In this document: positions 1 through 50,578 of the stretch, piece after piece
Layout: the number at the start of each line of letters is the position of its first letter
How positions within the stretch are numbered: the stretch's first letter is position 1
Source: Actinomycetota bacterium
GTDB lineage: Bacteria; Actinomycetota; Acidimicrobiia; IMCC26256; VFJJ01
Direction of reading: 5' to 3'
Assembly (NCBI GenBank): GCA_009886115.1
Contig: VFJJ01000081.1
Span: forward strand, 1 to 50,578
DNA: 50,578 nt
Notes under the pieces: model-generated
Databases searched by the model: none
What the model was told of the DNA's origin: nothing
The model's input: the letters and a program-made list of their open reading frames with translations, nothing else
Translations under genes and position numbers: made by a program

Positions 1-118
1 ACGGAGCCGGCGGCCGATCTTGGGATCGTTGCCGAACCCCACCCAGACACCGTTCACGCCGAGGTCATAACTTTTGAATTTGGGCGGGGATCAGAAAGGT
101 CTCGACTATCGTGGTGAC

Positions 119-586
119 ATGTCGTTGGTGGAAGATCTGATCACGTTGGAGGAGCTCGCCGAACACGAGGAAGACCCGGCGCGCCGTCGGACCCTGGACC
201 AGGTTCGGGCCCGCTTGGCCGGCCGCGATCGTGGGGCCAAGGTCTCTGAGGCGGCTCAAGTCCTCGGGATCTCTCAGCCCACGGTGCGTTCGTGGATCGA
301 CGCGGGAGTGCTGCCAGCGGTTGCTGGAGCGACTCCAGTGCGAGTCGACGTCATGGGTCTGGCCCATGCGAAGCGAGCGGTCGACCTTCTCCGTGTGCAC
401 CGGGAGGACCGGCACCTCCTGGCGGCCGTCATGCGACTACTCCGTGACCGGGCTGTGCTGACTGGCGATGGCGCTCGGGAGGGCTTCGCCGACCTCGCAG
501 CCAGTCGAGTTGTTCCGCTGACCGACGAGCTGCTCGACGCTCTCGGCTCCGCCTCGCAGGGGAGGAAGCGATCCGCGTCGATCTGA
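119..586 (+). CDS. Helix-turn-helix (HTH_17/excisionase-like) DNA-binding protein, possible antitoxin
   Basis: HTH motif KVSEAAQVLGISQPTVRSWIDAGVL. ATG at 119 chosen, 6 nt after a TATCGT -10-like hexamer (possibly leaderless). Confidence 0.7.
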   Translation: MSLVEDLITLEELAEHEEDPARRRTLDQVRARLAGRDRGAKVSEAAQVLGISQPTVRSWIDAGVLPAVAGATPVRVDVMGLAHAKRAVDLLRVHREDRHLLAAVMRLLRDRAVLTGDGAREGFADLAASRVVPLTDELLDALGSASQGRKRSASI

Positions 587-760
587 CGGCCACAGCAGCG
601 CGCCAGGTTCGCAATCTCCGCGGCCACCGCCGGAGGACATCGACCAGATTCGATGAACACCCCTGATATCGGAGTTCAACCCCCCTCGTGCACCACGAAA
701 GTGCTGGTCAGATCAGACATGTCCGGCCGGCGTGCCGGATGTCGTGCAGCCGCCGGACGG

Positions 761-1162
761 TCAGAGCATCTGCACGACCTCGGCGAGATGGCCTTCGGGG
801 TCGGCGACGAAGCCGACGAGCATGGGCCCGCCGATGCTCGGGTCACGGGGCGCCTCACGCACCGATCCGCCCGCGGCCTGCACCCGGGTGAAGAGCTCGT
901 CGATGTCGGACGTGGTGAAGCCCAGGATGACCTCGCCTTGCGGCGGTGCGCCCCGGTCGAGCCAGGTGAGCAGGATCAGACCGCCGCCCATGGCGCCCTC
1001 CTTGCCCAGGATCATCTCGTCGATCGGCGATCCCTCGATCTCGGCCTTGACCCGCTGCAGCTCGGTGAGCCCGAACACGTCGCAGTAGTAGCGAGCCATC
1101 CCCTCCAGATCGTCGACGACCAGCTTGGTGAAGGCGTAGCTCGTGACTGCTCGATCGGCCAT
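761..1162 (-). CDS. VOC/glyoxalase family protein
   Basis: FTKLVVDDLEGMARYYCDVFGL ... GFVADPEGHLAEVV. Start trimmed to the ATG preceded by GAGGAG. Confidence 0.85.
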   Translation of the reverse strand: MADRAVTSYAFTKLVVDDLEGMARYYCDVFGLTELQRVKAEIEGSPIDEMILGKEGAMGGGLILLTWLDRGAPPQGEVILGFTTSDIDELFTRVQAAGGSVREAPRDPSIGGPMLVGFVADPEGHLAEVVQML

Positions 1163-1442
1163 GACCGGTGCTCCTCGACTCGGGGTCGTCATCGTGATCG
1201 ATGACCGGGCCCCGTCGCCAGATCGACCGATGCCGATTCGCGCTCGCTCGCGCCATGGGCCCGGCGCGCTCGCCGGATGTCGGCTCCCTGTCGAGCACGA
1301 AGCCGTCGCCCAGATCCGTGGCCATCGGCCATGATGACGGGCCCGATCAGCACTGGTGTCTGGCGTCGTTCCGGCACGAGAGCGGCGCACGCGTGGGCCG
1401 AGCCCGCCACGACCAGCAAGCGCCCAACGCAACTCGGAGGTC

Positions 1443-2651
1443 ATGGTGAAGGCGAGGCTCGACGCTGCGGAGACCGATCGCCCGTACCCGGCTCGAACCG
1501 GTCGGCTCCCACGTCATCTCCACGTGCTGACGCCCGAGTGGTTGACGGGGTTGTTGGGGAACCGCTACCCCGGCGTCGTGGTGGACGACTTCGAGGTGGT
1601 CGAGGTCAAGAACAGCCACACCACCAAGCTGCGGTTGGCCCTCGACCTCAACGAGGTGGGTCACGCCGTGGGGATCCCGGCTCGGGTGTGCTTGAAGTCG
1701 AACTGGTCCGACGGTGTGCCGACGGGCGACATCTGCGAGCGCGAGGCGCGCTTTTACCACCTCATGGGAAATGCACTCGGTGTGCCCTTGCCTCGCACGT
1801 ACTACGCCGATTGGGACGGTGACGGTGGCGGGCGGGGCATCGTGGTGATGGAAGACCTCGCGGCCGCTCCGGGAGACTTCGGTGCGAGCGGCGATCATCT
1901 CGGCGTCGACGGTGTGGCGAAGGCGCTCGAGTCGCTCGCGATCCTGCACGGGGTCCTCTGGGACAGCCCGCAGCTGGACGACGAGCGTTGGTTGCCGCGC
2001 TCGATGGACGATCCTGTCGACACCGAGCAGGTGATTCAGCTCTACAACTATCTCGTGTTCAACATGGAAGACCCGGCTTACCGAGCGGTCGTTCCCGACT
2101 GGGTGTACGAGAATCCTGAGCGGTTGAACCATGTGCTCGACGAGCTCTCGGCCTTCGAACGTGAATTGGACGGACCCCGCTGTCTGGTCCACGGTGACGC
2201 CCATCAGGGGAACAGCTTCTTGCGGGCCGATGGGGAACGGGTGTGGCACGACTGGCAGCTCGTGCGCAAGGGCAGCCCTTGGCGTGACGTGAGCTATCTC
2301 ATCGTGGGGGCGCTCACGGTCGACGAGCGGAGTGCGTCGGCGCGTGACCTCCTCGATCACTACCGGGAGGCTCTGACCGCAACGGGCGCAACCGGTGTCC
2401 TCGGCAGAGACGAGGCCTGGGAGCACTTCCGGCGGTGGCCGGGGTACGGGATCCAGTCGTGGCTGAGCAACGTGAGCAAATGGGGTCAGGACGGCGTCGA
2501 GATGGTTCGACGCTTCTACGCGGCGGCCGACGACTACGACACGGTCGCCCTGCTGACCGCAGGCAGGACGCCACGGAGGAACCCGGCGCTCGGTGAAGGG
2601 GCATCGTCGATCTCAGCCGAGCTGCGCCGGTCGATCAGCGGAATCGACTGA
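1443..2651 (+). CDS. Aminoglycoside phosphotransferase/EcKinase-like kinase
   Basis: REARFY, VMEDL, LVHGDAHQGN and DWQ motifs; GGAGG before ATG 1443. Confidence 0.85.
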   Translation: MVKARLDAAETDRPYPARTGRLPRHLHVLTPEWLTGLLGNRYPGVVVDDFEVVEVKNSHTTKLRLALDLNEVGHAVGIPARVCLKSNWSDGVPTGDICEREARFYHLMGNALGVPLPRTYYADWDGDGGGRGIVVMEDLAAAPGDFGASGDHLGVDGVAKALESLAILHGVLWDSPQLDDERWLPRSMDDPVDTEQVIQLYNYLVFNMEDPAYRAVVPDWVYENPERLNHVLDELSAFERELDGPRCLVHGDAHQGNSFLRADGERVWHDWQLVRKGSPWRDVSYLIVGALTVDERSASARDLLDHYREALTATGATGVLGRDEAWEHFRRWPGYGIQSWLSNVSKWGQDGVEMVRRFYAAADDYDTVALLTAGRTPRRNPALGEGASSISAELRRSISGID

Positions 2652-2695
2652 GCGGATCGGTGGTTCAACGCCGTCGGGCCGTGAGGATCCACGAA

Positions 2696-2881
2696 GGGAG
2701 CGAGTATGACCGGCTCCGCGCGGTGCTCCACGACGCCGCCCGGAGGGGCCCCGATCGGGCGAACCGGTACGGCCACGCTGATTTCCGATCGCACCTCCTC
2801 GGGCGCATCGGCTGGGTCGGCGCCGAGAACGACGCCCGAGCCGCAAAGCTCTACAGGGCATTCGCCGCTATCGATTGGTAG
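2696..2881 (+). pseudogene. C-terminal fragment of a retron-type reverse transcriptase
   Basis: EYDRLRAVLHDAARRGPDRANRYGHADFRSHLLGRIGWV...RAAKLYRAFAAIDW resembles the C-terminal tail of retron-type RTs. No YADD catalytic core upstream. Confidence 0.65.
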
Positions 2882-2991
2882 TGCCGGAAGACGTCAGCGA
2901 CCGAACGCCTGAACGCCAGCGGCAGCTCGGCCGTATCTCCGTCCGATCCGACACACGGGCGCTTGCCCCGAAGACTCAACGGAGGAAGACC

Positions 2992-3504
2992 ATGTTGCGC
3001 AAGGTGTTCGTACTCATCGGCCTCGCACTAGCCACGCTCGTTCTCGCGGCGAACGCTGCAGGAGCGCTCGTCGTCGACACCGACCATCTCGTCATCAGTG
3101 ATCCGGAAGGGCGTTGGAGCATCGCTCAGCACTGGCTCGGAACTCAGCCGGCGGTCACCTGGAAGCGGGAGACTGGCTTCGACCAGGTGACCATCCAGGC
3201 CCATCTGAACGAGGCCCTGTTCAACAGCTCTGCATCGTGCGCCGAGGTCAGGGTGCGCTCGACCCGCACTGACGGCACCACGGCGACAACTCGCACTCGT
3301 ACCTGCACCGGTCAGGACATCAACATCACTCACACGGCCCAGGGCCGTCAGCTGAGCTCGGTGCGGGTGCAGCTGTTCGAGATCCACATCGACTGCATCG
3401 CCAACAACCTGACCGTCGAGAGCTGTTACGGCGGGCTCGGTGGCGGCTACGGCGGAGTGCTGAACCGCCTCGTTGGGTCGGTCACACGCTCGATGGGCGA
3501 CTGA
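2992..3504 (+). CDS. Secreted hypothetical protein
   Basis: GGAGG RBS; signal peptide MLRKVFVLIGLALATLVLAANAAGA; four Cys in the mature part. Confidence 0.75.
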   Translation: MLRKVFVLIGLALATLVLAANAAGALVVDTDHLVISDPEGRWSIAQHWLGTQPAVTWKRETGFDQVTIQAHLNEALFNSSASCAEVRVRSTRTDGTTATTRTRTCTGQDINITHTAQGRQLSSVRVQLFEIHIDCIANNLTVESCYGGLGGGYGGVLNRLVGSVTRSMGD

Positions 3505-3525
3505 CACGCCGATCGCATGGGCCGA

Positions 3526-3599
3526 TCGCTCTCGATCCCGCAACTGTCGGCGTGGCGCCCCGGATACGGGTCTCACGCCGACAGTTGGTGTTGGAGGGC
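3526..3599. repeat. REP-like palindromic element, copy 1
   Basis: Perfect 14-bp inverted repeat CAACTGTCGGCGTG...CACGCCGACAGTTG (3541-3587) between convergent genes; close copy at 5432-5506. Confidence 0.85.
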
Positions 3600-3611
3600 T
3601 CATCGGCGGCG

Positions 3612-4430
3612 TCACTCGAGGTGGATGCGCGCGGCTGAGATGTCGGGGACGGGCATGCGGCAGGTGACGCCGCCGTCGACGGGGATGATCGCCCCGGTGA
3701 TGAACGCGGCCTCGTCGGACGCGAGGAACAGCGCAGCGTTGGCGATGTCGTCGGGCATCCCGAGACGGGTGAGGTGCATGGCGCGGGTGGCGCCGCCGAT
3801 GACCGGATCGTCCATCATCTTCCAGGCCCCCGGGCTCGTGAGCACCATGCCCGAGACGATGCAGTTCGAGCGGATACCGTCGGCCGCGTACTCGACCGCC
3901 ATCGAGCGGGTCAGCGTGTTCAACGCTCCCTTGGCCATCGTGTAGGCGTCGAGGCCCGGTGTGCCGAGGATCGACGCCGCCGAAGAGATGTTGACGATCG
4001 AGCCGCTTCCCCCCGACGCCATCTCGGGGATGGCGTGTCGACAACACCACACGACCGCCTTCAAGGCGACGAGCATGATGGCGTCCATGGCCTCGTCGGT
4101 GAGCTCGGTCACCCGCCGGTCGGACCGACCGGGACCCATCAGCTCGGTGGGAGCCGCGTTGTTGACGAGCGTCGTGAGCGAGCCGTACCGGTCGATCGCC
4201 ATACGTACCATGGCGATCACGTCGGCCTCCCGGGCCAGGTCGGTCTGGACGTAGACCGCCTCGCCGCCGGCGTCGCCGATCTCACGCTCGACGGCCCGCC
4301 CGTCGTCCTCCGAGCGCCCGGTCACCACGACCCGGGCGCCCTCGGCCGCCATGCGGATCGCCGTCGCTCGTCCGATCCCCCTCGTCGAGCCGGTGACGAT
4401 CGCCACCTTGCCCGCCATCCTCGAACCCAT
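3612..4430 (-). CDS. SDR family NAD(P)-dependent oxidoreductase
   Basis: TGSTRGIG, NNAA, YTMAK motifs; GGAGGG RBS. Confidence 0.93.
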   Translation of the reverse strand: MGSRMAGKVAIVTGSTRGIGRATAIRMAAEGARVVVTGRSEDDGRAVEREIGDAGGEAVYVQTDLAREADVIAMVRMAIDRYGSLTTLVNNAAPTELMGPGRSDRRVTELTDEAMDAIMLVALKAVVWCCRHAIPEMASGGSGSIVNISSAASILGTPGLDAYTMAKGALNTLTRSMAVEYAADGIRSNCIVSGMVLTSPGAWKMMDDPVIGGATRAMHLTRLGMPDDIANAALFLASDEAAFITGAIIPVDGGVTCRMPVPDISAARIHLE

Positions 4431-4509
4431 CCGCCCTCCGATCGCCGCGATGTGGGTAGCTTGATCGTGCACGACGTCTTGGGCAACAGCTTCGGGATGG
4501 GCGGTTCCG

Positions 4510-5388
4510 TTGAACGGTCACGAGCGCGAGATCGCCGAGCTCCAGGACCGCTACGACCCGGGGTACGGACCGATGGTGGCGACTCGTCTGCGCGTGGCGA
4601 CCTGGAACCTATGGGGGCGCTACGGCCCGTGGCGGCAACGCCATCGCTCCATCGTCGAGACCTTGCGGACGATCGACGCCGATGTGATCGCGTTGCAGGA
4701 GGTGTGGGAAGACGCCGAACGGAACCAGGCCGCGGCCATAGCGGACGAGCTCGGCTACCCCGCTCACGTCTACGCCCACAACCTCGAGCGTGACGGCGTG
4801 CGCTCGGGCAACGCGGTCCTGGCCCGTTGGCCGATCGTCCGTACCGAGACCCGAGTGCTGCCCCGGGCAGCTGCGAGCGTCGCCGACGACGAGGGCGAGG
4901 AACGCCTCGCCGTCTTAGCCGAGGTCGACGGGCCCCGGGGGCCGATCCAGATCTTCTGTGCGCACTTGAGCTGGAGGGCTGACCACAGCGCCGTGCGTCA
5001 GGCTCAGGCGGGCGAGATCTGCCGGTTCGTACGGGAGTGCCGACCCCGGCGCTTCCCTGCCATCGTGGCCGGAGACCTCAACGCCGAGCCATCGAGCGAC
5101 GAGATCAGGCTCCTCACCGGCCGCGCTGCATCACCCGTCCCCGGGGTGGTGCTCCGCGACGCCTGGGAGGCCGCCGGCCGGCGCGATCCGGGCCACACGT
5201 GGTCGAACGAGAACCCCTTCGCCCGTGCCAGCCTCGACCTCGATCGTCGCATCGACCACATCCTCGTCGGGAGCCCCAAGCAGGGCGGAGCGGGGCAGGT
5301 GCTCGAGGCCTGGATCGCTGGCGACCATCCCGTGGACGGTTGGTGGGGCTCCGACCATCTCGCCGTGGTCGCCGAGCTCCGGTACTGA
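4510..5388 (+). CDS. Endonuclease/exonuclease/phosphatase family protein
   Basis: ATWNL, ALQEV, AGDLNA, RIDHIL and SDH motifs. Start uncertain (TTG 4510 or a later ATG). Confidence 0.9.
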   Translation: MNGHEREIAELQDRYDPGYGPMVATRLRVATWNLWGRYGPWRQRHRSIVETLRTIDADVIALQEVWEDAERNQAAAIADELGYPAHVYAHNLERDGVRSGNAVLARWPIVRTETRVLPRAAASVADDEGEERLAVLAEVDGPRGPIQIFCAHLSWRADHSAVRQAQAGEICRFVRECRPRRFPAIVAGDLNAEPSSDEIRLLTGRAASPVPGVVLRDAWEAAGRRDPGHTWSNENPFARASLDLDRRIDHILVGSPKQGGAGQVLEAWIAGDHPVDGWWGSDHLAVVAELRY

Positions 5389-5431
5389 CGGCGGCGTTTC
5401 GTCCGTTTCGATGGACGTGGAGGGGTCGGTC

Positions 5432-5506
5432 TCGCTCTCGGTTCTGCACCTGTCGGCGTGGCGCCCCGGATACGGGGTCTCACGCCGACGGTCGGTGTTG
5501 GAGGGC
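5432..5506. repeat. REP-like palindromic element, copy 2
   Basis: TGTCGGCGTGGCGCCCCGGATACGGGGTCTCACGCCGACGGTCGGTGTTGGAGGGC matches 3545-3599 closely; overlaps the 3' end of the amidohydrolase ORF. Confidence 0.85.
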
Positions 5507-6694
5507 GGGGAGCCCGTACAGGGCGGCGGCGTTCGCGCCCATCATCCGGGCGATGGTCTCGCCGGGGACGCATTTGCCTTCCAGTAACGCCAAGGCCTCC
5601 TGGGGCGAGGAAGCGTCGTGGTGGGGAGAGCGGGAGCCCCAGTTGACCGCTGAGCTGTACACGTCGTGCAGCTCGGCGACCGACTCCTCCCAGGCGTCGA
5701 ACGTCACCATCGTGGAGCGCTCGAACCAGAGATGCTCGGGCTCGAGGCTGACGGGGATGGGGCCGGCCGGGAACAGCCACAGGTACGTCTCGGCCTTTTC
5801 GAGTGCCAGCTCGAGCCACGAGGCCCCAGCGTGGCACATCGACAGTCGTACGCCGGGGTACTCCTCGAGGTGTCCGTAGTACATGAGGCACAGGATGGCG
5901 AACATGTTGTCCTGCACGGGCGCCACCGACTCGGCGACGGGGTGCCCGATCGCCAGGTTGCCGGCCACCCGCTCGAGGAACGGGCCGTGCGACGTGAACT
6001 CGGGATTGGTGCTCCCCGGCGACGGATGCAGGCACGCCACGATCCCCATCTCTTCCAAGGCCGCCCACACCGGGTTGAAGTCGGAGTGGTTCAAGAAGCG
6101 TCCCTGGTGGAAGGCCGGTCGCAGGTTGACGGCCCGGAAGCCCTTGCTGGCCAAGCGATCCAGCTCCCGCAAGGTTGAGGGGATCGATTGAAGCGGCAGT
6201 ACGCCCACCGGATGCAGACGGTCTGGGGCAGCCGAGCAGAAGTCGCCGATCCAGTCGTTGTACGCCCGGGCCAGGATCGCTGCTGCCAGTGGACTCTCGA
6301 CGACGGGGAGATGCTCGTTGAACAGCGTCGGGAAGATGATCTGCTGGTCGATTCCGAGGACGTCGAGGTCGCGCAGGCGGGCCACCGGGTCGGACGCGCC
6401 GGCGACCGCCGTGTGCAGCGAGGCAGGGTCGAGCGATCCGATGTCGTCGACGGTCATGCCCGGCTCCCAGCAGGCGTGGCGGTTGATCCTCGACCGATTG
6501 AGGTTGACGGCTCTTCTGCCGTTGACGACGGTCACCTCGCTCCCACGGGGCCCGTCGTCGTGGAAGAACGCGTCCTGCGCGAGGAGTCGCTCGGATTCGG
6601 ACAGATACTCGGTCCAGATCGTGAGAGGTTCCCAGACGTGCGAGTCGGCGTCGATGATCGGAAACTCCGCCGCGGGGCGGTCGTGGTCGCTCAT
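5480..6694 (-). CDS. Amidohydrolase family protein (Amidohydro_2), atypical active site
   Basis: IIDADSHVWE, ARAYNDW, CLHP. C-terminal WGSRSPHHD instead of the usual GSD-x-PH. Confidence 0.88.
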   Translation of the reverse strand: MSDHDRPAAEFPIIDADSHVWEPLTIWTEYLSESERLLAQDAFFHDDGPRGSEVTVVNGRRAVNLNRSRINRHACWEPGMTVDDIGSLDPASLHTAVAGASDPVARLRDLDVLGIDQQIIFPTLFNEHLPVVESPLAAAILARAYNDWIGDFCSAAPDRLHPVGVLPLQSIPSTLRELDRLASKGFRAVNLRPAFHQGRFLNHSDFNPVWAALEEMGIVACLHPSPGSTNPEFTSHGPFLERVAGNLAIGHPVAESVAPVQDNMFAILCLMYYGHLEEYPGVRLSMCHAGASWLELALEKAETYLWLFPAGPIPVSLEPEHLWFERSTMVTFDAWEESVAELHDVYSSAVNWGSRSPHHDASSPQEALALLEGKCVPGETIARMMGANAAALYGLPALQHRPSA

Positions 6695-8196
6695 CGGTAG
6701 ACCGCCCCAGTCGGGGAGCCGGCGGTGGTGCCGTTGCCGTTGCCGTTGCCCAGGAGCAGCTCCTGCAGCTCATTGCCCGTGCGCCGGGGATCCTTCGAGA
6801 GCTCGGCGAAGCGAGCCAGCGACTCCCCCTGCGGGAACCATTCCGGGCGATCGATCGGTGGGGCCTCGGTATCGACGAAGGTATGGGGCTCGATCCGATA
6901 CGCCCTGCGTGCGTTGCCGCCGAGCAGCTTGGCCTGGACATCCTCGGGAACACCGGCGGCGATCATCTCCCGCATGGCGCTCCACGCGTCGGCTCCGTCG
7001 GTGTGATAGGCGTCGCTGCTCCAGATGCCCAGGTCTTCGTAGAAGCGCCACTGCCGAAACGTCGGCACCTCATCCGACTCGAAGGCGATCACGCACTGCT
7101 CGGCGAAGGCCTCCGACGGCAGCCGCTTCGCGGGCGCCGTACGCTCCTTGGCGTACAGCTTGAACAGGCGGTCGCAGTGGGCGACGACCGAGCGCAGCCA
7201 CGACGAGTTCGACTCGAGGACGGCCATCTTCAGGTTCGGGTACCGGTCGAGGAAGCCCGACAGGAGCACCTGCACCAGCCAGGTCTGGGCCTCGAAAACG
7301 AACGACAGGGCCTGGGTCTCGATACGTTGGCCGGTCGCCGGGTCGGCTGCGTAGTTCGCGAACTCGCCGGGCGACACGACATACGGGAGGCGTTGGCCGT
7401 TGTAGTAATCGGCCGGGACCGGTGCGGGGAAGGTGTGCACGCCCAGCACCATCCCCGTCTCCTCGAAGGCCTTGAAGATGTGGTCGTAGCTGGCGCCCGC
7501 TGATGCGCCCGCCCCGGGGAGGATCCTGTTCGGGTAGTCGTGGCGGGCGTCGATCGGACGGATCAGTCCGAGCTGGAAGCCCTGAGCGGCGCGTCTGTGG
7601 ATCTCGTCGACGGTCGCGGCCGGCGATTGCAGCGGTAGCCATGCGGCCGGGTACAGGCGATCGGGCTCGTGATCGCAGAAGTCCCGAGCCCAGTCGTTGT
7701 ATGCCCGGGCCAAGATCCGCGCCCCGGCGGGCTCCTCGGCGAAGGGGACGTGCATCACCATCATGGTGGGGATGATCATCACCTGGTCGATTCCCATGAG
7801 GTCCATGTCGACGATCCGAGCGGCCGGATCGACCGCACCTTCGTGCTCGACCTGCTCGACCTGCTCGGGCGTGAGGCGACCCATGATGATGTCGAACAGG
7901 AGCTTGCGGATGATCGGCTTCGACATCTGGGGCCCGGCCATGTGGATGGGGTTGAAGATCGGGCGGAAGTAGTGGCTCTGCCCACCCATCACCCGTGACC
8001 GGCTGTTGACGATCGTCTCGCGCTCGTCCTGCCAGTAGAAGCGCCGCACCGTGTCGCGATCGGCCTCGGCAACGTAGTCGCGCCAGATGGAGAGGGGGTC
8101 GTTGATGTGGGCGTCGCAATCGAACACCGGGAACGACTTGCTCAGCCGCTCACCCAGGGCTGCCGAGGGATCGAACGTCGTGACCGGTTCCGACAT
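6691..8196 (-). CDS. Amidohydrolase family protein (Amidohydro_2)
   Basis: FDCDAHIND, ARAYNDW, GVHT, LDRYPNLKMAVLES, WSSDAYH; 4-nt overlap with the downstream paralog. Confidence 0.9.
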   Translation of the reverse strand: MSEPVTTFDPSAALGERLSKSFPVFDCDAHINDPLSIWRDYVAEADRDTVRRFYWQDERETIVNSRSRVMGGQSHYFRPIFNPIHMAGPQMSKPIIRKLLFDIIMGRLTPEQVEQVEHEGAVDPAARIVDMDLMGIDQVMIIPTMMVMHVPFAEEPAGARILARAYNDWARDFCDHEPDRLYPAAWLPLQSPAATVDEIHRRAAQGFQLGLIRPIDARHDYPNRILPGAGASAGASYDHIFKAFEETGMVLGVHTFPAPVPADYYNGQRLPYVVSPGEFANYAADPATGQRIETQALSFVFEAQTWLVQVLLSGFLDRYPNLKMAVLESNSSWLRSVVAHCDRLFKLYAKERTAPAKRLPSEAFAEQCVIAFESDEVPTFRQWRFYEDLGIWSSDAYHTDGADAWSAMREMIAAGVPEDVQAKLLGGNARRAYRIEPHTFVDTEAPPIDRPEWFPQGESLARFAELSKDPRRTGNELQELLLGNGNGNGTTAGSPTGAVYR

Positions 8197-8348
8197 CGGG
8201 ACCTCCTCGAGACCGAACCCGACGACAGCTCGTCAGGTTCTCGGCCGGCCCCATGCTCGATGCCTCGGGCCACGCCGTCAAGCGCGTCGACCGGCACCCC
8301 GCACAGGTGAGCGTGACGCGCGTCGCCGTCCTGTGTGACGATCGCACG

Positions 8349-9593
8349 GTGAACTCATCGACGCTCCGTCAAGCAGCCGCCGGCCTCGCCCGGGCTCGCA
8401 CCATGGTCGATCTCCGGCAGGCCGAGGGGAACCGTTGGGAGCGGGGTCTGCGGCGGGCCCGCAACATCGCCGACGTCCGCGAGCTCGCCCGTCGGCGCCT
8501 GCCCCCGATGATCTTCGACTTCACCGACGGCGGCGCCGAGGACGAGGTCACGCTGGGGCGGAACTCGTCGGGATTCGGTCGGTGGCGCTTCCAGCCCCGG
8601 TCGCTCGTCGACGTGAGGACGGTCGACACTTCGACCACGGTCATGGGCCAGCCCATCTCGCTGCCCGTGGTGCTGTCCCCCTGCGGCTTGGCGCGCCTGA
8701 ACCATCCCGACGGCGAACGCGCCGCAGCACGCGCGGCAGGGAGGGCTGGAACGGTGTTCGCGCTCTCGACGGGGGCGAGCTGCTCGATCGAGGATGTCGC
8801 CGAAGCCGCAGCCGGTGGTCCGTTGTGGATGCAGCTGTATGTGTGGCGCGACCGGGGTGTCGTCAAGGAGTTGATCGCCCGGGCCCGCGACGCGGGGTAC
8901 GTGGGCTGTGTGCTCACGGTCGACGTTCCAACCGTCGGCAACCGTGAACGCGACGCCGCGCACGGGATGGCGCTGCCGCCGCGCATCACCCCGCGCAACG
9001 TGGTGAGCTCGGCGACCCGTCCAGGATGGTGGTGGCCTTTCATCACGAGCCCGGAGGTGACGTTCGAGATCGTGCGCGACAAGGCCGCCGGCAGTCGCGA
9101 CGCAGGAACGCTCGGCGCCTACGCCAGCAGCCAGATCGACCCTGGCGTCACGTGGGACGACCTGGCATGGATGGTCGATGCGTGGGACGGGAACTTCGCC
9201 ATCAAGGGCGTGATGCGCCCCGGCGACGCCGTGCGGGCGGTCGAGGCCGGCGTGCAGGCCGTGATCGTGTCGAACCATGGTGGCCGTCAGCTCGACCACG
9301 CGGTGTCGCCGATCGACGTGCTGGCCGATGTGGTCGCAGCGGTCGACGGCCGGGCCGAGGTGATCCTCGACGGCGGGGTGCGCCGAGGGACCGACGTCTG
9401 CAAGGCACTGGCCTTGGGAGCACAGGCGGTGATGGTCGGGCGTCCCTACATGTGGGGGTTGGGTGCTGGTGGCGAAGCGGGCGTCGATCGGGTGCTCGAG
9501 ATCCTTCGCGGCGAGATCACCCGCACGCTCACGTTGCTCGGCTGCCCGACCGTCGCCGACCTCGACCGTTCGTTCGTGGCCACGCTGCCCTGA
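8349..9593 (+). CDS. FMN-dependent alpha-hydroxy acid oxidase/dehydrogenase
   Basis: DGGAEDEVTL, WMQLY, LTVDVP, SNHGGRQLD, DGGVRRGTD. Start uncertain. Confidence 0.92.
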   Translation: MNSSTLRQAAAGLARARTMVDLRQAEGNRWERGLRRARNIADVRELARRRLPPMIFDFTDGGAEDEVTLGRNSSGFGRWRFQPRSLVDVRTVDTSTTVMGQPISLPVVLSPCGLARLNHPDGERAAARAAGRAGTVFALSTGASCSIEDVAEAAAGGPLWMQLYVWRDRGVVKELIARARDAGYVGCVLTVDVPTVGNRERDAAHGMALPPRITPRNVVSSATRPGWWWPFITSPEVTFEIVRDKAAGSRDAGTLGAYASSQIDPGVTWDDLAWMVDAWDGNFAIKGVMRPGDAVRAVEAGVQAVIVSNHGGRQLDHAVSPIDVLADVVAAVDGRAEVILDGGVRRGTDVCKALALGAQAVMVGRPYMWGLGAGGEAGVDRVLEILRGEITRTLTLLGCPTVADLDRSFVATLP

Positions 9594-9625
9594 CGTCGCC
9601 CGTCGTGGCGCTCAGCCACCGAAGC

Positions 9626-10540
9626 TCAGCCAGCGGCGCGTTTGCGGGGATCGGAGGGGAACGCCCGGGCGGCGACGCAGGCGGCCGACCACTCGGCGAG
9701 CCGATCGATCGTGGGGTCGAGATCGTCGCCGATCGCGTCGACGATCGACCGCTGGAGCTCGTCGGTGCGGTCCTCGAGCGCCACGCGCGCCTGATGGCCC
9801 TTGGTCGTGAGCTCGTCGGCTGCGACGAGGCCCCGCATGCCCAACGACGCGGCGGCGGCCGCGATCGCCTCGGGCGCCCAGCCCCGCGTCGCGGTGTAGG
9901 TGCCGAGCGGCATCTCGCACCACAGCTCGGTGAGGATGTTCAGCTCGACGGCACCGAAGCCGGCGCCGAGGCCGGCCAACAGGTGCGAGTCACCCCGGTG
10001 CTCACGCAGGAGCTCGCAGGCCCGCCACAAGCGCCCGACGGGCGACGCCGGCGCCGACGTGGAAGCCAGCCCTGCGAACAGGGCACGGGCCGAGACCTCG
10101 GCCGCGGCGATCCCCCGTTCGAGCACGGTGACGACATCGACGATCGACTCGGTGGGAACGGCTCTCAGGATCTCGCTCAGGCTCTCCTCGGCGCCGCGCT
10201 GACGGGCGTCGAGGATGTCGGTCAGGCTGACGATCGCCCGCGCGGCCACGTAGGCCTCCCGGAGATGCGTCGGCTCCATCACGCCGAACGCCGCCACGAC
10301 GACACCGGGCGAAGCGTCGCCGAGCCCGGCGGCACGCCCCCAGACGTACCCGCTGAAGAAATTGAGCCCCAGCTTCCGGTAGCCGTCGTTGACGGGCCGC
10401 GACCAGAACGCGTGCGCCCCGATGGGCTCGATGGCATCGCGCAGACGTCGGGCGCTGGTGGCTGAACGCGTCGGGGCCGGCGCGGCGATCTCGTCGGCGG
10501 ATGGGCTCAGGTAGGCGGTGGCGACGACGTCGTAGTCCAT
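9626..10540 (-). CDS. Conserved actinobacterial protein (SCO6745-like family)
   Basis: ARRLRDAIEPI, YVWGRAAGLG, LREHRGDSH and RGW motifs recalled for this family. Confidence 0.75.
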   Translation of the reverse strand: MDYDVVATAYLSPSADEIAAPAPTRSATSARRLRDAIEPIGAHAFWSRPVNDGYRKLGLNFFSGYVWGRAAGLGDASPGVVVAAFGVMEPTHLREAYVAARAIVSLTDILDARQRGAEESLSEILRAVPTESIVDVVTVLERGIAAAEVSARALFAGLASTSAPASPVGRLWRACELLREHRGDSHLLAGLGAGFGAVELNILTELWCEMPLGTYTATRGWAPEAIAAAAASLGMRGLVAADELTTKGHQARVALEDRTDELQRSIVDAIGDDLDPTIDRLAEWSAACVAARAFPSDPRKRAAG

Positions 10541-10643
10541 GCTCGGAGCATGACAGAGCCTCCGAGTCGCGAGCGAGCGTGTGGACACGAGGGCCCGATC
10601 TTGACCGTGGTCCGGCGAGGCATCTACGTTGCTCGTGAGTGCC

Positions 10644-10657
10644 CTACCGACCGTTTG
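10644..10657. promoter_or_regulatory. Putative TetR operator
   Basis: CTACCGACCGTTTG (reverse complement CAAACGGTCGGTAG) in a divergent intergenic region; identical to the site at 23626-23639. Confidence 0.7.
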
Positions 10658-10719
10658 ATTGAATGACCACGACGGCGGCATTGGGTGGGGGCGGCGACGG
10701 CGAGCTGAGGGGGATCACC

Positions 10720-11472
10720 GTGCGACTGAACGGACGGACCGCTGTCATCACCGGCGGGTCCAGCGGGATCGGCGAGGCGACAGCGCGTCGCTTCGTGGCC
10801 GAAGGAGCCGAGGTCCTGATCGCCGACCTGGCGTTCGACCGGGCCCAAGCGCTGGCGAAGGAACTGGGCGACGCCGCGTTCGCGGTCGCGTGCGACGTGC
10901 GTCGAGAGGCCGAGGTTGCTGCGGTGGCCAAGGCTGCGCTCGATCGCTGGGGCCACGTCGACATCCTCGTGAACAACGCGGGCTCCGAGCTGAACCGCAC
11001 CTACGACGAGACGACCGTCGAGGAGTGGGACCGCGTCCTCGACACCGATCTCAAGGGCCCGTGGCTGATGTGCAAGCACATCGTCCCGAGCATGGTGCAA
11101 CGAGGGCAGGGCAGCGTCGTGAACATCTCGTCGCTCAATGGCCTGGTGGGTTTCCCGCTGTCGACGGCCTACGGCAGCGCCAAGGGTGGGCTCGTCGTCT
11201 TCACCAAGGACCTCGCGATCGAGCTGGCCGCCACCGGGGTACGGATCAACTGCGTGTGCCCCGGCGTCATCCAGACGCCGATGATGGAGCGCTGGACGGC
11301 CCTCATGCCCGACCAGGAAGAGGCCAAGGAGATGCTCCGCAACACGATGCCCGTCGGGCGCATGGGCCGCCCGGACGAGATCGCCGGGGCCATCCTGTTC
11401 TTCGCCTCGGACGACTCGACGCTGTGCCAGGGCTCGATCCTCTCGGTCGACGGCGGGTTCGTCGCGCAGTGA
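10720..11472 (+). CDS. SDR family oxidoreductase
   Basis: TGGSSGIG, NNAG, YGSAK; GTG start after GAGGGG. Confidence 0.93.
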   Translation: MRLNGRTAVITGGSSGIGEATARRFVAEGAEVLIADLAFDRAQALAKELGDAAFAVACDVRREAEVAAVAKAALDRWGHVDILVNNAGSELNRTYDETTVEEWDRVLDTDLKGPWLMCKHIVPSMVQRGQGSVVNISSLNGLVGFPLSTAYGSAKGGLVVFTKDLAIELAATGVRINCVCPGVIQTPMMERWTALMPDQEEAKEMLRNTMPVGRMGRPDEIAGAILFFASDDSTLCQGSILSVDGGFVAQ

Positions 11473-11804
11473 CCGTCGGCACTCCGGCTCGCGCCGGAGA
11501 AGGTATCGCCGATGATCTCGGCGAGGCCGTCACCACCGTCGTGGCCTGGTTGGCCGCGGGCAAGGCTGCGGTGTGGAACGTGTCGAATGCCGGCGAGGCG
11601 CTGCGCCCGGCCATCGATCAGGCCAATGAAGACGGCATCCCGTTCATTGGCACCTACGCCGGCAACGAGGTGGGTTCGATCGACATCCGCGAAGCCTCTT
11701 GGCCCGACATCGTCCGCCGCGGGGTGCTCATCCTCGCCGTCTCGGCGTCGGGAATCCTCAACAAGCTGTTCCGACAAGCATCCCGCACGGGAGGGAACCC
11801 ATGA
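11469..11804 (+). pseudogene. Short ORF that looks like a collapsed ABC-transporter remnant
   Basis: ALRPAIDQANEDGIPFIG resembles sugar-binding proteins; DIVRRGVLILAVSASGILNKL resembles a permease C-terminus. Overlaps both neighbours by 4 nt. Confidence 0.45.
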
Positions 11805-12910
11805 AGGCCGCCGTCGTGTACGAGTACGGTCAGCCCATCGAGACGGTCGACGCCCATCTCGGCGAGGTCGGCCCCAACGACGTGAGGGTTGCGATCAGGG
11901 CCTCGGGCCTGTGCCACAGCGACGTCTCGGTGCAGACCGGCGCGTTGCCCTTCCCCTTGCCGATGATCCTGGGCCACGAGGGCGCCGGCGTCGTCGAGGC
12001 CGTGGGGGACGCGGTCACGACCTGCGTCCCGGGCGACCACGTGGTGCTGTCTGCGCTCATCCACTGCGGCATCTGCGACAACTGTGTGAAGGGCCGCCCC
12101 AACCTGTGCTTCTGGGGGCTCAACACCATCTTCGGGGGTCGCAACCCCGACGGCTCACTGCGCGCTCGCGATGCACAGGGACGGGAGCTGTACCAGTTCT
12201 CGTCGATCGGCACCTTGGCCGAGGAGCTCGTCTGTCACGAGAAGCACGCGATACCCATCCCGAGGGACGTGTCGTTCGAGGCGGCATGCCTCACCGGTTG
12301 CGGCGTGCTGACCGGGCTCTCGGCCGTGCTCAATCGGGCCCGCGTCGAGGCCGGGAAGTCGGTCGTGGTGATCGGCTGCGGCGGAGTCGGCCTGAACGTG
12401 ATCCAGGGTGCTGTGCTCGCCAGCGCCGGGATGATCGTGGCCGTCGACCTCAACGAGACCAAGCTCGACATGGCCCGGCGCTTCGGCGCCACCCACACCC
12501 TCAACGCTGCGACGGTCGGAAGCATCCCCGACGCCGTCCGCGAGCTGACCGGAGGATTCGGCGCCGACTACGTGTTCGAGGTGGTCGGGGTACCCGAGCT
12601 GGTACGCCAGGGGTGGGATTCACTGCGCATCGACGGCACCCTCACGGTGATCGGCGTGCACCCGTCGACCTCGGAGGCGATCCTGCCGGCTGGGGAGTTC
12701 GCCACCAGCGAGAAGACACTGATGTCCTGCTTGTACGGGACCTCCCGGCCCACCAAGGACATCCCGCTGGCCGTCGAGCTGTACCGCCAGGGCCGACTCA
12801 AGCTCGACGAGCTCGTCACCCACCATTTCTCGCTCGACCAGATCAACGACGCCGTCGCCACGATGAATCGCGGGACCGATGCCCGGGGGGTCGTGGTCTT
12901 TGACGGGTGA
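11801..12910 (+). CDS. Zn-dependent alcohol dehydrogenase
   Basis: GLCHSD, GHEGAG, CGICDNC...C structural Zn site, GCGGVG. Confidence 0.95.
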   Translation: MKAAVVYEYGQPIETVDAHLGEVGPNDVRVAIRASGLCHSDVSVQTGALPFPLPMILGHEGAGVVEAVGDAVTTCVPGDHVVLSALIHCGICDNCVKGRPNLCFWGLNTIFGGRNPDGSLRARDAQGRELYQFSSIGTLAEELVCHEKHAIPIPRDVSFEAACLTGCGVLTGLSAVLNRARVEAGKSVVVIGCGGVGLNVIQGAVLASAGMIVAVDLNETKLDMARRFGATHTLNAATVGSIPDAVRELTGGFGADYVFEVVGVPELVRQGWDSLRIDGTLTVIGVHPSTSEAILPAGEFATSEKTLMSCLYGTSRPTKDIPLAVELYRQGRLKLDELVTHHFSLDQINDAVATMNRGTDARGVVVFDG

Positions 12911-12962
12911 AAGGCGCGGGACCGGCGTGACGGGTGGTCGGAGACGATCGGTCGCCCGATGT

Positions 12963-13541
12963 CTACCGAGCGGGCGTGGGGCGGTCGGTGTGGGGGAATT
13001 CGGTCGGATAGTCGGAGGGGAGGTCGCTGACGTGCCAGATGTTGGTCTGCCACCAGCGCCACTCGCCCGCCAGCACCTGCTCGACGGTGGCCGTCGGATG
13101 CGGCGTCAACCAGTCGAGGTCGCTCGACACGATCTGGAACAGGCAGCCGAAGCCCGACTTCGGTCGCACGAAGGTCTCGCTCCAGCTCGACAGGCGCAGA
13201 TCGGTGTCGACCGTCTCGAACCCGGTGGCCGTGAGCTCGGCGATGGTGGCCTCGACGTCGGGCACGAAGATCGTGGCATGGTGGAAGCCCTCGCCTCGGC
13301 GCTCGATGTGGCGGTGGAGGTACGAATGCTCGTCGAGCGGCTGCATCAGCTCCACCTTGACTGCCACCGGGAGCTTGAACATGAGCGTCCGGGTGCGCAG
13401 CAGCAGATCGTCGCCCCCCTTGATGAACACGCCTCCGAGCACATCGCGGAAGAACGGGATGCCCTGCTCGATCGAGCGCATCGCGATCGCCACATGGTCC
13501 CAGCGCACGATCTTGTCGGCGCCTGTGAGCGACGGTGTCAT
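12963..13541 (-). CDS. VOC family protein (methylmalonyl-CoA epimerase-like)
   Basis: DHVAIA, KVELMQP, RGEGFHHATI, FVRPKSGFGCLFQI. Confidence 0.88.
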   Translation of the reverse strand: MTPSLTGADKIVRWDHVAIAMRSIEQGIPFFRDVLGGVFIKGGDDLLLRTRTLMFKLPVAVKVELMQPLDEHSYLHRHIERRGEGFHHATIFVPDVEATIAELTATGFETVDTDLRLSSWSETFVRPKSGFGCLFQIVSSDLDWLTPHPTATVEQVLAGEWRWWQTNIWHVSDLPSDYPTEFPHTDRPTPAR

Positions 13542-13573
13542 CTGGTCTCCGTTCCGGTGTCTGTGCTATCTAC

Positions 13574-13587
13574 CAAACAACCGGTTG
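13574..13587. promoter_or_regulatory. Putative TetR operator (degenerate)
   Basis: CAAACAACCGGTTG in the divergent VOC/cyclase intergenic region. Confidence 0.5.
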
Positions 13588-13687
13588 AACAGCAAAGCGC
13601 CGACGATCGCCCATGGGCGGGTCGAAGGGGCCCGTCCCGCTGCCGAGTCGCATTCGTTCACTGCCTCACCTACACGAAGGGATCTCC

Positions 13688-14707
13688 ATGGGCCGCAACG
13701 TTCCCGGCGATTTCGCCACCCGCTGGACCCCGCCCGCCTACACCGTCGACGATGACGGCAAGGTCGTCGGCGGCTACACCCCGCCCGGATTGAACAACTG
13801 GGGACGCTGGGGCGCCAACGACCAGCGCGGCACCCAGAATCTCGTGGGCCCAGCGCAGATCGCGCGCGCCGCAGGGCTCGTTCGTGACGGCAAGGTGTTC
13901 TCGATGGCCCTCACGATCGACGCCGACGCCCCGCGCTTTCCCACCCGCCCCGCGCCGCAGCACTACTTCCTCTCGACCGGGGCCGACGCCGTCGCCGGAT
14001 CGCCCGTGCAGATCGCCATGCCGGGATACCAGTGGAACGACGACATGATCACCATGGCGCTCCAGGGCTCGACCCAGTGGGACGGCTTCGGGCACTTCAT
14101 GGCCCACGACACGATGTACAACGGTTACTGGGCTGGAAACGTCACCGCGGCGGGTGGGGCGGCCGTGCTCGGGATGGAGCACATGTACGAGAGCTTCATC
14201 GGGCGCGGTGTGCTGCTCGACCTGGCTCGGCTGCGCGGGGTCGAATGGCTCCCTGAGGCGTCCGAGGTGAACGCGGCGATGCTCGACGAGTGCCTGGCCG
14301 CCCAGGGCGTCGCCTTGGAGACGGGCGACATCGTCCTGCTGCGGACGGGCTTCCTCCAGAAGTGGGAGCGCTTGCAGACCTTCGACGAGCGGGTCGCCTA
14401 TTTCGGTGACACTCCCGGCCTCATCGAGGATTGCGTGGAATGGCTCTACCGAAACGACGTGTCGGCCCTGGCTGCTGACACGGTGGGCATCGAGGTCCTG
14501 GCCCCGACCACACCGCAGAGTCGGGTGCTGCCCATCCACCACGGCTGCCTCGTCGATCTCGGCCTTCCTCTCGGCGAGTTCTGGGACCTCGAGGCGCTCG
14601 CGGCCGACTGCGCCGACGACGGACGCTACGAGTTCATGCTGGTGGCGCCGCCGCTGCGCGTACCCCATGCGGTGGGCTCGCCCCTCAACCCCATTGCCAT
14701 GAAGTGA
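13688..14707 (+). CDS. Cyclase family (kynurenine formamidase-like) metal-dependent hydrolase
   Basis: NWGRWGANDQRG, QGSTQWDGFGH, GRGVLLD, GDIVLLRTG, GSPLNPIA. Confidence 0.92.
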   Translation: MGRNVPGDFATRWTPPAYTVDDDGKVVGGYTPPGLNNWGRWGANDQRGTQNLVGPAQIARAAGLVRDGKVFSMALTIDADAPRFPTRPAPQHYFLSTGADAVAGSPVQIAMPGYQWNDDMITMALQGSTQWDGFGHFMAHDTMYNGYWAGNVTAAGGAAVLGMEHMYESFIGRGVLLDLARLRGVEWLPEASEVNAAMLDECLAAQGVALETGDIVLLRTGFLQKWERLQTFDERVAYFGDTPGLIEDCVEWLYRNDVSALAADTVGIEVLAPTTPQSRVLPIHHGCLVDLGLPLGEFWDLEALAADCADDGRYEFMLVAPPLRVPHAVGSPLNPIAMK

Positions 14708-14720
14708 CGAGGGTCCCCAG

Positions 14721-16340
14721 GTGACGACACCGGCTCCGTGGACCTTGGGTCCTGACGAGCCGCGTGTGATCGGCGACTGGATCCGGCACAAGGCGCTGCG
14801 CAATCGAGAGAAGGTGGCGCTCGACATCGTTGGCCGCGAGAAGACCTATGTCGGTGTCGACCGCGACAGCGACCGGGTCGCCGCGGGCCTGTCCGCCCTC
14901 GGGCTGGGTCTGGGCGACAACGCGTCGCTGATGATGAAGAACAGCCTCGAGAACGTCGACGCCTGGTTCGCCATGGCCAAGGCCGGCATCGTGGAGGTTC
15001 CGATCAACCATGCCAATCGGGGATATCTCCTCGAGTACCTGATCGGACACTCGCACTCGAGGGCGATCGTGATCGACGAGGAGTACCTCGACCGCATCGC
15101 CGAGGTCGCTCCGAACCTCACCGGGCTCGAGCACGTCATCGTGCACCGCGAGGGTCTCGGCTTGGGAACCCCGTCGCTTCCCGGGCACGTCACCGTGCAC
15201 GAGCTGAACGACCTGTATCTCGACGTTCCGCCTCCTGCTCCGGCGCTCGACCGGCTGTCCCGGTCGGTCATTCTCTACACCTCGGGCACGACCGGGCCGT
15301 CGAAAGGGGTGTGCCTCTCACACGAGGCGAACCTCAACTTGACCCGTCACACGCGGTGGCTCGTGGGCTACGACGCCGACGACGTGCTCTACACGGCCTT
15401 CCCGCTGTTCCATGTGAACGCCAAGTACACCAGCGTGATGTGCGCCATGGAGGCCGACGCCAAGCTGGTGATGGACCAGAGGTTCTCGGCCAGCCACTTC
15501 TGGACGATGTGTCGCGACAAGGGCATCACCGCGTTCAACTACCAGGGCGGGCTGCTGATGATGCTCTGGAAGCAGCCCGAGCGCGACGACGACGCCGAGC
15601 ACTCGGTGCGGCACGGGTTCGGGGCTCCGTGCCCCGTCGAGATATGGGAGCCGTTCGAGGACCGGTTCGGCGTGGAACTGGTCGAGGTGTACGGGATGAC
15701 CGAGGTGGCCGTCGCCACCGAGAACCCCGTCCAATCTCGGCGCATCGGCTCCGCCGGACGCGAATCCGACAACTATCACGTCACGATCGTCGACGAGAAC
15801 GACCTGCCCGTTCCGCCGGGTACGGCCGGCGAGATCGTCGTGCGTCCGAAGAAGCCGGGCATCATGATCGGTGAATACTTCGACATGCCCGACGCCACCG
15901 TGCACGCCTTCAGGAACCTGTGGTTCCACACGGGTGATCGGGGGCGCTTCGACGACGACGGGTACCTGTACTTCATCGACCGGATGAAAGACTGCGTGCG
16001 ACGTCGGGGCGAGAACATCTCGTCGTTCGAGGTCGAGGCGGTCATCAACACGCACGATGCCGTGCTGGAGTCGGCCGTGTTCGGCGTCCCGTCGGAGCTC
16101 GGCGAGGAAGAGGTCATGACCGCGCTCGTTCGCAAGCCCGGGCATACGCTCGACGAGGTCGCCCTGCTCGACCATTGCACTGGGCACATGGCCCACTTCG
16201 CCGTGCCGAGGTACGTGAGGTGGATGGACGATTTGCCCAAGACCCCGTCGCAGCGGGTCGAGAAGTACAAGCTCCGGGCCGAGGGTGTCACCGTCGACAC
16301 CTGGGACCGCGATGCCAACGGGTACAAGGTGAAGCGATGA
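14721..16340 (+). CDS. AMP-dependent acyl-CoA ligase (CaiC-like)
   Basis: YTSGTTGPSKG, YGMTE, WFHTGD, RRRGENISSFEVE, PKTPSQRVEK. Confidence 0.95.
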   Translation: MTTPAPWTLGPDEPRVIGDWIRHKALRNREKVALDIVGREKTYVGVDRDSDRVAAGLSALGLGLGDNASLMMKNSLENVDAWFAMAKAGIVEVPINHANRGYLLEYLIGHSHSRAIVIDEEYLDRIAEVAPNLTGLEHVIVHREGLGLGTPSLPGHVTVHELNDLYLDVPPPAPALDRLSRSVILYTSGTTGPSKGVCLSHEANLNLTRHTRWLVGYDADDVLYTAFPLFHVNAKYTSVMCAMEADAKLVMDQRFSASHFWTMCRDKGITAFNYQGGLLMMLWKQPERDDDAEHSVRHGFGAPCPVEIWEPFEDRFGVELVEVYGMTEVAVATENPVQSRRIGSAGRESDNYHVTIVDENDLPVPPGTAGEIVVRPKKPGIMIGEYFDMPDATVHAFRNLWFHTGDRGRFDDDGYLYFIDRMKDCVRRRGENISSFEVEAVINTHDAVLESAVFGVPSELGEEEVMTALVRKPGHTLDEVALLDHCTGHMAHFAVPRYVRWMDDLPKTPSQRVEKYKLRAEGVTVDTWDRDANGYKVKR

Positions 16341-17563
16341 CCGGCATCGCCGAGCACGAGCGCAGGTCGGGAGCCAGGTCAGCGGCCGCACCAGCTGATG
16401 TGATCGTCCTCGAGGAGTCCGACCTGCAGGAGCGGTTCCACGCCGAGGGCTGGAGCGACGGCTTGCCCGTCGTGGCCCCGACGCCCGACCGGGTCGACGC
16501 CATGTTGGCCGCGGCTCGTCTCGACCCCGATCTGGTGGTGGGGATCGTTCCCCAGCGCGACCGGGTCGTCACCGCGGAGAAGGTCGCCGTCAACGCGGTC
16601 ATGGCCGGATGCCGGCCGGAGTACTTCCCATTGGTCGTCACGGCGATGGGGGCCATCCTCCAGCCCGCGTTCAACGCCCACACGGTGATCACGTCCACGG
16701 GTGGGGCAGCCCTGTGCCTCGTCGTCAGCGGTACCGAGGCCGACCGGCTCGGGATGAACGCCGCGCACAACGTGCTGGGCTCCGGCAACCGGGCCAATGC
16801 CACCATCGGTCGAGCCGTCAGGCTCGTCGCCCGGAACGTCCTCGGGGCGAGCTCCCCCGGGCTCGATGGATCGAGCTTCGGCCATCCCGGCAAGTACTCG
16901 TTGTGCATCGCCGAGGCGCCACCGCCGGCGGGTTGGGAGCCGCTTAGGGTCGAGCTCGGCTTCAGTGCCGACGACAGCACGGTCACGGTCGCGCCCACCG
17001 AAGGGCCGTGGCAGATTGCCAACCACCTGTCGCCTGCGGCACGCGACATCCTCCTCACCTTCGCCGCCGCGATCAGGTGCCCGGTCACGTTCTCGGTGGG
17101 CAAGGGCGGCCACGAGGTCGTGGTGCTGTTCGGGCCCGAGCATGCGCAGGCTGTTGCCGCCGAAGGCTGGACCCGTTCGGATGTGTGCGAGTTCCTCGTC
17201 GCGCACACGCGGGTCACGCCCGAGGAGTTGGCTGCGGCCGGCGTGCACCTGGAGGTGGGAGCCCAGCACGACATGACCCCAGACGCCGATGGGCGACTGG
17301 CGACCCTGGCGTCGCCGGCTTCGGTGTACGTCGTCACCTGTGGCGGCGCCGGGGCGGGGTGGTCGGCCTACCTGCCAACATGGGCGCCCAGCATCCACGC
17401 CCGGGCCGTGACGCTGCGGATCCCGAGACCGCACGAGCGCTGGCCGTGCACCGATGTCCACGGCCGTACGATCGACTGGTTGGTGTTCGCGCCGCCCTCA
17501 GCTCCCCAACCCCCGCGCCGCCTGCAGCACGTGCATGACCCAACGCGCGCCGCTTTCGCGTGA
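16337..17563 (+). CDS. Conserved hypothetical protein, partner of UGSC-type selenoproteins
   Basis: WSDGLPVVAPT, EKVAVNAVMAGC, GNRANATIGRA, GHPGKY motifs; ATGA overlap with the ligase. Confidence 0.8.
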   Translation: MTGIAEHERRSGARSAAAPADVIVLEESDLQERFHAEGWSDGLPVVAPTPDRVDAMLAAARLDPDLVVGIVPQRDRVVTAEKVAVNAVMAGCRPEYFPLVVTAMGAILQPAFNAHTVITSTGGAALCLVVSGTEADRLGMNAAHNVLGSGNRANATIGRAVRLVARNVLGASSPGLDGSSFGHPGKYSLCIAEAPPPAGWEPLRVELGFSADDSTVTVAPTEGPWQIANHLSPAARDILLTFAAAIRCPVTFSVGKGGHEVVVLFGPEHAQAVAAEGWTRSDVCEFLVAHTRVTPEELAAAGVHLEVGAQHDMTPDADGRLATLASPASVYVVTCGGAGAGWSAYLPTWAPSIHARAVTLRIPRPHERWPCTDVHGRTIDWLVFAPPSAPQPPRRLQHVHDPTRAAFA

Positions 17564-17595
17564 GGCGCCAGCACCGACAGATCGAGGAGCAGACC

Positions 17596-18183
17596 ATGGC
17601 CCAGATCACCGTTCACCGTCCCGACGTGGCCGACGACCGTCCGCAGGCGTCGTCGCTCGCCCGCCGGGTCTCGCTGCCAGCCGGAGCGGTCCTCACGCTC
17701 ATCGAGAACGGCAAGCCCAATGCTCGGGCGCTCATGGTGAAGGTGGCTGAAGGGCTGCGGTCTCGGCTGGGAATCGCGCGTGTAGACATCCATTCCAAGC
17801 CCAGCGCCGCCTCGGCCATCGGCCCTGACGAGGCCAAGGCGATCGCCGCGCGCTCTCATCTCGTCATCACCGGCGTCGGCGATTGAGGCGCCTGCACAGC
17901 GTGCAGTTTGCACGACGCCGTGATGATCGAGTCCCTCGGCACGCCAGCGACGCTGGTGATCACCGAGCCCTTTGCCCCCTTGGCTGCGAGCTTCTCGCGT
18001 ACCCTGGGCCTGGCGGAGGCGTACCACGTCGCTGCCGTCGCCCACCCTGTCTCCACGAAGGACGACGCCGAGCTCGGCGCCCTCGCGGCGACGATCGTCG
18101 ATCTCGTGGCGGCCCAGCTGACCATCGATCCGACCGATCCGACCGACCCGACCAACGACTCGACACGGGGAGCAGAGCAGTGA
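17596..18183 (+). CDS. UGSC-family-like selenoprotein (Sec at TGA 17884-17886, residue 97 of 195)
   Basis: ORFs 17560-17886 and 17908-18183 are in one frame and join across a single TGA, giving ITGVGD-U-GACTACSLHDAV. GAGGAG RBS before ATG 17596; SECIS-like hairpin follows the TGA. Confidence 0.85.
17887..17919 (+). promoter_or_regulatory. Candidate bacterial SECIS element
   Basis: GGCG...CGCC lower stem and CGTGCA-GTT-TGCACG upper stem-loop; loop G lies 20 nt after the UGA. Confidence 0.6.
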
Positions 18184-18740
18184 CCGACGACCTCGAAGCA
18201 CGGATCCGCCGGCTGGAGGACCGCGCCGAGATCAGCCTCCTCGTGGCCGAGTACGGCGTCGCCGTCGACGACCGCGACATGGCGACGCTGGGCGATCTCT
18301 TCACCGACGACGCGGTGTTCAGGCACGCCGACGGGTTCGCCGAGATGCGCGGCCGCGACACCGTCATCGACTTCTACCAGAACCGCTTTCGGCTGTTCGG
18401 GCCGAGCTTTCACTATCCGCACAGCCATGCGATCTGGTTTCCCGAGACGACCGGAGCCGGCGATGCGACGACCGCCACAGGACGGGTCACCGCCCATGCG
18501 GAGCTGGGGACCGAGGGAAAGACCGTCATGGTGGCCTTGCGCTACCACGATCGCTATGTGTGCCAAGGACGCTGGCGTTTCGCAGAGCGGGTGTTGTCGT
18601 TCCTGTACTTCATGGATCTGGCCGAGCTGGCCGCTGGCGGGCTGACGGCCCCGATGCGCAAGATCTGGCCTGGTCCGACGATGGCCACCGACCTGCCCGA
18701 GACGCTGCCGACCTGGCGCTCGTACTACGGGCTGGCGTGA
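18180..18740 (+). CDS. NTF2/SnoaL-like protein
   Basis: LEARIRRLEDRAEISLLVAEYGVAVDDRD ... RYHDRY ... WRFAER; GTGA overlap with the upstream gene. Confidence 0.9.
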   Translation: MTDDLEARIRRLEDRAEISLLVAEYGVAVDDRDMATLGDLFTDDAVFRHADGFAEMRGRDTVIDFYQNRFRLFGPSFHYPHSHAIWFPETTGAGDATTATGRVTAHAELGTEGKTVMVALRYHDRYVCQGRWRFAERVLSFLYFMDLAELAAGGLTAPMRKIWPGPTMATDLPETLPTWRSYYGLA

Positions 18741-18766
18741 GCAACGCCACCGACGAGGAGATCACG

Positions 18767-19474
18767 ATGAGCACCACCATCACTGAGCGGGTCGACGAGC
18801 TGCCTCCGGCCGAGCAGGCGATCGTCACCGAGATCGCGACGGCCTGCCGCATCTTGGCGGCCCACGGCTGCAGCCCCGGGATCGGTGGCCACGTGAGCGT
18901 GCGCGCTCCGGGGCAGGACGCCTTCTTCATCAACTCGTTCCACCTCACGTTCGACGAGATCACCCCGGCCGACGTGATGAAGCTCGGGTTCGACGGCAGC
19001 GCGCGTCACGGTCGCCACCGGGTGAGCCCGGGATGGGAGTTCCACGCCGGGATCTACCAGCAGCGCCGCGACGTCGACGCCGTCGTGCACACGCACGCCT
19101 TCTGGGTGACCGCGTTGTCGTCGCTCAACCGCCCGCTCAAGATGCGGCACAACCTGTGCACGTTCTTCTTCGAGAAGATGGCGGTGAGCCCCGACGACAC
19201 CTTCGAGCAGATCGGCCCGGCGCTGGCCGACGCCAACTCGATCCTCATCCCGTTCCACGGCGCGGTCACCGTCGACCGCTCGCTGGGCAGGGCCGCCGCG
19301 CTCATGCTGAACCTCGAGGACATGGCCCGCCTCGACGTGACCCTCGAGGCGACCCAGGCCCCACCCATGCCTGACGAACGCTGCCCCGCGCTCCGGACTC
19401 TCGTCGACGAGGTGGCCGGTTATCTGGAGCTGACCTGGGAGCTCCACCGCCGCAAGGTGATGCTCCCGTGGTGA
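18767..19474 (+). CDS. Class II aldolase/adducin family protein
   Basis: GHVSVR, HAGIYQQRRDVDAVVHTH, HG motif; GAGGAG RBS. Confidence 0.9.
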   Translation: MSTTITERVDELPPAEQAIVTEIATACRILAAHGCSPGIGGHVSVRAPGQDAFFINSFHLTFDEITPADVMKLGFDGSARHGRHRVSPGWEFHAGIYQQRRDVDAVVHTHAFWVTALSSLNRPLKMRHNLCTFFFEKMAVSPDDTFEQIGPALADANSILIPFHGAVTVDRSLGRAAALMLNLEDMARLDVTLEATQAPPMPDERCPALRTLVDEVAGYLELTWELHRRKVMLPW

Positions 19475-20727
19475 CCCGCGCCGGAGTGGGCCCGGGGCGC
19501 GAGGCCGAGCTGGCCGAGGCTCTCGTGGGTCTGGTCGACGGCGATCGCGACCCCTATCCGGTGTACGCCCTGCTCCGCGACGAGGCCCCGGTGCTGTGGT
19601 GCGACGCGCTCTCGGCCTGGGTGCTGACCCGTTGGGACGACGTCACCCGGGCCTTCGAGGACGCCGAGCACTTCGGGCAGCTCATGGGCACGCCCGGGAC
19701 GTCGTCGATCCACGGGCGGGCGCTCCTGCAGATGACGGGCGACGAGCACCGCCGCAAGTCGGCCATCGTCTCGCGCCGAATTCGCAGTCCCCGCCTGCTC
19801 GAGTCGGCGCTGGCCGAGATGGTCGCTCGCCTGATCGAGCACTTCGGCGGGGCGCTGCCGTTCGCCCCCGAGGTGGCTGACGTGAAGGGCGGGCTGACCA
19901 CGCCCGTTCCGCTGTCGGTCATCGGTGAGCTGATGGACATGCAAGAGGCCGCCCGTTTCGCCCACTGGTACCACGCCATCGTGGCCGCGGGAGTGGCGAA
20001 CGTGCGGGGAGACCCGGACGTCCACGCCCGCGGGCTCGAGGCGCGCCAGGAGCTGTACGACTTCGTCACGCCGATCATCGAGCAGAAGCGGCTCCACCCG
20101 GGTGACGAGTTACTGTCCGATCTCTGCTCGATGGAGTACGAGGGCGAACAGCTTTCCGACGACGAGGTCCGGAGCTTCTGCAGCTTTCTCCTTTCGGCTG
20201 GTATCGAGACGACCGACCGGGCACTCACCAGCCTGTTCAAGCAGCTGGCCCTGGAGCCGGCGTCGTGGCAGCGGGTGCGCGACGATCGATCACTCGTCTC
20301 GTCGGCCTGCGCCGAGATCCTCAGGTTCCGCGCACCGGTGCAGGGAACAGTGCGCGTCGTCGCTCGCGATCTCGAGCTCCGGGGCCGGAAGCTCCGCGCG
20401 GGTGACAAGGTCATCGTGTTGGTCGGAGCGGCGAACCACGATCCCGAGGCGTTCGCCGAGCCCGACTGCTTCGATGTCACCCGGTTCCTGGGCACCGAAC
20501 GGCCGCAGTTCACGCCGATCGGGCCTCTCCGCGCGTTCGGCGCTGGCGCCCACACCTGTACGGGGAGTCTCTTGGCCAAGCTGGAGATGGAGCGAACGCT
20601 CACGTACCTGCTCGACCGCTGCGAGCGCATCGAGCTCGTCGGCCCGGCACCAGCCGACGCCGGGTTCATGCTGCGATCGGCTCCGAGCCTCGAGCTGCGG
20701 CTCCACCCGAGCGCGGCGGTCCGCTGA
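19468..20727 (+). CDS. Cytochrome P450
   Basis: AGIETT I-helix, EILR, FGAGAHTCTG heme motif. Confidence 0.95.
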   Translation: MVTRAGVGPGREAELAEALVGLVDGDRDPYPVYALLRDEAPVLWCDALSAWVLTRWDDVTRAFEDAEHFGQLMGTPGTSSIHGRALLQMTGDEHRRKSAIVSRRIRSPRLLESALAEMVARLIEHFGGALPFAPEVADVKGGLTTPVPLSVIGELMDMQEAARFAHWYHAIVAAGVANVRGDPDVHARGLEARQELYDFVTPIIEQKRLHPGDELLSDLCSMEYEGEQLSDDEVRSFCSFLLSAGIETTDRALTSLFKQLALEPASWQRVRDDRSLVSSACAEILRFRAPVQGTVRVVARDLELRGRKLRAGDKVIVLVGAANHDPEAFAEPDCFDVTRFLGTERPQFTPIGPLRAFGAGAHTCTGSLLAKLEMERTLTYLLDRCERIELVGPAPADAGFMLRSAPSLELRLHPSAAVR

Positions 20728-20776
20728 AGACAGCGTTTCGACCTTCGACGAACGACATCACACCAGGAGGGGAGTC

Positions 20777-21613
20777 ATGAGCGGACGCTTGGCAGGAAAG
20801 GTCGCGGCGATCACAGGCGCGGCGAGCGGGTTCGGAGAGGGGGCCGTCAGGCGCTTCGTGGCCGAGGGAGCGAAGGTGGCCATGGGTGACCTGCAAGACG
20901 ACAGGGCCAAGGTGCTCTTCGACGACCTGGGCTCGGCCGTCGCCTACCTCCACTGCGATGTGACCAAGGAGGCCGACGTCGCGGCCCTCGTCGATCTGGC
21001 CGTGAGCCAGTTCGGCCGCCTCGATGTGATGTACAACAACGCCGGGATCGTCGGGGCAGTCGGGCCCATCGACACGACCCCCGCCGCCGAGTGGAGCGCC
21101 ACGCTGGCGGTCCTGCTCGATGGCGTGTTCCACGGCATGAAGCACGCAGCCCGGGTCATGAAGCCTCAGCAGTCCGGGTCGATCATCTCGATGGCGAGCA
21201 CGGCCGGCCTGTTCGGCGGGCTCGGGCCCCACGCCTACGCGTCGGCCAAGCATGCCGTGGTGGGCCTCACGAAGAACGTGGGGGCCGAGCTGTGCAGGTT
21301 CGGCATCCGGGTGAACTGCATCGCCCCGGCCAGCATGGCGACGGCCATGGTGGCCAACGTGATGACGGGCGACCCGACTGCGATCGAAGAGACCAAGCGG
21401 CTCCTGGCCGAGGCGTCGCCCATCCGCAACCGTCCCGGTCTGGTCGAGGACGTCGTGAACGCCGCCCTTTGGCTGGCGAGCGACGAGTCGGGTTACACGA
21501 ACGGGCATTGCCTCACGACCGATGCCGGTATCACCACCGGTTCGACGGCGGCCGACCCGGCCTTCGCCGAGTACGCCCCCATGATTCGCGAGGCCGGCAA
21601 GGTGGGTCTGTAG
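20777..21613 (+). CDS. SDR family oxidoreductase
   Basis: TGAASGFG, NNAG, YASAK; GGAGGGGAG RBS. Confidence 0.93.
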   Translation: MSGRLAGKVAAITGAASGFGEGAVRRFVAEGAKVAMGDLQDDRAKVLFDDLGSAVAYLHCDVTKEADVAALVDLAVSQFGRLDVMYNNAGIVGAVGPIDTTPAAEWSATLAVLLDGVFHGMKHAARVMKPQQSGSIISMASTAGLFGGLGPHAYASAKHAVVGLTKNVGAELCRFGIRVNCIAPASMATAMVANVMTGDPTAIEETKRLLAEASPIRNRPGLVEDVVNAALWLASDESGYTNGHCLTTDAGITTGSTAADPAFAEYAPMIREAGKVGL

Positions 21614-21699
21614 CCCTCACACCGCCGGGTCGCTCCGGCTGGACGTCGCTCGGGCGGGTTCCTCGCGGGGGGCACACCCGCCGGCAGCCTGCCCGAACG

Positions 21700-22497
21700 T
21701 CACACCGTCGTCATGCCGCCGTCGACCGGGAGGATGACACCGGTGACCCATCCCGACTCGTCGGAGGCGAGAAAGAGGGCCGCTTGGGCGATGTCGGCTG
21801 TCGTGCCGAGTCGCCCAAGGGGGAAGCGCACCCGAGCGGCGTCGAGCAACGCTTCGACGTCGACCGGGCCCTCGGTGCCGGTCGCGAATCCACCACGCGC
21901 CTCGTAGGTGGTGCGCACGAGTGGCGTGGGGACCGTCCCGGGACAGATGGCGTTGACCCTGATGCCCCGCGACGCGTAGTCGGCTGCCATCTGACGGGTG
22001 AGGCCGATGACCCCGGCCTTGGCCGCTGCATAGGGTGCGATCCCCGGGACCCCGATGAGCCCGCCCACCGAGGCCTGGTTGACGATCGAGCCCGATCCCT
22101 GAGCCAGCATGGGAACGAGGCTGTACTTGGCCGAGAGCCACACGCCCGTGAGGTTGACGGCGATGACCCGGTTCCAGTCATCGAAGGCCACGTCGCCAGC
22201 CGAGCCCGAGCCGGGGATGCCCGCGTTGGCGTAGAGCACGTCGAGCCGACCGAACGCCGCGACGACGGCGCCGACCATCTCCTCGGCACTCCCTGGATCG
22301 GCGACGTCAGCGGCGACGGCGACGGCCCGGCCACCCGCGGCGGTGATGCGCTCCGTCACCGCTCGGGCACCGTCGAGGTTCATGTCGGCACACCCCACTG
22401 CGGCACCCTCGGCCGCGAAGAGCTCGGCCGAGGCGGCGCCGATCCCCGATCCGGCGCCGGTGATCAGCGCGACCTTGCCAGCGAGTCGTGTGCTCAT
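21700..22497 (-). CDS. SDR family oxidoreductase
   Basis: TGAGSGIG, ANAG, YAAAK. Confidence 0.93.
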   Translation of the reverse strand: MSTRLAGKVALITGAGSGIGAASAELFAAEGAAVGCADMNLDGARAVTERITAAGGRAVAVAADVADPGSAEEMVGAVVAAFGRLDVLYANAGIPGSGSAGDVAFDDWNRVIAVNLTGVWLSAKYSLVPMLAQGSGSIVNQASVGGLIGVPGIAPYAAAKAGVIGLTRQMAADYASRGIRVNAICPGTVPTPLVRTTYEARGGFATGTEGPVDVEALLDAARVRFPLGRLGTTADIAQAALFLASDESGWVTGVILPVDGGMTTV

Positions 22498-22581
22498 GTG
22501 TGCCTGCTCTCTCGGTGCTCCGGAGTCCCGTCCCATGATGCGCGGGTCGAGCGGATGGTGCGACGCCGCGCCAGGACGTGT

Positions 22582-22595
22582 CAAACGATCGTTCG
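22582..22595. promoter_or_regulatory. Putative TetR operator
   Basis: CAAACGATCGTTCG between the divergent SDR and TetR genes. Confidence 0.7.
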
Positions 22596-22612
22596 ATCTC
22601 TGGGTCGACGCA

Positions 22613-22649
22613 TGGTGGAGTGGTGGAGTGGTGGAGTGGTGGAGTGGTG
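22613..22649. repeat. 8-bp tandem repeat (TGGTGGAG)x4 plus TGGTG
   Basis: Read directly from the sequence. Confidence 0.95.
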
Positions 22650-22847
22650 AGGCGATGTTCTCCTCGGCGCGACGCCCGACGTCGACCCGGGAGTCGCGAA
22701 CGACGCGTCGAGCAACCCGCCGTCGAGCTCCGACGTCGTGCGTGCCGGCGCCCACCCTCATGAGGCCGAGGAAGGCACTCGAGATCATCTAGCCTGTCGC
22801 CTTCTCCCGACAGACCCGACACGTTCGGCTGCCCCGACAGGTTCGAC

Positions 22848-23639
22848 ATGGCGACGCGTCCCCGAAAGCGTGTGAGCGACACCACCCCTGTCGCACGACG
22901 AGCACATTCCAGCGCGTCGATCGACGAAACCGACCTCGCCAACGGCGCGGGCCAGCAGCGTCGACGCGAGGAGATCTTCGCGGCCGCAGCCGAGATCTTC
23001 CACAGCAAGGGGTACGACGGCACGTCGATCCAGGACATCGCGTCTGCCGTCGGCTTGCTCAAGGGATCGATCTACTACTACATCGACTCCAAGGAAGATC
23101 TCCTCTTCGGGATCGTTCAGGAGTCGCACGCCGCGGCGCTCGACGCTCTCGCCGACCTTCGGGCCGACAGCGCCCCTCCGCTGGCGAAGGTGGTGGCATT
23201 GGTCCGTCGCCACGTCGAGGTGTTCACCTCGACGCGGATCGAGTCGGCGGTGTTCTTCCGCGAGTTCCGCTCGTTGTCGCCCGAACGCCAGGACATCATC
23301 CGGGAAGAGGGCGGGCTCTACACCGAGTACCTCCGCGAGCTCATCCGTACCGGGCAACGCCGCAAGATGATCGACCCCGCCCTCGATCCGAAGCTCGCGA
23401 CAGAAGGCATCACGGGGATGCTCAACGCCATGTCGTTCTGGTACCACCCCGACGGTGCGGCCACGCCGGTCGAGATCGGCTGGGAGTTCGCCCGAATCGT
23501 CGTGACCGGCCTGGCATCCTCCGCGTACGTCGCCGAGATCGGCGGTCGCGATGCTCTCCTCGACGAGCTCGGCTTCCCGACGCCGGCCCGGAAGCGGGGC
23601 CGCGTGCGGCCGGGGCCGAGCCCATCAAACGGTCGGTAG
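22848..23639 (+). CDS. TetR/AcrR family regulator (KstR2-like)
   Basis: RREEIFAAAAEIFHSKGYDGTSIQDIASAVGLLKGSIYYYIDSKEDLL HTH; C-terminal GMLN..SFWYHPDG. Confidence 0.95.
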   Translation: MATRPRKRVSDTTPVARRAHSSASIDETDLANGAGQQRRREEIFAAAAEIFHSKGYDGTSIQDIASAVGLLKGSIYYYIDSKEDLLFGIVQESHAAALDALADLRADSAPPLAKVVALVRRHVEVFTSTRIESAVFFREFRSLSPERQDIIREEGGLYTEYLRELIRTGQRRKMIDPALDPKLATEGITGMLNAMSFWYHPDGAATPVEIGWEFARIVVTGLASSAYVAEIGGRDALLDELGFPTPARKRGRVRPGPSPSNGR

Positions 23640-23646
23640 ATACACT
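23626..23646 (+). promoter_or_regulatory. Putative operator next to a -10 hexamer upstream of the thiolase
   Basis: CAAACGGTCGGTAG (23626-23639) followed by TACACT (23641-23646). Confidence 0.65.
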
Positions 23647-23709
23647 CGAGGCTCGCCCGCGACCGCCGGGAGCGTCCTCCGCCCCAGCGAGACACAAGGA
23701 GCCGACTCC

Positions 23710-24858
23710 ATGGCCGAGGCCTACATCGTCGACGCCGTTCGCTCTCCGATGGGGAAGTACAAGGGCGGCCTCTCGAGCCTGCATCCGGCCGACCTCGGCG
23801 CCACGGTGTTGCGAGCGATGTTCGGCCGGATCGACGTCGACCCGGGGGCCGTCGACGATGTGATCTGGGGCTGTGTCGGCCAGATCGGCGCCCAAGCGTT
23901 CAATGTCGGCCGCAACACGTGGCTCTCGGCCGGGTTCCCCGACACGGTGCCGGCCGTCACCATCGACCGGCAGTGCGGATCGTCGCAGCAGGCCGTGCAC
24001 TTCGCGGCCCAGGCGATCATGGCCGGCTCGATGGACCTCGTCGTCGCCGGCGGTGTCGAGGTGATGAGCCTGGTTGCTCTGAACAGCCAGGGCGACGTGG
24101 GACCACAGCTCGGGATGCGCTATCCGTTCGACGGCGACCTCTGGAACGAGCGCTTCGGCGACCAGGAGATCCACCAGTTCCGGGGCGGGAACCTCATCGC
24201 CGAGCGGTGGGGTGTCACGGCGCGCGAGATGAACGAGCTGGGCCTGCGCAGCCATGAGCTCGCGGCTCGCGCGTGGGACGAGGGCCGCTTCGATCGCGAG
24301 GTCGTCGCCATCGGTGAATGCCGTACCGACGAGGGGATCCGGCGCGACTCGACCATGGAGCGCCTCGAGAAGCTCAAGCCCTTCGTCGAGGGCGGCGTGC
24401 TCACCGCCGGCATGTCGAGCCAGCTCACCGACGGATCGTCTGCGTTGCTGATCGCTTCCGAGCAGGCGGTGCGTGACCACGGGCTCACACCCCGGGCCCG
24501 CATCCACACCATGTCGGTCGTCGGAAGTGACCCTGTTCTGATCCTCACGGGGCCCATCCCGGCCACCAAGAAGGTCCTCGCTCGAGCCGGCATGGGTGTC
24601 GACGACATCGATCTCTACGAGTGCAACGAGGCCTTCGCCTCGGTGGTGCTGGCTTGGGTCAAGGACTGCGGGGTACCCCTCGAGAAGGTGAACGTGAACG
24701 GCGGGGCAATGGCCCTGGGTCATCCGCTCGGGGCCAGCGGTGCACGCCTCATGACCACGCTGTTGCACGAGCTCGAACGCACGGGTGGTCGCTACGGCTT
24801 GCAGACCATGTGCGAGGGCGGCGGGCTCTCGAACGCCACGATCATCGAACGGGTCTGA
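23710..24858 (+). CDS. Acetyl-CoA C-acyltransferase (thiolase, FadA6-like)
   Basis: MAEAYIVDAVRSP, DRQCGSSQQA, NEAF, GHPLGASG, MCEGGG. Confidence 0.95.
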   Translation: MAEAYIVDAVRSPMGKYKGGLSSLHPADLGATVLRAMFGRIDVDPGAVDDVIWGCVGQIGAQAFNVGRNTWLSAGFPDTVPAVTIDRQCGSSQQAVHFAAQAIMAGSMDLVVAGGVEVMSLVALNSQGDVGPQLGMRYPFDGDLWNERFGDQEIHQFRGGNLIAERWGVTAREMNELGLRSHELAARAWDEGRFDREVVAIGECRTDEGIRRDSTMERLEKLKPFVEGGVLTAGMSSQLTDGSSALLIASEQAVRDHGLTPRARIHTMSVVGSDPVLILTGPIPATKKVLARAGMGVDDIDLYECNEAFASVVLAWVKDCGVPLEKVNVNGGAMALGHPLGASGARLMTTLLHELERTGGRYGLQTMCEGGGLSNATIIERV

Positions 24859-24969
24859 CCCGACGAGCTCGACGGAACCGGTCCGACCGGACGGGTCGGA
24901 ACCGGGACGGCTCAGGTGGCCGGGCGCAGGCTCACCCATCACCCACAATCGGCTTCTTGGAGGAAATCC

Positions 24970-25506
24970 ATGGGTATTCACATCGACCACATCTCGATCC
25001 TGGTGAAGGACCTCGCCACGGCCGAGAAGGACTGGCGGGAGATCCTCGAGGTGCTCTCGCCCGAGCACCTCGAGTCGGTGACTCGAGGCCACGGGGCCGA
25101 CGAGGCCGATGGCACGCCGATGAAATGGGTCACGTTCCAGAACCCCGACCCCACGGGTATCTCGATTCAGCTCTGGGCGGCAGCCGAATCGGGGCACTGG
25201 CCCGACAAGGTGTTGGCCAAGAAGGGCGAGTACGTCCACCACATCGCGTTCTGCTCCGACGATTTCGCGGCCATGGCCCAGCGGGTCAAGGCCGCGGGTC
25301 TGCCGTTGGTGCAGGAGCAGGCGAGCAGCCCCGACACCCAGCCCTGGCTCAAATGGAACTTCATCCCGCCGGCCAAGACCCACGGCCCGCTCCTCGAGCT
25401 GGCGACCCGGTATCTCACCGTCGGCGAGGCCTGGCTACCGCACCCGGCCAACGCCGAGAACGCCCCGCTCGCCGATGAGCTGACCCACCGGTTCGTCAAG
25501 GAATGA
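24970..25506 (+). CDS. VOC family protein (epimerase-like)
   Basis: IDHISILVKDL, GEYVHHIAF, HGPLLEL; GGAGG RBS. Confidence 0.88.
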   Translation: MGIHIDHISILVKDLATAEKDWREILEVLSPEHLESVTRGHGADEADGTPMKWVTFQNPDPTGISIQLWAAAESGHWPDKVLAKKGEYVHHIAFCSDDFAAMAQRVKAAGLPLVQEQASSPDTQPWLKWNFIPPAKTHGPLLELATRYLTVGEAWLPHPANAENAPLADELTHRFVKE

Positions 25507-26555
25507 CGGCGCTGGCGGTCGGCATCACCCTTCCCGTCGAGGACGGGCTCTCGGCTCGCGACCTCGTCGGGCTGATCGTCGAGGCCGAGCGTTGCGGGTA
25601 CGACACGGCCCTGTGCGGAGAGGTCGCGGGTCCCGAGGTCTTCTCGTTGCTGGGGCTGGCGTTGGCTTCGACGACGCGCATCCGGCTCGCGTCGGGGATC
25701 GTCGCTGTGTACACCCGGTCCCCGGCGCTCACCGCCATGGGCTTCGCGACGTTGTCGTCGTGGGCGCCGGGCCGGATCGTCGCCGGTCTCGGATCATCGA
25801 GTCCGATCGTCGTCGGCTCGTGGCACGGGCGGGAGTTCGACGCCCCGTTGGCGACGACCGAGGAGTTCGTGGAGATGTTCCGACGTGCGCTCTCGGGGGA
25901 GAAGCTCGCCACCGACGGTCGCCGCTTGCGTTCCAACGGGTTCCGACTGGCGATCTCCCCGGGCTCGCCGATCCCCGGATCTGCGGCGCCTGTCGTACCC
26001 GTGTGGTTGGCTGCGATCAACCCCGGGATGCTGGCGCTCGCCGGTCGGGTCGCCGACGCCGTCTTTCTCACGTGGTGCCCGCCCGCCGAGGTGGCGTCGA
26101 AGATCGTTTCAGTCGCGGCCGGCGCGTGCTCGGTCGACCGCGCGCCGGATGCGGTCGAGGTCGTCACGTCCTTCTGGGGCTACGCCGGTCCCCGCCCTGA
26201 AGTGGCCCGGGAGCGTCTCCGACGATCGGTGCTGGGATACGCCATGGTTCCGACGCATCGAGCGGCGTTCGCCCACGCATTCCCGGGTCTCGATCAAGCT
26301 GGCGCCGCATGGGATGCGGGTGATCGCACCGGCGCGCTTCGCCATGTCGACGATGGCGTCGTCGACATGTTGTGCGCCATCGGGCCCGAAGCCGTGCGAG
26401 ACCGGGTGCTGGAGTATCGGGAGGCTGGTGTCGATCTTCCGATCGTGCTCGTGACCGGCGCCGAGCCGGGCGACACCGACGGCCCTCGAGCAACGATCAG
26501 GGTGGTTGCCGAGGCCCTCGGCCTCGATGCTGCTCGCTCGGACCATGGTACCTGA
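25503..26555 (+). CDS. LLM class flavin/F420-dependent oxidoreductase
   Basis: AERCGYD, TTRIRLASGI, RSPALTAM, PVWLAAINPGMLALAGRVAD. Confidence 0.9.
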   Translation: MTALAVGITLPVEDGLSARDLVGLIVEAERCGYDTALCGEVAGPEVFSLLGLALASTTRIRLASGIVAVYTRSPALTAMGFATLSSWAPGRIVAGLGSSSPIVVGSWHGREFDAPLATTEEFVEMFRRALSGEKLATDGRRLRSNGFRLAISPGSPIPGSAAPVVPVWLAAINPGMLALAGRVADAVFLTWCPPAEVASKIVSVAAGACSVDRAPDAVEVVTSFWGYAGPRPEVARERLRRSVLGYAMVPTHRAAFAHAFPGLDQAGAAWDAGDRTGALRHVDDGVVDMLCAIGPEAVRDRVLEYREAGVDLPIVLVTGAEPGDTDGPRATIRVVAEALGLDAARSDHGT

Positions 26556-26617
26556 CGGGTTGCTGCGCTCCAGGCTGCCTCCGAGGCGAGACGTGCGGTA
26601 GCGTCCGCTCCAGGTTT

Positions 26618-26637
26618 CACCAAACGATCGTTTGGTG
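26618..26637. promoter_or_regulatory. Perfect 20-bp palindrome, putative consensus TetR operator
   Basis: CACCAAACGATCGTTTGGTG, about 65 bp upstream of ATG 26704. Confidence 0.8.
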
Positions 26638-26703
26638 GACGATGGTGATCGAGGCCTGACACGCGTGTCGGGTGCGGGTGCACACGGCCGTCCGGGAGAG
26701 TCG

Positions 26704-28092
26704 ATGGCGAAGTACGACGTGGTGGTGATCGGAGCAGGCGCAGCCGGGCTTTCGGCCGGCGCCCTGCTCGCCAAGGAAGGCAAGACGGTCCTCGTCGTCG
26801 AGCGGTCGCCCCATCTGGGGGGACGGGCTCTCGCCGTCGACGACGAGGGCTTCAAGGTCAACCTGGGCGGCCATCTGATCGAAGACTCCGGCTCGGGCAT
26901 CACGAAGGTCTTCGAGCACGTCGGCAAGGAGCTCGTGCACGGCGTCACCTCGCGTGAGATGCCGGTGTGGGACAACAACACGCGCACCTGGGGCTCGATC
27001 CGCGACCGCAACCCCGACAAGGCCGAGTTGAAGAAGGTCATCAACGCGCTGACCAACTCCACCTGGGACGAGCTCGAGGAGTGGGACGACCGGCCGATGC
27101 GCGAGTGGATGGCCCAGCACACCACCAGCCAGGGCGTGTACGACCTCTTCGAGTACCTGGCCGTCCTCGAATGCCTCACCGACGAGTGGTGGGATCACTC
27201 GGCCAGCGACAACCTCTGGGTGCGAAAGATGCACTACGAGGAGAAGCGCATGGCCGCGTACTCGTGCTGGCCCGGGCAGGGTTGGGACGGGATGTGGCGA
27301 GACCTGGTCGACGCCATCGTCGAGCACGGCGGCGAGGTGCGCACGAGCTGTGAGGTCGACCGCGTCGTGATCGAGAACCACAGGGTCATCGGGGTGGCGC
27401 TCGGACGCGATGGGCGTGTCGTTCCCAACGACTGGGAGGCCGGCGAGGTCGTCGAGACCGATTGCGTGATCTCGACGCTGCCCGTGTGGAACGTGCTCCG
27501 GGTCGTTCCCGAGTGGGAGCTGCCCGACTGGTACGCCAACCAGATCAAGTACCTGGCCCAGGACCAGTATCGGGTGTCCTGGCTCAACGTCTACATGGCC
27601 ACTGAGGAACCCGTGACCATGTTCGACCCCAAGGAGCTCTCGACCTGGTTGGCCACGCCGCACAGCCCGACGCCGGGATACATGTACGACCAAGCGGCCA
27701 TGGACCCGTCCTCGACGCCGGCCGGTATCCACCTGTACTGCATGGGCGGGGTGATTCCCGGGGCCAAGGGCCGCGACCGGCGATATCTCGCAGACATGTT
27801 CGACCGCTTCGAGGCGGGCATGTTCGAGATGTACCCGGGCTTGCGTCAGCACGTGTGGCGCCGGCGTGGTCTCGTGTTCGATCCCCCCTTCGGGGTGGTG
27901 CAAAAGCCCATGCTGGTCGGGAAGTTCCGACCGCACTGGCGCGCGCCGAACGTCGACGGGCTCTATTTCGCCAGCGAGACCTTCCGGAGCCGGGGTGTGG
28001 GCACCGACCGGGCCGCCCGGGCCGCCGTCACCTGTGTCGAAGACATCATCGGCCATCGGATACCCACCTTCGGCGACGGCTGGCGGTACTGA
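26704..28092 (+). CDS. FAD-dependent oxidoreductase (phytoene desaturase-like)
   Basis: YDVVVIGAGAAGL, VERSPHLGGRA, NVDGLYFA. Confidence 0.88.
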   Translation: MAKYDVVVIGAGAAGLSAGALLAKEGKTVLVVERSPHLGGRALAVDDEGFKVNLGGHLIEDSGSGITKVFEHVGKELVHGVTSREMPVWDNNTRTWGSIRDRNPDKAELKKVINALTNSTWDELEEWDDRPMREWMAQHTTSQGVYDLFEYLAVLECLTDEWWDHSASDNLWVRKMHYEEKRMAAYSCWPGQGWDGMWRDLVDAIVEHGGEVRTSCEVDRVVIENHRVIGVALGRDGRVVPNDWEAGEVVETDCVISTLPVWNVLRVVPEWELPDWYANQIKYLAQDQYRVSWLNVYMATEEPVTMFDPKELSTWLATPHSPTPGYMYDQAAMDPSSTPAGIHLYCMGGVIPGAKGRDRRYLADMFDRFEAGMFEMYPGLRQHVWRRRGLVFDPPFGVVQKPMLVGKFRPHWRAPNVDGLYFASETFRSRGVGTDRAARAAVTCVEDIIGHRIPTFGDGWRY

Positions 28093-28163
28093 CAGCTTCG
28101 ACCCAGCCGTTCACTGCCAGTCGACAGACCCGTACGAACGTCCCGCTTCACTGGAGGCCCCAC

Positions 28164-29324
28164 ATGGATTTCGCCCTGACCGACGAGCAGGAGATGTTCC
28201 GCGAGATGGTGCGGAACTGGGTCGAGAAGGAGTGCCCCAAGAATGTCGCTCGCGACATCGAGGCCCAGGAGTTCCAGTACCCGCAAGAGCTGTGGGACAA
28301 GATGTCGAAGGCCGGTTTCCACGCGATCGGGCTCCCGGAGGAGTACGGGGGCTCCGGCGGCGACGTCATCACGCAGATGATCCTCACCCGCGAGCTCGCT
28401 CGGTCGCTCGCCGGGCTCACGTGGATCTACGGCATCGCATCCTTCTGTGCCAAGTCGATTGCCAAGTTCGCGAATGAGGAGACGAAGGCCCGGCTGATAC
28501 CGCTCCTGGCCGACGGCGACATTCGCATCGCGATCTCGGTCACCGAGCCGTCGGGGGGCACCGACCTGATGGGCTCGATGAAGACCAGGGCCCGCAAGGT
28601 CGATGGCGGTTGGAGGATCACGGGTCAGAAGATCTGGTCGACCGCCGCGCACGTGAGCGACTACCTGTTCCTCATGGCCCGAACCGAGGACATCGTCGAC
28701 AAGCCGGCGCGTGGAGTCACCCTGTTCCTCGTGCCGAACCCGGCCGAGGGTCTTGAATGCCGCCAGATCCCCAAGCTGGGGATGAAGGCCGTCGGCTCGT
28801 GCGAGGTGTTTCTCGACGACGTCTTCGTGCCCGACGACCTGGTCGTCGGCGATCCGGGGGCGGGCTTTTACCAGATGCTCTCCACGTTCAACAATGAGCG
28901 CATCATGGTGGCGGCCCTGTGCACCGGGATCATCGATGGCGTGCTCGAGGACGCAATGGCGTACCTCAACGAGCGCGAGGCGTTTGGCAAGAAGATCGGA
29001 CGCTTTCAGGCGTTGCAGCATTTCGTGGCCGACATCGCGATGTGGGGCAAGCAGGCGGAGCTCCTCACGTACTACGCAGCCTGGAAGTCGATGACAAGCG
29101 ACGACTGCGGCATCGAGGCGAACATGGCCAAGGTCCAGGCCTCTGAGTACGCCGGCCGGGCCGCCGACCTCGGCATCCAGATCCTGGGCGGCATGGGGTA
29201 CTCCAACGAGACCAACATGCAGCGCTACTGGCGAGACGCCCGCCTCTACCGGATCGGGCCCGTCACCAACGAGATGGCCCGGAACTCGATCGCCGAGATG
29301 CTCGGCCTCCCCCGTTCGTTCTGA
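28164..29324 (+). CDS. Acyl-CoA dehydrogenase
   Basis: MDFALTDEQ, TEPSGGTD, GQKIWST, REAFGKKIGRFQ, QILGGMGY. Confidence 0.95.
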   Translation: MDFALTDEQEMFREMVRNWVEKECPKNVARDIEAQEFQYPQELWDKMSKAGFHAIGLPEEYGGSGGDVITQMILTRELARSLAGLTWIYGIASFCAKSIAKFANEETKARLIPLLADGDIRIAISVTEPSGGTDLMGSMKTRARKVDGGWRITGQKIWSTAAHVSDYLFLMARTEDIVDKPARGVTLFLVPNPAEGLECRQIPKLGMKAVGSCEVFLDDVFVPDDLVVGDPGAGFYQMLSTFNNERIMVAALCTGIIDGVLEDAMAYLNEREAFGKKIGRFQALQHFVADIAMWGKQAELLTYYAAWKSMTSDDCGIEANMAKVQASEYAGRAADLGIQILGGMGYSNETNMQRYWRDARLYRIGPVTNEMARNSIAEMLGLPRSF

Positions 29325-29333
29325 GCGGCGGGC

Positions 29334-30143
29334 TTGTCGAACGTGGGGGTCTTCGACAGTCGCGTGGTGCTCGTCACCGGGGCCGGCCGAGGCATCGGCC
29401 GGGCCATCGCCGGCAGGTTCGCGCGCGATGGCGCCGCGGTCGTCGTCAACGACCTCGACGCGGCCTCGGCCTCCGAGGCCGTGGCCGAGATATCGGCTGA
29501 AGGCGGACGAGCTGTGGGCATTGCCGGGTCGGTCGCACATCCTGATGATGCCGCGGCGATCGTGCAGGCGTGTGCCGATGCCTTCGGGAGCCTCGACGTG
29601 CTGGTGAACAACGCCGGCGTCACTCGCGATTCGATGCTGCACAAGATGTCCGACGACACCTGGGACCTCGTGCTCGACGTCGTGCTCCGAGGTACGTTCA
29701 ACATGTGCCGTGCCGCCGCTCCGCTGCTACGCGGCACACGCGACGAGCCGAACACCTATCACCGCAAGGTGATCAATGTGGCGTCGATCAACGGCATCTA
29801 CGGCACGGTGGCCAATGCGAACTACTCGGCAGCCAAGGCCGGGGTCATCGGTCTCACCAAGACCCTGGCCCGCGAGTGGGCACCCAACAAGGTGAACGTG
29901 AACGCGGTGGCACCAGGTTTCATCGGTGGAACCGCGATGACCTCGGTGCGCGAGCCCGGCGGCACCACCGGGATACCGGCCGCGACGCTGGCCCGGATCG
30001 AGAGCTCGATACCGATCGGCCGAGGTGGGACGCCCGACGACGTGGCCGGCTGCTGCGCGTGGTTGGCTTCGACCGACTCCGACTATTGCACCGGTCAGGT
30101 GATCGAGCTGCACGGCGGACGTGAGATCGTGGAGGTCGTGTGA
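29334..30143 (+). CDS. SDR family oxidoreductase (FabG-like)
   Basis: TGAGRGIG, NNAGVTRD, NYSAAKAG. Start may be GTG 29343. Confidence 0.93.
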   Translation: MSNVGVFDSRVVLVTGAGRGIGRAIAGRFARDGAAVVVNDLDAASASEAVAEISAEGGRAVGIAGSVAHPDDAAAIVQACADAFGSLDVLVNNAGVTRDSMLHKMSDDTWDLVLDVVLRGTFNMCRAAAPLLRGTRDEPNTYHRKVINVASINGIYGTVANANYSAAKAGVIGLTKTLAREWAPNKVNVNAVAPGFIGGTAMTSVREPGGTTGIPAATLARIESSIPIGRGGTPDDVAGCCAWLASTDSDYCTGQVIELHGGREIVEVV

Positions 30144-30183
30144 GCCCTTGCCCGAGCCCCAACCGGCAGCCTCGGAGCGCGAC

Positions 30184-31077
30184 ATGGCCCAGGTGAAGCT
30201 GACGTCGGTCGCTGAGGCCATGACGCTCGTGGGCGACGGCGACGTCGTGGCCATCCAGAACATGGCCACCCAGGCCGCTCCCATGGGGCTCGTGCGTGAG
30301 CTCATCCGCCAGGGACGACGCGATCTCGGCGCCGTGTGCCTCGTTGGTGGGATACCGATCGACTGGCTGGCCGCGGCCGGGTGCCTGAACCGGCTCATCG
30401 GCGCCGCAGTCTCCATGGAGCAGTTCGGGCTCTGCCAGCGTTACCGCAAGGCCGTGGAGGCACAGCAGATCCGGGTCGAGGAGCTCTCGGAGACCGCGCT
30501 CAACGCCCGTCTGGGCGCAGGGGCCCGCAACCTGCCGTTCCTCCCCACCCGGGGTCTCATCGGGACCGACCTCATTGCCATCAACGACAACCTCGTGATG
30601 CTCGACGACCCGTTCGGCGGCCTGCCCGTCGTCGCGTGCCGGGCCCTCGTGCCCGATGTGGCTCTCATCCACTGTCACCGGGCCGATCGCTACGGCAACG
30701 TGCAGTACGAGCCCACGGCGCTCTGGCCCGATCTGGGAATCATGCCCAAGGCCGCGACCCGGGTGATCGTGAGCGCCGAGGAGATCGTCCACACCGACGT
30801 GCTGCGACGCAACCCTGATCGGACGGTGCTTCCGGGCTTCATGGTCGATGCCGTCGTCGAGATCCCCTGGGGAGCGCACCCCACCTCGTTCAACCCCAAC
30901 TACGGCTACGACACGGGTATGCACCTGGCGTGGACCAAGGCCGCCCGCGACGACGACGCCACCGCGGTGTTTCTCGAGCGGTACGTGACCGGCCCGGCGA
31001 ATCAGGTCGAGTACCTCGATCGGGTCGGAGGGGCGTCGCGCATGGCGGCCTTGGCGCGTTGGGAGATCACCGCATGA
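30184..31077 (+). CDS. CoA-transferase-like subunit A (GctA/IpdA-like)
   Basis: PMGLVRELIRQG, LPFLPTRGLIGTD, PDVALIHCHRADRYGN, PWGAHPT. Confidence 0.9.
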   Translation: MAQVKLTSVAEAMTLVGDGDVVAIQNMATQAAPMGLVRELIRQGRRDLGAVCLVGGIPIDWLAAAGCLNRLIGAAVSMEQFGLCQRYRKAVEAQQIRVEELSETALNARLGAGARNLPFLPTRGLIGTDLIAINDNLVMLDDPFGGLPVVACRALVPDVALIHCHRADRYGNVQYEPTALWPDLGIMPKAATRVIVSAEEIVHTDVLRRNPDRTVLPGFMVDAVVEIPWGAHPTSFNPNYGYDTGMHLAWTKAARDDDATAVFLERYVTGPANQVEYLDRVGGASRMAALARWEITA

Positions 31078-31934
31078 GCGTCAGCCCGACCGCAGCGGCT
31101 GCCCCGTCGGCCGGCGCCGCCGACTGGCGGTCGTCACCCCCGGCCAACGACTACACCGTCGACGAGTTGATGATCGTCGCCTTGTCGGAGTGCTTCGTCG
31201 ATGGTGACCAGGCCTGCAACGGGATGGCGTCGTTCATTCCCGTCACGGCCTTCCAGCTCGCACTGCGCACCCATGCCCCCGATCTGGTGTGGCTGGCTGG
31301 GGCCGTGGGCCTCGACCCCCAGCCCGACCGGGTACCGGCGTCCACGCTCGAGGCCCCGCTGTGGCGCAACTCGGTGATGTACGTCGAGCAGTACGGCGAT
31401 TTCTGGAACTTCGCGCTCAACGGACGTTGGCTCCAGAAGTTCTGCGTGGGGGCCGCCCAACTCGACAAGTTCGGCAACGGCAACAACTCGGTGATCGGCG
31501 CCGAGTATCACAAGCCCCGGGTGCGCCTGCCGGGGACGGCCGGGCTCGGCGACATGGGCTCGATCGGCAAGCAGCTGTATTACTGGAACCCCAACCACAA
31601 CCCGCGTGCGATCGTCGACCGGGTCGATTTCGTCTCGTGTGCCGGTTGGCTGGGCGGCGGCGACGAGCGGCGTGCGCTCGGGCTCGCCGGCGGACCGGAG
31701 CTGGTCATCACGAACCTCTGCGTCATGGATTTCGAACCCACGAGCCGCCACATGCGGTTGAAGTCGCTGCACCCAGGTATCTCGATCGAGCAGGTCCAAG
31801 CGGCAACGGGTTTCGAGGTGCTTGTCCCGGATGGTGCCATCGGGCTCACCCGGGTGCCGACCGAGCACGAGGTACACCTCATCCGTCACGTGATCGACCC
31901 TGACGGCATGCGACTGCGAGAGTTCGGCAAGTAG
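31074..31934 (+). CDS. CoA-transferase-like subunit B (GctB/IpdB-like)
   Basis: RTHAPDL, AQLDKFGNGN, RLPGTAG, VITNLCVMDF, SLHPG. Confidence 0.9.
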   Translation: MSVSPTAAAAPSAGAADWRSSPPANDYTVDELMIVALSECFVDGDQACNGMASFIPVTAFQLALRTHAPDLVWLAGAVGLDPQPDRVPASTLEAPLWRNSVMYVEQYGDFWNFALNGRWLQKFCVGAAQLDKFGNGNNSVIGAEYHKPRVRLPGTAGLGDMGSIGKQLYYWNPNHNPRAIVDRVDFVSCAGWLGGGDERRALGLAGGPELVITNLCVMDFEPTSRHMRLKSLHPGISIEQVQAATGFEVLVPDGAIGLTRVPTEHEVHLIRHVIDPDGMRLREFGK

Positions 31935-31982
31935 AGCGAGAACCTCATCGGGACGTGCCGGGCTCCGAAGGAAGGTCGACGA

Positions 31983-33086
31983 ATGGATATCGAGATCGGG
32001 GTTCCCGGGCAGATCATGCCGCCGGCCGATCGCGCCGTGAGCATGGCCCGGCGCAACGAAGCCGACGGCTTCGACGCCGTGTGGTGGCCATGCCATCTCA
32101 TGGGCTGGCACTCCGACTCGGTGTGGACCGAGGACCTCACACCGCTCGCAGCCGTTCAGCCCAATCCACACGTCTACTTCGACCCGCTCATCATGATGGG
32201 CGCGGTCGGCGCGGCGACCGAGCGCATCAAGCTGGGTGTGGTGGTCACCGACCTCATCCGCCGGCATCCGGCGATGGCGGCCAACATGATGCTGACGGTC
32301 GATCATCTGTCGCGGGGACGGGCGATCTTCGGTCTGGGCTCGGGCGAGGCCATGAACCTCACTCCCTACGGCCTCCCGTTCGACAAGCCCGTGGCCCGAC
32401 TGGCCGAAGGCATCGAGATCATCCGAAAGCTGTGGGCGGCTGACGGCCCCATCGACTTCGACGGTCAGTTCCACACGCTGCACCGGGCCGTTCTGGGACT
32501 GTCGCCCTACAACGGGGTGGCGCCTCCCATCTGGACAGCGGCGCACGGGCCGAGGATGCTCGAGCTCACCGGCCGCCTGGCCGACGGCTGGCTGCCCACC
32601 AAGCTCGACGTCGACGTGTACCGGTCGTCGCTCGAACGCATCCGGTCGTCAGCTCGTGATGCCGGGCGCGACGCCGATGCCATCACGCCGGGAATCCTGG
32701 CGTACGTGCTCCTGGCGCCGGATCAGGCGACCCTGGAGCGCATGCAGCAGCAACCGCTGCTCAGGGCGCTCATGGTGATGCTGCCGCCCGAGATCTACCG
32801 GAAGCTCGGTGTCGAGCCCCCCGTCGCCGGCTTTCATGGAATCATCCCCGCTGCGGTCGAGCGCGACGAGGCGCTCCGCATCATCGATGGGATCCCGCCC
32901 AAGGTGGTCGATTACTACACCTTTTGTGGAACTCCCGAGCAGATCGCCGAGGAGGTCGCCGAGTACCACAAGGCTGGGCTCCGACATCTGATCATGTGGA
33001 ACATCACGGCGTTCGGTGATCCCGCGCTGGCTGGCTGGTCGTTCAAGGCGATGAACCAGATCAAGGATCTCCTGCGGGCGATGTGA
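31983..33086 (+). CDS. LLM class F420-dependent oxidoreductase
   Basis: GVVVTDLIRRHP, GLGSGEAMN, IWTAAHGPRMLELTGRLADGWLP. Confidence 0.9.
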   Translation: MDIEIGVPGQIMPPADRAVSMARRNEADGFDAVWWPCHLMGWHSDSVWTEDLTPLAAVQPNPHVYFDPLIMMGAVGAATERIKLGVVVTDLIRRHPAMAANMMLTVDHLSRGRAIFGLGSGEAMNLTPYGLPFDKPVARLAEGIEIIRKLWAADGPIDFDGQFHTLHRAVLGLSPYNGVAPPIWTAAHGPRMLELTGRLADGWLPTKLDVDVYRSSLERIRSSARDAGRDADAITPGILAYVLLAPDQATLERMQQQPLLRALMVMLPPEIYRKLGVEPPVAGFHGIIPAAVERDEALRIIDGIPPKVVDYYTFCGTPEQIAEEVAEYHKAGLRHLIMWNITAFGDPALAGWSFKAMNQIKDLLRAM

Positions 33087-33114
33087 CGACGAGAGTCGAG
33101 ACGAGGAGCGACAC

Positions 33115-33510
33115 GTGACCAGCCCCGCCCGAACCGTGATCGAGAGCTACTTCCGGGCGCTCGAGACCGAGGATGAAGCCCTCCTGGCGACGGTGTTCCA
33201 TCCCGAGCTCGAGCTGGTGCCCGTGGGGTCGAGACCCCGCACGGGCTGCGACAGCGCTATCGCCTTCTTGCGCAAGGTGTTCGAGCGATTCCCCGATCAT
33301 CACGACACGCCGACACGAATCATCGAGGCCGGAGACGTCGTCGTGGTCGAGATCGCCTTTCGGGGTACCACGGCCGAGGGTCGATCGGTGACCTTCGATG
33401 CCCTCGACGTGTTCGACCTCCTCGACGGGCGCATCGTGAAGCTGGTGCAATGGTTCGACACGGCCGGTCTGGCCGCGCAGCTGGCGCGCCCCGTTGGAGG
33501 GTCATCATGA
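33115..33510 (+). CDS. NTF2/SnoaL-like protein
   Basis: VIESYFRALETED ... DVFDLLDGRIVKL..WFDT; GAGGAG RBS. Confidence 0.88.
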   Translation: MTSPARTVIESYFRALETEDEALLATVFHPELELVPVGSRPRTGCDSAIAFLRKVFERFPDHHDTPTRIIEAGDVVVVEIAFRGTTAEGRSVTFDALDVFDLLDGRIVKLVQWFDTAGLAAQLARPVGGSS

Positions 33511-35159
33511 GCGAGGGTCCCGAGGACTGGGTCGAGGTCACGACGTTCGGCGACCTCCTCGTACGGGGTGCAGCGTTGTACGGCGACGCCGATGCCCTGG
33601 TGTTCCCCGACCAGCGGCACACCTACCGGAGCCTGGTTGCAGCAGCCACCCGTGCCGGCCGGTCGCTCCTCGGCATTGGTGTGGGGCCCGGCGACGCCGT
33701 CGGGATCTTGATGCCGAACTGCGTCGACTTCGTGGAGGTCATGTTCGGCGCCACGATGATCGGCGCCGTCGTCGTTCCCATCAACGCCCGCTTCAAGGGG
33801 CGGGAGCTGGCACACGTCGCCGAGAACGCCGATCTCAAGGTGTTGGTGACGAGCGACATCGTCGACCAGCACACCGACTATGTGGAGATTCTCCACGGCT
33901 GCCTGCCCGGGCTGGCGTCGGCCACGGGGCCCGCCGTGACCGATCTGACGCTTGCCGTGGCGCCGTCGTTGCGGTGCGTCGTGCTCCTGGGCGACACCTC
34001 GCCCGCGGGCATGCTCGACCGGGCCGGCTTCGAGGCCCGAGCTGAGCTCGTCGACCCGGCCGATGTGCACCTCCGGCGCTCCCGGGTGGCGCTGCGCCAG
34101 ATCGCGATGATGCTCTACACCTCGGGCACCACAGCCATGCCCAAGGGTTGCCCGCTCACCCACGAAGCGCTGGTCCGCACGTCGGTCACGGCCTGCAGCT
34201 CGCGCTTCGAGCTCGTGTCGTCCGACCGCTTCTGGGATCCGTTGCCCTTGTTCCACATGAGTTCGATCCTGCCGATGATCGGCTGCTTCCACGCTGGTTC
34301 GGCCTACGTGACCCTCACCCATTTCGACCCCGCGGTGGCGATCGCCCAGCTGCGCGACGAGCGGTGCACGGTGTGCTTTTCGACCTTCCCGACGATCACC
34401 CAGGCGCTGCTCAACAACGCCGACTGGGACTCCGCCGAGTTCGCACGTATCCGTCTCATGAACAACGTCGCCCCGCCCGATGCGCTGCGGGCCATACACG
34501 CCAGGCTCCCGACCGCTCAGCACACCTCGGCCTACGGGCTCACCGAGTGCGGCGGGGTCGTGGCGTTCTCGAACCCCGACGACCCACCCGACAAGCGGGC
34601 CACGGCGTGCGGCACACCGTTCCGGGGCATCGAGGTGGAGATCCGCGACCTGGAGACGGCCAAGGTCGTGGGCCCCGACGCTCGCGGCGAGATCTGGGTG
34701 CGGGGCTACAACCTGTTCGAGGGCTACCACAACGATCTTGACAAGAACGCCGAGTCGTTCGATGCCGATGGCTGGTTCAACACCGGCGACATCGGGTCGC
34801 TCGACGCCGACGGTCGCGTCTCGTACCTCGGACGGTCGAAAGACATGCTCAAGGTCGGTGGGGAGAACGTGGCCGCGGTCGAGATCGAGTCGTGGTTGCA
34901 GACTCATCCCGCCGTGGCGATCGCGCAGGTCGTCGCCATCCCCGACGAGAAGTACGTCGAGGTTGCTGCCGCGTTCATCGAGTGCAAGCCCGGATCGACC
35001 GTCACCGAAGCGGAGCTCGTGGCGTACTGCCAGGGCGAGATGGCCAGCTTCAAGATCCCCCGCCACGTCCGTGTGGTCACGGAGTGGCCCATGTCGGCGA
35101 CCAAGATCCAGAAGTTCCGACTCCGTGACGCGCTGGTCCAGGAGCTCGGCCTCAGCTGA
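33507..35159 (+). CDS. AMP-dependent acyl-CoA ligase
   Basis: YTSGTTAMPKG, YGLTE, GWFNTGD, KVGGENV, KIQK. Confidence 0.95.
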   Translation: MSEGPEDWVEVTTFGDLLVRGAALYGDADALVFPDQRHTYRSLVAAATRAGRSLLGIGVGPGDAVGILMPNCVDFVEVMFGATMIGAVVVPINARFKGRELAHVAENADLKVLVTSDIVDQHTDYVEILHGCLPGLASATGPAVTDLTLAVAPSLRCVVLLGDTSPAGMLDRAGFEARAELVDPADVHLRRSRVALRQIAMMLYTSGTTAMPKGCPLTHEALVRTSVTACSSRFELVSSDRFWDPLPLFHMSSILPMIGCFHAGSAYVTLTHFDPAVAIAQLRDERCTVCFSTFPTITQALLNNADWDSAEFARIRLMNNVAPPDALRAIHARLPTAQHTSAYGLTECGGVVAFSNPDDPPDKRATACGTPFRGIEVEIRDLETAKVVGPDARGEIWVRGYNLFEGYHNDLDKNAESFDADGWFNTGDIGSLDADGRVSYLGRSKDMLKVGGENVAAVEIESWLQTHPAVAIAQVVAIPDEKYVEVAAAFIECKPGSTVTEAELVAYCQGEMASFKIPRHVRVVTEWPMSATKIQKFRLRDALVQELGLS

Positions 35160-35189
35160 CCCGGAGACACGCTGACCAGGAGTCGTCGT

Positions 35190-35203
35190 CGACCGACCGT
35201 TTG
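35190..35203. promoter_or_regulatory. Putative TetR operator
   Basis: CGACCGACCGTTTG (reverse complement CAAACGGTCGGTCG) just upstream of ATG 35219. Confidence 0.7.
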
Positions 35204-35218
35204 GTAGAGGATCTGCGC

Positions 35219-36100
35219 ATGGACAAGGTCACAACGATCGAAGAGGCGGCGGCGCTCGTCCCCGACGGGGCGACCGTCGCCATCGGGGGCCTGTCGATGA
35301 ACAGCGCTCCCATGGCCATGGTGCGCGAGCTCGTCCGCCAGGCAAAGCGCGACCTCACGGTGGTGGGCATCGTGGCCGGGATGCCTGTCGACTGGCTCAT
35401 CGCCGGAGGCTGCGTGAAGACCGTGGTGTCGGGGCTCGTCAGTTTCGAGGGCCTCGGTCTGGCGCCGAACTTTCGAGCGATGGTGCAGGCCGGGACGGTG
35501 GGGATCGAGGAGTACAGCGAGCACCTCCTCATCTGTCGCCTCCAGGCCCAGGCGTACAACCTGCCGTTCATGCCCACCAAGGCGGGCCTGGGCACCGACG
35601 TGTTGGCTTTGCATCCCGACACGCTCCGCCAGGAGGTCGACCCGACGACGGGTGAGCACTACGTGGCCTGTACCCGCCTGCCCGTCGACGTGGCGCTCGT
35701 GCACGCCCATGCGGCCGACGCGCGGGGCAACGTGCGGGTCGAGCCAAAGTTGCTGTGGATGGACAGCGAGATCGTGAACGCGGCCGCCGTCACCATCGCC
35801 ACCGTCGAGCGTGTCGTTCCCGGTCGCGAGTTCACCGATGCTCCCGAACGCACCACCTATCCCCGGTTCATGATTCATGCCGTCGTCGAGGCGCCCTACG
35901 GCGCGTTTCCCACCTCGCTGTTCCCGAACTACGGGCATCGCAGCGCGTTCTTCGACGACTACAGCACAGCAGCGCGCGATCCCCAGACGTTCAAGGCGTT
36001 CTTCGCCGAACGGGTCACGGGACCACCGACCTGGCGCGACTTCCTCGACGCCAACGGCGGCGCCGGTGCGCTCCTCGACATCGCCAGGAGGACGGCATGA
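35219..36100 (+). CDS. CoA-transferase-like subunit A (second copy)
   Basis: VPDGATVAIGG, PMAMVRELVRQ, LPFMPTKAGLGTD, HAHAADARGN. Confidence 0.9.
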   Translation: MDKVTTIEEAAALVPDGATVAIGGLSMNSAPMAMVRELVRQAKRDLTVVGIVAGMPVDWLIAGGCVKTVVSGLVSFEGLGLAPNFRAMVQAGTVGIEEYSEHLLICRLQAQAYNLPFMPTKAGLGTDVLALHPDTLRQEVDPTTGEHYVACTRLPVDVALVHAHAADARGNVRVEPKLLWMDSEIVNAAAVTIATVERVVPGREFTDAPERTTYPRFMIHAVVEAPYGAFPTSLFPNYGHRSAFFDDYSTAARDPQTFKAFFAERVTGPPTWRDFLDANGGAGALLDIARRTA

Positions 36101-36894
36101 CCGCGCCGGTCCCCGGTTACGACTGCACCGTCGACGAGCTCATGGTCGTCACCTTCTCACGGGCGATGAGCAATGACACCTTGGCGTTCAACGGTGCGGT
36201 GTCGTTCATCCCGGTCTGCGGTTACCTGCTCGCCCGGCGCACGCACGCCCCCGAGCTGGTCTGGGCGGCCAGCTCCATCGCCATCGACGCCGACCCGGCG
36301 ACCATTCCCGAGTCGACGCTCTCCGACGGCCTCTGGGGCGGCGCGTCGATGCTCTCCAACTCCCCCTTCGACTTCTGGACCTACGCTCAGGGAGCCCGAT
36401 ACAACACCTTTGCATTCCGGGGCGCCCAGATGGACGCCTTCGGCAACGTCAACAACACCGTCATCGGTCCGTACGACGCGCCCAAGGTTCGTCTCCCGGG
36501 CGGCGGAGGGATGGCCGATCTGGGAGCGATGATCCCTCGGATCTTCCTGTGGAGCAGCACCCACAACGCCCGCACGTTCGTGGAACGACTCGACTTCCGG
36601 TCGGGGATGGGCTGGGGCGACGGCGGTGATCATCGGCGGCGGCTGGGCATGCCCGGCGGCCCGCAGCTGTGCATCACGAACCTGTGCGTCTTCGACTTCG
36701 AGCCGGTCACGAAGCGGATGCGCCTGGCTTCGCTGCATCCCGGCGTCTCGGTCGAGGACGTGAGAGCCAACACCGGCTTCGAGATCGTCATGCCCGCCGG
36801 CGAGATCCCGGTGACGGCCGCACCTACGGCCGACGAGCTCCGCATCCTGCGAACCGAGGTCGACCCCACCAACGCCCGTCACCGCGAGTTCTGA
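36097..36894 (+). CDS. CoA-transferase-like subunit B (second copy)
   Basis: RTHAPEL, GAQMDAFGNVNNT, RLPGGGG, SLHPGVS. Confidence 0.9.
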   Translation: MTAPVPGYDCTVDELMVVTFSRAMSNDTLAFNGAVSFIPVCGYLLARRTHAPELVWAASSIAIDADPATIPESTLSDGLWGGASMLSNSPFDFWTYAQGARYNTFAFRGAQMDAFGNVNNTVIGPYDAPKVRLPGGGGMADLGAMIPRIFLWSSTHNARTFVERLDFRSGMGWGDGGDHRRRLGMPGGPQLCITNLCVFDFEPVTKRMRLASLHPGVSVEDVRANTGFEIVMPAGEIPVTAAPTADELRILRTEVDPTNARHREF

Positions 36895-36916
36895 GCGCGC
36901 GCACGGTGATCGAGCG

Positions 36917-37690
36917 ATGACGTACGAGGTGTTCCTCATCGAGCGCGGCGACGACGGGGTTGCGATCGTCACCATGAACCGTCCGCACAAGCTGAACGCC
37001 ATGCACCGGCTGTTCTTCGAAGAGTTGCTGGCGGTCATGGCCGAGCTGACCGCCGACGATTCGGTGCGAGCCTGCGTGCTCACCGGAGCGGGCCGGGCGT
37101 TCTCGGCCGGCGGCGACATCGAGACGTTCCCAGCCCTGGCCGACGTGGCTGCAGCCCGCAAGCACGTCCGGCTCGTCTTCGACGCCTTCCACGCCGTCGA
37201 ACGGGCCAGCATCCCGGTGATCGCCGCCGTCAACGGCATCGCGCACGGTGGGGGTACCGAGATCAGCCTGGCGTGCGACTACGTGATCGCATCGGCCGAG
37301 CACGCCTCGTTCGCCTTGCGGGAGGCCGGCCACGGGCTGATGCCTGGATTCGGGCTCACCCGCGGGGCGCAGAAGCTGGGCAACCCGACCATCTTCCGTC
37401 TTGCGGGGACGGCCGAGGTGATCGATGCCCGACGGGCGTACGACATCGGCCTGGCCCAGGAAGTGGTGCCCCACGCACAGCTCATCGACCGGGCCCTGGA
37501 GCTGGCGCGGGCTTTCGCCGTGAACCCTCCGACCGCGGTGGACGCCATCAAGCGTTTCCTCAACCGCTACACCGACCAGGGGTTGAACGAGGCCGTCGAG
37601 ACCACGGCACTCCTGTTCGGCACCACCGACAGTCAGGAGCGGGTGCAGACCTTCCTGTCGCAGCGCTCCTCGGCGAGTCGCCCAGCCTGA
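36917..37690 (+). CDS. Enoyl-CoA hydratase/isomerase family protein
   Basis: MNRPHKLNA, AFSAGGDI, AAVNGIAHGGGTE, LRE...GLMPG. Confidence 0.95.
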   Translation: MTYEVFLIERGDDGVAIVTMNRPHKLNAMHRLFFEELLAVMAELTADDSVRACVLTGAGRAFSAGGDIETFPALADVAAARKHVRLVFDAFHAVERASIPVIAAVNGIAHGGGTEISLACDYVIASAEHASFALREAGHGLMPGFGLTRGAQKLGNPTIFRLAGTAEVIDARRAYDIGLAQEVVPHAQLIDRALELARAFAVNPPTAVDAIKRFLNRYTDQGLNEAVETTALLFGTTDSQERVQTFLSQRSSASRPA

Positions 37691-37902
37691 GCCTGTCCCC
37701 GACATCTGCGAGCAGTGCGACAACTCCATGGCCGGCCCCGAGTTCCAACAGCACTCCAGCCGGTAGACCGGAAGCGCAACTGACCGACATCCTCGAGCTC
37801 CGCGACGACGCCCGCGACCGCCAAGGGGAGTCCGATCCGAGACCGCCCGCCCCACCCCGCACAACCAGTCCAAGTGGCCCGACAGACGCGCGCGGTGACG
37901 AC

Positions 37903-37987
37903 TGCGGATCCGTCCCCTAGAGAAGTGCGGAGTCGTCTCTACCTGTGTTGCGGATCCGTCCCTATCCGCGCTGCGGATTCGTCGCTC
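37903..37987. repeat. Array of four direct repeats with exact 23-bp period (core TGCGGAnnCGTC)
   Basis: Cores start at 37903, 37926, 37949 and 37972. Confidence 0.85.
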
Positions 37988-38042
37988 CAACCTTCGCCGG
38001 GCTGACGCCGGGATGGTGATGGTTTCGGCCAACCGCTCGCGC

Positions 38043-38801
38043 TCAGGCGAGCATGCCGCCGTCGATCACCAGCACGGTACCGGTGATGTAGCTGGCGGCG
38101 TCGGAGGCCAGGAACGCCACGGGGAGCGCCACTTCCGCGGCCGTCGCCCAGCGGCCCATGGGCGGCGAGATGCCGGCGTCGGCCTCCACGGTGGCCTTGT
38201 TGAAGTGGTCCCACGCGCTGGTGTCGATGAAGCCTGGGGCGACGGCGTTGACGCGAACGTTTCGCAGTGCCCATTCCCGAGCCAGCGCCTTGGTCTGTTG
38301 CAGCAGCCCACCCTTGGCCGATGAGTACGCGGCCATGCCCGGAAGGTGGCGGAGCCCGGCCAACGAGGCGACGTTGACGATCGCTCCACGGCCGGCTGTG
38401 AGCATGCCCCGGCCGAACGCCTGCGAGAGCAAGAACGGCGCCGTCAGGTTCAGTGCGACGGTCTTGTTCCAGCCACTGAGGTTGATGTCGGCGGCCGGTG
38501 AGACGAAGCGTGCGCCACCGGCGTTATTGACCAGCACGTCGATCGTCCCCAAGGCTGCGGTCACCGCTTCGGCCGCGGCGGCGACCTCGGTCGGGTCGGT
38601 CACGTCGCAGCGGACGACGAGCGCCCGTCGCCCGAGAGCCCGGATCTCGGCGGCCACCTCCTCGAGCACGTCGGCTCGCCGGGCGAGCACGGCCACGTCG
38701 GCGCCGTGCTCGGCCAAGGTCAACGCGATGACCCGGCCGATGTCGCCGGTGGCCCCGGTGACGACGGCGATCCGCCCGTCGAGCCCGAAGTCCTTCAGCA
38801 C
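38043..38801 (-). CDS. SDR family oxidoreductase
   Basis: TGATGDIG, NNAG, YSSAK; GTG start after GGAG, overlapping the P450 stop. Confidence 0.93.
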   Translation of the reverse strand: MLKDFGLDGRIAVVTGATGDIGRVIALTLAEHGADVAVLARRADVLEEVAAEIRALGRRALVVRCDVTDPTEVAAAAEAVTAALGTIDVLVNNAGGARFVSPAADINLSGWNKTVALNLTAPFLLSQAFGRGMLTAGRGAIVNVASLAGLRHLPGMAAYSSAKGGLLQQTKALAREWALRNVRVNAVAPGFIDTSAWDHFNKATVEADAGISPPMGRWATAAEVALPVAFLASDAASYITGTVLVIDGGMLA

Positions 38802-40075
38802 CTTTGGTCTCCGGCGGAGGGCGTGTACGTGACCGGGAACGAGGCCATGCCCCGCGAGATCAGCGTGGGGTGCCAGAGTTCGGGCTGGGGTCCGACAGCG
38901 AGGTCGGGGAGGCGGCTGATCACGGCGTCGATGGCGATGGCCCCTTCGAGACGGGCGATCGCCGCGCCGATGCAGTAGTGGATGCCCCACCCGAACTCGA
39001 TGTGCCCGTTGGGATCGCGCTCGATGTCGAGCTCGTCGGGCCGGGCGAACGCCGCGGGGTCCCGATTGGCGCCGTCCTGCACCAGGTACACCATGTCGCC
39101 GGCGCGCAGCGTGCGCCCGCCGAGCTCGGCATCGGCGTTCATCATGCGGACCTCCATCTTCGATGGTCCGTCGAAGCGCAAGAGCTCCTCGATCGCCGAC
39201 TTCATGAGCTCGGGCCGGGCGCGGAGCTTGGCCAGCTGCTCGGGATGGCGCAGGAGAGCCAAGGTGCCATTGGCGATGAGGTTGGTCGTGGTCTCGTGGC
39301 CGCCGAAGAGCATGAGCACCAATGTCGACAGCACCTCGTCGTCGGTGAGGAGATCGTCGCCTTCCTGGGCGGTGATCAACGTGCCGATGACGTTGTCGGC
39401 CGGCTCGGCCCGGAACGTGCGGATGAGCGTCCGCAGATAGTCGGCCAGGTCCATGAGCCCCTTCTGGGCCCGCTCCCTGCGCCCCTCGACACCGCGAGCC
39501 CCGAACACGAGGATCATCACGTCATCGGACCAGCTCTTGAACAGGTCGCGTTCCTCGGCCGGTACACCCATCATCTCGGCGATCACGATGGCCGGGATCG
39601 GATAGGCGAAGTCGTGCACCAGGTCCATGTGGCCCTTGGGCGCCACGTCTCGGATCAGCTCCTCGACCGCGGCCTCGGCGAGAGGACGCCAGGCCTCGAC
39701 GGCCCGAGGTGTGAACGCTCTGCTCACCAGACGGCGCAGGCGCGTGTGATCGGGTGGGTCGCGAAACACCATCCAGTTCTCGAGGATCTTGTACGTGGGG
39801 CCGCGCTCGATCTGCTGTTGTGGTGTGAGCTTGTGCTCGAACACCGGGCGGATCCGGTCGGACGAGAACTCGGGATCGCGCAGCCCGGTGAGCACGTCGT
39901 CGTAGCGGAGCACGAACCACGCCTTGTACCGCTCGCTCCAGTGGACGGGGTCATGCTCGCGCAAGCGTGCGATGAGCGGGTACGGATCGGCCAGGTTGGC
40001 GTCGGAGAGGAAGTCGTCGTCGTTCGGGATACCGCCGTTTGAGCTCACGGTGCTCGTCTCGTCATTCGTGGTCAC
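38795..40075 (-). CDS. Cytochrome P450
   Basis: DPPDHTRLRRLV, GGHETT, EELLR, FGWGIHYCIG; GTGA overlap with the thiolase. Confidence 0.95.
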   Translation of the reverse strand: MTTNDETSTVSSNGGIPNDDDFLSDANLADPYPLIARLREHDPVHWSERYKAWFVLRYDDVLTGLRDPEFSSDRIRPVFEHKLTPQQQIERGPTYKILENWMVFRDPPDHTRLRRLVSRAFTPRAVEAWRPLAEAAVEELIRDVAPKGHMDLVHDFAYPIPAIVIAEMMGVPAEERDLFKSWSDDVMILVFGARGVEGRRERAQKGLMDLADYLRTLIRTFRAEPADNVIGTLITAQEGDDLLTDDEVLSTLVLMLFGGHETTTNLIANGTLALLRHPEQLAKLRARPELMKSAIEELLRFDGPSKMEVRMMNADAELGGRTLRAGDMVYLVQDGANRDPAAFARPDELDIERDPNGHIEFGWGIHYCIGAAIARLEGAIAIDAVISRLPDLAVGPQPELWHPTLISRGMASFPVTYTPSAGDQRC

Positions 40076-41217
40076 GATCGTCCGAGCACGGCCACGACGC
40101 AACCGTTGCCGTCGACCCCGGCGGCGCCGCCACCCATCGTCTCGACCACGCCCACTCGGGCATCGTCGACTTGGCGGGCGCCTGCCTCGCCCCGCAGCTG
40201 CCAGACGATCTCGGCGATCTGGGCCAGGCCGGTCGCCCCCAGCGGGTGACCTCTCGAGAGCAAGCCGCCGGACGGGTTGACCGGCTGCGGCCCTCCGATC
40301 GAGGTGTGGCCCGACTCCACCAGCCGTCCTCCGCCACCGAGCTCGCACAGGCCCAGTGCCTCGGTGGTCACGATCTCGCCGATGGTGAAGGCGTCGTGCA
40401 CCTCGAAGACGTCGACGTCGCTGGGCCCGATCCCCGCCTGCTCGTAGGCCAACGCAGCGGTCTCAGCGACGATGTCCCATCCCCAGACCTTGCTCGAACG
40501 CTGGTCCCAGAGCTTCCCGGAACGAAGGGCCGACGACCGGATGGGCACATCCCGCGGGTGCGACGGGCTCCGGCGCGGCCCGATGATCGCCGCCGCGGCG
40601 GCATCGGCGATCGAACAGCACTGGTAGAGGGTGAGCGGGTCGGCGATCATGCGCGACGCGAGCACCTGCTCCACCGTGACCGTTCGAGAGTGCTGGGCCC
40701 TGGGATTGCCGACCGCGTGACGATGGTTCTTCACCGACACCAGTGCCATCTGCTCGGAGGTCACGCCGAACTCGTGCACATAGCGGGTGGCGCTCATCCC
40801 GTAGATGCTGGGCATGGCAAACCCTTGCGCCCCTTCGGCATCGGAGCGGATGGGAGCGATCGCACCGTCGAACACAGCGGTCATGGTCTCGATGCCGAGG
40901 GCCAGCACGCGCTCGTAGCGACCGCTCTCGACGGCCAGGCGGGCCTCGTGGAAGGCGGTCGTCCCGCTGGCGCAGGCGTTCTCGATCGTGATGATGGGCA
41001 CGCTGGTGACACCGATCGACTGGAGCGCCCGCTGGGCCACTCCGGGATCACCGAAGACCGTGCCGGCATACACGGCGTCGATGGCCGAGGCTCCGGCCAG
41101 GCCGGCGTCGTCGATCGCCTCTAACACCGCGACCCAGGTGAGCTCGGGCGCCGAGAGCTGCGGCTGCTTGCCGAACAGCGAGGTGCCCACGCCCCAGACC
41201 GCGGTCTCGGTGGTCAT
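40072..41217 (-). CDS. SCP2-type thiolase family protein
   Basis: ENACASG, EVHDAFT, NPSGGLLSRGHPLGATG. Confidence 0.93.
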   Translation of the reverse strand: MTTETAVWGVGTSLFGKQPQLSAPELTWVAVLEAIDDAGLAGASAIDAVYAGTVFGDPGVAQRALQSIGVTSVPIITIENACASGTTAFHEARLAVESGRYERVLALGIETMTAVFDGAIAPIRSDAEGAQGFAMPSIYGMSATRYVHEFGVTSEQMALVSVKNHRHAVGNPRAQHSRTVTVEQVLASRMIADPLTLYQCCSIADAAAAAIIGPRRSPSHPRDVPIRSSALRSGKLWDQRSSKVWGWDIVAETAALAYEQAGIGPSDVDVFEVHDAFTIGEIVTTEALGLCELGGGGRLVESGHTSIGGPQPVNPSGGLLSRGHPLGATGLAQIAEIVWQLRGEAGARQVDDARVGVVETMGGGAAGVDGNGCVVAVLGRS

Positions 41218-41669
41218 GGAGCGTCCTCCCTGTCGGCTGGCGAGGGTCGTACAGCGGGATCGCCGTGCTCGGTCCAACCGGCAAGGTGTACCCGACCTCC
41301 GGGCCGAAGCGGCAGCACCGCGACACCGTCACCGTCACCGTCATCATCGGACGCGCTGTCGATCACGTGCACCAGGATCCGAGGGCCGTCGTCGAGGTCG
41401 ATGTAGGCCAGCCCGTACGGCGGCTCCCGACCGGGGACGGGAATCCGCAGGATGGTTGCCGTGAACACGGTGGCTCCCGGGCCGAAGCTGGTGCCTTCCA
41501 TCGTGTCGCCACCGCACACCGGGCATCGGGGTGGAACGACGGCGATCGCATGACCGCAGGCAGCGCACCGGCTTCCCGAGGCCAAGACGACTCCGTCGAC
41601 CAGCGTGAGACGGGGACGCGGGTCGGCCGGACCGAGCTCGGGAGGTTCGAGGGTCAAGCGGTCGCTCAT
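41214..41669 (-). CDS. Zn-ribbon/OB-fold (DUF35) protein
   Basis: CAAC...CPVC, PPYGLAYIDLDDG; coupled to the thiolase. Confidence 0.9.
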   Translation of the reverse strand: MSDRLTLEPPELGPADPRPRLTLVDGVVLASGSRCAACGHAIAVVPPRCPVCGGDTMEGTSFGPGATVFTATILRIPVPGREPPYGLAYIDLDDGPRILVHVIDSASDDDGDGDGVAVLPLRPGGRVHLAGWTEHGDPAVRPSPADREDAP

Positions 41670-41689
41670 GAGGTCGCCAGCCTCGCATT

Positions 41690-41779
41690 CAAACGTGCGT
41701 TTGGTCCAACGGAGACGAACGCGTCGGTCGACCGGCGAGGGGTGTGCTTGCTAGCCTCGGCCTCCCAAACGATCGGTCG
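41690..41779. promoter_or_regulatory. Two putative TetR operators in a divergent promoter region
   Basis: CAAACGTGCGTTTG (41690-41703) and CAAACGATCGGTCG (41766-41779). Confidence 0.7.
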
Positions 41780-41824
41780 AAATCCGGCTGACCGACACCG
41801 CCGGCCAAAGAGGAGCGCAGTCGC

Positions 41825-43042
41825 GTGAGCGCATCCGAGACGCCCGAGCTTCTCGACATCTTGTCTCCAGCCTTTGACGCCGATCCCAACCCCACATACG
41901 CGCTCTTGCGCGACGAGCACCCGGTCTTCTACCACGAGGGCATGCAGTCGTACATCCTGAGTCGCTACGAGGATGTCGAGAACGCCTTCAAGGACAAGGG
42001 TTTCACCAGCGAGAACTACAGCTGGCAGCTCGAGCCCGTGCACGGTCGCACCATCCTCCAGATGGAGGGCCGTGAGCACTCGGTTCACCGAAACCTCATC
42101 ACCCCGGCGTTTCGCGGCAGCGAGCTCACCTCGAAGTTCGTGCCCGTCATCGAGAAGAACTCCGCCGAGCTGATCGACGGGTTCCGTCTGGCAGGCCGAG
42201 TCGACCTCGTCGACCAGTACACGATCCGCTTCCCGATCAACGTGATCGTCGACATGCTCGGCTTGTCGAAGGCCGATCACGCGCGGTTCCAGAAGTGGTA
42301 CCACTCGATCATGGCTTTTCTCTCGAACCTCACCGGAGACGAGGCCGTGATGGCCCAGGGGGTCGAGACCAAGGACGAGCTCGAGGCGTACCTGCTGCCC
42401 ATCATCGCCGACCGTCGGGCCAATCCGGCCGACGACCTGCTCTCGACGCTGGTGACGGCGGCCATCGACGGTGAGCAGATGAGCGACCTCGACATCAAGG
42501 CCTTCGTGAGCCTGCTGCTGGTGGCCGGAGGGGAAACCACCGACAAGGCCATGTCGAACATGTTCTTCCAACTCATCTCGAACCCCGACCAGATGGCCGC
42601 GGTGCGGGCCGACCGAAGCCTCATCGCCAACGCGTTCGCCGAGACGCTGCGCCACTCGCCGCCCGTCCAGATGATCATGCGCCAGCCGTCGGCCGACGTG
42701 GAGATGCACGGAACCGTCATCCCCGCCGGCTCCACGGTCACCGCGCTCATCGCGGCAGCCAACCGTGATCCCCGGAAGTACTCCGACCCTGATGGATTCG
42801 ACATCTTCCGGTCCGACCTCGACATCGACAAGGCGTTCTCGGGCGCGGCGAACCACACGGCGTTCTGCCTCGGCCGTCATTTCTGTGTGGGAGCCATGCT
42901 CTCCAAGACCGAGGTCGAGATCGGCACCAACCAGTTGCTCGACGCCATGCGCGACATCGCGTTCGACGGACCGGCGCCGCCTCGATCCGGGGTGTTCACT
43001 CGGGCTCCGAAGTCGATGCCGCTCACATTCACCCCGGCCTGA
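41825..43042 (+). CDS. Cytochrome P450 (CYP134-like by recollection)
   Basis: AGGETT, ETLR, AFSGAANHTAFCLGRHFCVG. Confidence 0.95.
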   Translation: MSASETPELLDILSPAFDADPNPTYALLRDEHPVFYHEGMQSYILSRYEDVENAFKDKGFTSENYSWQLEPVHGRTILQMEGREHSVHRNLITPAFRGSELTSKFVPVIEKNSAELIDGFRLAGRVDLVDQYTIRFPINVIVDMLGLSKADHARFQKWYHSIMAFLSNLTGDEAVMAQGVETKDELEAYLLPIIADRRANPADDLLSTLVTAAIDGEQMSDLDIKAFVSLLLVAGGETTDKAMSNMFFQLISNPDQMAAVRADRSLIANAFAETLRHSPPVQMIMRQPSADVEMHGTVIPAGSTVTALIAAANRDPRKYSDPDGFDIFRSDLDIDKAFSGAANHTAFCLGRHFCVGAMLSKTEVEIGTNQLLDAMRDIAFDGPAPPRSGVFTRAPKSMPLTFTPA

Positions 43043-43123
43043 CCGTCATGTCGCATCTCGCGGTAGCCCGCGAGCGATCCAGCCACCGACCCTGCCGCAT
43101 CACCCCGTCGAAGGAGTCCCGTC

Positions 43124-43927
43124 ATGGGCGTTGAAGGTCTGCGATTCGTCATCACCGGCTCGGGCTCGGGCATCGGAGCAGCCACGGCGAAGCTGGCGGC
43201 GTCCAAGGGCGCCAAGGTGATGGTGTCCGACATGAACGACGACACCGGCAGCGCGGTCGTCAAGGAGATCCGGGCCGCGGGTGGCACGGCCGAGTACCAG
43301 CACTGCGACGTGACCGACGTCGGACAGGTCCAGGCTCTCATGGCGGCGGCGGCGGCGGCGTTCGGCGGCATCGATGTGCTGCACAACAACGCGGGCATCC
43401 ACGAGACCGGGATCACCGACAAGGTCTCGCTCGAGGACATGCCCATCGAGGCGTTCCGCAAGGTGGTCGAGATCAACGCCGTGGCTCCGTGGGTCTGCTC
43501 GAAGTACGCCCTGCCGCATCTCAAGGCGTCGACCAACGGGTCGATCATCAACGCCGCTTCGACGGGCTCGTGGGTGGGCTATCCCTACAACTCGGCCTAC
43601 GGCACGTCCAAGGGTGGAATCCACCTCCAGACCAAGAACCTGGCCGTCGACCTCGCTCCGTTCGGGATCAGGGTCAACTGCTACAGCCCAACGGCCATCG
43701 CCACCGAGATGGTCACGAACTTCGTGGCCGTGCAGCCCGACCCCGCCGCCTTCGAGAAGGCGCTCATCTCCACGAGCCTGATCCCGCGCCTGGGTCAGCC
43801 CGTGGAGGTGGGCGAACTCGTCTGCTTCCTTGCCAGCCCCGAGGCGGCGTTCATCAATGGGGCGTGCATCGTCATCGATGGCGGGTCGCTGGCGTGGCGG
43901 GGCACCGTCGACCAGATCGGTATGTAA
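43124..43927 (+). CDS. SDR family oxidoreductase
   Basis: TGSGSGIG, NNAG, YGTSK. Confidence 0.93.
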   Translation: MGVEGLRFVITGSGSGIGAATAKLAASKGAKVMVSDMNDDTGSAVVKEIRAAGGTAEYQHCDVTDVGQVQALMAAAAAAFGGIDVLHNNAGIHETGITDKVSLEDMPIEAFRKVVEINAVAPWVCSKYALPHLKASTNGSIINAASTGSWVGYPYNSAYGTSKGGIHLQTKNLAVDLAPFGIRVNCYSPTAIATEMVTNFVAVQPDPAAFEKALISTSLIPRLGQPVEVGELVCFLASPEAAFINGACIVIDGGSLAWRGTVDQIGM

Positions 43928-44009
43928 TCGAACCGAGCCGTTCTGCAGTCCAGCAGTCCCGTCGTCGAGCAGTCCTACCGAGTCAACACACCAACCCTGG
44001 GGGAGACCA

Positions 44010-44414
44010 ATGGCCGACAAGTGGGCAGCGTTCGAGATGATCAGCCGCACCGGAACCGCATACGACGCACACGACCTCGACGGAGCGATGGACTGCTTCA
44101 CGAACGACGCTGTGATGAAGATGTCGATCGCCGGCGGCGACGTGATGCAGTTCGCTGGAGCCGACGCGATCAAGGCGCTCTACGGCGGGTCGATGACCTC
44201 ACAGACCGACCAGCGTCGACACATCATCACCAACGTCAGCTTCTCGAACGAGACCGACAACTCGGTCGACGCGAAGTCGATCCTGCTGCTCGTGGCGGTC
44301 GAGAACGGCGCGCTCAAGGTGCTGTCGTCTGGCCTCTACACCGACCACATCGTCAACGACGGTGGATCGTGGCGCTTGAAGGAGCGGTTCTTGGCGCTCG
44401 ACCTTCCGTATTGA
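44010..44414 (+). CDS. NTF2/SnoaL-like protein
   Basis: AYDAHDLD...CFTNDA, RHIITNV, GLYTDHIV...WRLKER. Confidence 0.88.
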   Translation: MADKWAAFEMISRTGTAYDAHDLDGAMDCFTNDAVMKMSIAGGDVMQFAGADAIKALYGGSMTSQTDQRRHIITNVSFSNETDNSVDAKSILLLVAVENGALKVLSSGLYTDHIVNDGGSWRLKERFLALDLPY

Positions 44415-44522
44415 TGCAGGCGAAGGCGCCAGCGGCGCCCGCCTGCGGATTCAAGACCTCGCTGCGCTCGGCGGTACGTCAAGGTCAACAGCATCTGTGA
44501 TGCGTGAGGGGTTGGCGGGTCT

Positions 44523-46082
44523 ATGAATATCGGGTTGATACCGGCGAAGTGGGCTCGGTTGGCTCCGGGGCGGGAGGCGATCGTCGATCAGCCGTCGGGG
44601 CGGCGGATCAACTTCGGCGACTTCGACCGGCTCGTACGCAAGCTGGCGAATGCCTTGCGGGGCTTGGGGCTCGACCAGGGCGACCGGGTCGGGATCCTCT
44701 CGATGAACAGCATCGAGTATGCCGCGCTGTACTTCGCGTGCGGGCGGGCCGGGCTGGTCACACAGCCCATGAATTGGAGGCTCGCCGCCCCCGAGTTGAA
44801 GAAGATCATCGACAACGGCGAGCCGCGGGTCTACATCACCCAAGGCCAGTTCGCGCCCATGGCCAAGGAGTTGCAGGCGATCGTCGAATCGGTCGAGCAC
44901 TGGCTCGAGTACGGCCCGGGCGGCGACGGTAGCTTCGAGACCCTCGTCGACGGAGCTTCCGACGCCGAGCCGGTGTGGTCGTCGTCGGTGGGTGGCGACG
45001 ACCCGTTGTTCATCCTCTACACCGGAGGTACGACCGGCGAATCGAAGGGTGCACTGCACTCGCACAAGAGCGTGTGGTTCGGGATGGCCAACCAGACCGT
45101 GGCCGAGCGCATCGTGCCGACCGACGTCTACATGCTCACGGGGCAGATGTTCCACATCCCCGTGGTTCTCGCCATGAACTACCTGGCCCATGGTTGCCCG
45201 CTGGTGCTCATGAACTTCGACGCCAAGCTGGCTCTGGAGCTCATCCAGGCCGAGCGGGTCTCGGCCTTCCTGGGTGTCACCACCATGCTCAACTGGATGA
45301 TGGCTGTCGACGACTTCGACAGCTACGACATCTCGTCGCTGCGGAACATCCAGTACGGCGGGGGCCCCATGCCGCCCCGAGTCATCAAGGAAGCGCTGAC
45401 CAAGTTCCCGTGCACGCTCATCCAGGGATACGGCCAGACCGAAGGCACGACGATGACGTTCTTGTCGCAGGAGGACCACCTCAACGCCGCGCTGCACGAC
45501 GTCCATCCCGAGCGGCTCAAGTCGTGCGGTCGGGAGGGCTTCGTCACCTCGATCATGGTGGTCGACGACGACGGCAACCCCGTGCCCTGTGACGGCGCGA
45601 CCACCGGACAGATCATCGTGAAGTCCGAAGCCAACATGCTCGGCTACTTCCGCCGCCCCGATCTCACCGCACAGACCATCCGCGACGGGTGGATTTGGAC
45701 CGGCGACATCGCCACATGGGACGAGGAACGCTACGTGTTCATCGTCGACCGGGCCAAGGACATGATCATCTCGGGGGGCGAGAACATCTACTCGGTCCAG
45801 GTTGAGGAGGCGATCTACAAGCACCCGGCCGTGCTCGAGTGCGCAGTCATCGGTGTGCCCGACGAGGTGTGGGGCGAGTCGGTCAAGGCCTTCGTGGTGC
45901 TCAAGCCCGGCGAGTCGGCCACCGAGATCGAGCTCGTCGACACGGCCAAGGAACACCTGGCGTCGTTCCAGAAGCCCAGATCGATCGAGTTCCTCGATGC
46001 TCTGCCCAAGGCCGCGACCGGGAAGATCCTCAAGCGCGTCCTCCGCGAGCCGTTTTGGGCCGACAACGACCGTCAGGTCTGA
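44523..46082 (+). CDS. Long-chain-fatty-acid--CoA ligase-like AMP-binding enzyme
   Basis: YTGGTTGESKG, YGQTE, WTGD, DMIISGGENIY, PKAATGKILK. Confidence 0.95.
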   Translation: MNIGLIPAKWARLAPGREAIVDQPSGRRINFGDFDRLVRKLANALRGLGLDQGDRVGILSMNSIEYAALYFACGRAGLVTQPMNWRLAAPELKKIIDNGEPRVYITQGQFAPMAKELQAIVESVEHWLEYGPGGDGSFETLVDGASDAEPVWSSSVGGDDPLFILYTGGTTGESKGALHSHKSVWFGMANQTVAERIVPTDVYMLTGQMFHIPVVLAMNYLAHGCPLVLMNFDAKLALELIQAERVSAFLGVTTMLNWMMAVDDFDSYDISSLRNIQYGGGPMPPRVIKEALTKFPCTLIQGYGQTEGTTMTFLSQEDHLNAALHDVHPERLKSCGREGFVTSIMVVDDDGNPVPCDGATTGQIIVKSEANMLGYFRRPDLTAQTIRDGWIWTGDIATWDEERYVFIVDRAKDMIISGGENIYSVQVEEAIYKHPAVLECAVIGVPDEVWGESVKAFVVLKPGESATEIELVDTAKEHLASFQKPRSIEFLDALPKAATGKILKRVLREPFWADNDRQV

Positions 46083-46094
46083 CAGGGGACATCG

Positions 46095-47177
46095 ATGCGC
46101 ATCGGATACTTGATCGACACGAACCATGGTTCGTACGACCAGCCCTTGCCCAGCAAGGAGAACGTGACCCGGGCCCTCGACGCGATGATCGAAGAGGGAA
46201 TCCTGGCCGAGCAGGCAGGCTTCCACTCGATCCAGGTGCCCGACCGCCACGGCCGCACCGAGTCGTACTTCGGCTCGCCCTTGAACCTGTTGACGATCCT
46301 GGCCCGCGAGACCGAGCGCATCGCGCTGGGCTCGTACTGTCTCGTGAACACCCTGTATCACCCGATGCACGTTGCCGAACAGTGCGCGCTGATCGACAAC
46401 ATCTCGCGAGGCCGGCTCTACATGACCTGGGGGCGAGGCTTTCACCCCGGGTACTGGAACCAGTTCGGCGTCGACACCGAGCGCATGCTCGGCCGATATC
46501 TCGAGAACGTACGCATCATCGAGCAGGCCTTGCTCACCAAGGGCGAACGCTTCAGCGTCGAGGGCGACTTCTACCAGGTTCGCGACGCGCTCCTGTCTCC
46601 GCAGTGCTATCAGGAGCCCCGGTTCCCGTTCTGGGGCGGCGGTCAACTCCCGGCAGCCATCGAGCGCTGCGCCACCTATGCCGAGTCGTGGACGTGCGAC
46701 GACTTCCCGATCCTCCCCGCCGTGTGGGAGCAACAGGCCGGTGCCTACCGGTCCCGAGCCGAGTCGCTGGGGAAGAAGCCGTTCGTGGTGCTGATGCGCA
46801 ACGGTTGGGTGGCCGACAGCTTCGAGCAGGCCGCCGCGGAGTTCGGCACGCACTATGTGTCGGAGATGCGCTTCTACTGCGAGCAGGGGATCCTCGCTCA
46901 CCACCCCGAGTTCGACTCGCCCGAGAAGATCACCGCCGACAGCGCTCGCGAGCACATCGTGATCGGGACGCCCGAGCAGTGCCGCGAGCGCCTCGAGCGT
47001 TATCACGAGGAGCTCGGCGTCGATTACTTCACCATCCGCTTCCGCATGGTCACCGGTCCCTCCTTCGAGGCCACCCGCGACCAGATCCTCCGGTTCGGCG
47101 AAGAGGTCGTGCAACCACTCCACAAGAAGTACCCGGCGCTCGACCATCCGGCGATCCCGCAAGCCTGTCGCTGGTAG
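46095..47177 (+). CDS. LLM class flavin-dependent oxidoreductase
   Basis: AEQAGFHSI, TERIALG, HPMHVAEQCALIDNISRGR, IGTPEQC. Confidence 0.9.
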   Translation: MRIGYLIDTNHGSYDQPLPSKENVTRALDAMIEEGILAEQAGFHSIQVPDRHGRTESYFGSPLNLLTILARETERIALGSYCLVNTLYHPMHVAEQCALIDNISRGRLYMTWGRGFHPGYWNQFGVDTERMLGRYLENVRIIEQALLTKGERFSVEGDFYQVRDALLSPQCYQEPRFPFWGGGQLPAAIERCATYAESWTCDDFPILPAVWEQQAGAYRSRAESLGKKPFVVLMRNGWVADSFEQAAAEFGTHYVSEMRFYCEQGILAHHPEFDSPEKITADSAREHIVIGTPEQCRERLERYHEELGVDYFTIRFRMVTGPSFEATRDQILRFGEEVVQPLHKKYPALDHPAIPQACRW

Positions 47178-47193
47178 CTGGCTGACCAGGCAG

Positions 47194-47640
47194 ATGGCCA
47201 TCGTCGCGCTCGAAGCGCTCGAAGCTCTCGTGGGGAGGCCGTTCCCCGGTGGCACGTACACCGTCGAGCCCTACCAGAACTGGCTCACCAACGATGTGGT
47301 GCTGGCCCCTCAGCGCGATGACGACCTGGCTCATCCTATGTACTGCTATTACGCCGCGCTGGCCGGGATGGGCATCTCGCTCGACGAGCTCTTCGCGCTC
47401 GCACACGCATCCGCTGACGACGGCGTGATGTTCGGCGAAGCCGAGATCGAGCTCGTTGGCCCGATGCGCGTCGGTGTCACGTATTCCGTGAGGGGATCGT
47501 TCACCTCGGTGGTCAGAAAAGAGGGCAAGAAAGCCGGCGTGTTCGACATCCTGGCGTTCGCCCTGGAGCTGGTCGACCCTGCGGGCGACGTGGTGGGTGT
47601 CTCGACGAACTCCTTCGTGTTCCCTCGGAGGGACGGGTGA
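47194..47640 (+). CDS. Hot-dog fold (MaoC-like) dehydratase subunit
   Basis: AHP, VMFGEAEIELVGPMRVG, VVRKEGKKAGVFD; coupled to the next gene. Confidence 0.75.
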   Translation: MAIVALEALEALVGRPFPGGTYTVEPYQNWLTNDVVLAPQRDDDLAHPMYCYYAALAGMGISLDELFALAHASADDGVMFGEAEIELVGPMRVGVTYSVRGSFTSVVRKEGKKAGVFDILAFALELVDPAGDVVGVSTNSFVFPRRDG

Positions 47641-48098
47641 CGCCCGCGCGTGGAGTGGCGATCGGCGACGAGCTACCGCAGCTGGTGATCGAGCGTGTCG
47701 ACGCCGAGAAGATGAAGACCATGGCGGCGCTGTTGCGTGATCCGAATCCCATCCACCTCGACCCGACCGTCGTCGTAGCCCTGGGGATGGGCACGGCGGT
47801 GGTGAACCAGGGCCCCAACAACATGGCCTACGTCGTCAACATGCTGGCGGCCTGGGCTGGTGGACCCGACCGGATCGCGAAGCTCAGGGTCCGTTTCCTC
47901 GCCAACGTGTTCTCCGGTGACCGATTGGTGGCCGGCGGCACCGTCACCGGTATCGACGGAGAACGGGTCATGTGCGACGTGTGGCTGGCCCGGGACGGCA
48001 CCGAGCCCGTCCTCGCCGGTACCGCCGTGACCCGCCCGTTCTTTGTGTCCACCGCCGCGCCCGGCGCGGGCCTGGACACAAAGAACGAAACTACGTGA
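47637..48098 (+). CDS. MaoC family dehydratase
   Basis: DPNPIHLD hydratase-2 motif, VRFLANVFSGD. Confidence 0.88.
   Translation: MTPARGVAIGDELPQLVIERVDAEKMKTMAALLRDPNPIHLDPTVVVALGMGTAVVNQGPNNMAYVVNMLAAWAGGPDRIAKLRVRFLANVFSGDRLVAGGTVTGIDGERVMCDVWLARDGTEPVLAGTAVTRPFFVSTAAPGAGLDTKNETT
48037..48087. terminator. Perfect 15-bp inverted repeat at a convergent junction (terminator or REP-like)
   Basis: CGTTCTTTGTGTCCA ... TGGACACAAAGAACG. Confidence 0.6.
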
Positions 48099-49629
48099 TC
48101 GCTGGGGTCCCGTAGCAGAGCTCGACGATGGCTTGCTCGGTGACATCGTCGCCAGAGACCTCACCCACGATGCGGCCCTCGCGCATCACCAGCACGCGGT
48201 GACAGGCCCCGACGAGCTCGGAGAACTCCGACGAGATGAAGACGACGCCTTTGCCTTGGCCGGCGAGCTCGCCCATCACGTTGTAGATCTCCTCCTTGCC
48301 GTCGACGTCGACACCATGGGTGGGTTCGTCGAAGATCAGCACGTCGGCCCCTTGCGAGACCCACTTCCCGATCACGACCTTCTGCTGGTTTCCGCCTGAG
48401 AGCAGCTTGACCGTCTGTCGGTCGTGTGGGGTCTTGATGGCCAGACGTTCGATGAGACGCGCGGCCTCGACCCGCTCGCGCGAAGACGACGGCGCAGCGA
48501 CCTTGGGGGCGATGCGGTGCTTGTGGAGTGACGCCAAGGTGAGGTTCTGGCGGACCGTGAACTCCATCACGTTGCCCTGGGTCTTGCGATCCTCGGGGAG
48601 GAGCGCCAATCCCGCCCTCATGGCCGACTCGGGGGACTTGACGTTGATCTGCTTGCCCCGCATGGCGATCGTGCCCGCGCTCCGGCGATCGGCACCGAAG
48701 ATGGCCCGGACCAGCTCGGTCCGCCCGGCTCCCACGAGGCCGGCGAGCCCCAGGACCTCGCCGGCTCTGACCTCGAAGCTGCAGTCGGTCACCCCGGTTG
48801 CGGCAGTGATGCCCTGAGCGCGAAGCAGTACCTCGGTTTCGGGTGGACCGCCGATGCCCTGACTACGTCGACGTTCAGCCGCGGTCTCGGCATGCTCATG
48901 GCCGGTGATGTGGCCGATGAGAGCACGGCGGTCGAGCGCAGCGGTGGGCTCGTCGGCGACGACCCGCCCATCGCGCATCACGACGACCCGATTGGTGAGC
49001 TCGAAGATCTCCTCGAGACGGTGCGAGACGTACAGGACCGTGATTCCCTCGCTGCGGAGCCGACCCACCACGCCGAACAGATGCTTGATCTCCTCGTCGG
49101 TGAGGCTGGCTGTCGGCTCGTCGAGCACGAGCATGGTCGCATTCTGCGCCAGGCCCCGGGCGATGGTGACCAAGCGCTGGTCGGCCACGCTCAGATCGCC
49201 GACCGCGGCCTTGGGGTCGATGTCGACCTCGAGCCGGGCGATCACCTCGGCGGCGCGACGGCGCAGCGTCCGCCAATCGACGAACAGACCGGCCCGCTTG
49301 GGAAAACCCAAGCCCAGCATGACGTTCTCGGCCACCGAGAGGTCGGCGACGTCTTGCAGCTCCTGGTGCACGAAGGCCATGCCGGCATGGTTCGCCTGCA
49401 ACGGCGTGGCGAGCTCGAGCCGGGCACCGTTCAGGAACAGTTCGCCCGAGTCGGGCCGCACCGCGCCGGCCATGATCTTGATGAGCGTCGACTTCCCGGC
49501 ACCGTTCTTGCCGACGAGGCCCACGATCTCGCCCGCGGAGAGCGCGATCTGCACGTCGTCGACGGCCAGGACGCCCGGGTATCGCTTGGTGATCCCGCGG
49601 AGCTCGAAGAACGACGAGTCCACGTTCAT
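48091..49629 (-). CDS. Sugar ABC transporter ATP-binding protein (RbsA-like)
   Basis: GKNGAGKST, LDEPTASL, LSGGNQQK, DEPTHGVD; two ATPase domains. Confidence 0.95.
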   Translation of the reverse strand: MNVDSSFFELRGITKRYPGVLAVDDVQIALSAGEIVGLVGKNGAGKSTLIKIMAGAVRPDSGELFLNGARLELATPLQANHAGMAFVHQELQDVADLSVAENVMLGLGFPKRAGLFVDWRTLRRRAAEVIARLEVDIDPKAAVGDLSVADQRLVTIARGLAQNATMLVLDEPTASLTDEEIKHLFGVVGRLRSEGITVLYVSHRLEEIFELTNRVVVMRDGRVVADEPTAALDRRALIGHITGHEHAETAAERRRSQGIGGPPETEVLLRAQGITAATGVTDCSFEVRAGEVLGLAGLVGAGRTELVRAIFGADRRSAGTIAMRGKQINVKSPESAMRAGLALLPEDRKTQGNVMEFTVRQNLTLASLHKHRIAPKVAAPSSSRERVEAARLIERLAIKTPHDRQTVKLLSGGNQQKVVIGKWVSQGADVLIFDEPTHGVDVDGKEEIYNVMGELAGQGKGVVFISSEFSELVGACHRVLVMREGRIVGEVSGDDVTEQAIVELCYGTPAIT

Positions 49630-50578
49630 CGCTGCTTGGTCCCCAGACGGTTCAAGAGCATTGCCGCAATGAGGATCGTGCCCTTCACGATGTTCTTCAC
49701 GTCCTGCTCGTAGCCCATGAAGGTGAGGCCCGACTCGACGACCTGGAGGAAGATCGCGCCGAACACGGTGCCCAGGATGTTGAACTGGCCCCGTTTCGAG
49801 AGGGTGGCGCCGAGGAACGCGGCAGCGAAGGCGGGCAAGAGCAACGATGCGCCGTTCCCACGGACGTGCGATGCGGTGCGGGCCGATTCGGTGACGGCCG
49901 CGGTGAGGGCGCACAGGGCCACGACCACGAACCCCGAGGCCCGCAGCAACCGGGTACGGATGCCCGACAGGCGGGCGGCCTCGGGGTTGCCACCGATGGC
50001 GTACATGAAGCGACCGACCTCGGTCTTGGCCAACAACGCCCACAGGACGATGGTGAGCCCGAGAGCGATCCACACCGGCGAGCGCAGCGACAAGAGCGGC
50101 TCGCCAACCCCGAGGTTGCGGTAGGCCTTGGGGGTCTTCTCTGCCCCAGAGATGAACTGCGTGCTGGCGCCGCTGATCGCGACCTCGACTCCCGTGAGGA
50201 CCACGCCCATGGCCAAGGTCGTGATGAACGACGGCGTACCCACGTAGGCGATGAGGAACCCGTTGAGCATGCCGACCGCGATGGCCACGAGAGCGCCGAT
50301 GGCGATGGCCAGCCCCCAGCTCACGTCGTGGCGCACGATCAACGACACGATGGTGGCGCTTCCCACGGCGAGCATGCTGGCGACCGAGAGATCGAAGTCG
50401 CCCATCACCAGCACGACCGTCAGCCCCAACGCCATGATCAACAGGGGCGCCGCGCCCTCGAGCGTGGTCTGCATGTTCTTCGTCGTGTGGAACTGGGCCT
50501 TCTGCAACGAGAAGAAGATCACGCACCCGATCAGCGCGAAGACCACGCCCAGCCGGGCGATCCACGCCACCCAGTCGA
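49626..50578 (-). CDS. Sugar ABC transporter permease (RbsC-like), 5' end probably outside the window
   Basis: GDFDLSV, PSFITTLA, GRFMYAIGGNPEAARLSGI; frame stays open to the window edge. Confidence 0.93.
   Translation of the reverse strand, partial: DWVAWIARLGVVFALIGCVIFFSLQKAQFHTTKNMQTTLEGAAPLLIMALGLTVVLVMGDFDLSVASMLAVGSATIVSLIVRHDVSWGLAIAIGALVAIAVGMLNGFLIAYVGTPSFITTLAMGVVLTGVEVAISGASTQFISGAEKTPKAYRNLGVGEPLLSLRSPVWIALGLTIVLWALLAKTEVGRFMYAIGGNPEAARLSGIRTRLLRASGFVVVALCALTAAVTESARTASHVRGNGASLLLPAFAAAFLGATLSKRGQFNILGTVFGAIFLQVVESGLTFMGYEQDVKNIVKGTILIAAMLLNRLGTKQR

Follow-up and report, generated by a model that had tools for sequence, protein, structure and literature searches.

A UGSC-family selenoprotein and its 'Unknown_1' partner in a catabolic gene run of an Actinomycetota bacterium

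Does a selenoprotein gene lying among catabolic genes form, together with the gene beside it, a two-component redox enzyme, and do the surrounding genes tell on what such an enzyme would act? The window analysed here, a stretch of 50,578 nucleotides from an Actinomycetota bacterium (contig VFJJ01000081.1), raises this question at 13688-21613, where ORF reading combined with profile searches places eight tightly packed genes on the + strand. All eight genes of the run proposed in a preliminary description of this DNA are present, as follows.

The gene run and its upstream site

13578..13587, no strand assigned: perfect 10-bp palindrome CAACCGGTTG, operator-like (read from the sequence)
13688..14707, + strand: cyclase-family protein, metal-dependent hydrolase-like, first in the run (PF04199, E 5e-22)
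14721..16340, + strand: acyl-CoA ligase, ATP-dependent (AMP-binding, E 1e-60, and AMP-binding_C)
16337..17563, + strand: the partner, a 'DGLPVVAPT' protein of the 'Unknown_1' family, 408 aa (motif match to Fig S1A of PMC2398784)
17596..18183, + strand: UGSC-family selenoprotein, 195 aa, motif GVGD-U-GAC (PF24696, E 2.5e-39)
17884..17886, + strand: in-frame TGA, read as selenocysteine U97 (U/C column in all 72 aligned members; host Sec machinery)
17900..17914, + strand: SECIS-like hairpin within the UGSC coding sequence (covariation in 69 Sec-type UGSC genes)
18180..18740, + strand: SnoaL_4-fold protein (PF13577, E 1e-25)
18737..19474, + strand: class II aldolase/adducin-family protein (PF00596, E 2.8e-36)
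19468..20727, + strand: cytochrome P450 (PF00067, E 1.2e-31)
20777..21613, + strand: short-chain dehydrogenase/reductase (SDR), final gene in the run (adh_short_C2, E 1.3e-54)

The cyclase and ligase genes are separated by 13 nt, and the stop codon of the ligase shares an ATGA with the start codon of the partner. A gap of 32 nt lies between the partner and the UGSC gene, with GAGGAG 6 nt 5' of the UGSC ATG; GTGA overlaps then join the UGSC stop to the SnoaL start and the SnoaL gene to the aldolase gene, the aldolase and P450 genes overlap by 4 or 7 nt, and 49 nt containing AGGAGG precede the SDR gene. Terminator-like sites within the run show no excess over chance (2 found, 2.5 expected), and the 32-nt gap contains no terminator and, from its letters, no sign of separate transcription. 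The ligase scores 527 bits against its best NCBIfam model, NF004808 (cut-off 722), and the P450 213 bits against TIGR04538, likewise below the cut-off. Profile searches recognised no thioredoxin-reductase-like gene among the operon genes. The palindrome, present as a single copy in the window some 100 nt 5' of the first (cyclase-family) gene, is a putative operator; the divergent gene upstream of the run is, by profile search, a glyoxalase/VOC protein and not a regulator.

Selenocysteine decoding in the UGSC gene

The product of 17596-18183 passes the gathering score of PF24696 (135.6 bits; threshold 25), and the match runs across the TGA, residues 6-176 corresponding to model positions 2-171 of 172. 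Against the NCBIfam equivalog NF041046 it scores 109.6 bits, below the curated cut-off of 125. The motif at residues 96-100 is D-U-G-A-C, Ala replacing the Ser of U-G-S-C, and judging by the protein sequence the window selenoprotein is a member of a divergent U-G-A-C subgroup of the UGSC family. It resembles the family at large in its TGA-spanning domain, in a U-x-x-C following a beta-strand (GVGD-U-G-x-C), in having Cys-type homologs and in its occurrence in aquatic and sediment bacteria, where the family is generally common; it departs from it in the motif and in the NF041046 score. The GOS selenoproteome paper of 2008 (Zhang & Gladyshev, PMC2398784) names UGSC proteins among its selenoproteins, and the preliminary description, which spoke of an uncharacterised family, must be amended in that the family is a known one: the selenoprotein belongs to UGSC and its neighbour corresponds to the 'Unknown_1' fusion domain published in that year. 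A 2026 review still lists the UGSC family as uncharacterised and without function.

The column of the putative selenocysteine holds U or C in 72/72 aligned family members, some UGSC homologs having Cys there, and the resolving Cys100, three residues past U97, is at least 90% conserved in the same 72 sequences. Exactly one TGA, always in this column, is found in all eight copies of this genome and in 61/67 copies elsewhere. The host genome encodes selA and selB on contig C73 and selD on contig C57, all three proteins scoring above their cut-offs, and a tRNA-Sec(TCA) also lies on C73. Within the coding sequence, beginning 14 nt past the TGA, a 6-bp stem (CGTGCA, GTT loop, TGCACG) forms the hairpin at 17900-17914. 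Across 69 Sec-type UGSC genes 88.8% of the cells of this helix pair, against 16-55% in slid controls; changes on both sides occur in 38 cells against 8.2+-2.3 in shuffles (none of the 500 shuffles reaches 38), and the pair 27-33 is compensatory, with C-G in 52 sequences against G-C in 15. Given the Sec machinery, the covarying hairpin and the Cys-type homologs, the decoding of TGA 17884-17886 as selenocysteine is well supported at the sequence level. That this TGA is instead an ordinary stop, and the locus a pseudogene or a pair of short ORFs with no relation to each other, is extremely improbable: under table 11 the frame does break into two ORFs (108 and 91 aa), but a single Pfam domain crosses the codon, the lone TGA recurs in one column in the genomes counted above, the hairpin covaries in the family and the genome holds the Sec machinery, and the TGA region is kept in an RNA-library contig and in DNA contigs of other studies (records 27, 14).

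Coupling of the UGSC and 'Unknown_1' families

The partner encoded at 16337-17563 carries the motif DGLPVVAPT, the stretch AVNAVMAGCRPEY with Cys92, and a second conserved cysteine, Cys190, in GKYSLCIAE. It has no match by sequence in Pfam, NCBIfam or the PDB. Its identity comes from the 2008 study of the ocean metagenome (PMC2398784), which describes a domain, 'Unknown_1', fused to UGSC proteins and in whose supplement (Fig S1A) this domain shows AVNGVMAGCRPEYMP and variants. The signature AVNxVMAGCxPEY, with its conserved Cys, is recovered in the window protein as AVNAVMAGCRPEYFP; unlike the published fusion, the window partner is a separate gene, 32 nt away from the UGSC gene. For 'Unknown_1' that study gives the fusion and a few homologs only. 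The family comprises 4756 clusters (50% identity, E<=1e-3), and Cys92 (AVMAGC) is at least 90% conserved in it.

The preliminary description supposed that the adjacency of the two genes would be conserved, and this holds at every scale at which we looked. In the genome of the window each of the eight UGSC genes has a same-strand partner as its immediate neighbour, five in partner-first and three in UGSC-first order, and in the C193 copy a single open frame runs through both domains. Among 401 genomes of the phylum, the 28 with a UGSC match above cut-off all carry the partner too, while 28 of the 29 partner-bearing genomes carry UGSC; outside the window's own genome, 36/39 UGSC matches in the phylum adjoin a partner match. 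Across many phyla a same-strand UGSC domain accompanies 67/80 partner loci, within 200 nt in 61 cases, and 61 of these 67 domains (about nine in ten) use Sec rather than Cys. The remaining 13 loci include three cut by a contig end, one with the C-terminal half of UGSC (L074), one with a Redoxin fusion (L042), and eight with room for a UGSC gene yet none found.

A census of 57 long representatives of the partner family points the same way. Thirteen are UGSC-then-partner fusions, 12 with a whole UGSC domain and one lacking its first 28 positions; a further 24 start just past the TGA and continue into the partner, and four consist of the partner followed by UGSC as far as the TGA. The coupling of UGSC and partner, by adjacency and by fusion in both orders, is thus close to obligate. 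Since the two are nearly always neighbours or fused, they are probably one two-part enzyme. The UGSC family and its 'Unknown_1' fusion are already known; the present analysis adds that adjacency is near-obligate irrespective of order, how large the partner family is, and that one genome contains eight pairs. With so constant and specific a partner, the orphan selenoprotein becomes a defined pair of proteins on which expression, structural work and assays can be centred.

A possible redox enzyme and the alternatives

On balance we lean towards the reading that 16337-17563 and 17596-18183 encode two subunits of one enzyme, in which a Sec/Cys relay performs a reductive or thiol-dependent step on a ligase-linked substrate. 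The large subunit ('Unknown_1') would be the probable substrate binder, contributing the near-invariant Cys92 of AVMAGC, and the small one, the UGSC selenoprotein with its predicted flavodoxin-like alpha/beta fold, would present U97-x-x-C100 at the start of a helix. The selenol would attack either a large-subunit Cys in its oxidised state or an adduct of the substrate held there; Cys100 would resolve this state to a selenenylsulfide, which a thioredoxin-reductase-type system would re-reduce, the net outcome being a two-electron reductive or thiol-dependent step. As the pair is translationally coupled to the acyl-CoA ligase, the substrate at this locus would likely be the carboxylate or acyl-CoA of that ligase. 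We infer here a physical complex, a redox relay, an electron source and a link to the ligase product.

The U-x-x-C motif, together with the conserved partner Cys, suggests a redox role. A selenol/thiol chemistry would also be favoured by rare fusions of the partner to Pyr_redox_2/TrxR-like domains (P0238, P0286, P0287) or to FeThRed_B, which is ferredoxin:thioredoxin-reductase-like (P0184), and by two cases in which a Redoxin stands fused to the partner in place of UGSC (P0259, L042); these fusions are few and some may be gene-calling read-throughs. The redox residues are not universal: among the 13 stop-free fusions, four lack both cysteines of the UGSC motif and a fifth the resolving one, although all five retain the partner Cys. 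Conversely, Ala takes the place of Cys92 while Sec is kept in the C193 copy, L051 and P0173, and a strict Cys92-Sec relay therefore cannot apply to all members. Of the two-component redox enzyme proposed at the outset, the conserved unit is upheld by adjacency and fusions, while the redox part is suggested by the motif, the partner Cys and the rare fusions.

The motif losses would also fit a partner that is a non-redox enzyme (such as an isomerase, racemase, lyase or hydrolase) using Cys92, with Cys190, as nucleophile or acid/base, UGSC keeping these cysteines reduced or being mainly structural or regulatory, with no net reduction of the substrate. The five fusions retain the domain and the partner Cys, eight of the 13 UGSC-less partner loci had room for a UGSC gene that is not there, the pair is an add-on to catabolic operons of widely differing kinds, a habit frequent among isomerases and epimerases, and the weak fold matches include an MmgE/PrpD family epimerase (VIA Z 5.0). 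We nevertheless regard this reading as unlikely: Sec in 61/67 partner-adjoining UGSC domains would be costly for mere upkeep, the TrxR-like and FTR-like fusions suggest a steady electron flow, and no isomerase fold was convincingly matched.

The genomic surroundings bear on a further alternative, that the two subunits do form a selenoenzyme, but one unrelated to the operon, a self-contained module (e.g., for peroxide or electrophile detoxification) placed in many contexts. The genes flanking the pair are of many kinds, with no conserved third gene among 82 immediate neighbours at 62 loci; no two of the eight contexts in this genome are alike, and homologs of the cyclase, SnoaL and aldolase genes were found at none of the 80 other loci. 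The start/stop overlaps with the upstream ligase and the downstream SnoaL gene argue against such independence, as do the neighbours themselves, which are almost always catabolic enzymes. Moreover, an acyl-CoA ligase is the only recurrent neighbour, lying near three close orthologs of the pair (ligase orthologs at 47-53% identity in L098 and L021, and at 35% in L020) and next to one paralog, the C193 pair of this genome, which a second ligase overlaps. We hold this alternative to be improbable, more so than a non-redox partner. Given the heterogeneity of the neighbours, the substrate link is based on few loci, and the operon context, put forward earlier as a functional handle on the family, proves a weak one, the surroundings varying over 62 loci and the eight own copies. 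Few copies have a neighbour that is both suggestive and translationally coupled, and the window copy is one of them; its acyl-CoA ligase, recurrent near close orthologs, gives a concrete start for a substrate search.

Predicted structures add to this picture. The natural fusion P0245 is modelled by AF2 as one compact body of 549 residues (pLDDT 91.2, pTM 0.90), in which the two domains appear confidently placed against each other. The UGSC domain of this fusion, a homolog of the window protein, is built of five beta-alpha units, and Foldseek pairs it with lumazine synthase, azoreductase and flavodoxin-like domains (prob 1.0, TMt 0.4-0.57); among the 41 matches listed for the fusion model there is no thioredoxin. 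In this model the UGSC fold looks flavodoxin-like rather than thioredoxin-like. If it holds, this prediction would correct the thioredoxin-like fold guessed for UGSC in the 2008 paper (PMC2398784). The partner alone is modelled with a pLDDT of 88.9 and a pTM of 0.90, and has no convincing structural relative by Foldseek, VIA or hhalign.

The partner's first Foldseek match is a class I (Fe-S) fumarate hydratase (prob 0.84-0.93, TM ~0.2, rmsd 16 A), and the fusion model, too, has fumarate hydratases at the head of its matches (E 4e-5 to 4e-4, prob 0.8-0.93 over both models). On these grounds one could imagine Sec97 and Cys100 joining the partner's Cys92/Cys190 in binding a metal or an iron-sulfur centre where the subunits meet, with a hydro-lyase-like chemistry distantly like that of class I fumarate hydratase or cysteine desulfidase; the two partner cysteines and U-x-x-C would offer four possible ligands, and in VIA the M. 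jannaschii fumarate hydratase scores Z 5.6 over 175 residues and CyuA Z 3.8. The likeness to Fumerase (PF05681) shows as this top rank in two independent partner-containing models. The TM of ~0.2 at 16 A is low, VIA never exceeds Z 5.7 and so does not reach Z 6, the partner profile aligned by hhalign with 24 Fumerase domains returns a probability of 0.13%, there is no Pfam match, and the three-Cys cluster motif is not established. Cys92 and the UGSC cysteines are, besides, each dispensable in some members, and replacement by a Redoxin or fusion to TrxR better fits disulfide exchange. We judge an interfacial centre improbable, slightly more so than an operon-independent module.

Returning to the two-subunit redox enzyme, functional analogues may be named. 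In glycine/sarcosine/betaine reductase and D-proline reductase, one subunit (selenoprotein B type, GrdB/PrdB) carries a Sec in a U-x-x-C-type motif that reacts with the substrate bound to a second subunit, after which the thioredoxin/thioredoxin reductase system reduces the selenenylsulfide again. UGSC and its partner might work in a like manner. The selenoprotein, however, has no match to PF07355 (GRDB) at E<=1e-3, only PF24696 being reported, no pyruvoyl-type partner was recognised for the UGSC pair, and its hosts seem to live as aerobic heterotrophs, equipped with P450s and other oxygenases, rather than as amino-acid fermenters. Thioredoxin-dependent reductases with a dedicated redoxin (e.g., Msr, ArsC or PAPS reductase with Trx/Grx) also combine a catalytic-Cys enzyme with a small dithiol-type redox protein, and show occasional fusions of the enzyme to redoxin or reductase modules. 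In contrast to these, the UGSC redox protein uses Sec and is predicted to be flavodoxin-like, and the partner has no detectable relation to those families.

In this context, we put forward, tentatively and as a doubtful possibility, that UGSC and 'Unknown_1' might represent a new class of two-subunit selenoenzyme, in which a flavodoxin-fold selenoredoxin docks on a catalytic subunit of undescribed fold. Such an enzyme would use thiol/selenol chemistry to reduce carboxylate or acyl-CoA intermediates or to cleave a bond in them. The pair would then be a plug-in module, duplicated many times (eight pairs here), for the breakdown of diverse hard-to-degrade organics. If true, this would provide a function for a selenoprotein family that ranks with the most abundant orphans of aquatic bacteria.

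A compact gene run with a recoded TGA

The gene set of the window (G+C ~68%; contig C154 of a 5.4-Mb draft genome) was taken from a codon-position gene call, read together with Pfam and NCBIfam scans. The gene content, tight packing and selenoprotein reported for 13688-21613 in the preliminary description were all recovered.

Genes of the run at 13688-21613
13688-14707, +, cyclase family (PF04199)
14721-16340, +, acyl-CoA ligase
16337-17563, +, partner, 408 aa, no family match
17596-18183, +, UGSC-family protein interrupted by one TGA (Pfam UGSC)
18180-18740, +, SnoaL_4
18737-19474, +, class II aldolase
19468-20727, +, cytochrome P450
20777-21613, +, SDR

Junctions are tight throughout, with four 4-nt start/stop overlaps (that between the aldolase and the P450 is possibly 7 nt) and gaps of only 13, 32 and 49 nt, the latter two each containing a good Shine-Dalgarno sequence. 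Terminator-like sites within the run occur at chance frequency, and no sigma-70-like promoter was found in its DNA. The operator-like site previously noted upstream is a single perfect 10-bp palindrome (13578-13587), a candidate operator at most on its sequence, and the divergent gene upstream of the run encodes a glyoxalase-fold protein, not a regulator. The remainder of the window carries genes for CoA transferases, acyl-CoA dehydrogenase, thiolase, enoyl-CoA hydratase, luciferase-like monooxygenase and a second ligase. A second trio, in which a luciferase-like monooxygenase is joined by SnoaL and an acyl-CoA ligase, lies at 31983-35159 with two CoA-transferase subunit pairs flanking it and, given this arrangement together with the thiolase, dehydrogenase and hydratase genes, the whole window is a large catabolic island.

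The TGA at 17884-17886 is a selenocysteine codon. A single Pfam UGSC domain (residues 6-176) runs across it, and the genome carries selB, selA and a tRNA-Sec with anticodon TCA on contig C73, as well as selD on contig C57. We aligned 51 nt around the TGA from 69 Sec-type UGSC genes (eight in this genome, 61 elsewhere), in which a hairpin begins 14 nt past the TGA with 88.8% of cells paired. Cells changed on both sides number 38, against 8.2±2.3 in shuffles (0/500 reach 38), and pairing falls to 16-55% when one arm is slid. In one compensating stem pair, a Cys/Trp codon change (TGC/TGG) is coupled to a synonymous Val change (GTG/GTC). The hairpin of the window occupies 17900-17914, with stem CGTGCA/TGCACG and loop GTT. 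Folded by MFE as a single sequence, the region 3' of the TGA did not stand out (z -1.0), the comparative test being the informative one; a covarying SECIS hairpin in UGSC genes is new here. Cys-type homologs also exist, with 13 in one homolog set, and at 67 UGSC-bearing partner loci the redox codon is TGA in 61 and Cys in five.

Identity and pairing of the two proteins

In the accessible portions of PMC2398784, "UGSC-containing" proteins are presented as a major selenoprotein family of Global Ocean Sampling metagenomes, with a U-x-x-C motif (255 Sec forms versus 21 Cys forms), a "likely" thioredoxin-like fold and fusions to a conserved domain named Unknown_1. The available text of a 2022 and a 2026 review lists the family without function, and no characterisation of UGSC, PF24696 or NF041046 was found in the accessible parts of the full-text literature. 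UGSC proteins and their fusion partner have both been published before, as uncharacterised proteins. The window selenoprotein, with its U-G-A-C motif and 109.6 bits against the NCBIfam equivalog model (cut-off 125 bits), is a slightly divergent UGSC member. The partner is, judged by sequence, Unknown_1, because its stretch AVNAVMAGCRPEYFP corresponds to the signature AVNGVMAGCRPEYMP (and variants) in the Unknown_1 alignment of supplementary Figure S1A of PMC2398784. Otherwise it yielded a chance MbtH match only against Pfam at E<=10, no match in NCBIfam, none by sequence in the PDB (best E 0.38 for a profile of fusions) and only unnamed or auto-named clusters in a protein atlas. Its family comprises 4756 clusters of 50% identity at E<=1e-3 and 959 at E<=1e-30. 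Of 8000 candidates scored in a 90%-identity collection, 7717 match it; among the 120 matches listed, every name given by the source is "hypothetical protein" and no match carries a precomputed Pfam domain.

All eight UGSC genes of the genome, each with one in-frame TGA, directly adjoin a same-strand partner homolog, partner-first in five cases and UGSC-first in three. Eight Sec-type copies in one 5.4-Mb genome are an unusually large selenoprotein paralog set, and their occurrence as pairs within one genome is new here.

The seven other UGSC/partner pairs of the genome (loci L011-L017; contig:positions)
C1:6597-8214
C179:2778-4449
C44:44046-45639
C193:148648-150360
C149:1852-3421
C101:8698-10325
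C101:27596-29151

Just downstream of the C179 pair, on the opposite strand, lie FdhD and a MobA-like molybdenum-cofactor gene (L011:4822-6299), which hints at a formate-dehydrogenase-type selenoenzyme nearby.

Across the phylum, UGSC scores over the cut-off in 28 of 401 genomes, all 28 with the partner; the partner is present in 29 of the 401, with only four partner candidates scored per genome, and one genome, G281, has only tandem-double partners. Outside the window's own genome 36 of 39 UGSC matches adjoin a partner match; of the remaining three, two are partial and lie on short contigs, and the third sits where a contig starts. Two genomes of the phylum contain 580-aa fusions. An all-phyla scan with one genome per species gave at least 614 partner loci, and the best 80 were kept; this set, obtained with two motif patterns, lies closest to the query and is not a random sample. 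The 80 loci derive from Actinomycetota, Chloroflexota, Proteobacteria, Methylomirabilota, Poribacteria, Binatia, Acidobacteriota, Myxococcota, a Bacillota isolate and a haloarchaeon. A same-strand UGSC domain is found at 67 of these best 80 of at least 614 loci (within 200 nt in 61), with the partner first at 50 and UGSC first at 17. The 67 include one weak match, L074, whose UGSC C-half was confirmed by Pfam. Among the 13 loci with no UGSC match, three are cut by a contig end and one, L042, has a Redoxin domain fused ahead of the partner; re-examination of 11 loci (ten with no UGSC match, plus L074) gave nothing informative beyond L042 and L074. Comparative genomics (8/8, 36/39, 67/80) thus strongly supports the pairing of the selenoprotein with its upstream neighbour that had been proposed from the window alone, and this near-obligate, order-independent adjacency is new here.

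Two subfamilies track gene order: U-G-S-C-T-[SA]-W motifs are mostly UGSC-first (12/17), and U-G-S-C-S-S-C-S-type motifs go with the partner-first order (L018-L097). The Cys/Trp codon difference between the motif subfamilies is one arm of the SECIS stem, and the other arm compensates.

Fusions, predicted folds and possible chemistry

A census of 57 partner-family representatives of 400 aa or more, also new here, traces the joining of redox modules to the partner. Thirteen are UGSC-partner fusions with no stop (the UGSC domain is whole in 12 and lacks its first 28 positions in one). A further 24 start within the UGSC C-terminal half and continue into the partner, as gene calls restarting past the TGA would, and thus represent Sec-type fusions; four run from the partner into UGSC positions 2-92, stopping at the TGA. 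The C193 copy (L014:9649-11361) is likewise a UGSC-partner fusion in one continuous frame. Other modules are fused as well: a TrxR-like flavoprotein is joined to the partner in P0238, P0286 and P0287, a ferredoxin:thioredoxin reductase beta-like domain stands behind the UGSC-partner fusion in P0184, and a Redoxin domain occupies UGSC's place in P0259 and L042. Tandem-double partner proteins of ~710-780 aa also occur (G281:C272, P0130, P0133, P0154, P0167, P0220); the Pfam scan found no UGSC domain in them, nor is there a UGSC match in genome G281.

The partner model (68-sequence alignment) reached pLDDT 88.9 and pTM 0.90. As modelled, the partner is a protein with no convincing structural relative. 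Foldseek placed class I (Fe-S) fumarate hydratases on top (E 4e-5, probability 0.84-0.93, TM ~0.2, rmsd 16 Å), and an exhaustive VIA search of 48,161 chains returned nothing at Z>=6, the best rows being one of Z 5.7 (73 residues) and, for the M. jannaschii fumarase, one of Z 5.6 (175 residues). A class I fumarase relationship was unconfirmed by hhalign against 24 same-phylum Fumerase domains (probability 0.13%). Matches to Toblerone-fold hydrolases were weak (Foldseek E>=5e-3, TM 0.19). A natural Cys-type fusion, P0245 (549 aa, 34-sequence alignment), folded with pLDDT 91.2 and pTM 0.90, its sole low-confidence stretch being the 8-residue linker. From this one score, taken without controls, we infer a confidently predicted UGSC-partner interface, because a pTM of 0.90 would be unreachable if the two domains (190 and 350 residues) floated independently. 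The modelled UGSC domain consists of five beta-alpha units, its redox motif following strand 3 and preceding helix 3, and Foldseek matched the domain to lumazine synthase, azoreductase/NQO and flavodiiron flavodoxin domains (probability ~1.0, TMt 0.4-0.57). The prediction for UGSC, new here and made on the homolog P0245 rather than the window protein, would be flavodoxin-like rather than thioredoxin-like, in contrast to the 2008 guess in the accessible text of PMC2398784.

The preliminary description envisaged a two-component redox enzyme, and a two-subunit selenol/thiol redox enzyme is the reading that we favour, holding it somewhat probable. We do so because the Sec/Cys column of UGSC is invariant and its resolving Cys at least 90% conserved, Sec is preferred by about nine in ten members, thiol-redox modules are fused to the partner, and the partner itself has a near-invariant Cys92 (not judgeable from the 80 loci, whose retrieval pattern included AVMAGC) and a commonly conserved Cys190, alongside invariant D41, R159 and E193. 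The TrxR-like, ferredoxin:thioredoxin reductase beta-like and Redoxin fusions suggest that the partner may be the client or catalytic subunit, with UGSC as its dedicated, reductase-fed reductant. Among the 13 stop-free fusions, four have lost both UGSC redox residues and one more the resolving Cys, with the partner Cys kept in all five. Conversely, three partners have Ala for Cys92 with Sec kept (the C193 copy, where the motif reads AVMAGAS, L051 and P0173). Such residue losses count against a single simple redox relay and imply that the UGSC domain has a structural role as well; catalysis may fall to Sec itself in some members. An alternative, which we regard as unlikely, is a Cys enzyme of non-redox chemistry that UGSC serves as guardian; a metal or Fe-S site shared by both subunits is more doubtful still.

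Neighbouring genes and occurrence in metagenomes

The operon context had been put forward as a functional handle, but it guides us only weakly to a substrate: an acyl-CoA ligase recurs near close orthologs, and the other neighbours of the pair differ. In the window's own genome the pairs neighbour acyl-CoA ligases (window, C193), luciferase-like monooxygenases (three loci), amidohydrolases (two), and dehydrogenases and flavoproteins (one). When the nearest same-strand neighbours were compared (82, from 62 loci), no recurrent family, and so no conserved third gene, was found; among them are hydrolases, transporters, SDRs, CoA transferases, an amidase, a Mo-hydroxylase and many matchless ORFs. 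The window's cyclase, SnoaL and aldolase had no tblastn match at any of the 80 loci. Ligase orthologs (47-53% identity) lie ~0.3-2.7 kb away on the opposite strand at the two closest orthologous pairs, L098 (genome G216) and L021, and a 35% identical homolog lies near L020. This recurrent link, new here, is limited to the window's ortholog group and makes a carboxylate or acyl-CoA substrate for the window pair a reasonable but unproven lead.

At C193, the start of the fusion overlaps the stop of a different acyl-CoA ligase, and an acyl-CoA thioesterase lies downstream. Two genomes of the sponge symbiont Candidatus Poriferisodalis have a homocysteine S-methyltransferase-family gene immediately upstream of the pair (L077:4546-5913, L074:4885-5880), a neighbour that recurs only inside this genus.

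Population and expression data consist of assembled contigs, which speak to presence and neither to co-transcription nor to its absence. One metatranscriptome library holds pieces at >=99% identity from parts of seven of the eight genes, with none from the ligase among the pieces listed. One piece spans the TGA; others bridge the SnoaL-aldolase and aldolase-P450 junctions, and none bridges partner and UGSC. Drinking-water metagenome contigs (~93-95% identity) retain the ligase-partner and partner-UGSC junctions and the gene order. In a different study, one 10-kb contig covers the entire operon with ~99.4% identity. The C-terminal tail of the window selenoprotein is a DPTDPTDPT repeat (18100-18160), and in this near-identical strain an in-frame 18-nt insertion expands it.

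Follow-up and report, generated by a model that had tools for sequence, protein, structure and literature searches.

Two short open reading frames on the plus strand of an Actinomycetota contig share one frame and are separated by a single TGA, which raises the question of whether this codon ends a gene or is read as selenocysteine (Sec) within one and, in the latter case, what the resulting protein would do. The window, i.e., the whole stretch of DNA analyzed, comprises 50,578 nucleotides with a GC content of 67%. A standard ORF listing divides the gene into 17560–17886 and 17908–18183, and the TGA between the two, at 17884–17886, lies as described in an earlier, sequence-only reading of this DNA. 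Translation through this codon yields one coding sequence (17596–18183, plus strand; stop TGA at 18181–18183), whose product has the 195 residues proposed there, with Sec as residue 97 (...LVITGVGD-U-GACTACSLHDAVMIE..., TGA = U) in the context GVGD-U-GACTACSLHD.

Homologs all open with M-x-x-I-T-V-x-R-P-D at the ATG at 17596, and a Shine-Dalgarno-like GAGGAG (17584–17589, plus strand) precedes this codon with a 6-nt spacer, in agreement with the ribosome-binding site reported earlier. At the other end, the stop codon overlaps the GTG at 18180 of a downstream SnoaL_4-domain gene (18180–18740, plus strand), the GTGA coupling that had also been pointed out. GC content at third codon positions in the UGSC frame is 0.81 before the TGA and 0.86 after it, compared with 0.52–0.74 for the two alternative frames, which suggests that one and the same frame is translated on either side of the TGA. 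Two other in-frame TGA candidates in the window, at 24856 and 46080, proved to be ordinary gene boundaries, with a complete gene on each side in a common frame.

The read-through protein is a further member of the long-known UGSC family and not a new kind of selenoprotein. It matched PF24696 (UGSC) over profile positions 2–171 of 172 (E 2.5e-39), scoring 135.6 bits against a Pfam cut-off of 25, and this was its sole Pfam match at E up to 1; the same scan returned neither PF07355 (GRDB) at E up to 1 nor a thioredoxin-type family. With Cys substituted for Sec, the protein scored 109.6 bits against NF041046, "UGSC family (seleno)protein", below the curated equivalog cut-off of 125. Twelve close Cys homologs straddle the same cut-off, four reaching it (125.6–128.7 bits) and eight falling at 111.7–122.5 bits. 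The gene belongs to a stand-alone "U-G-A-C-x-x-C" clade at the edge of the NCBIfam model. The U/C-x-x-C motif is present as GD-U-GAC, at the conserved position after a β-strand. The sequence-only reading had presented the protein as a U-x-x-C-x-x-C selenoprotein and a "UGAC variant" of UGSC. Its assignment to the family holds, and the three-residue pattern is present here, but the third Cys is specific to the clade and not family-wide, and UGAC is the rule within the stand-alone clade, where nine of the 12 Cys forms read CGAC.

According to the available text of the 2008 report, the UGSC family was described from Sargasso Sea and GOS metagenomes, was assigned a "likely" Trx-like fold, and occurs fused to a domain named Unknown_1 (PMC2398784). 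A 2016 survey, in the portion accessible to us, gives its presence in 26 of more than 5200 genomes (PMC5029168), and the accessible sections of reviews from 2022 and 2026 list the family without an assigned function (PMC9312934; PMC13188914). Our literature search, with most subscription journals outside its coverage, returned no function for UGSC or Unknown_1.

A scan of genome contigs provided 10 related loci, at 46–83% identity. Seven come from Acidimicrobiales-like (four) or Solirubrobacteraceae (three) MAGs, one each from an Actinomycetes MAG (83% identity) and an Ilumatobacteraceae MAG, and one (L007) from the culture-collection strain Solirubrobacter soli DSM 22325. TGA occupies the homologous codon in all 10, nine of them in an intact frame with the motif GD-U-GAC[TS][AS]CSLHDA. 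In the remaining one (L010, a Solirubrobacteraceae MAG, 6001–6523), UGSC and the upstream gene discussed below are partly out of frame, yet GAC-TGA-GGCGCC... and the hairpin are kept in the DNA; the disturbance could reflect assembly indels or a decaying copy. In the protein database, by comparison, all 12 full-length homologs carry Cys in the Sec column. Cys or TGA at residue 97 is the signature for which a homolog search had been suggested and, together with the full-length PF24696 match, it upholds the idea of a selenoprotein hidden from annotation. A thirteenth homolog (P0014, 112 aa) terminates at ...GVGD; judging from its sequence, it is the N-terminal half of another Sec form, in line with the prediction that gene callers would split such genes.

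Conservation continues past the TGA, with the C-terminal half showing 53–87% identity across the loci. An alignment of 22 sequences shows no variation at C/U97, C100 and S104 and hardly any at G98, A99 and C103; the stretch G98–S104, including its two Cys residues, lies past the TGA and ahead of the first codon at which translation could restart. The TGA/Cys pattern, together with these conserved residues ahead of any restart, excludes a recent nonsense mutation and is strong evidence against a pair of independent genes. Two genes encoding an N-terminal protein of 96–108 aa and a C-terminal protein of 91 aa that assemble after translation would account for the separate frames in ORF lists (17560–17886 and 17908–18183) and for the halves found in public protein sets (P0014 and the partial fused forms below), but this arrangement is scarcely credible given that G98–S104 is invariant or nearly so before the first restart codon, that the restart TTG at 17908 is CTG in three of 10 relatives, that any ribosome-binding site would be indistinguishable from conserved coding sequence, and that the Cys-type homologs are single chains.

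Downstream of the TGA, the hairpin CGTGCA-GTT-TGCACG named in the sequence-only reading is present at 17900–17914 (plus strand) as a candidate upper stem-loop of a bacterial SECIS, with a 6-bp stem (CGUGCA/UGCACG) and the loop GUU. Counting the U of UGA as 1, nucleotides 17–22 pair with 26–31, placing G23 and U24 in a loop that begins 19 nt past the UGA. The bSECIS model, as set out in the sections available of a 2026 review (PMC13188914), calls for a loop of 3–9 nt, an upper stem of 4–16 bp, a G in the first two loop positions, a spacing of 16–37 nt and an energy of at most −7.5 kcal/mol. The 17900–17914 hairpin agrees with this model in loop size, loop G, spacing and energy, the last being −7.6 kcal/mol when the upper hairpin is taken in context and −11.1 to −13.3 kcal/mol once a lower stem is included. 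A possible lower stem with internal loop (17887–17920, plus strand) can be drawn in two alternative pairings, neither of them fully conserved. The GGCG/CGCC outer stem proposed earlier exists (17887–17890/17915–17918), but conservation covers just part of it, and the lower stem favored by RNAalifold is a different one. No bulged U was identified. Rfam gave no match in the whole window at the gathering threshold and, for 17800–18000 at E up to 10, chance hits only, with no SECIS family.

In the folding analysis that had been recommended for this region, the hairpin follows the bSECIS model and its stem is kept in all relatives, but its stability does not exceed that of shuffled sequences (RNAfold z-score −0.03). 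In this GC-rich window, bSECIS-like hairpins follow 12–20% of 10,001 ordinary codon positions. Because such a hairpin is met by chance this often, only its conservation carries weight. All 10 Sec-form sequences preserve the stem, in which two changes turn G-C into G-U. These 10 sequences contain no compensatory change in the stem, because it also encodes the conserved residues C-S-L-H, and covariation is thus uninformative. The loop reads GU[U/C] throughout, and variation is confined to its third base (U/C), to the internal loop or to a wobble-pair change. The Ser codon in the loop is AGT in all 10 sequences; across 42 ORFs of the window, AGT accounts for 23 of 742 Ser codons (3.1%). Invariant residues have a mean codon identity of approximately 0.77 at positions 98–108 (9 columns; 0.79 if the TGA is counted as a tenth column), versus 0.54 elsewhere (39 columns). 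The Ilumatobacteraceae MAG (L006) has a GC content of 47%, 20–28 points below the other loci, and yet the 31 bases after its TGA show no more than a single difference from the closest high-GC loci, which are of the Acidimicrobiales type (L002–L005); this near-identity despite low GC illustrates nucleotide-level constraint on these 31 bases.

Searches for the Sec machinery, including tRNA and Rfam scans, returned no selA, selB, selD or selC/tRNA-Sec among the 45 ORFs of the window, and none of selA, selB, selC and selD was present among 73 ORFs in the fetched flanks of the related loci. ARAGORN reported a tRNA-Ala (92 nt, 8854–8945, plus strand) and a tRNA-Arg (83 nt, 15592–15674, plus strand) in the window. 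Both calls are probably false positives and were rejected as tRNA genes because they lie inside ORFs with strong Pfam matches, an FMN-dependent dehydrogenase and an AMP-binding ligase, respectively, and have no Rfam tRNA support.

The TGA could instead be a true stop in a broken Cys-type UGSC gene, arising from a TGC to TGA nonsense mutation or a sequencing error. In favor of this reading, no Sec genes were seen in the window and locus flanks, Cys-type homologs do exist, TGC and TGA are one base apart, and L010 provides a related locus with a disturbed frame. However, 10 of 10 independent loci from several orders share the TGA, which already makes such an origin very unlikely, and the coding signature and residue conservation persist past the TGA, where the conserved hairpin and the rare codon are also found. 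We consider this explanation close to untenable.

Slightly better placed, yet still very improbable, is reading of the UGA independently of a Sec system, either by a near-cognate tRNA (Trp or Cys) or through a reassigned code. Against it, TGA serves as the ordinary stop of the UGSC gene and of its neighbors, the site is occupied by Cys and never by Trp in homologs, and the hairpin with its G-U loop is under the synonymous-site constraint that SelB recruitment would need. More indirectly, the portions available of a survey (PMC5029168) and a preprint (10.64898/2026.04.03.716425) record the Sec trait for Actinobacteria and for a lineage of Acidimicrobiia, respectively. Following the standard bacterial mechanism, the UGA at 17884 would be decoded as selenocysteine, with SelB, loaded with Sec-tRNA(Sec), recognizing the G-U loop that the hairpin at 17900–17914 displays 19 nt downstream. 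That 17596–18183 is a real, Sec-decoded gene is, in our assessment, highly probable.

The structure predicted for the UGSC protein (pLDDT 87.3, pTM 0.80) comprises five strand-helix units, with residue 97 located after a strand (89–95) and before a helix (98–113). Fold matches in the PDB were weak (TM 0.4–0.5) and comprised AzoR, flavodoxins and the flavodoxin domain of flavodiiron proteins; on the basis of this model, the protein is predicted to be a flavodoxin-like α/β domain. None of the listed PDB matches is a thioredoxin-fold chain. A PDB sequence search with the single protein returned nothing meaningful, and a profile built from the UGSC alignment gave a marginal match to the P-loop/Walker-A region of ArsA (5zme; E 1.1e-4, 55 residues). 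This match spans UGSC residues 82–137 (approximately 17839–18006 in the window) and sets G-V-G-D-U-G-A-C-T against G-K-G-G-V-G-K-T-S. The Sec loop may therefore be of P-loop-like ancestry, the ArsA match being a lead and not a demonstration of homology. The poorly conserved, low-confidence C-terminal tail contains a 9-nt unit repeated three times at 18127–18153 (plus strand; GATCCGACC, GATCCGACC, GACCCGACC), which encodes DPT-DPT-DPT; a DPT-like tail, differently spelled, occurs in L001 only.

Immediately upstream lies a gene (16337–17563, plus strand), hereafter the partner, whose ATG overlaps the stop of the preceding acyl-CoA ligase gene and whose 408-aa product matched no Pfam or NCBIfam family. 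The partner is found directly upstream of UGSC in all 10 loci, with 45–86% identity, and it is the sole constant neighbor of UGSC across them; in three loci from Solirubrobacteraceae, the stop of the partner abuts or overlaps the start of UGSC. Within the loci, mean column identity is 66% for the partner versus 53% for UGSC, and the partner motif NAVMAGC is invariant. Cys92, located in this motif, is nearly invariant. The motif block AVNAVMAGC-PEY-P...NG/SG recurs in the "Unknown_1" alignment shown as Fig. S1A of PMC2398784, which identifies the partner, at the level of sequence, as the "Unknown_1" domain known from fusions with UGSC in other organisms. Its AlphaFold model is confident (pLDDT 90.9, pTM 0.91), but the best fold match had a TM of approximately 0.25 (class I fumarate hydratase and Toblerone-fold hydrolases), so the partner lacks a usable solved structural relative. 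An atlas look-up gave only unnamed or automatically named clusters.

A profile of the partner family, searched against 1.84 billion representatives, recovered 6147 relatives with E values up to 1e-3, 1556 of them reaching 1e-30 or better. Among the best 150 hits, we scanned all 64 relatives of at least 404 aa against Pfam, and 40 of these 64 carry UGSC. The domain is complete and N-terminal in 12, whereas 23 start with only the part that follows Sec, four end with the part that precedes it (all in ...GD) and one has another arrangement. An AhpC/TSA domain stands at UGSC's place, N-terminal, in three of the 64; C-terminal FeThRed_B and Pyr_redox_2 domains occur in one each (P0093, which is also among the 23 post-Sec starters, and P0050, respectively), and 20 show no further Pfam family. 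These swaps and fusions are seen in P0121, P0125, P0148, P0093 and P0050. The partial UGSC forms are gene-caller products of Sec-containing fusions, and the 27 fused relatives that begin just after or end just before the Sec position show the same splitting as P0014. Seven of the 12 full fused UGSC domains contain C-G-[SN]-C, one retains the first Cys only and four have no Cys at all, so a redox Cys/Sec is not universal in the wider family. Six relatives of approximately 710 aa (P0021, P0026, P0028, P0031, P0036 and P0055), in which the partner profile matched two or three stretches and which have no Pfam family, look like tandem domain duplications.

The constant upstream position of the partner and its fusion to UGSC elsewhere point to a two-part redox enzyme. 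UGSC would most likely be the small redox subunit, as gene order and the natural fusions suggest, and the product of 16337–17563, of the Unknown_1 family, would be the large one. In the model, Sec97 is predicted to sit at the N-terminal end of a helix, directly past a β-strand, where, in view of the motif, it could form a redox-active selenenylsulfide pair with Cys100 and, in the UGAC clade, also with Cys103. The AhpC/TSA domain that takes UGSC's place before the partner domain in three relatives suggests an equivalent redox role. Fusions of the partner domain to thioredoxin-reductase-like or ferredoxin:thioredoxin-reductase-like modules suggest electron supply by a disulfide relay, in which electrons would arrive from thioredoxin-type reductases. 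On these comparative grounds, we lean toward the view that the UGSC protein and the upstream protein work together as a redox pair.

A UxxC motif at a helix N-terminus is typical of thioredoxin-type thiol-disulfide oxidoreductases, and its occurrence here fits the proposal, made in 2008, of a genuine selenoprotein of this type, which would be free-standing and untied to the upstream gene. However, the predicted fold, with its five parallel strand-helix units, is flavodoxin-like and returned no Trx-fold chain among the listed PDB matches, the upstream gene adjoins UGSC in all 10 loci, and many relatives of the partner are fused to UGSC. A free-standing enzyme is therefore unlikely, although it is the alternative that fares best. 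To the overall explanation, in which a UGSC selenoprotein with a SECIS hairpin acts as the small redox subunit serving the upstream partner, we assign a probability of roughly 0.85.

The UGSC gene is part of a packed row on the plus strand (13613–21613) consisting of cyclase, acyl-CoA ligase, partner, UGSC, SnoaL-like, class II aldolase, P450 and SDR genes, with stop/start overlaps at 16337/16340, 18180/18183 and 19468/19474. In L001, the order of this row is kept from the cyclase through the P450 gene, with 80–96% protein identity. The SnoaL_4 gene (18180–18740) lies beside UGSC only in this closest relative and is not conserved in the other loci. Overall, UGSC neighborhoods are catabolic and variable, with acyl-CoA ligases, CoA-transferases, SnoaL-like, luciferase-like and glyoxalase-like proteins, P450s and SDRs. 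The window contains three P450s, three AMP-dependent ligases, two thiolases, several SDRs and three CoA-transferase subunits, as well as three luciferase-like monooxygenases, an acyl-CoA dehydrogenase, an enoyl-CoA hydratase and a MaoC dehydratase; dominated by such catabolic genes, it looks like a lipid- or steroid-type degradation region.

As a tentative proposal, which we rate well short of an even chance, UGSC and Unknown_1 may constitute an undescribed two-component selenoenzyme that receives electrons via thioredoxin-reductase-like or ferredoxin:thioredoxin-reductase-like modules and, in these Actinomycetota, performs a reductive step in acyl-CoA-type catabolic clusters. In it, the small, flavodoxin-like Sec/Cys subunit would serve the large one, with its single nearly invariant Cys. 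Any particular substrate that might be named for UGSC and its partner would be more doubtful still. If such a two-component selenoenzyme exists, one of the most abundant environmental selenoprotein families would at last have a function, and the two-gene module offers a route toward it. Handles for experiments come from the strict association of UGSC with a large and widespread partner family that lacks a Pfam entry, and from the swaps and fusions with known redox modules. The locus also marks an annotation gap: the gene is split by ordinary callers and scores just under the NCBIfam cut-off, so the stand-alone, high-GC UGSC clade is likely under-annotated.

Among known systems, the SECIS of E. 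coli fdhF offers a reference for the hairpin, with G23 and U24 in its loop. The window candidate resembles it and the bSECIS consensus, as given in the available sections of PMC13188914, in its 6-bp upper stem and in a 3-nt loop that starts with G-U at positions 23 and 24. It differs in having no identified bulged U and an ambiguous lower stem. For the protein, one point of comparison is selenoprotein B of the GrdB/PrdB type (PF07355), found in glycine, sarcosine, betaine and D-proline reductases, which has UxxCxxC spacing; in these reductases, the Sec subunit cooperates with a partner protein larger than itself, and electrons come from a thioredoxin-type system. The window protein has the same U-x-x-C-x-x-C spacing but no PF07355 match, so homology is not implied, and no pyruvoyl-subunit genes lie nearby in the window. 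Trx-fold selenoproteins with UxxC or CxxU motifs (Trx-like, Prx-like and DsbA-like) share with the window protein a Sec-containing UxxC motif at a helix start, but the window protein is predicted from its model to be flavodoxin-like and has no thioredoxin-type Pfam match. The closest comparison is the UGSC family itself (PF24696/NF041046; PMC2398784), with which the protein shares the U/C-x-x-C column and the pairing of Sec and Cys among homologs. The fused forms seen read U-G-S-C-x-x-W, whereas the window protein reads U-G-A-C-x-x-C and is encoded by a stand-alone gene that follows its partner gene in high-GC Actinomycetota. In the UGSC/Unknown_1 fusions, as depicted in the available material of the 2008 report (PMC2398784, Fig. 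S1A), a single chain runs from UGSC to Unknown_1; in the window, the two are separate genes in the order partner, then UGSC.
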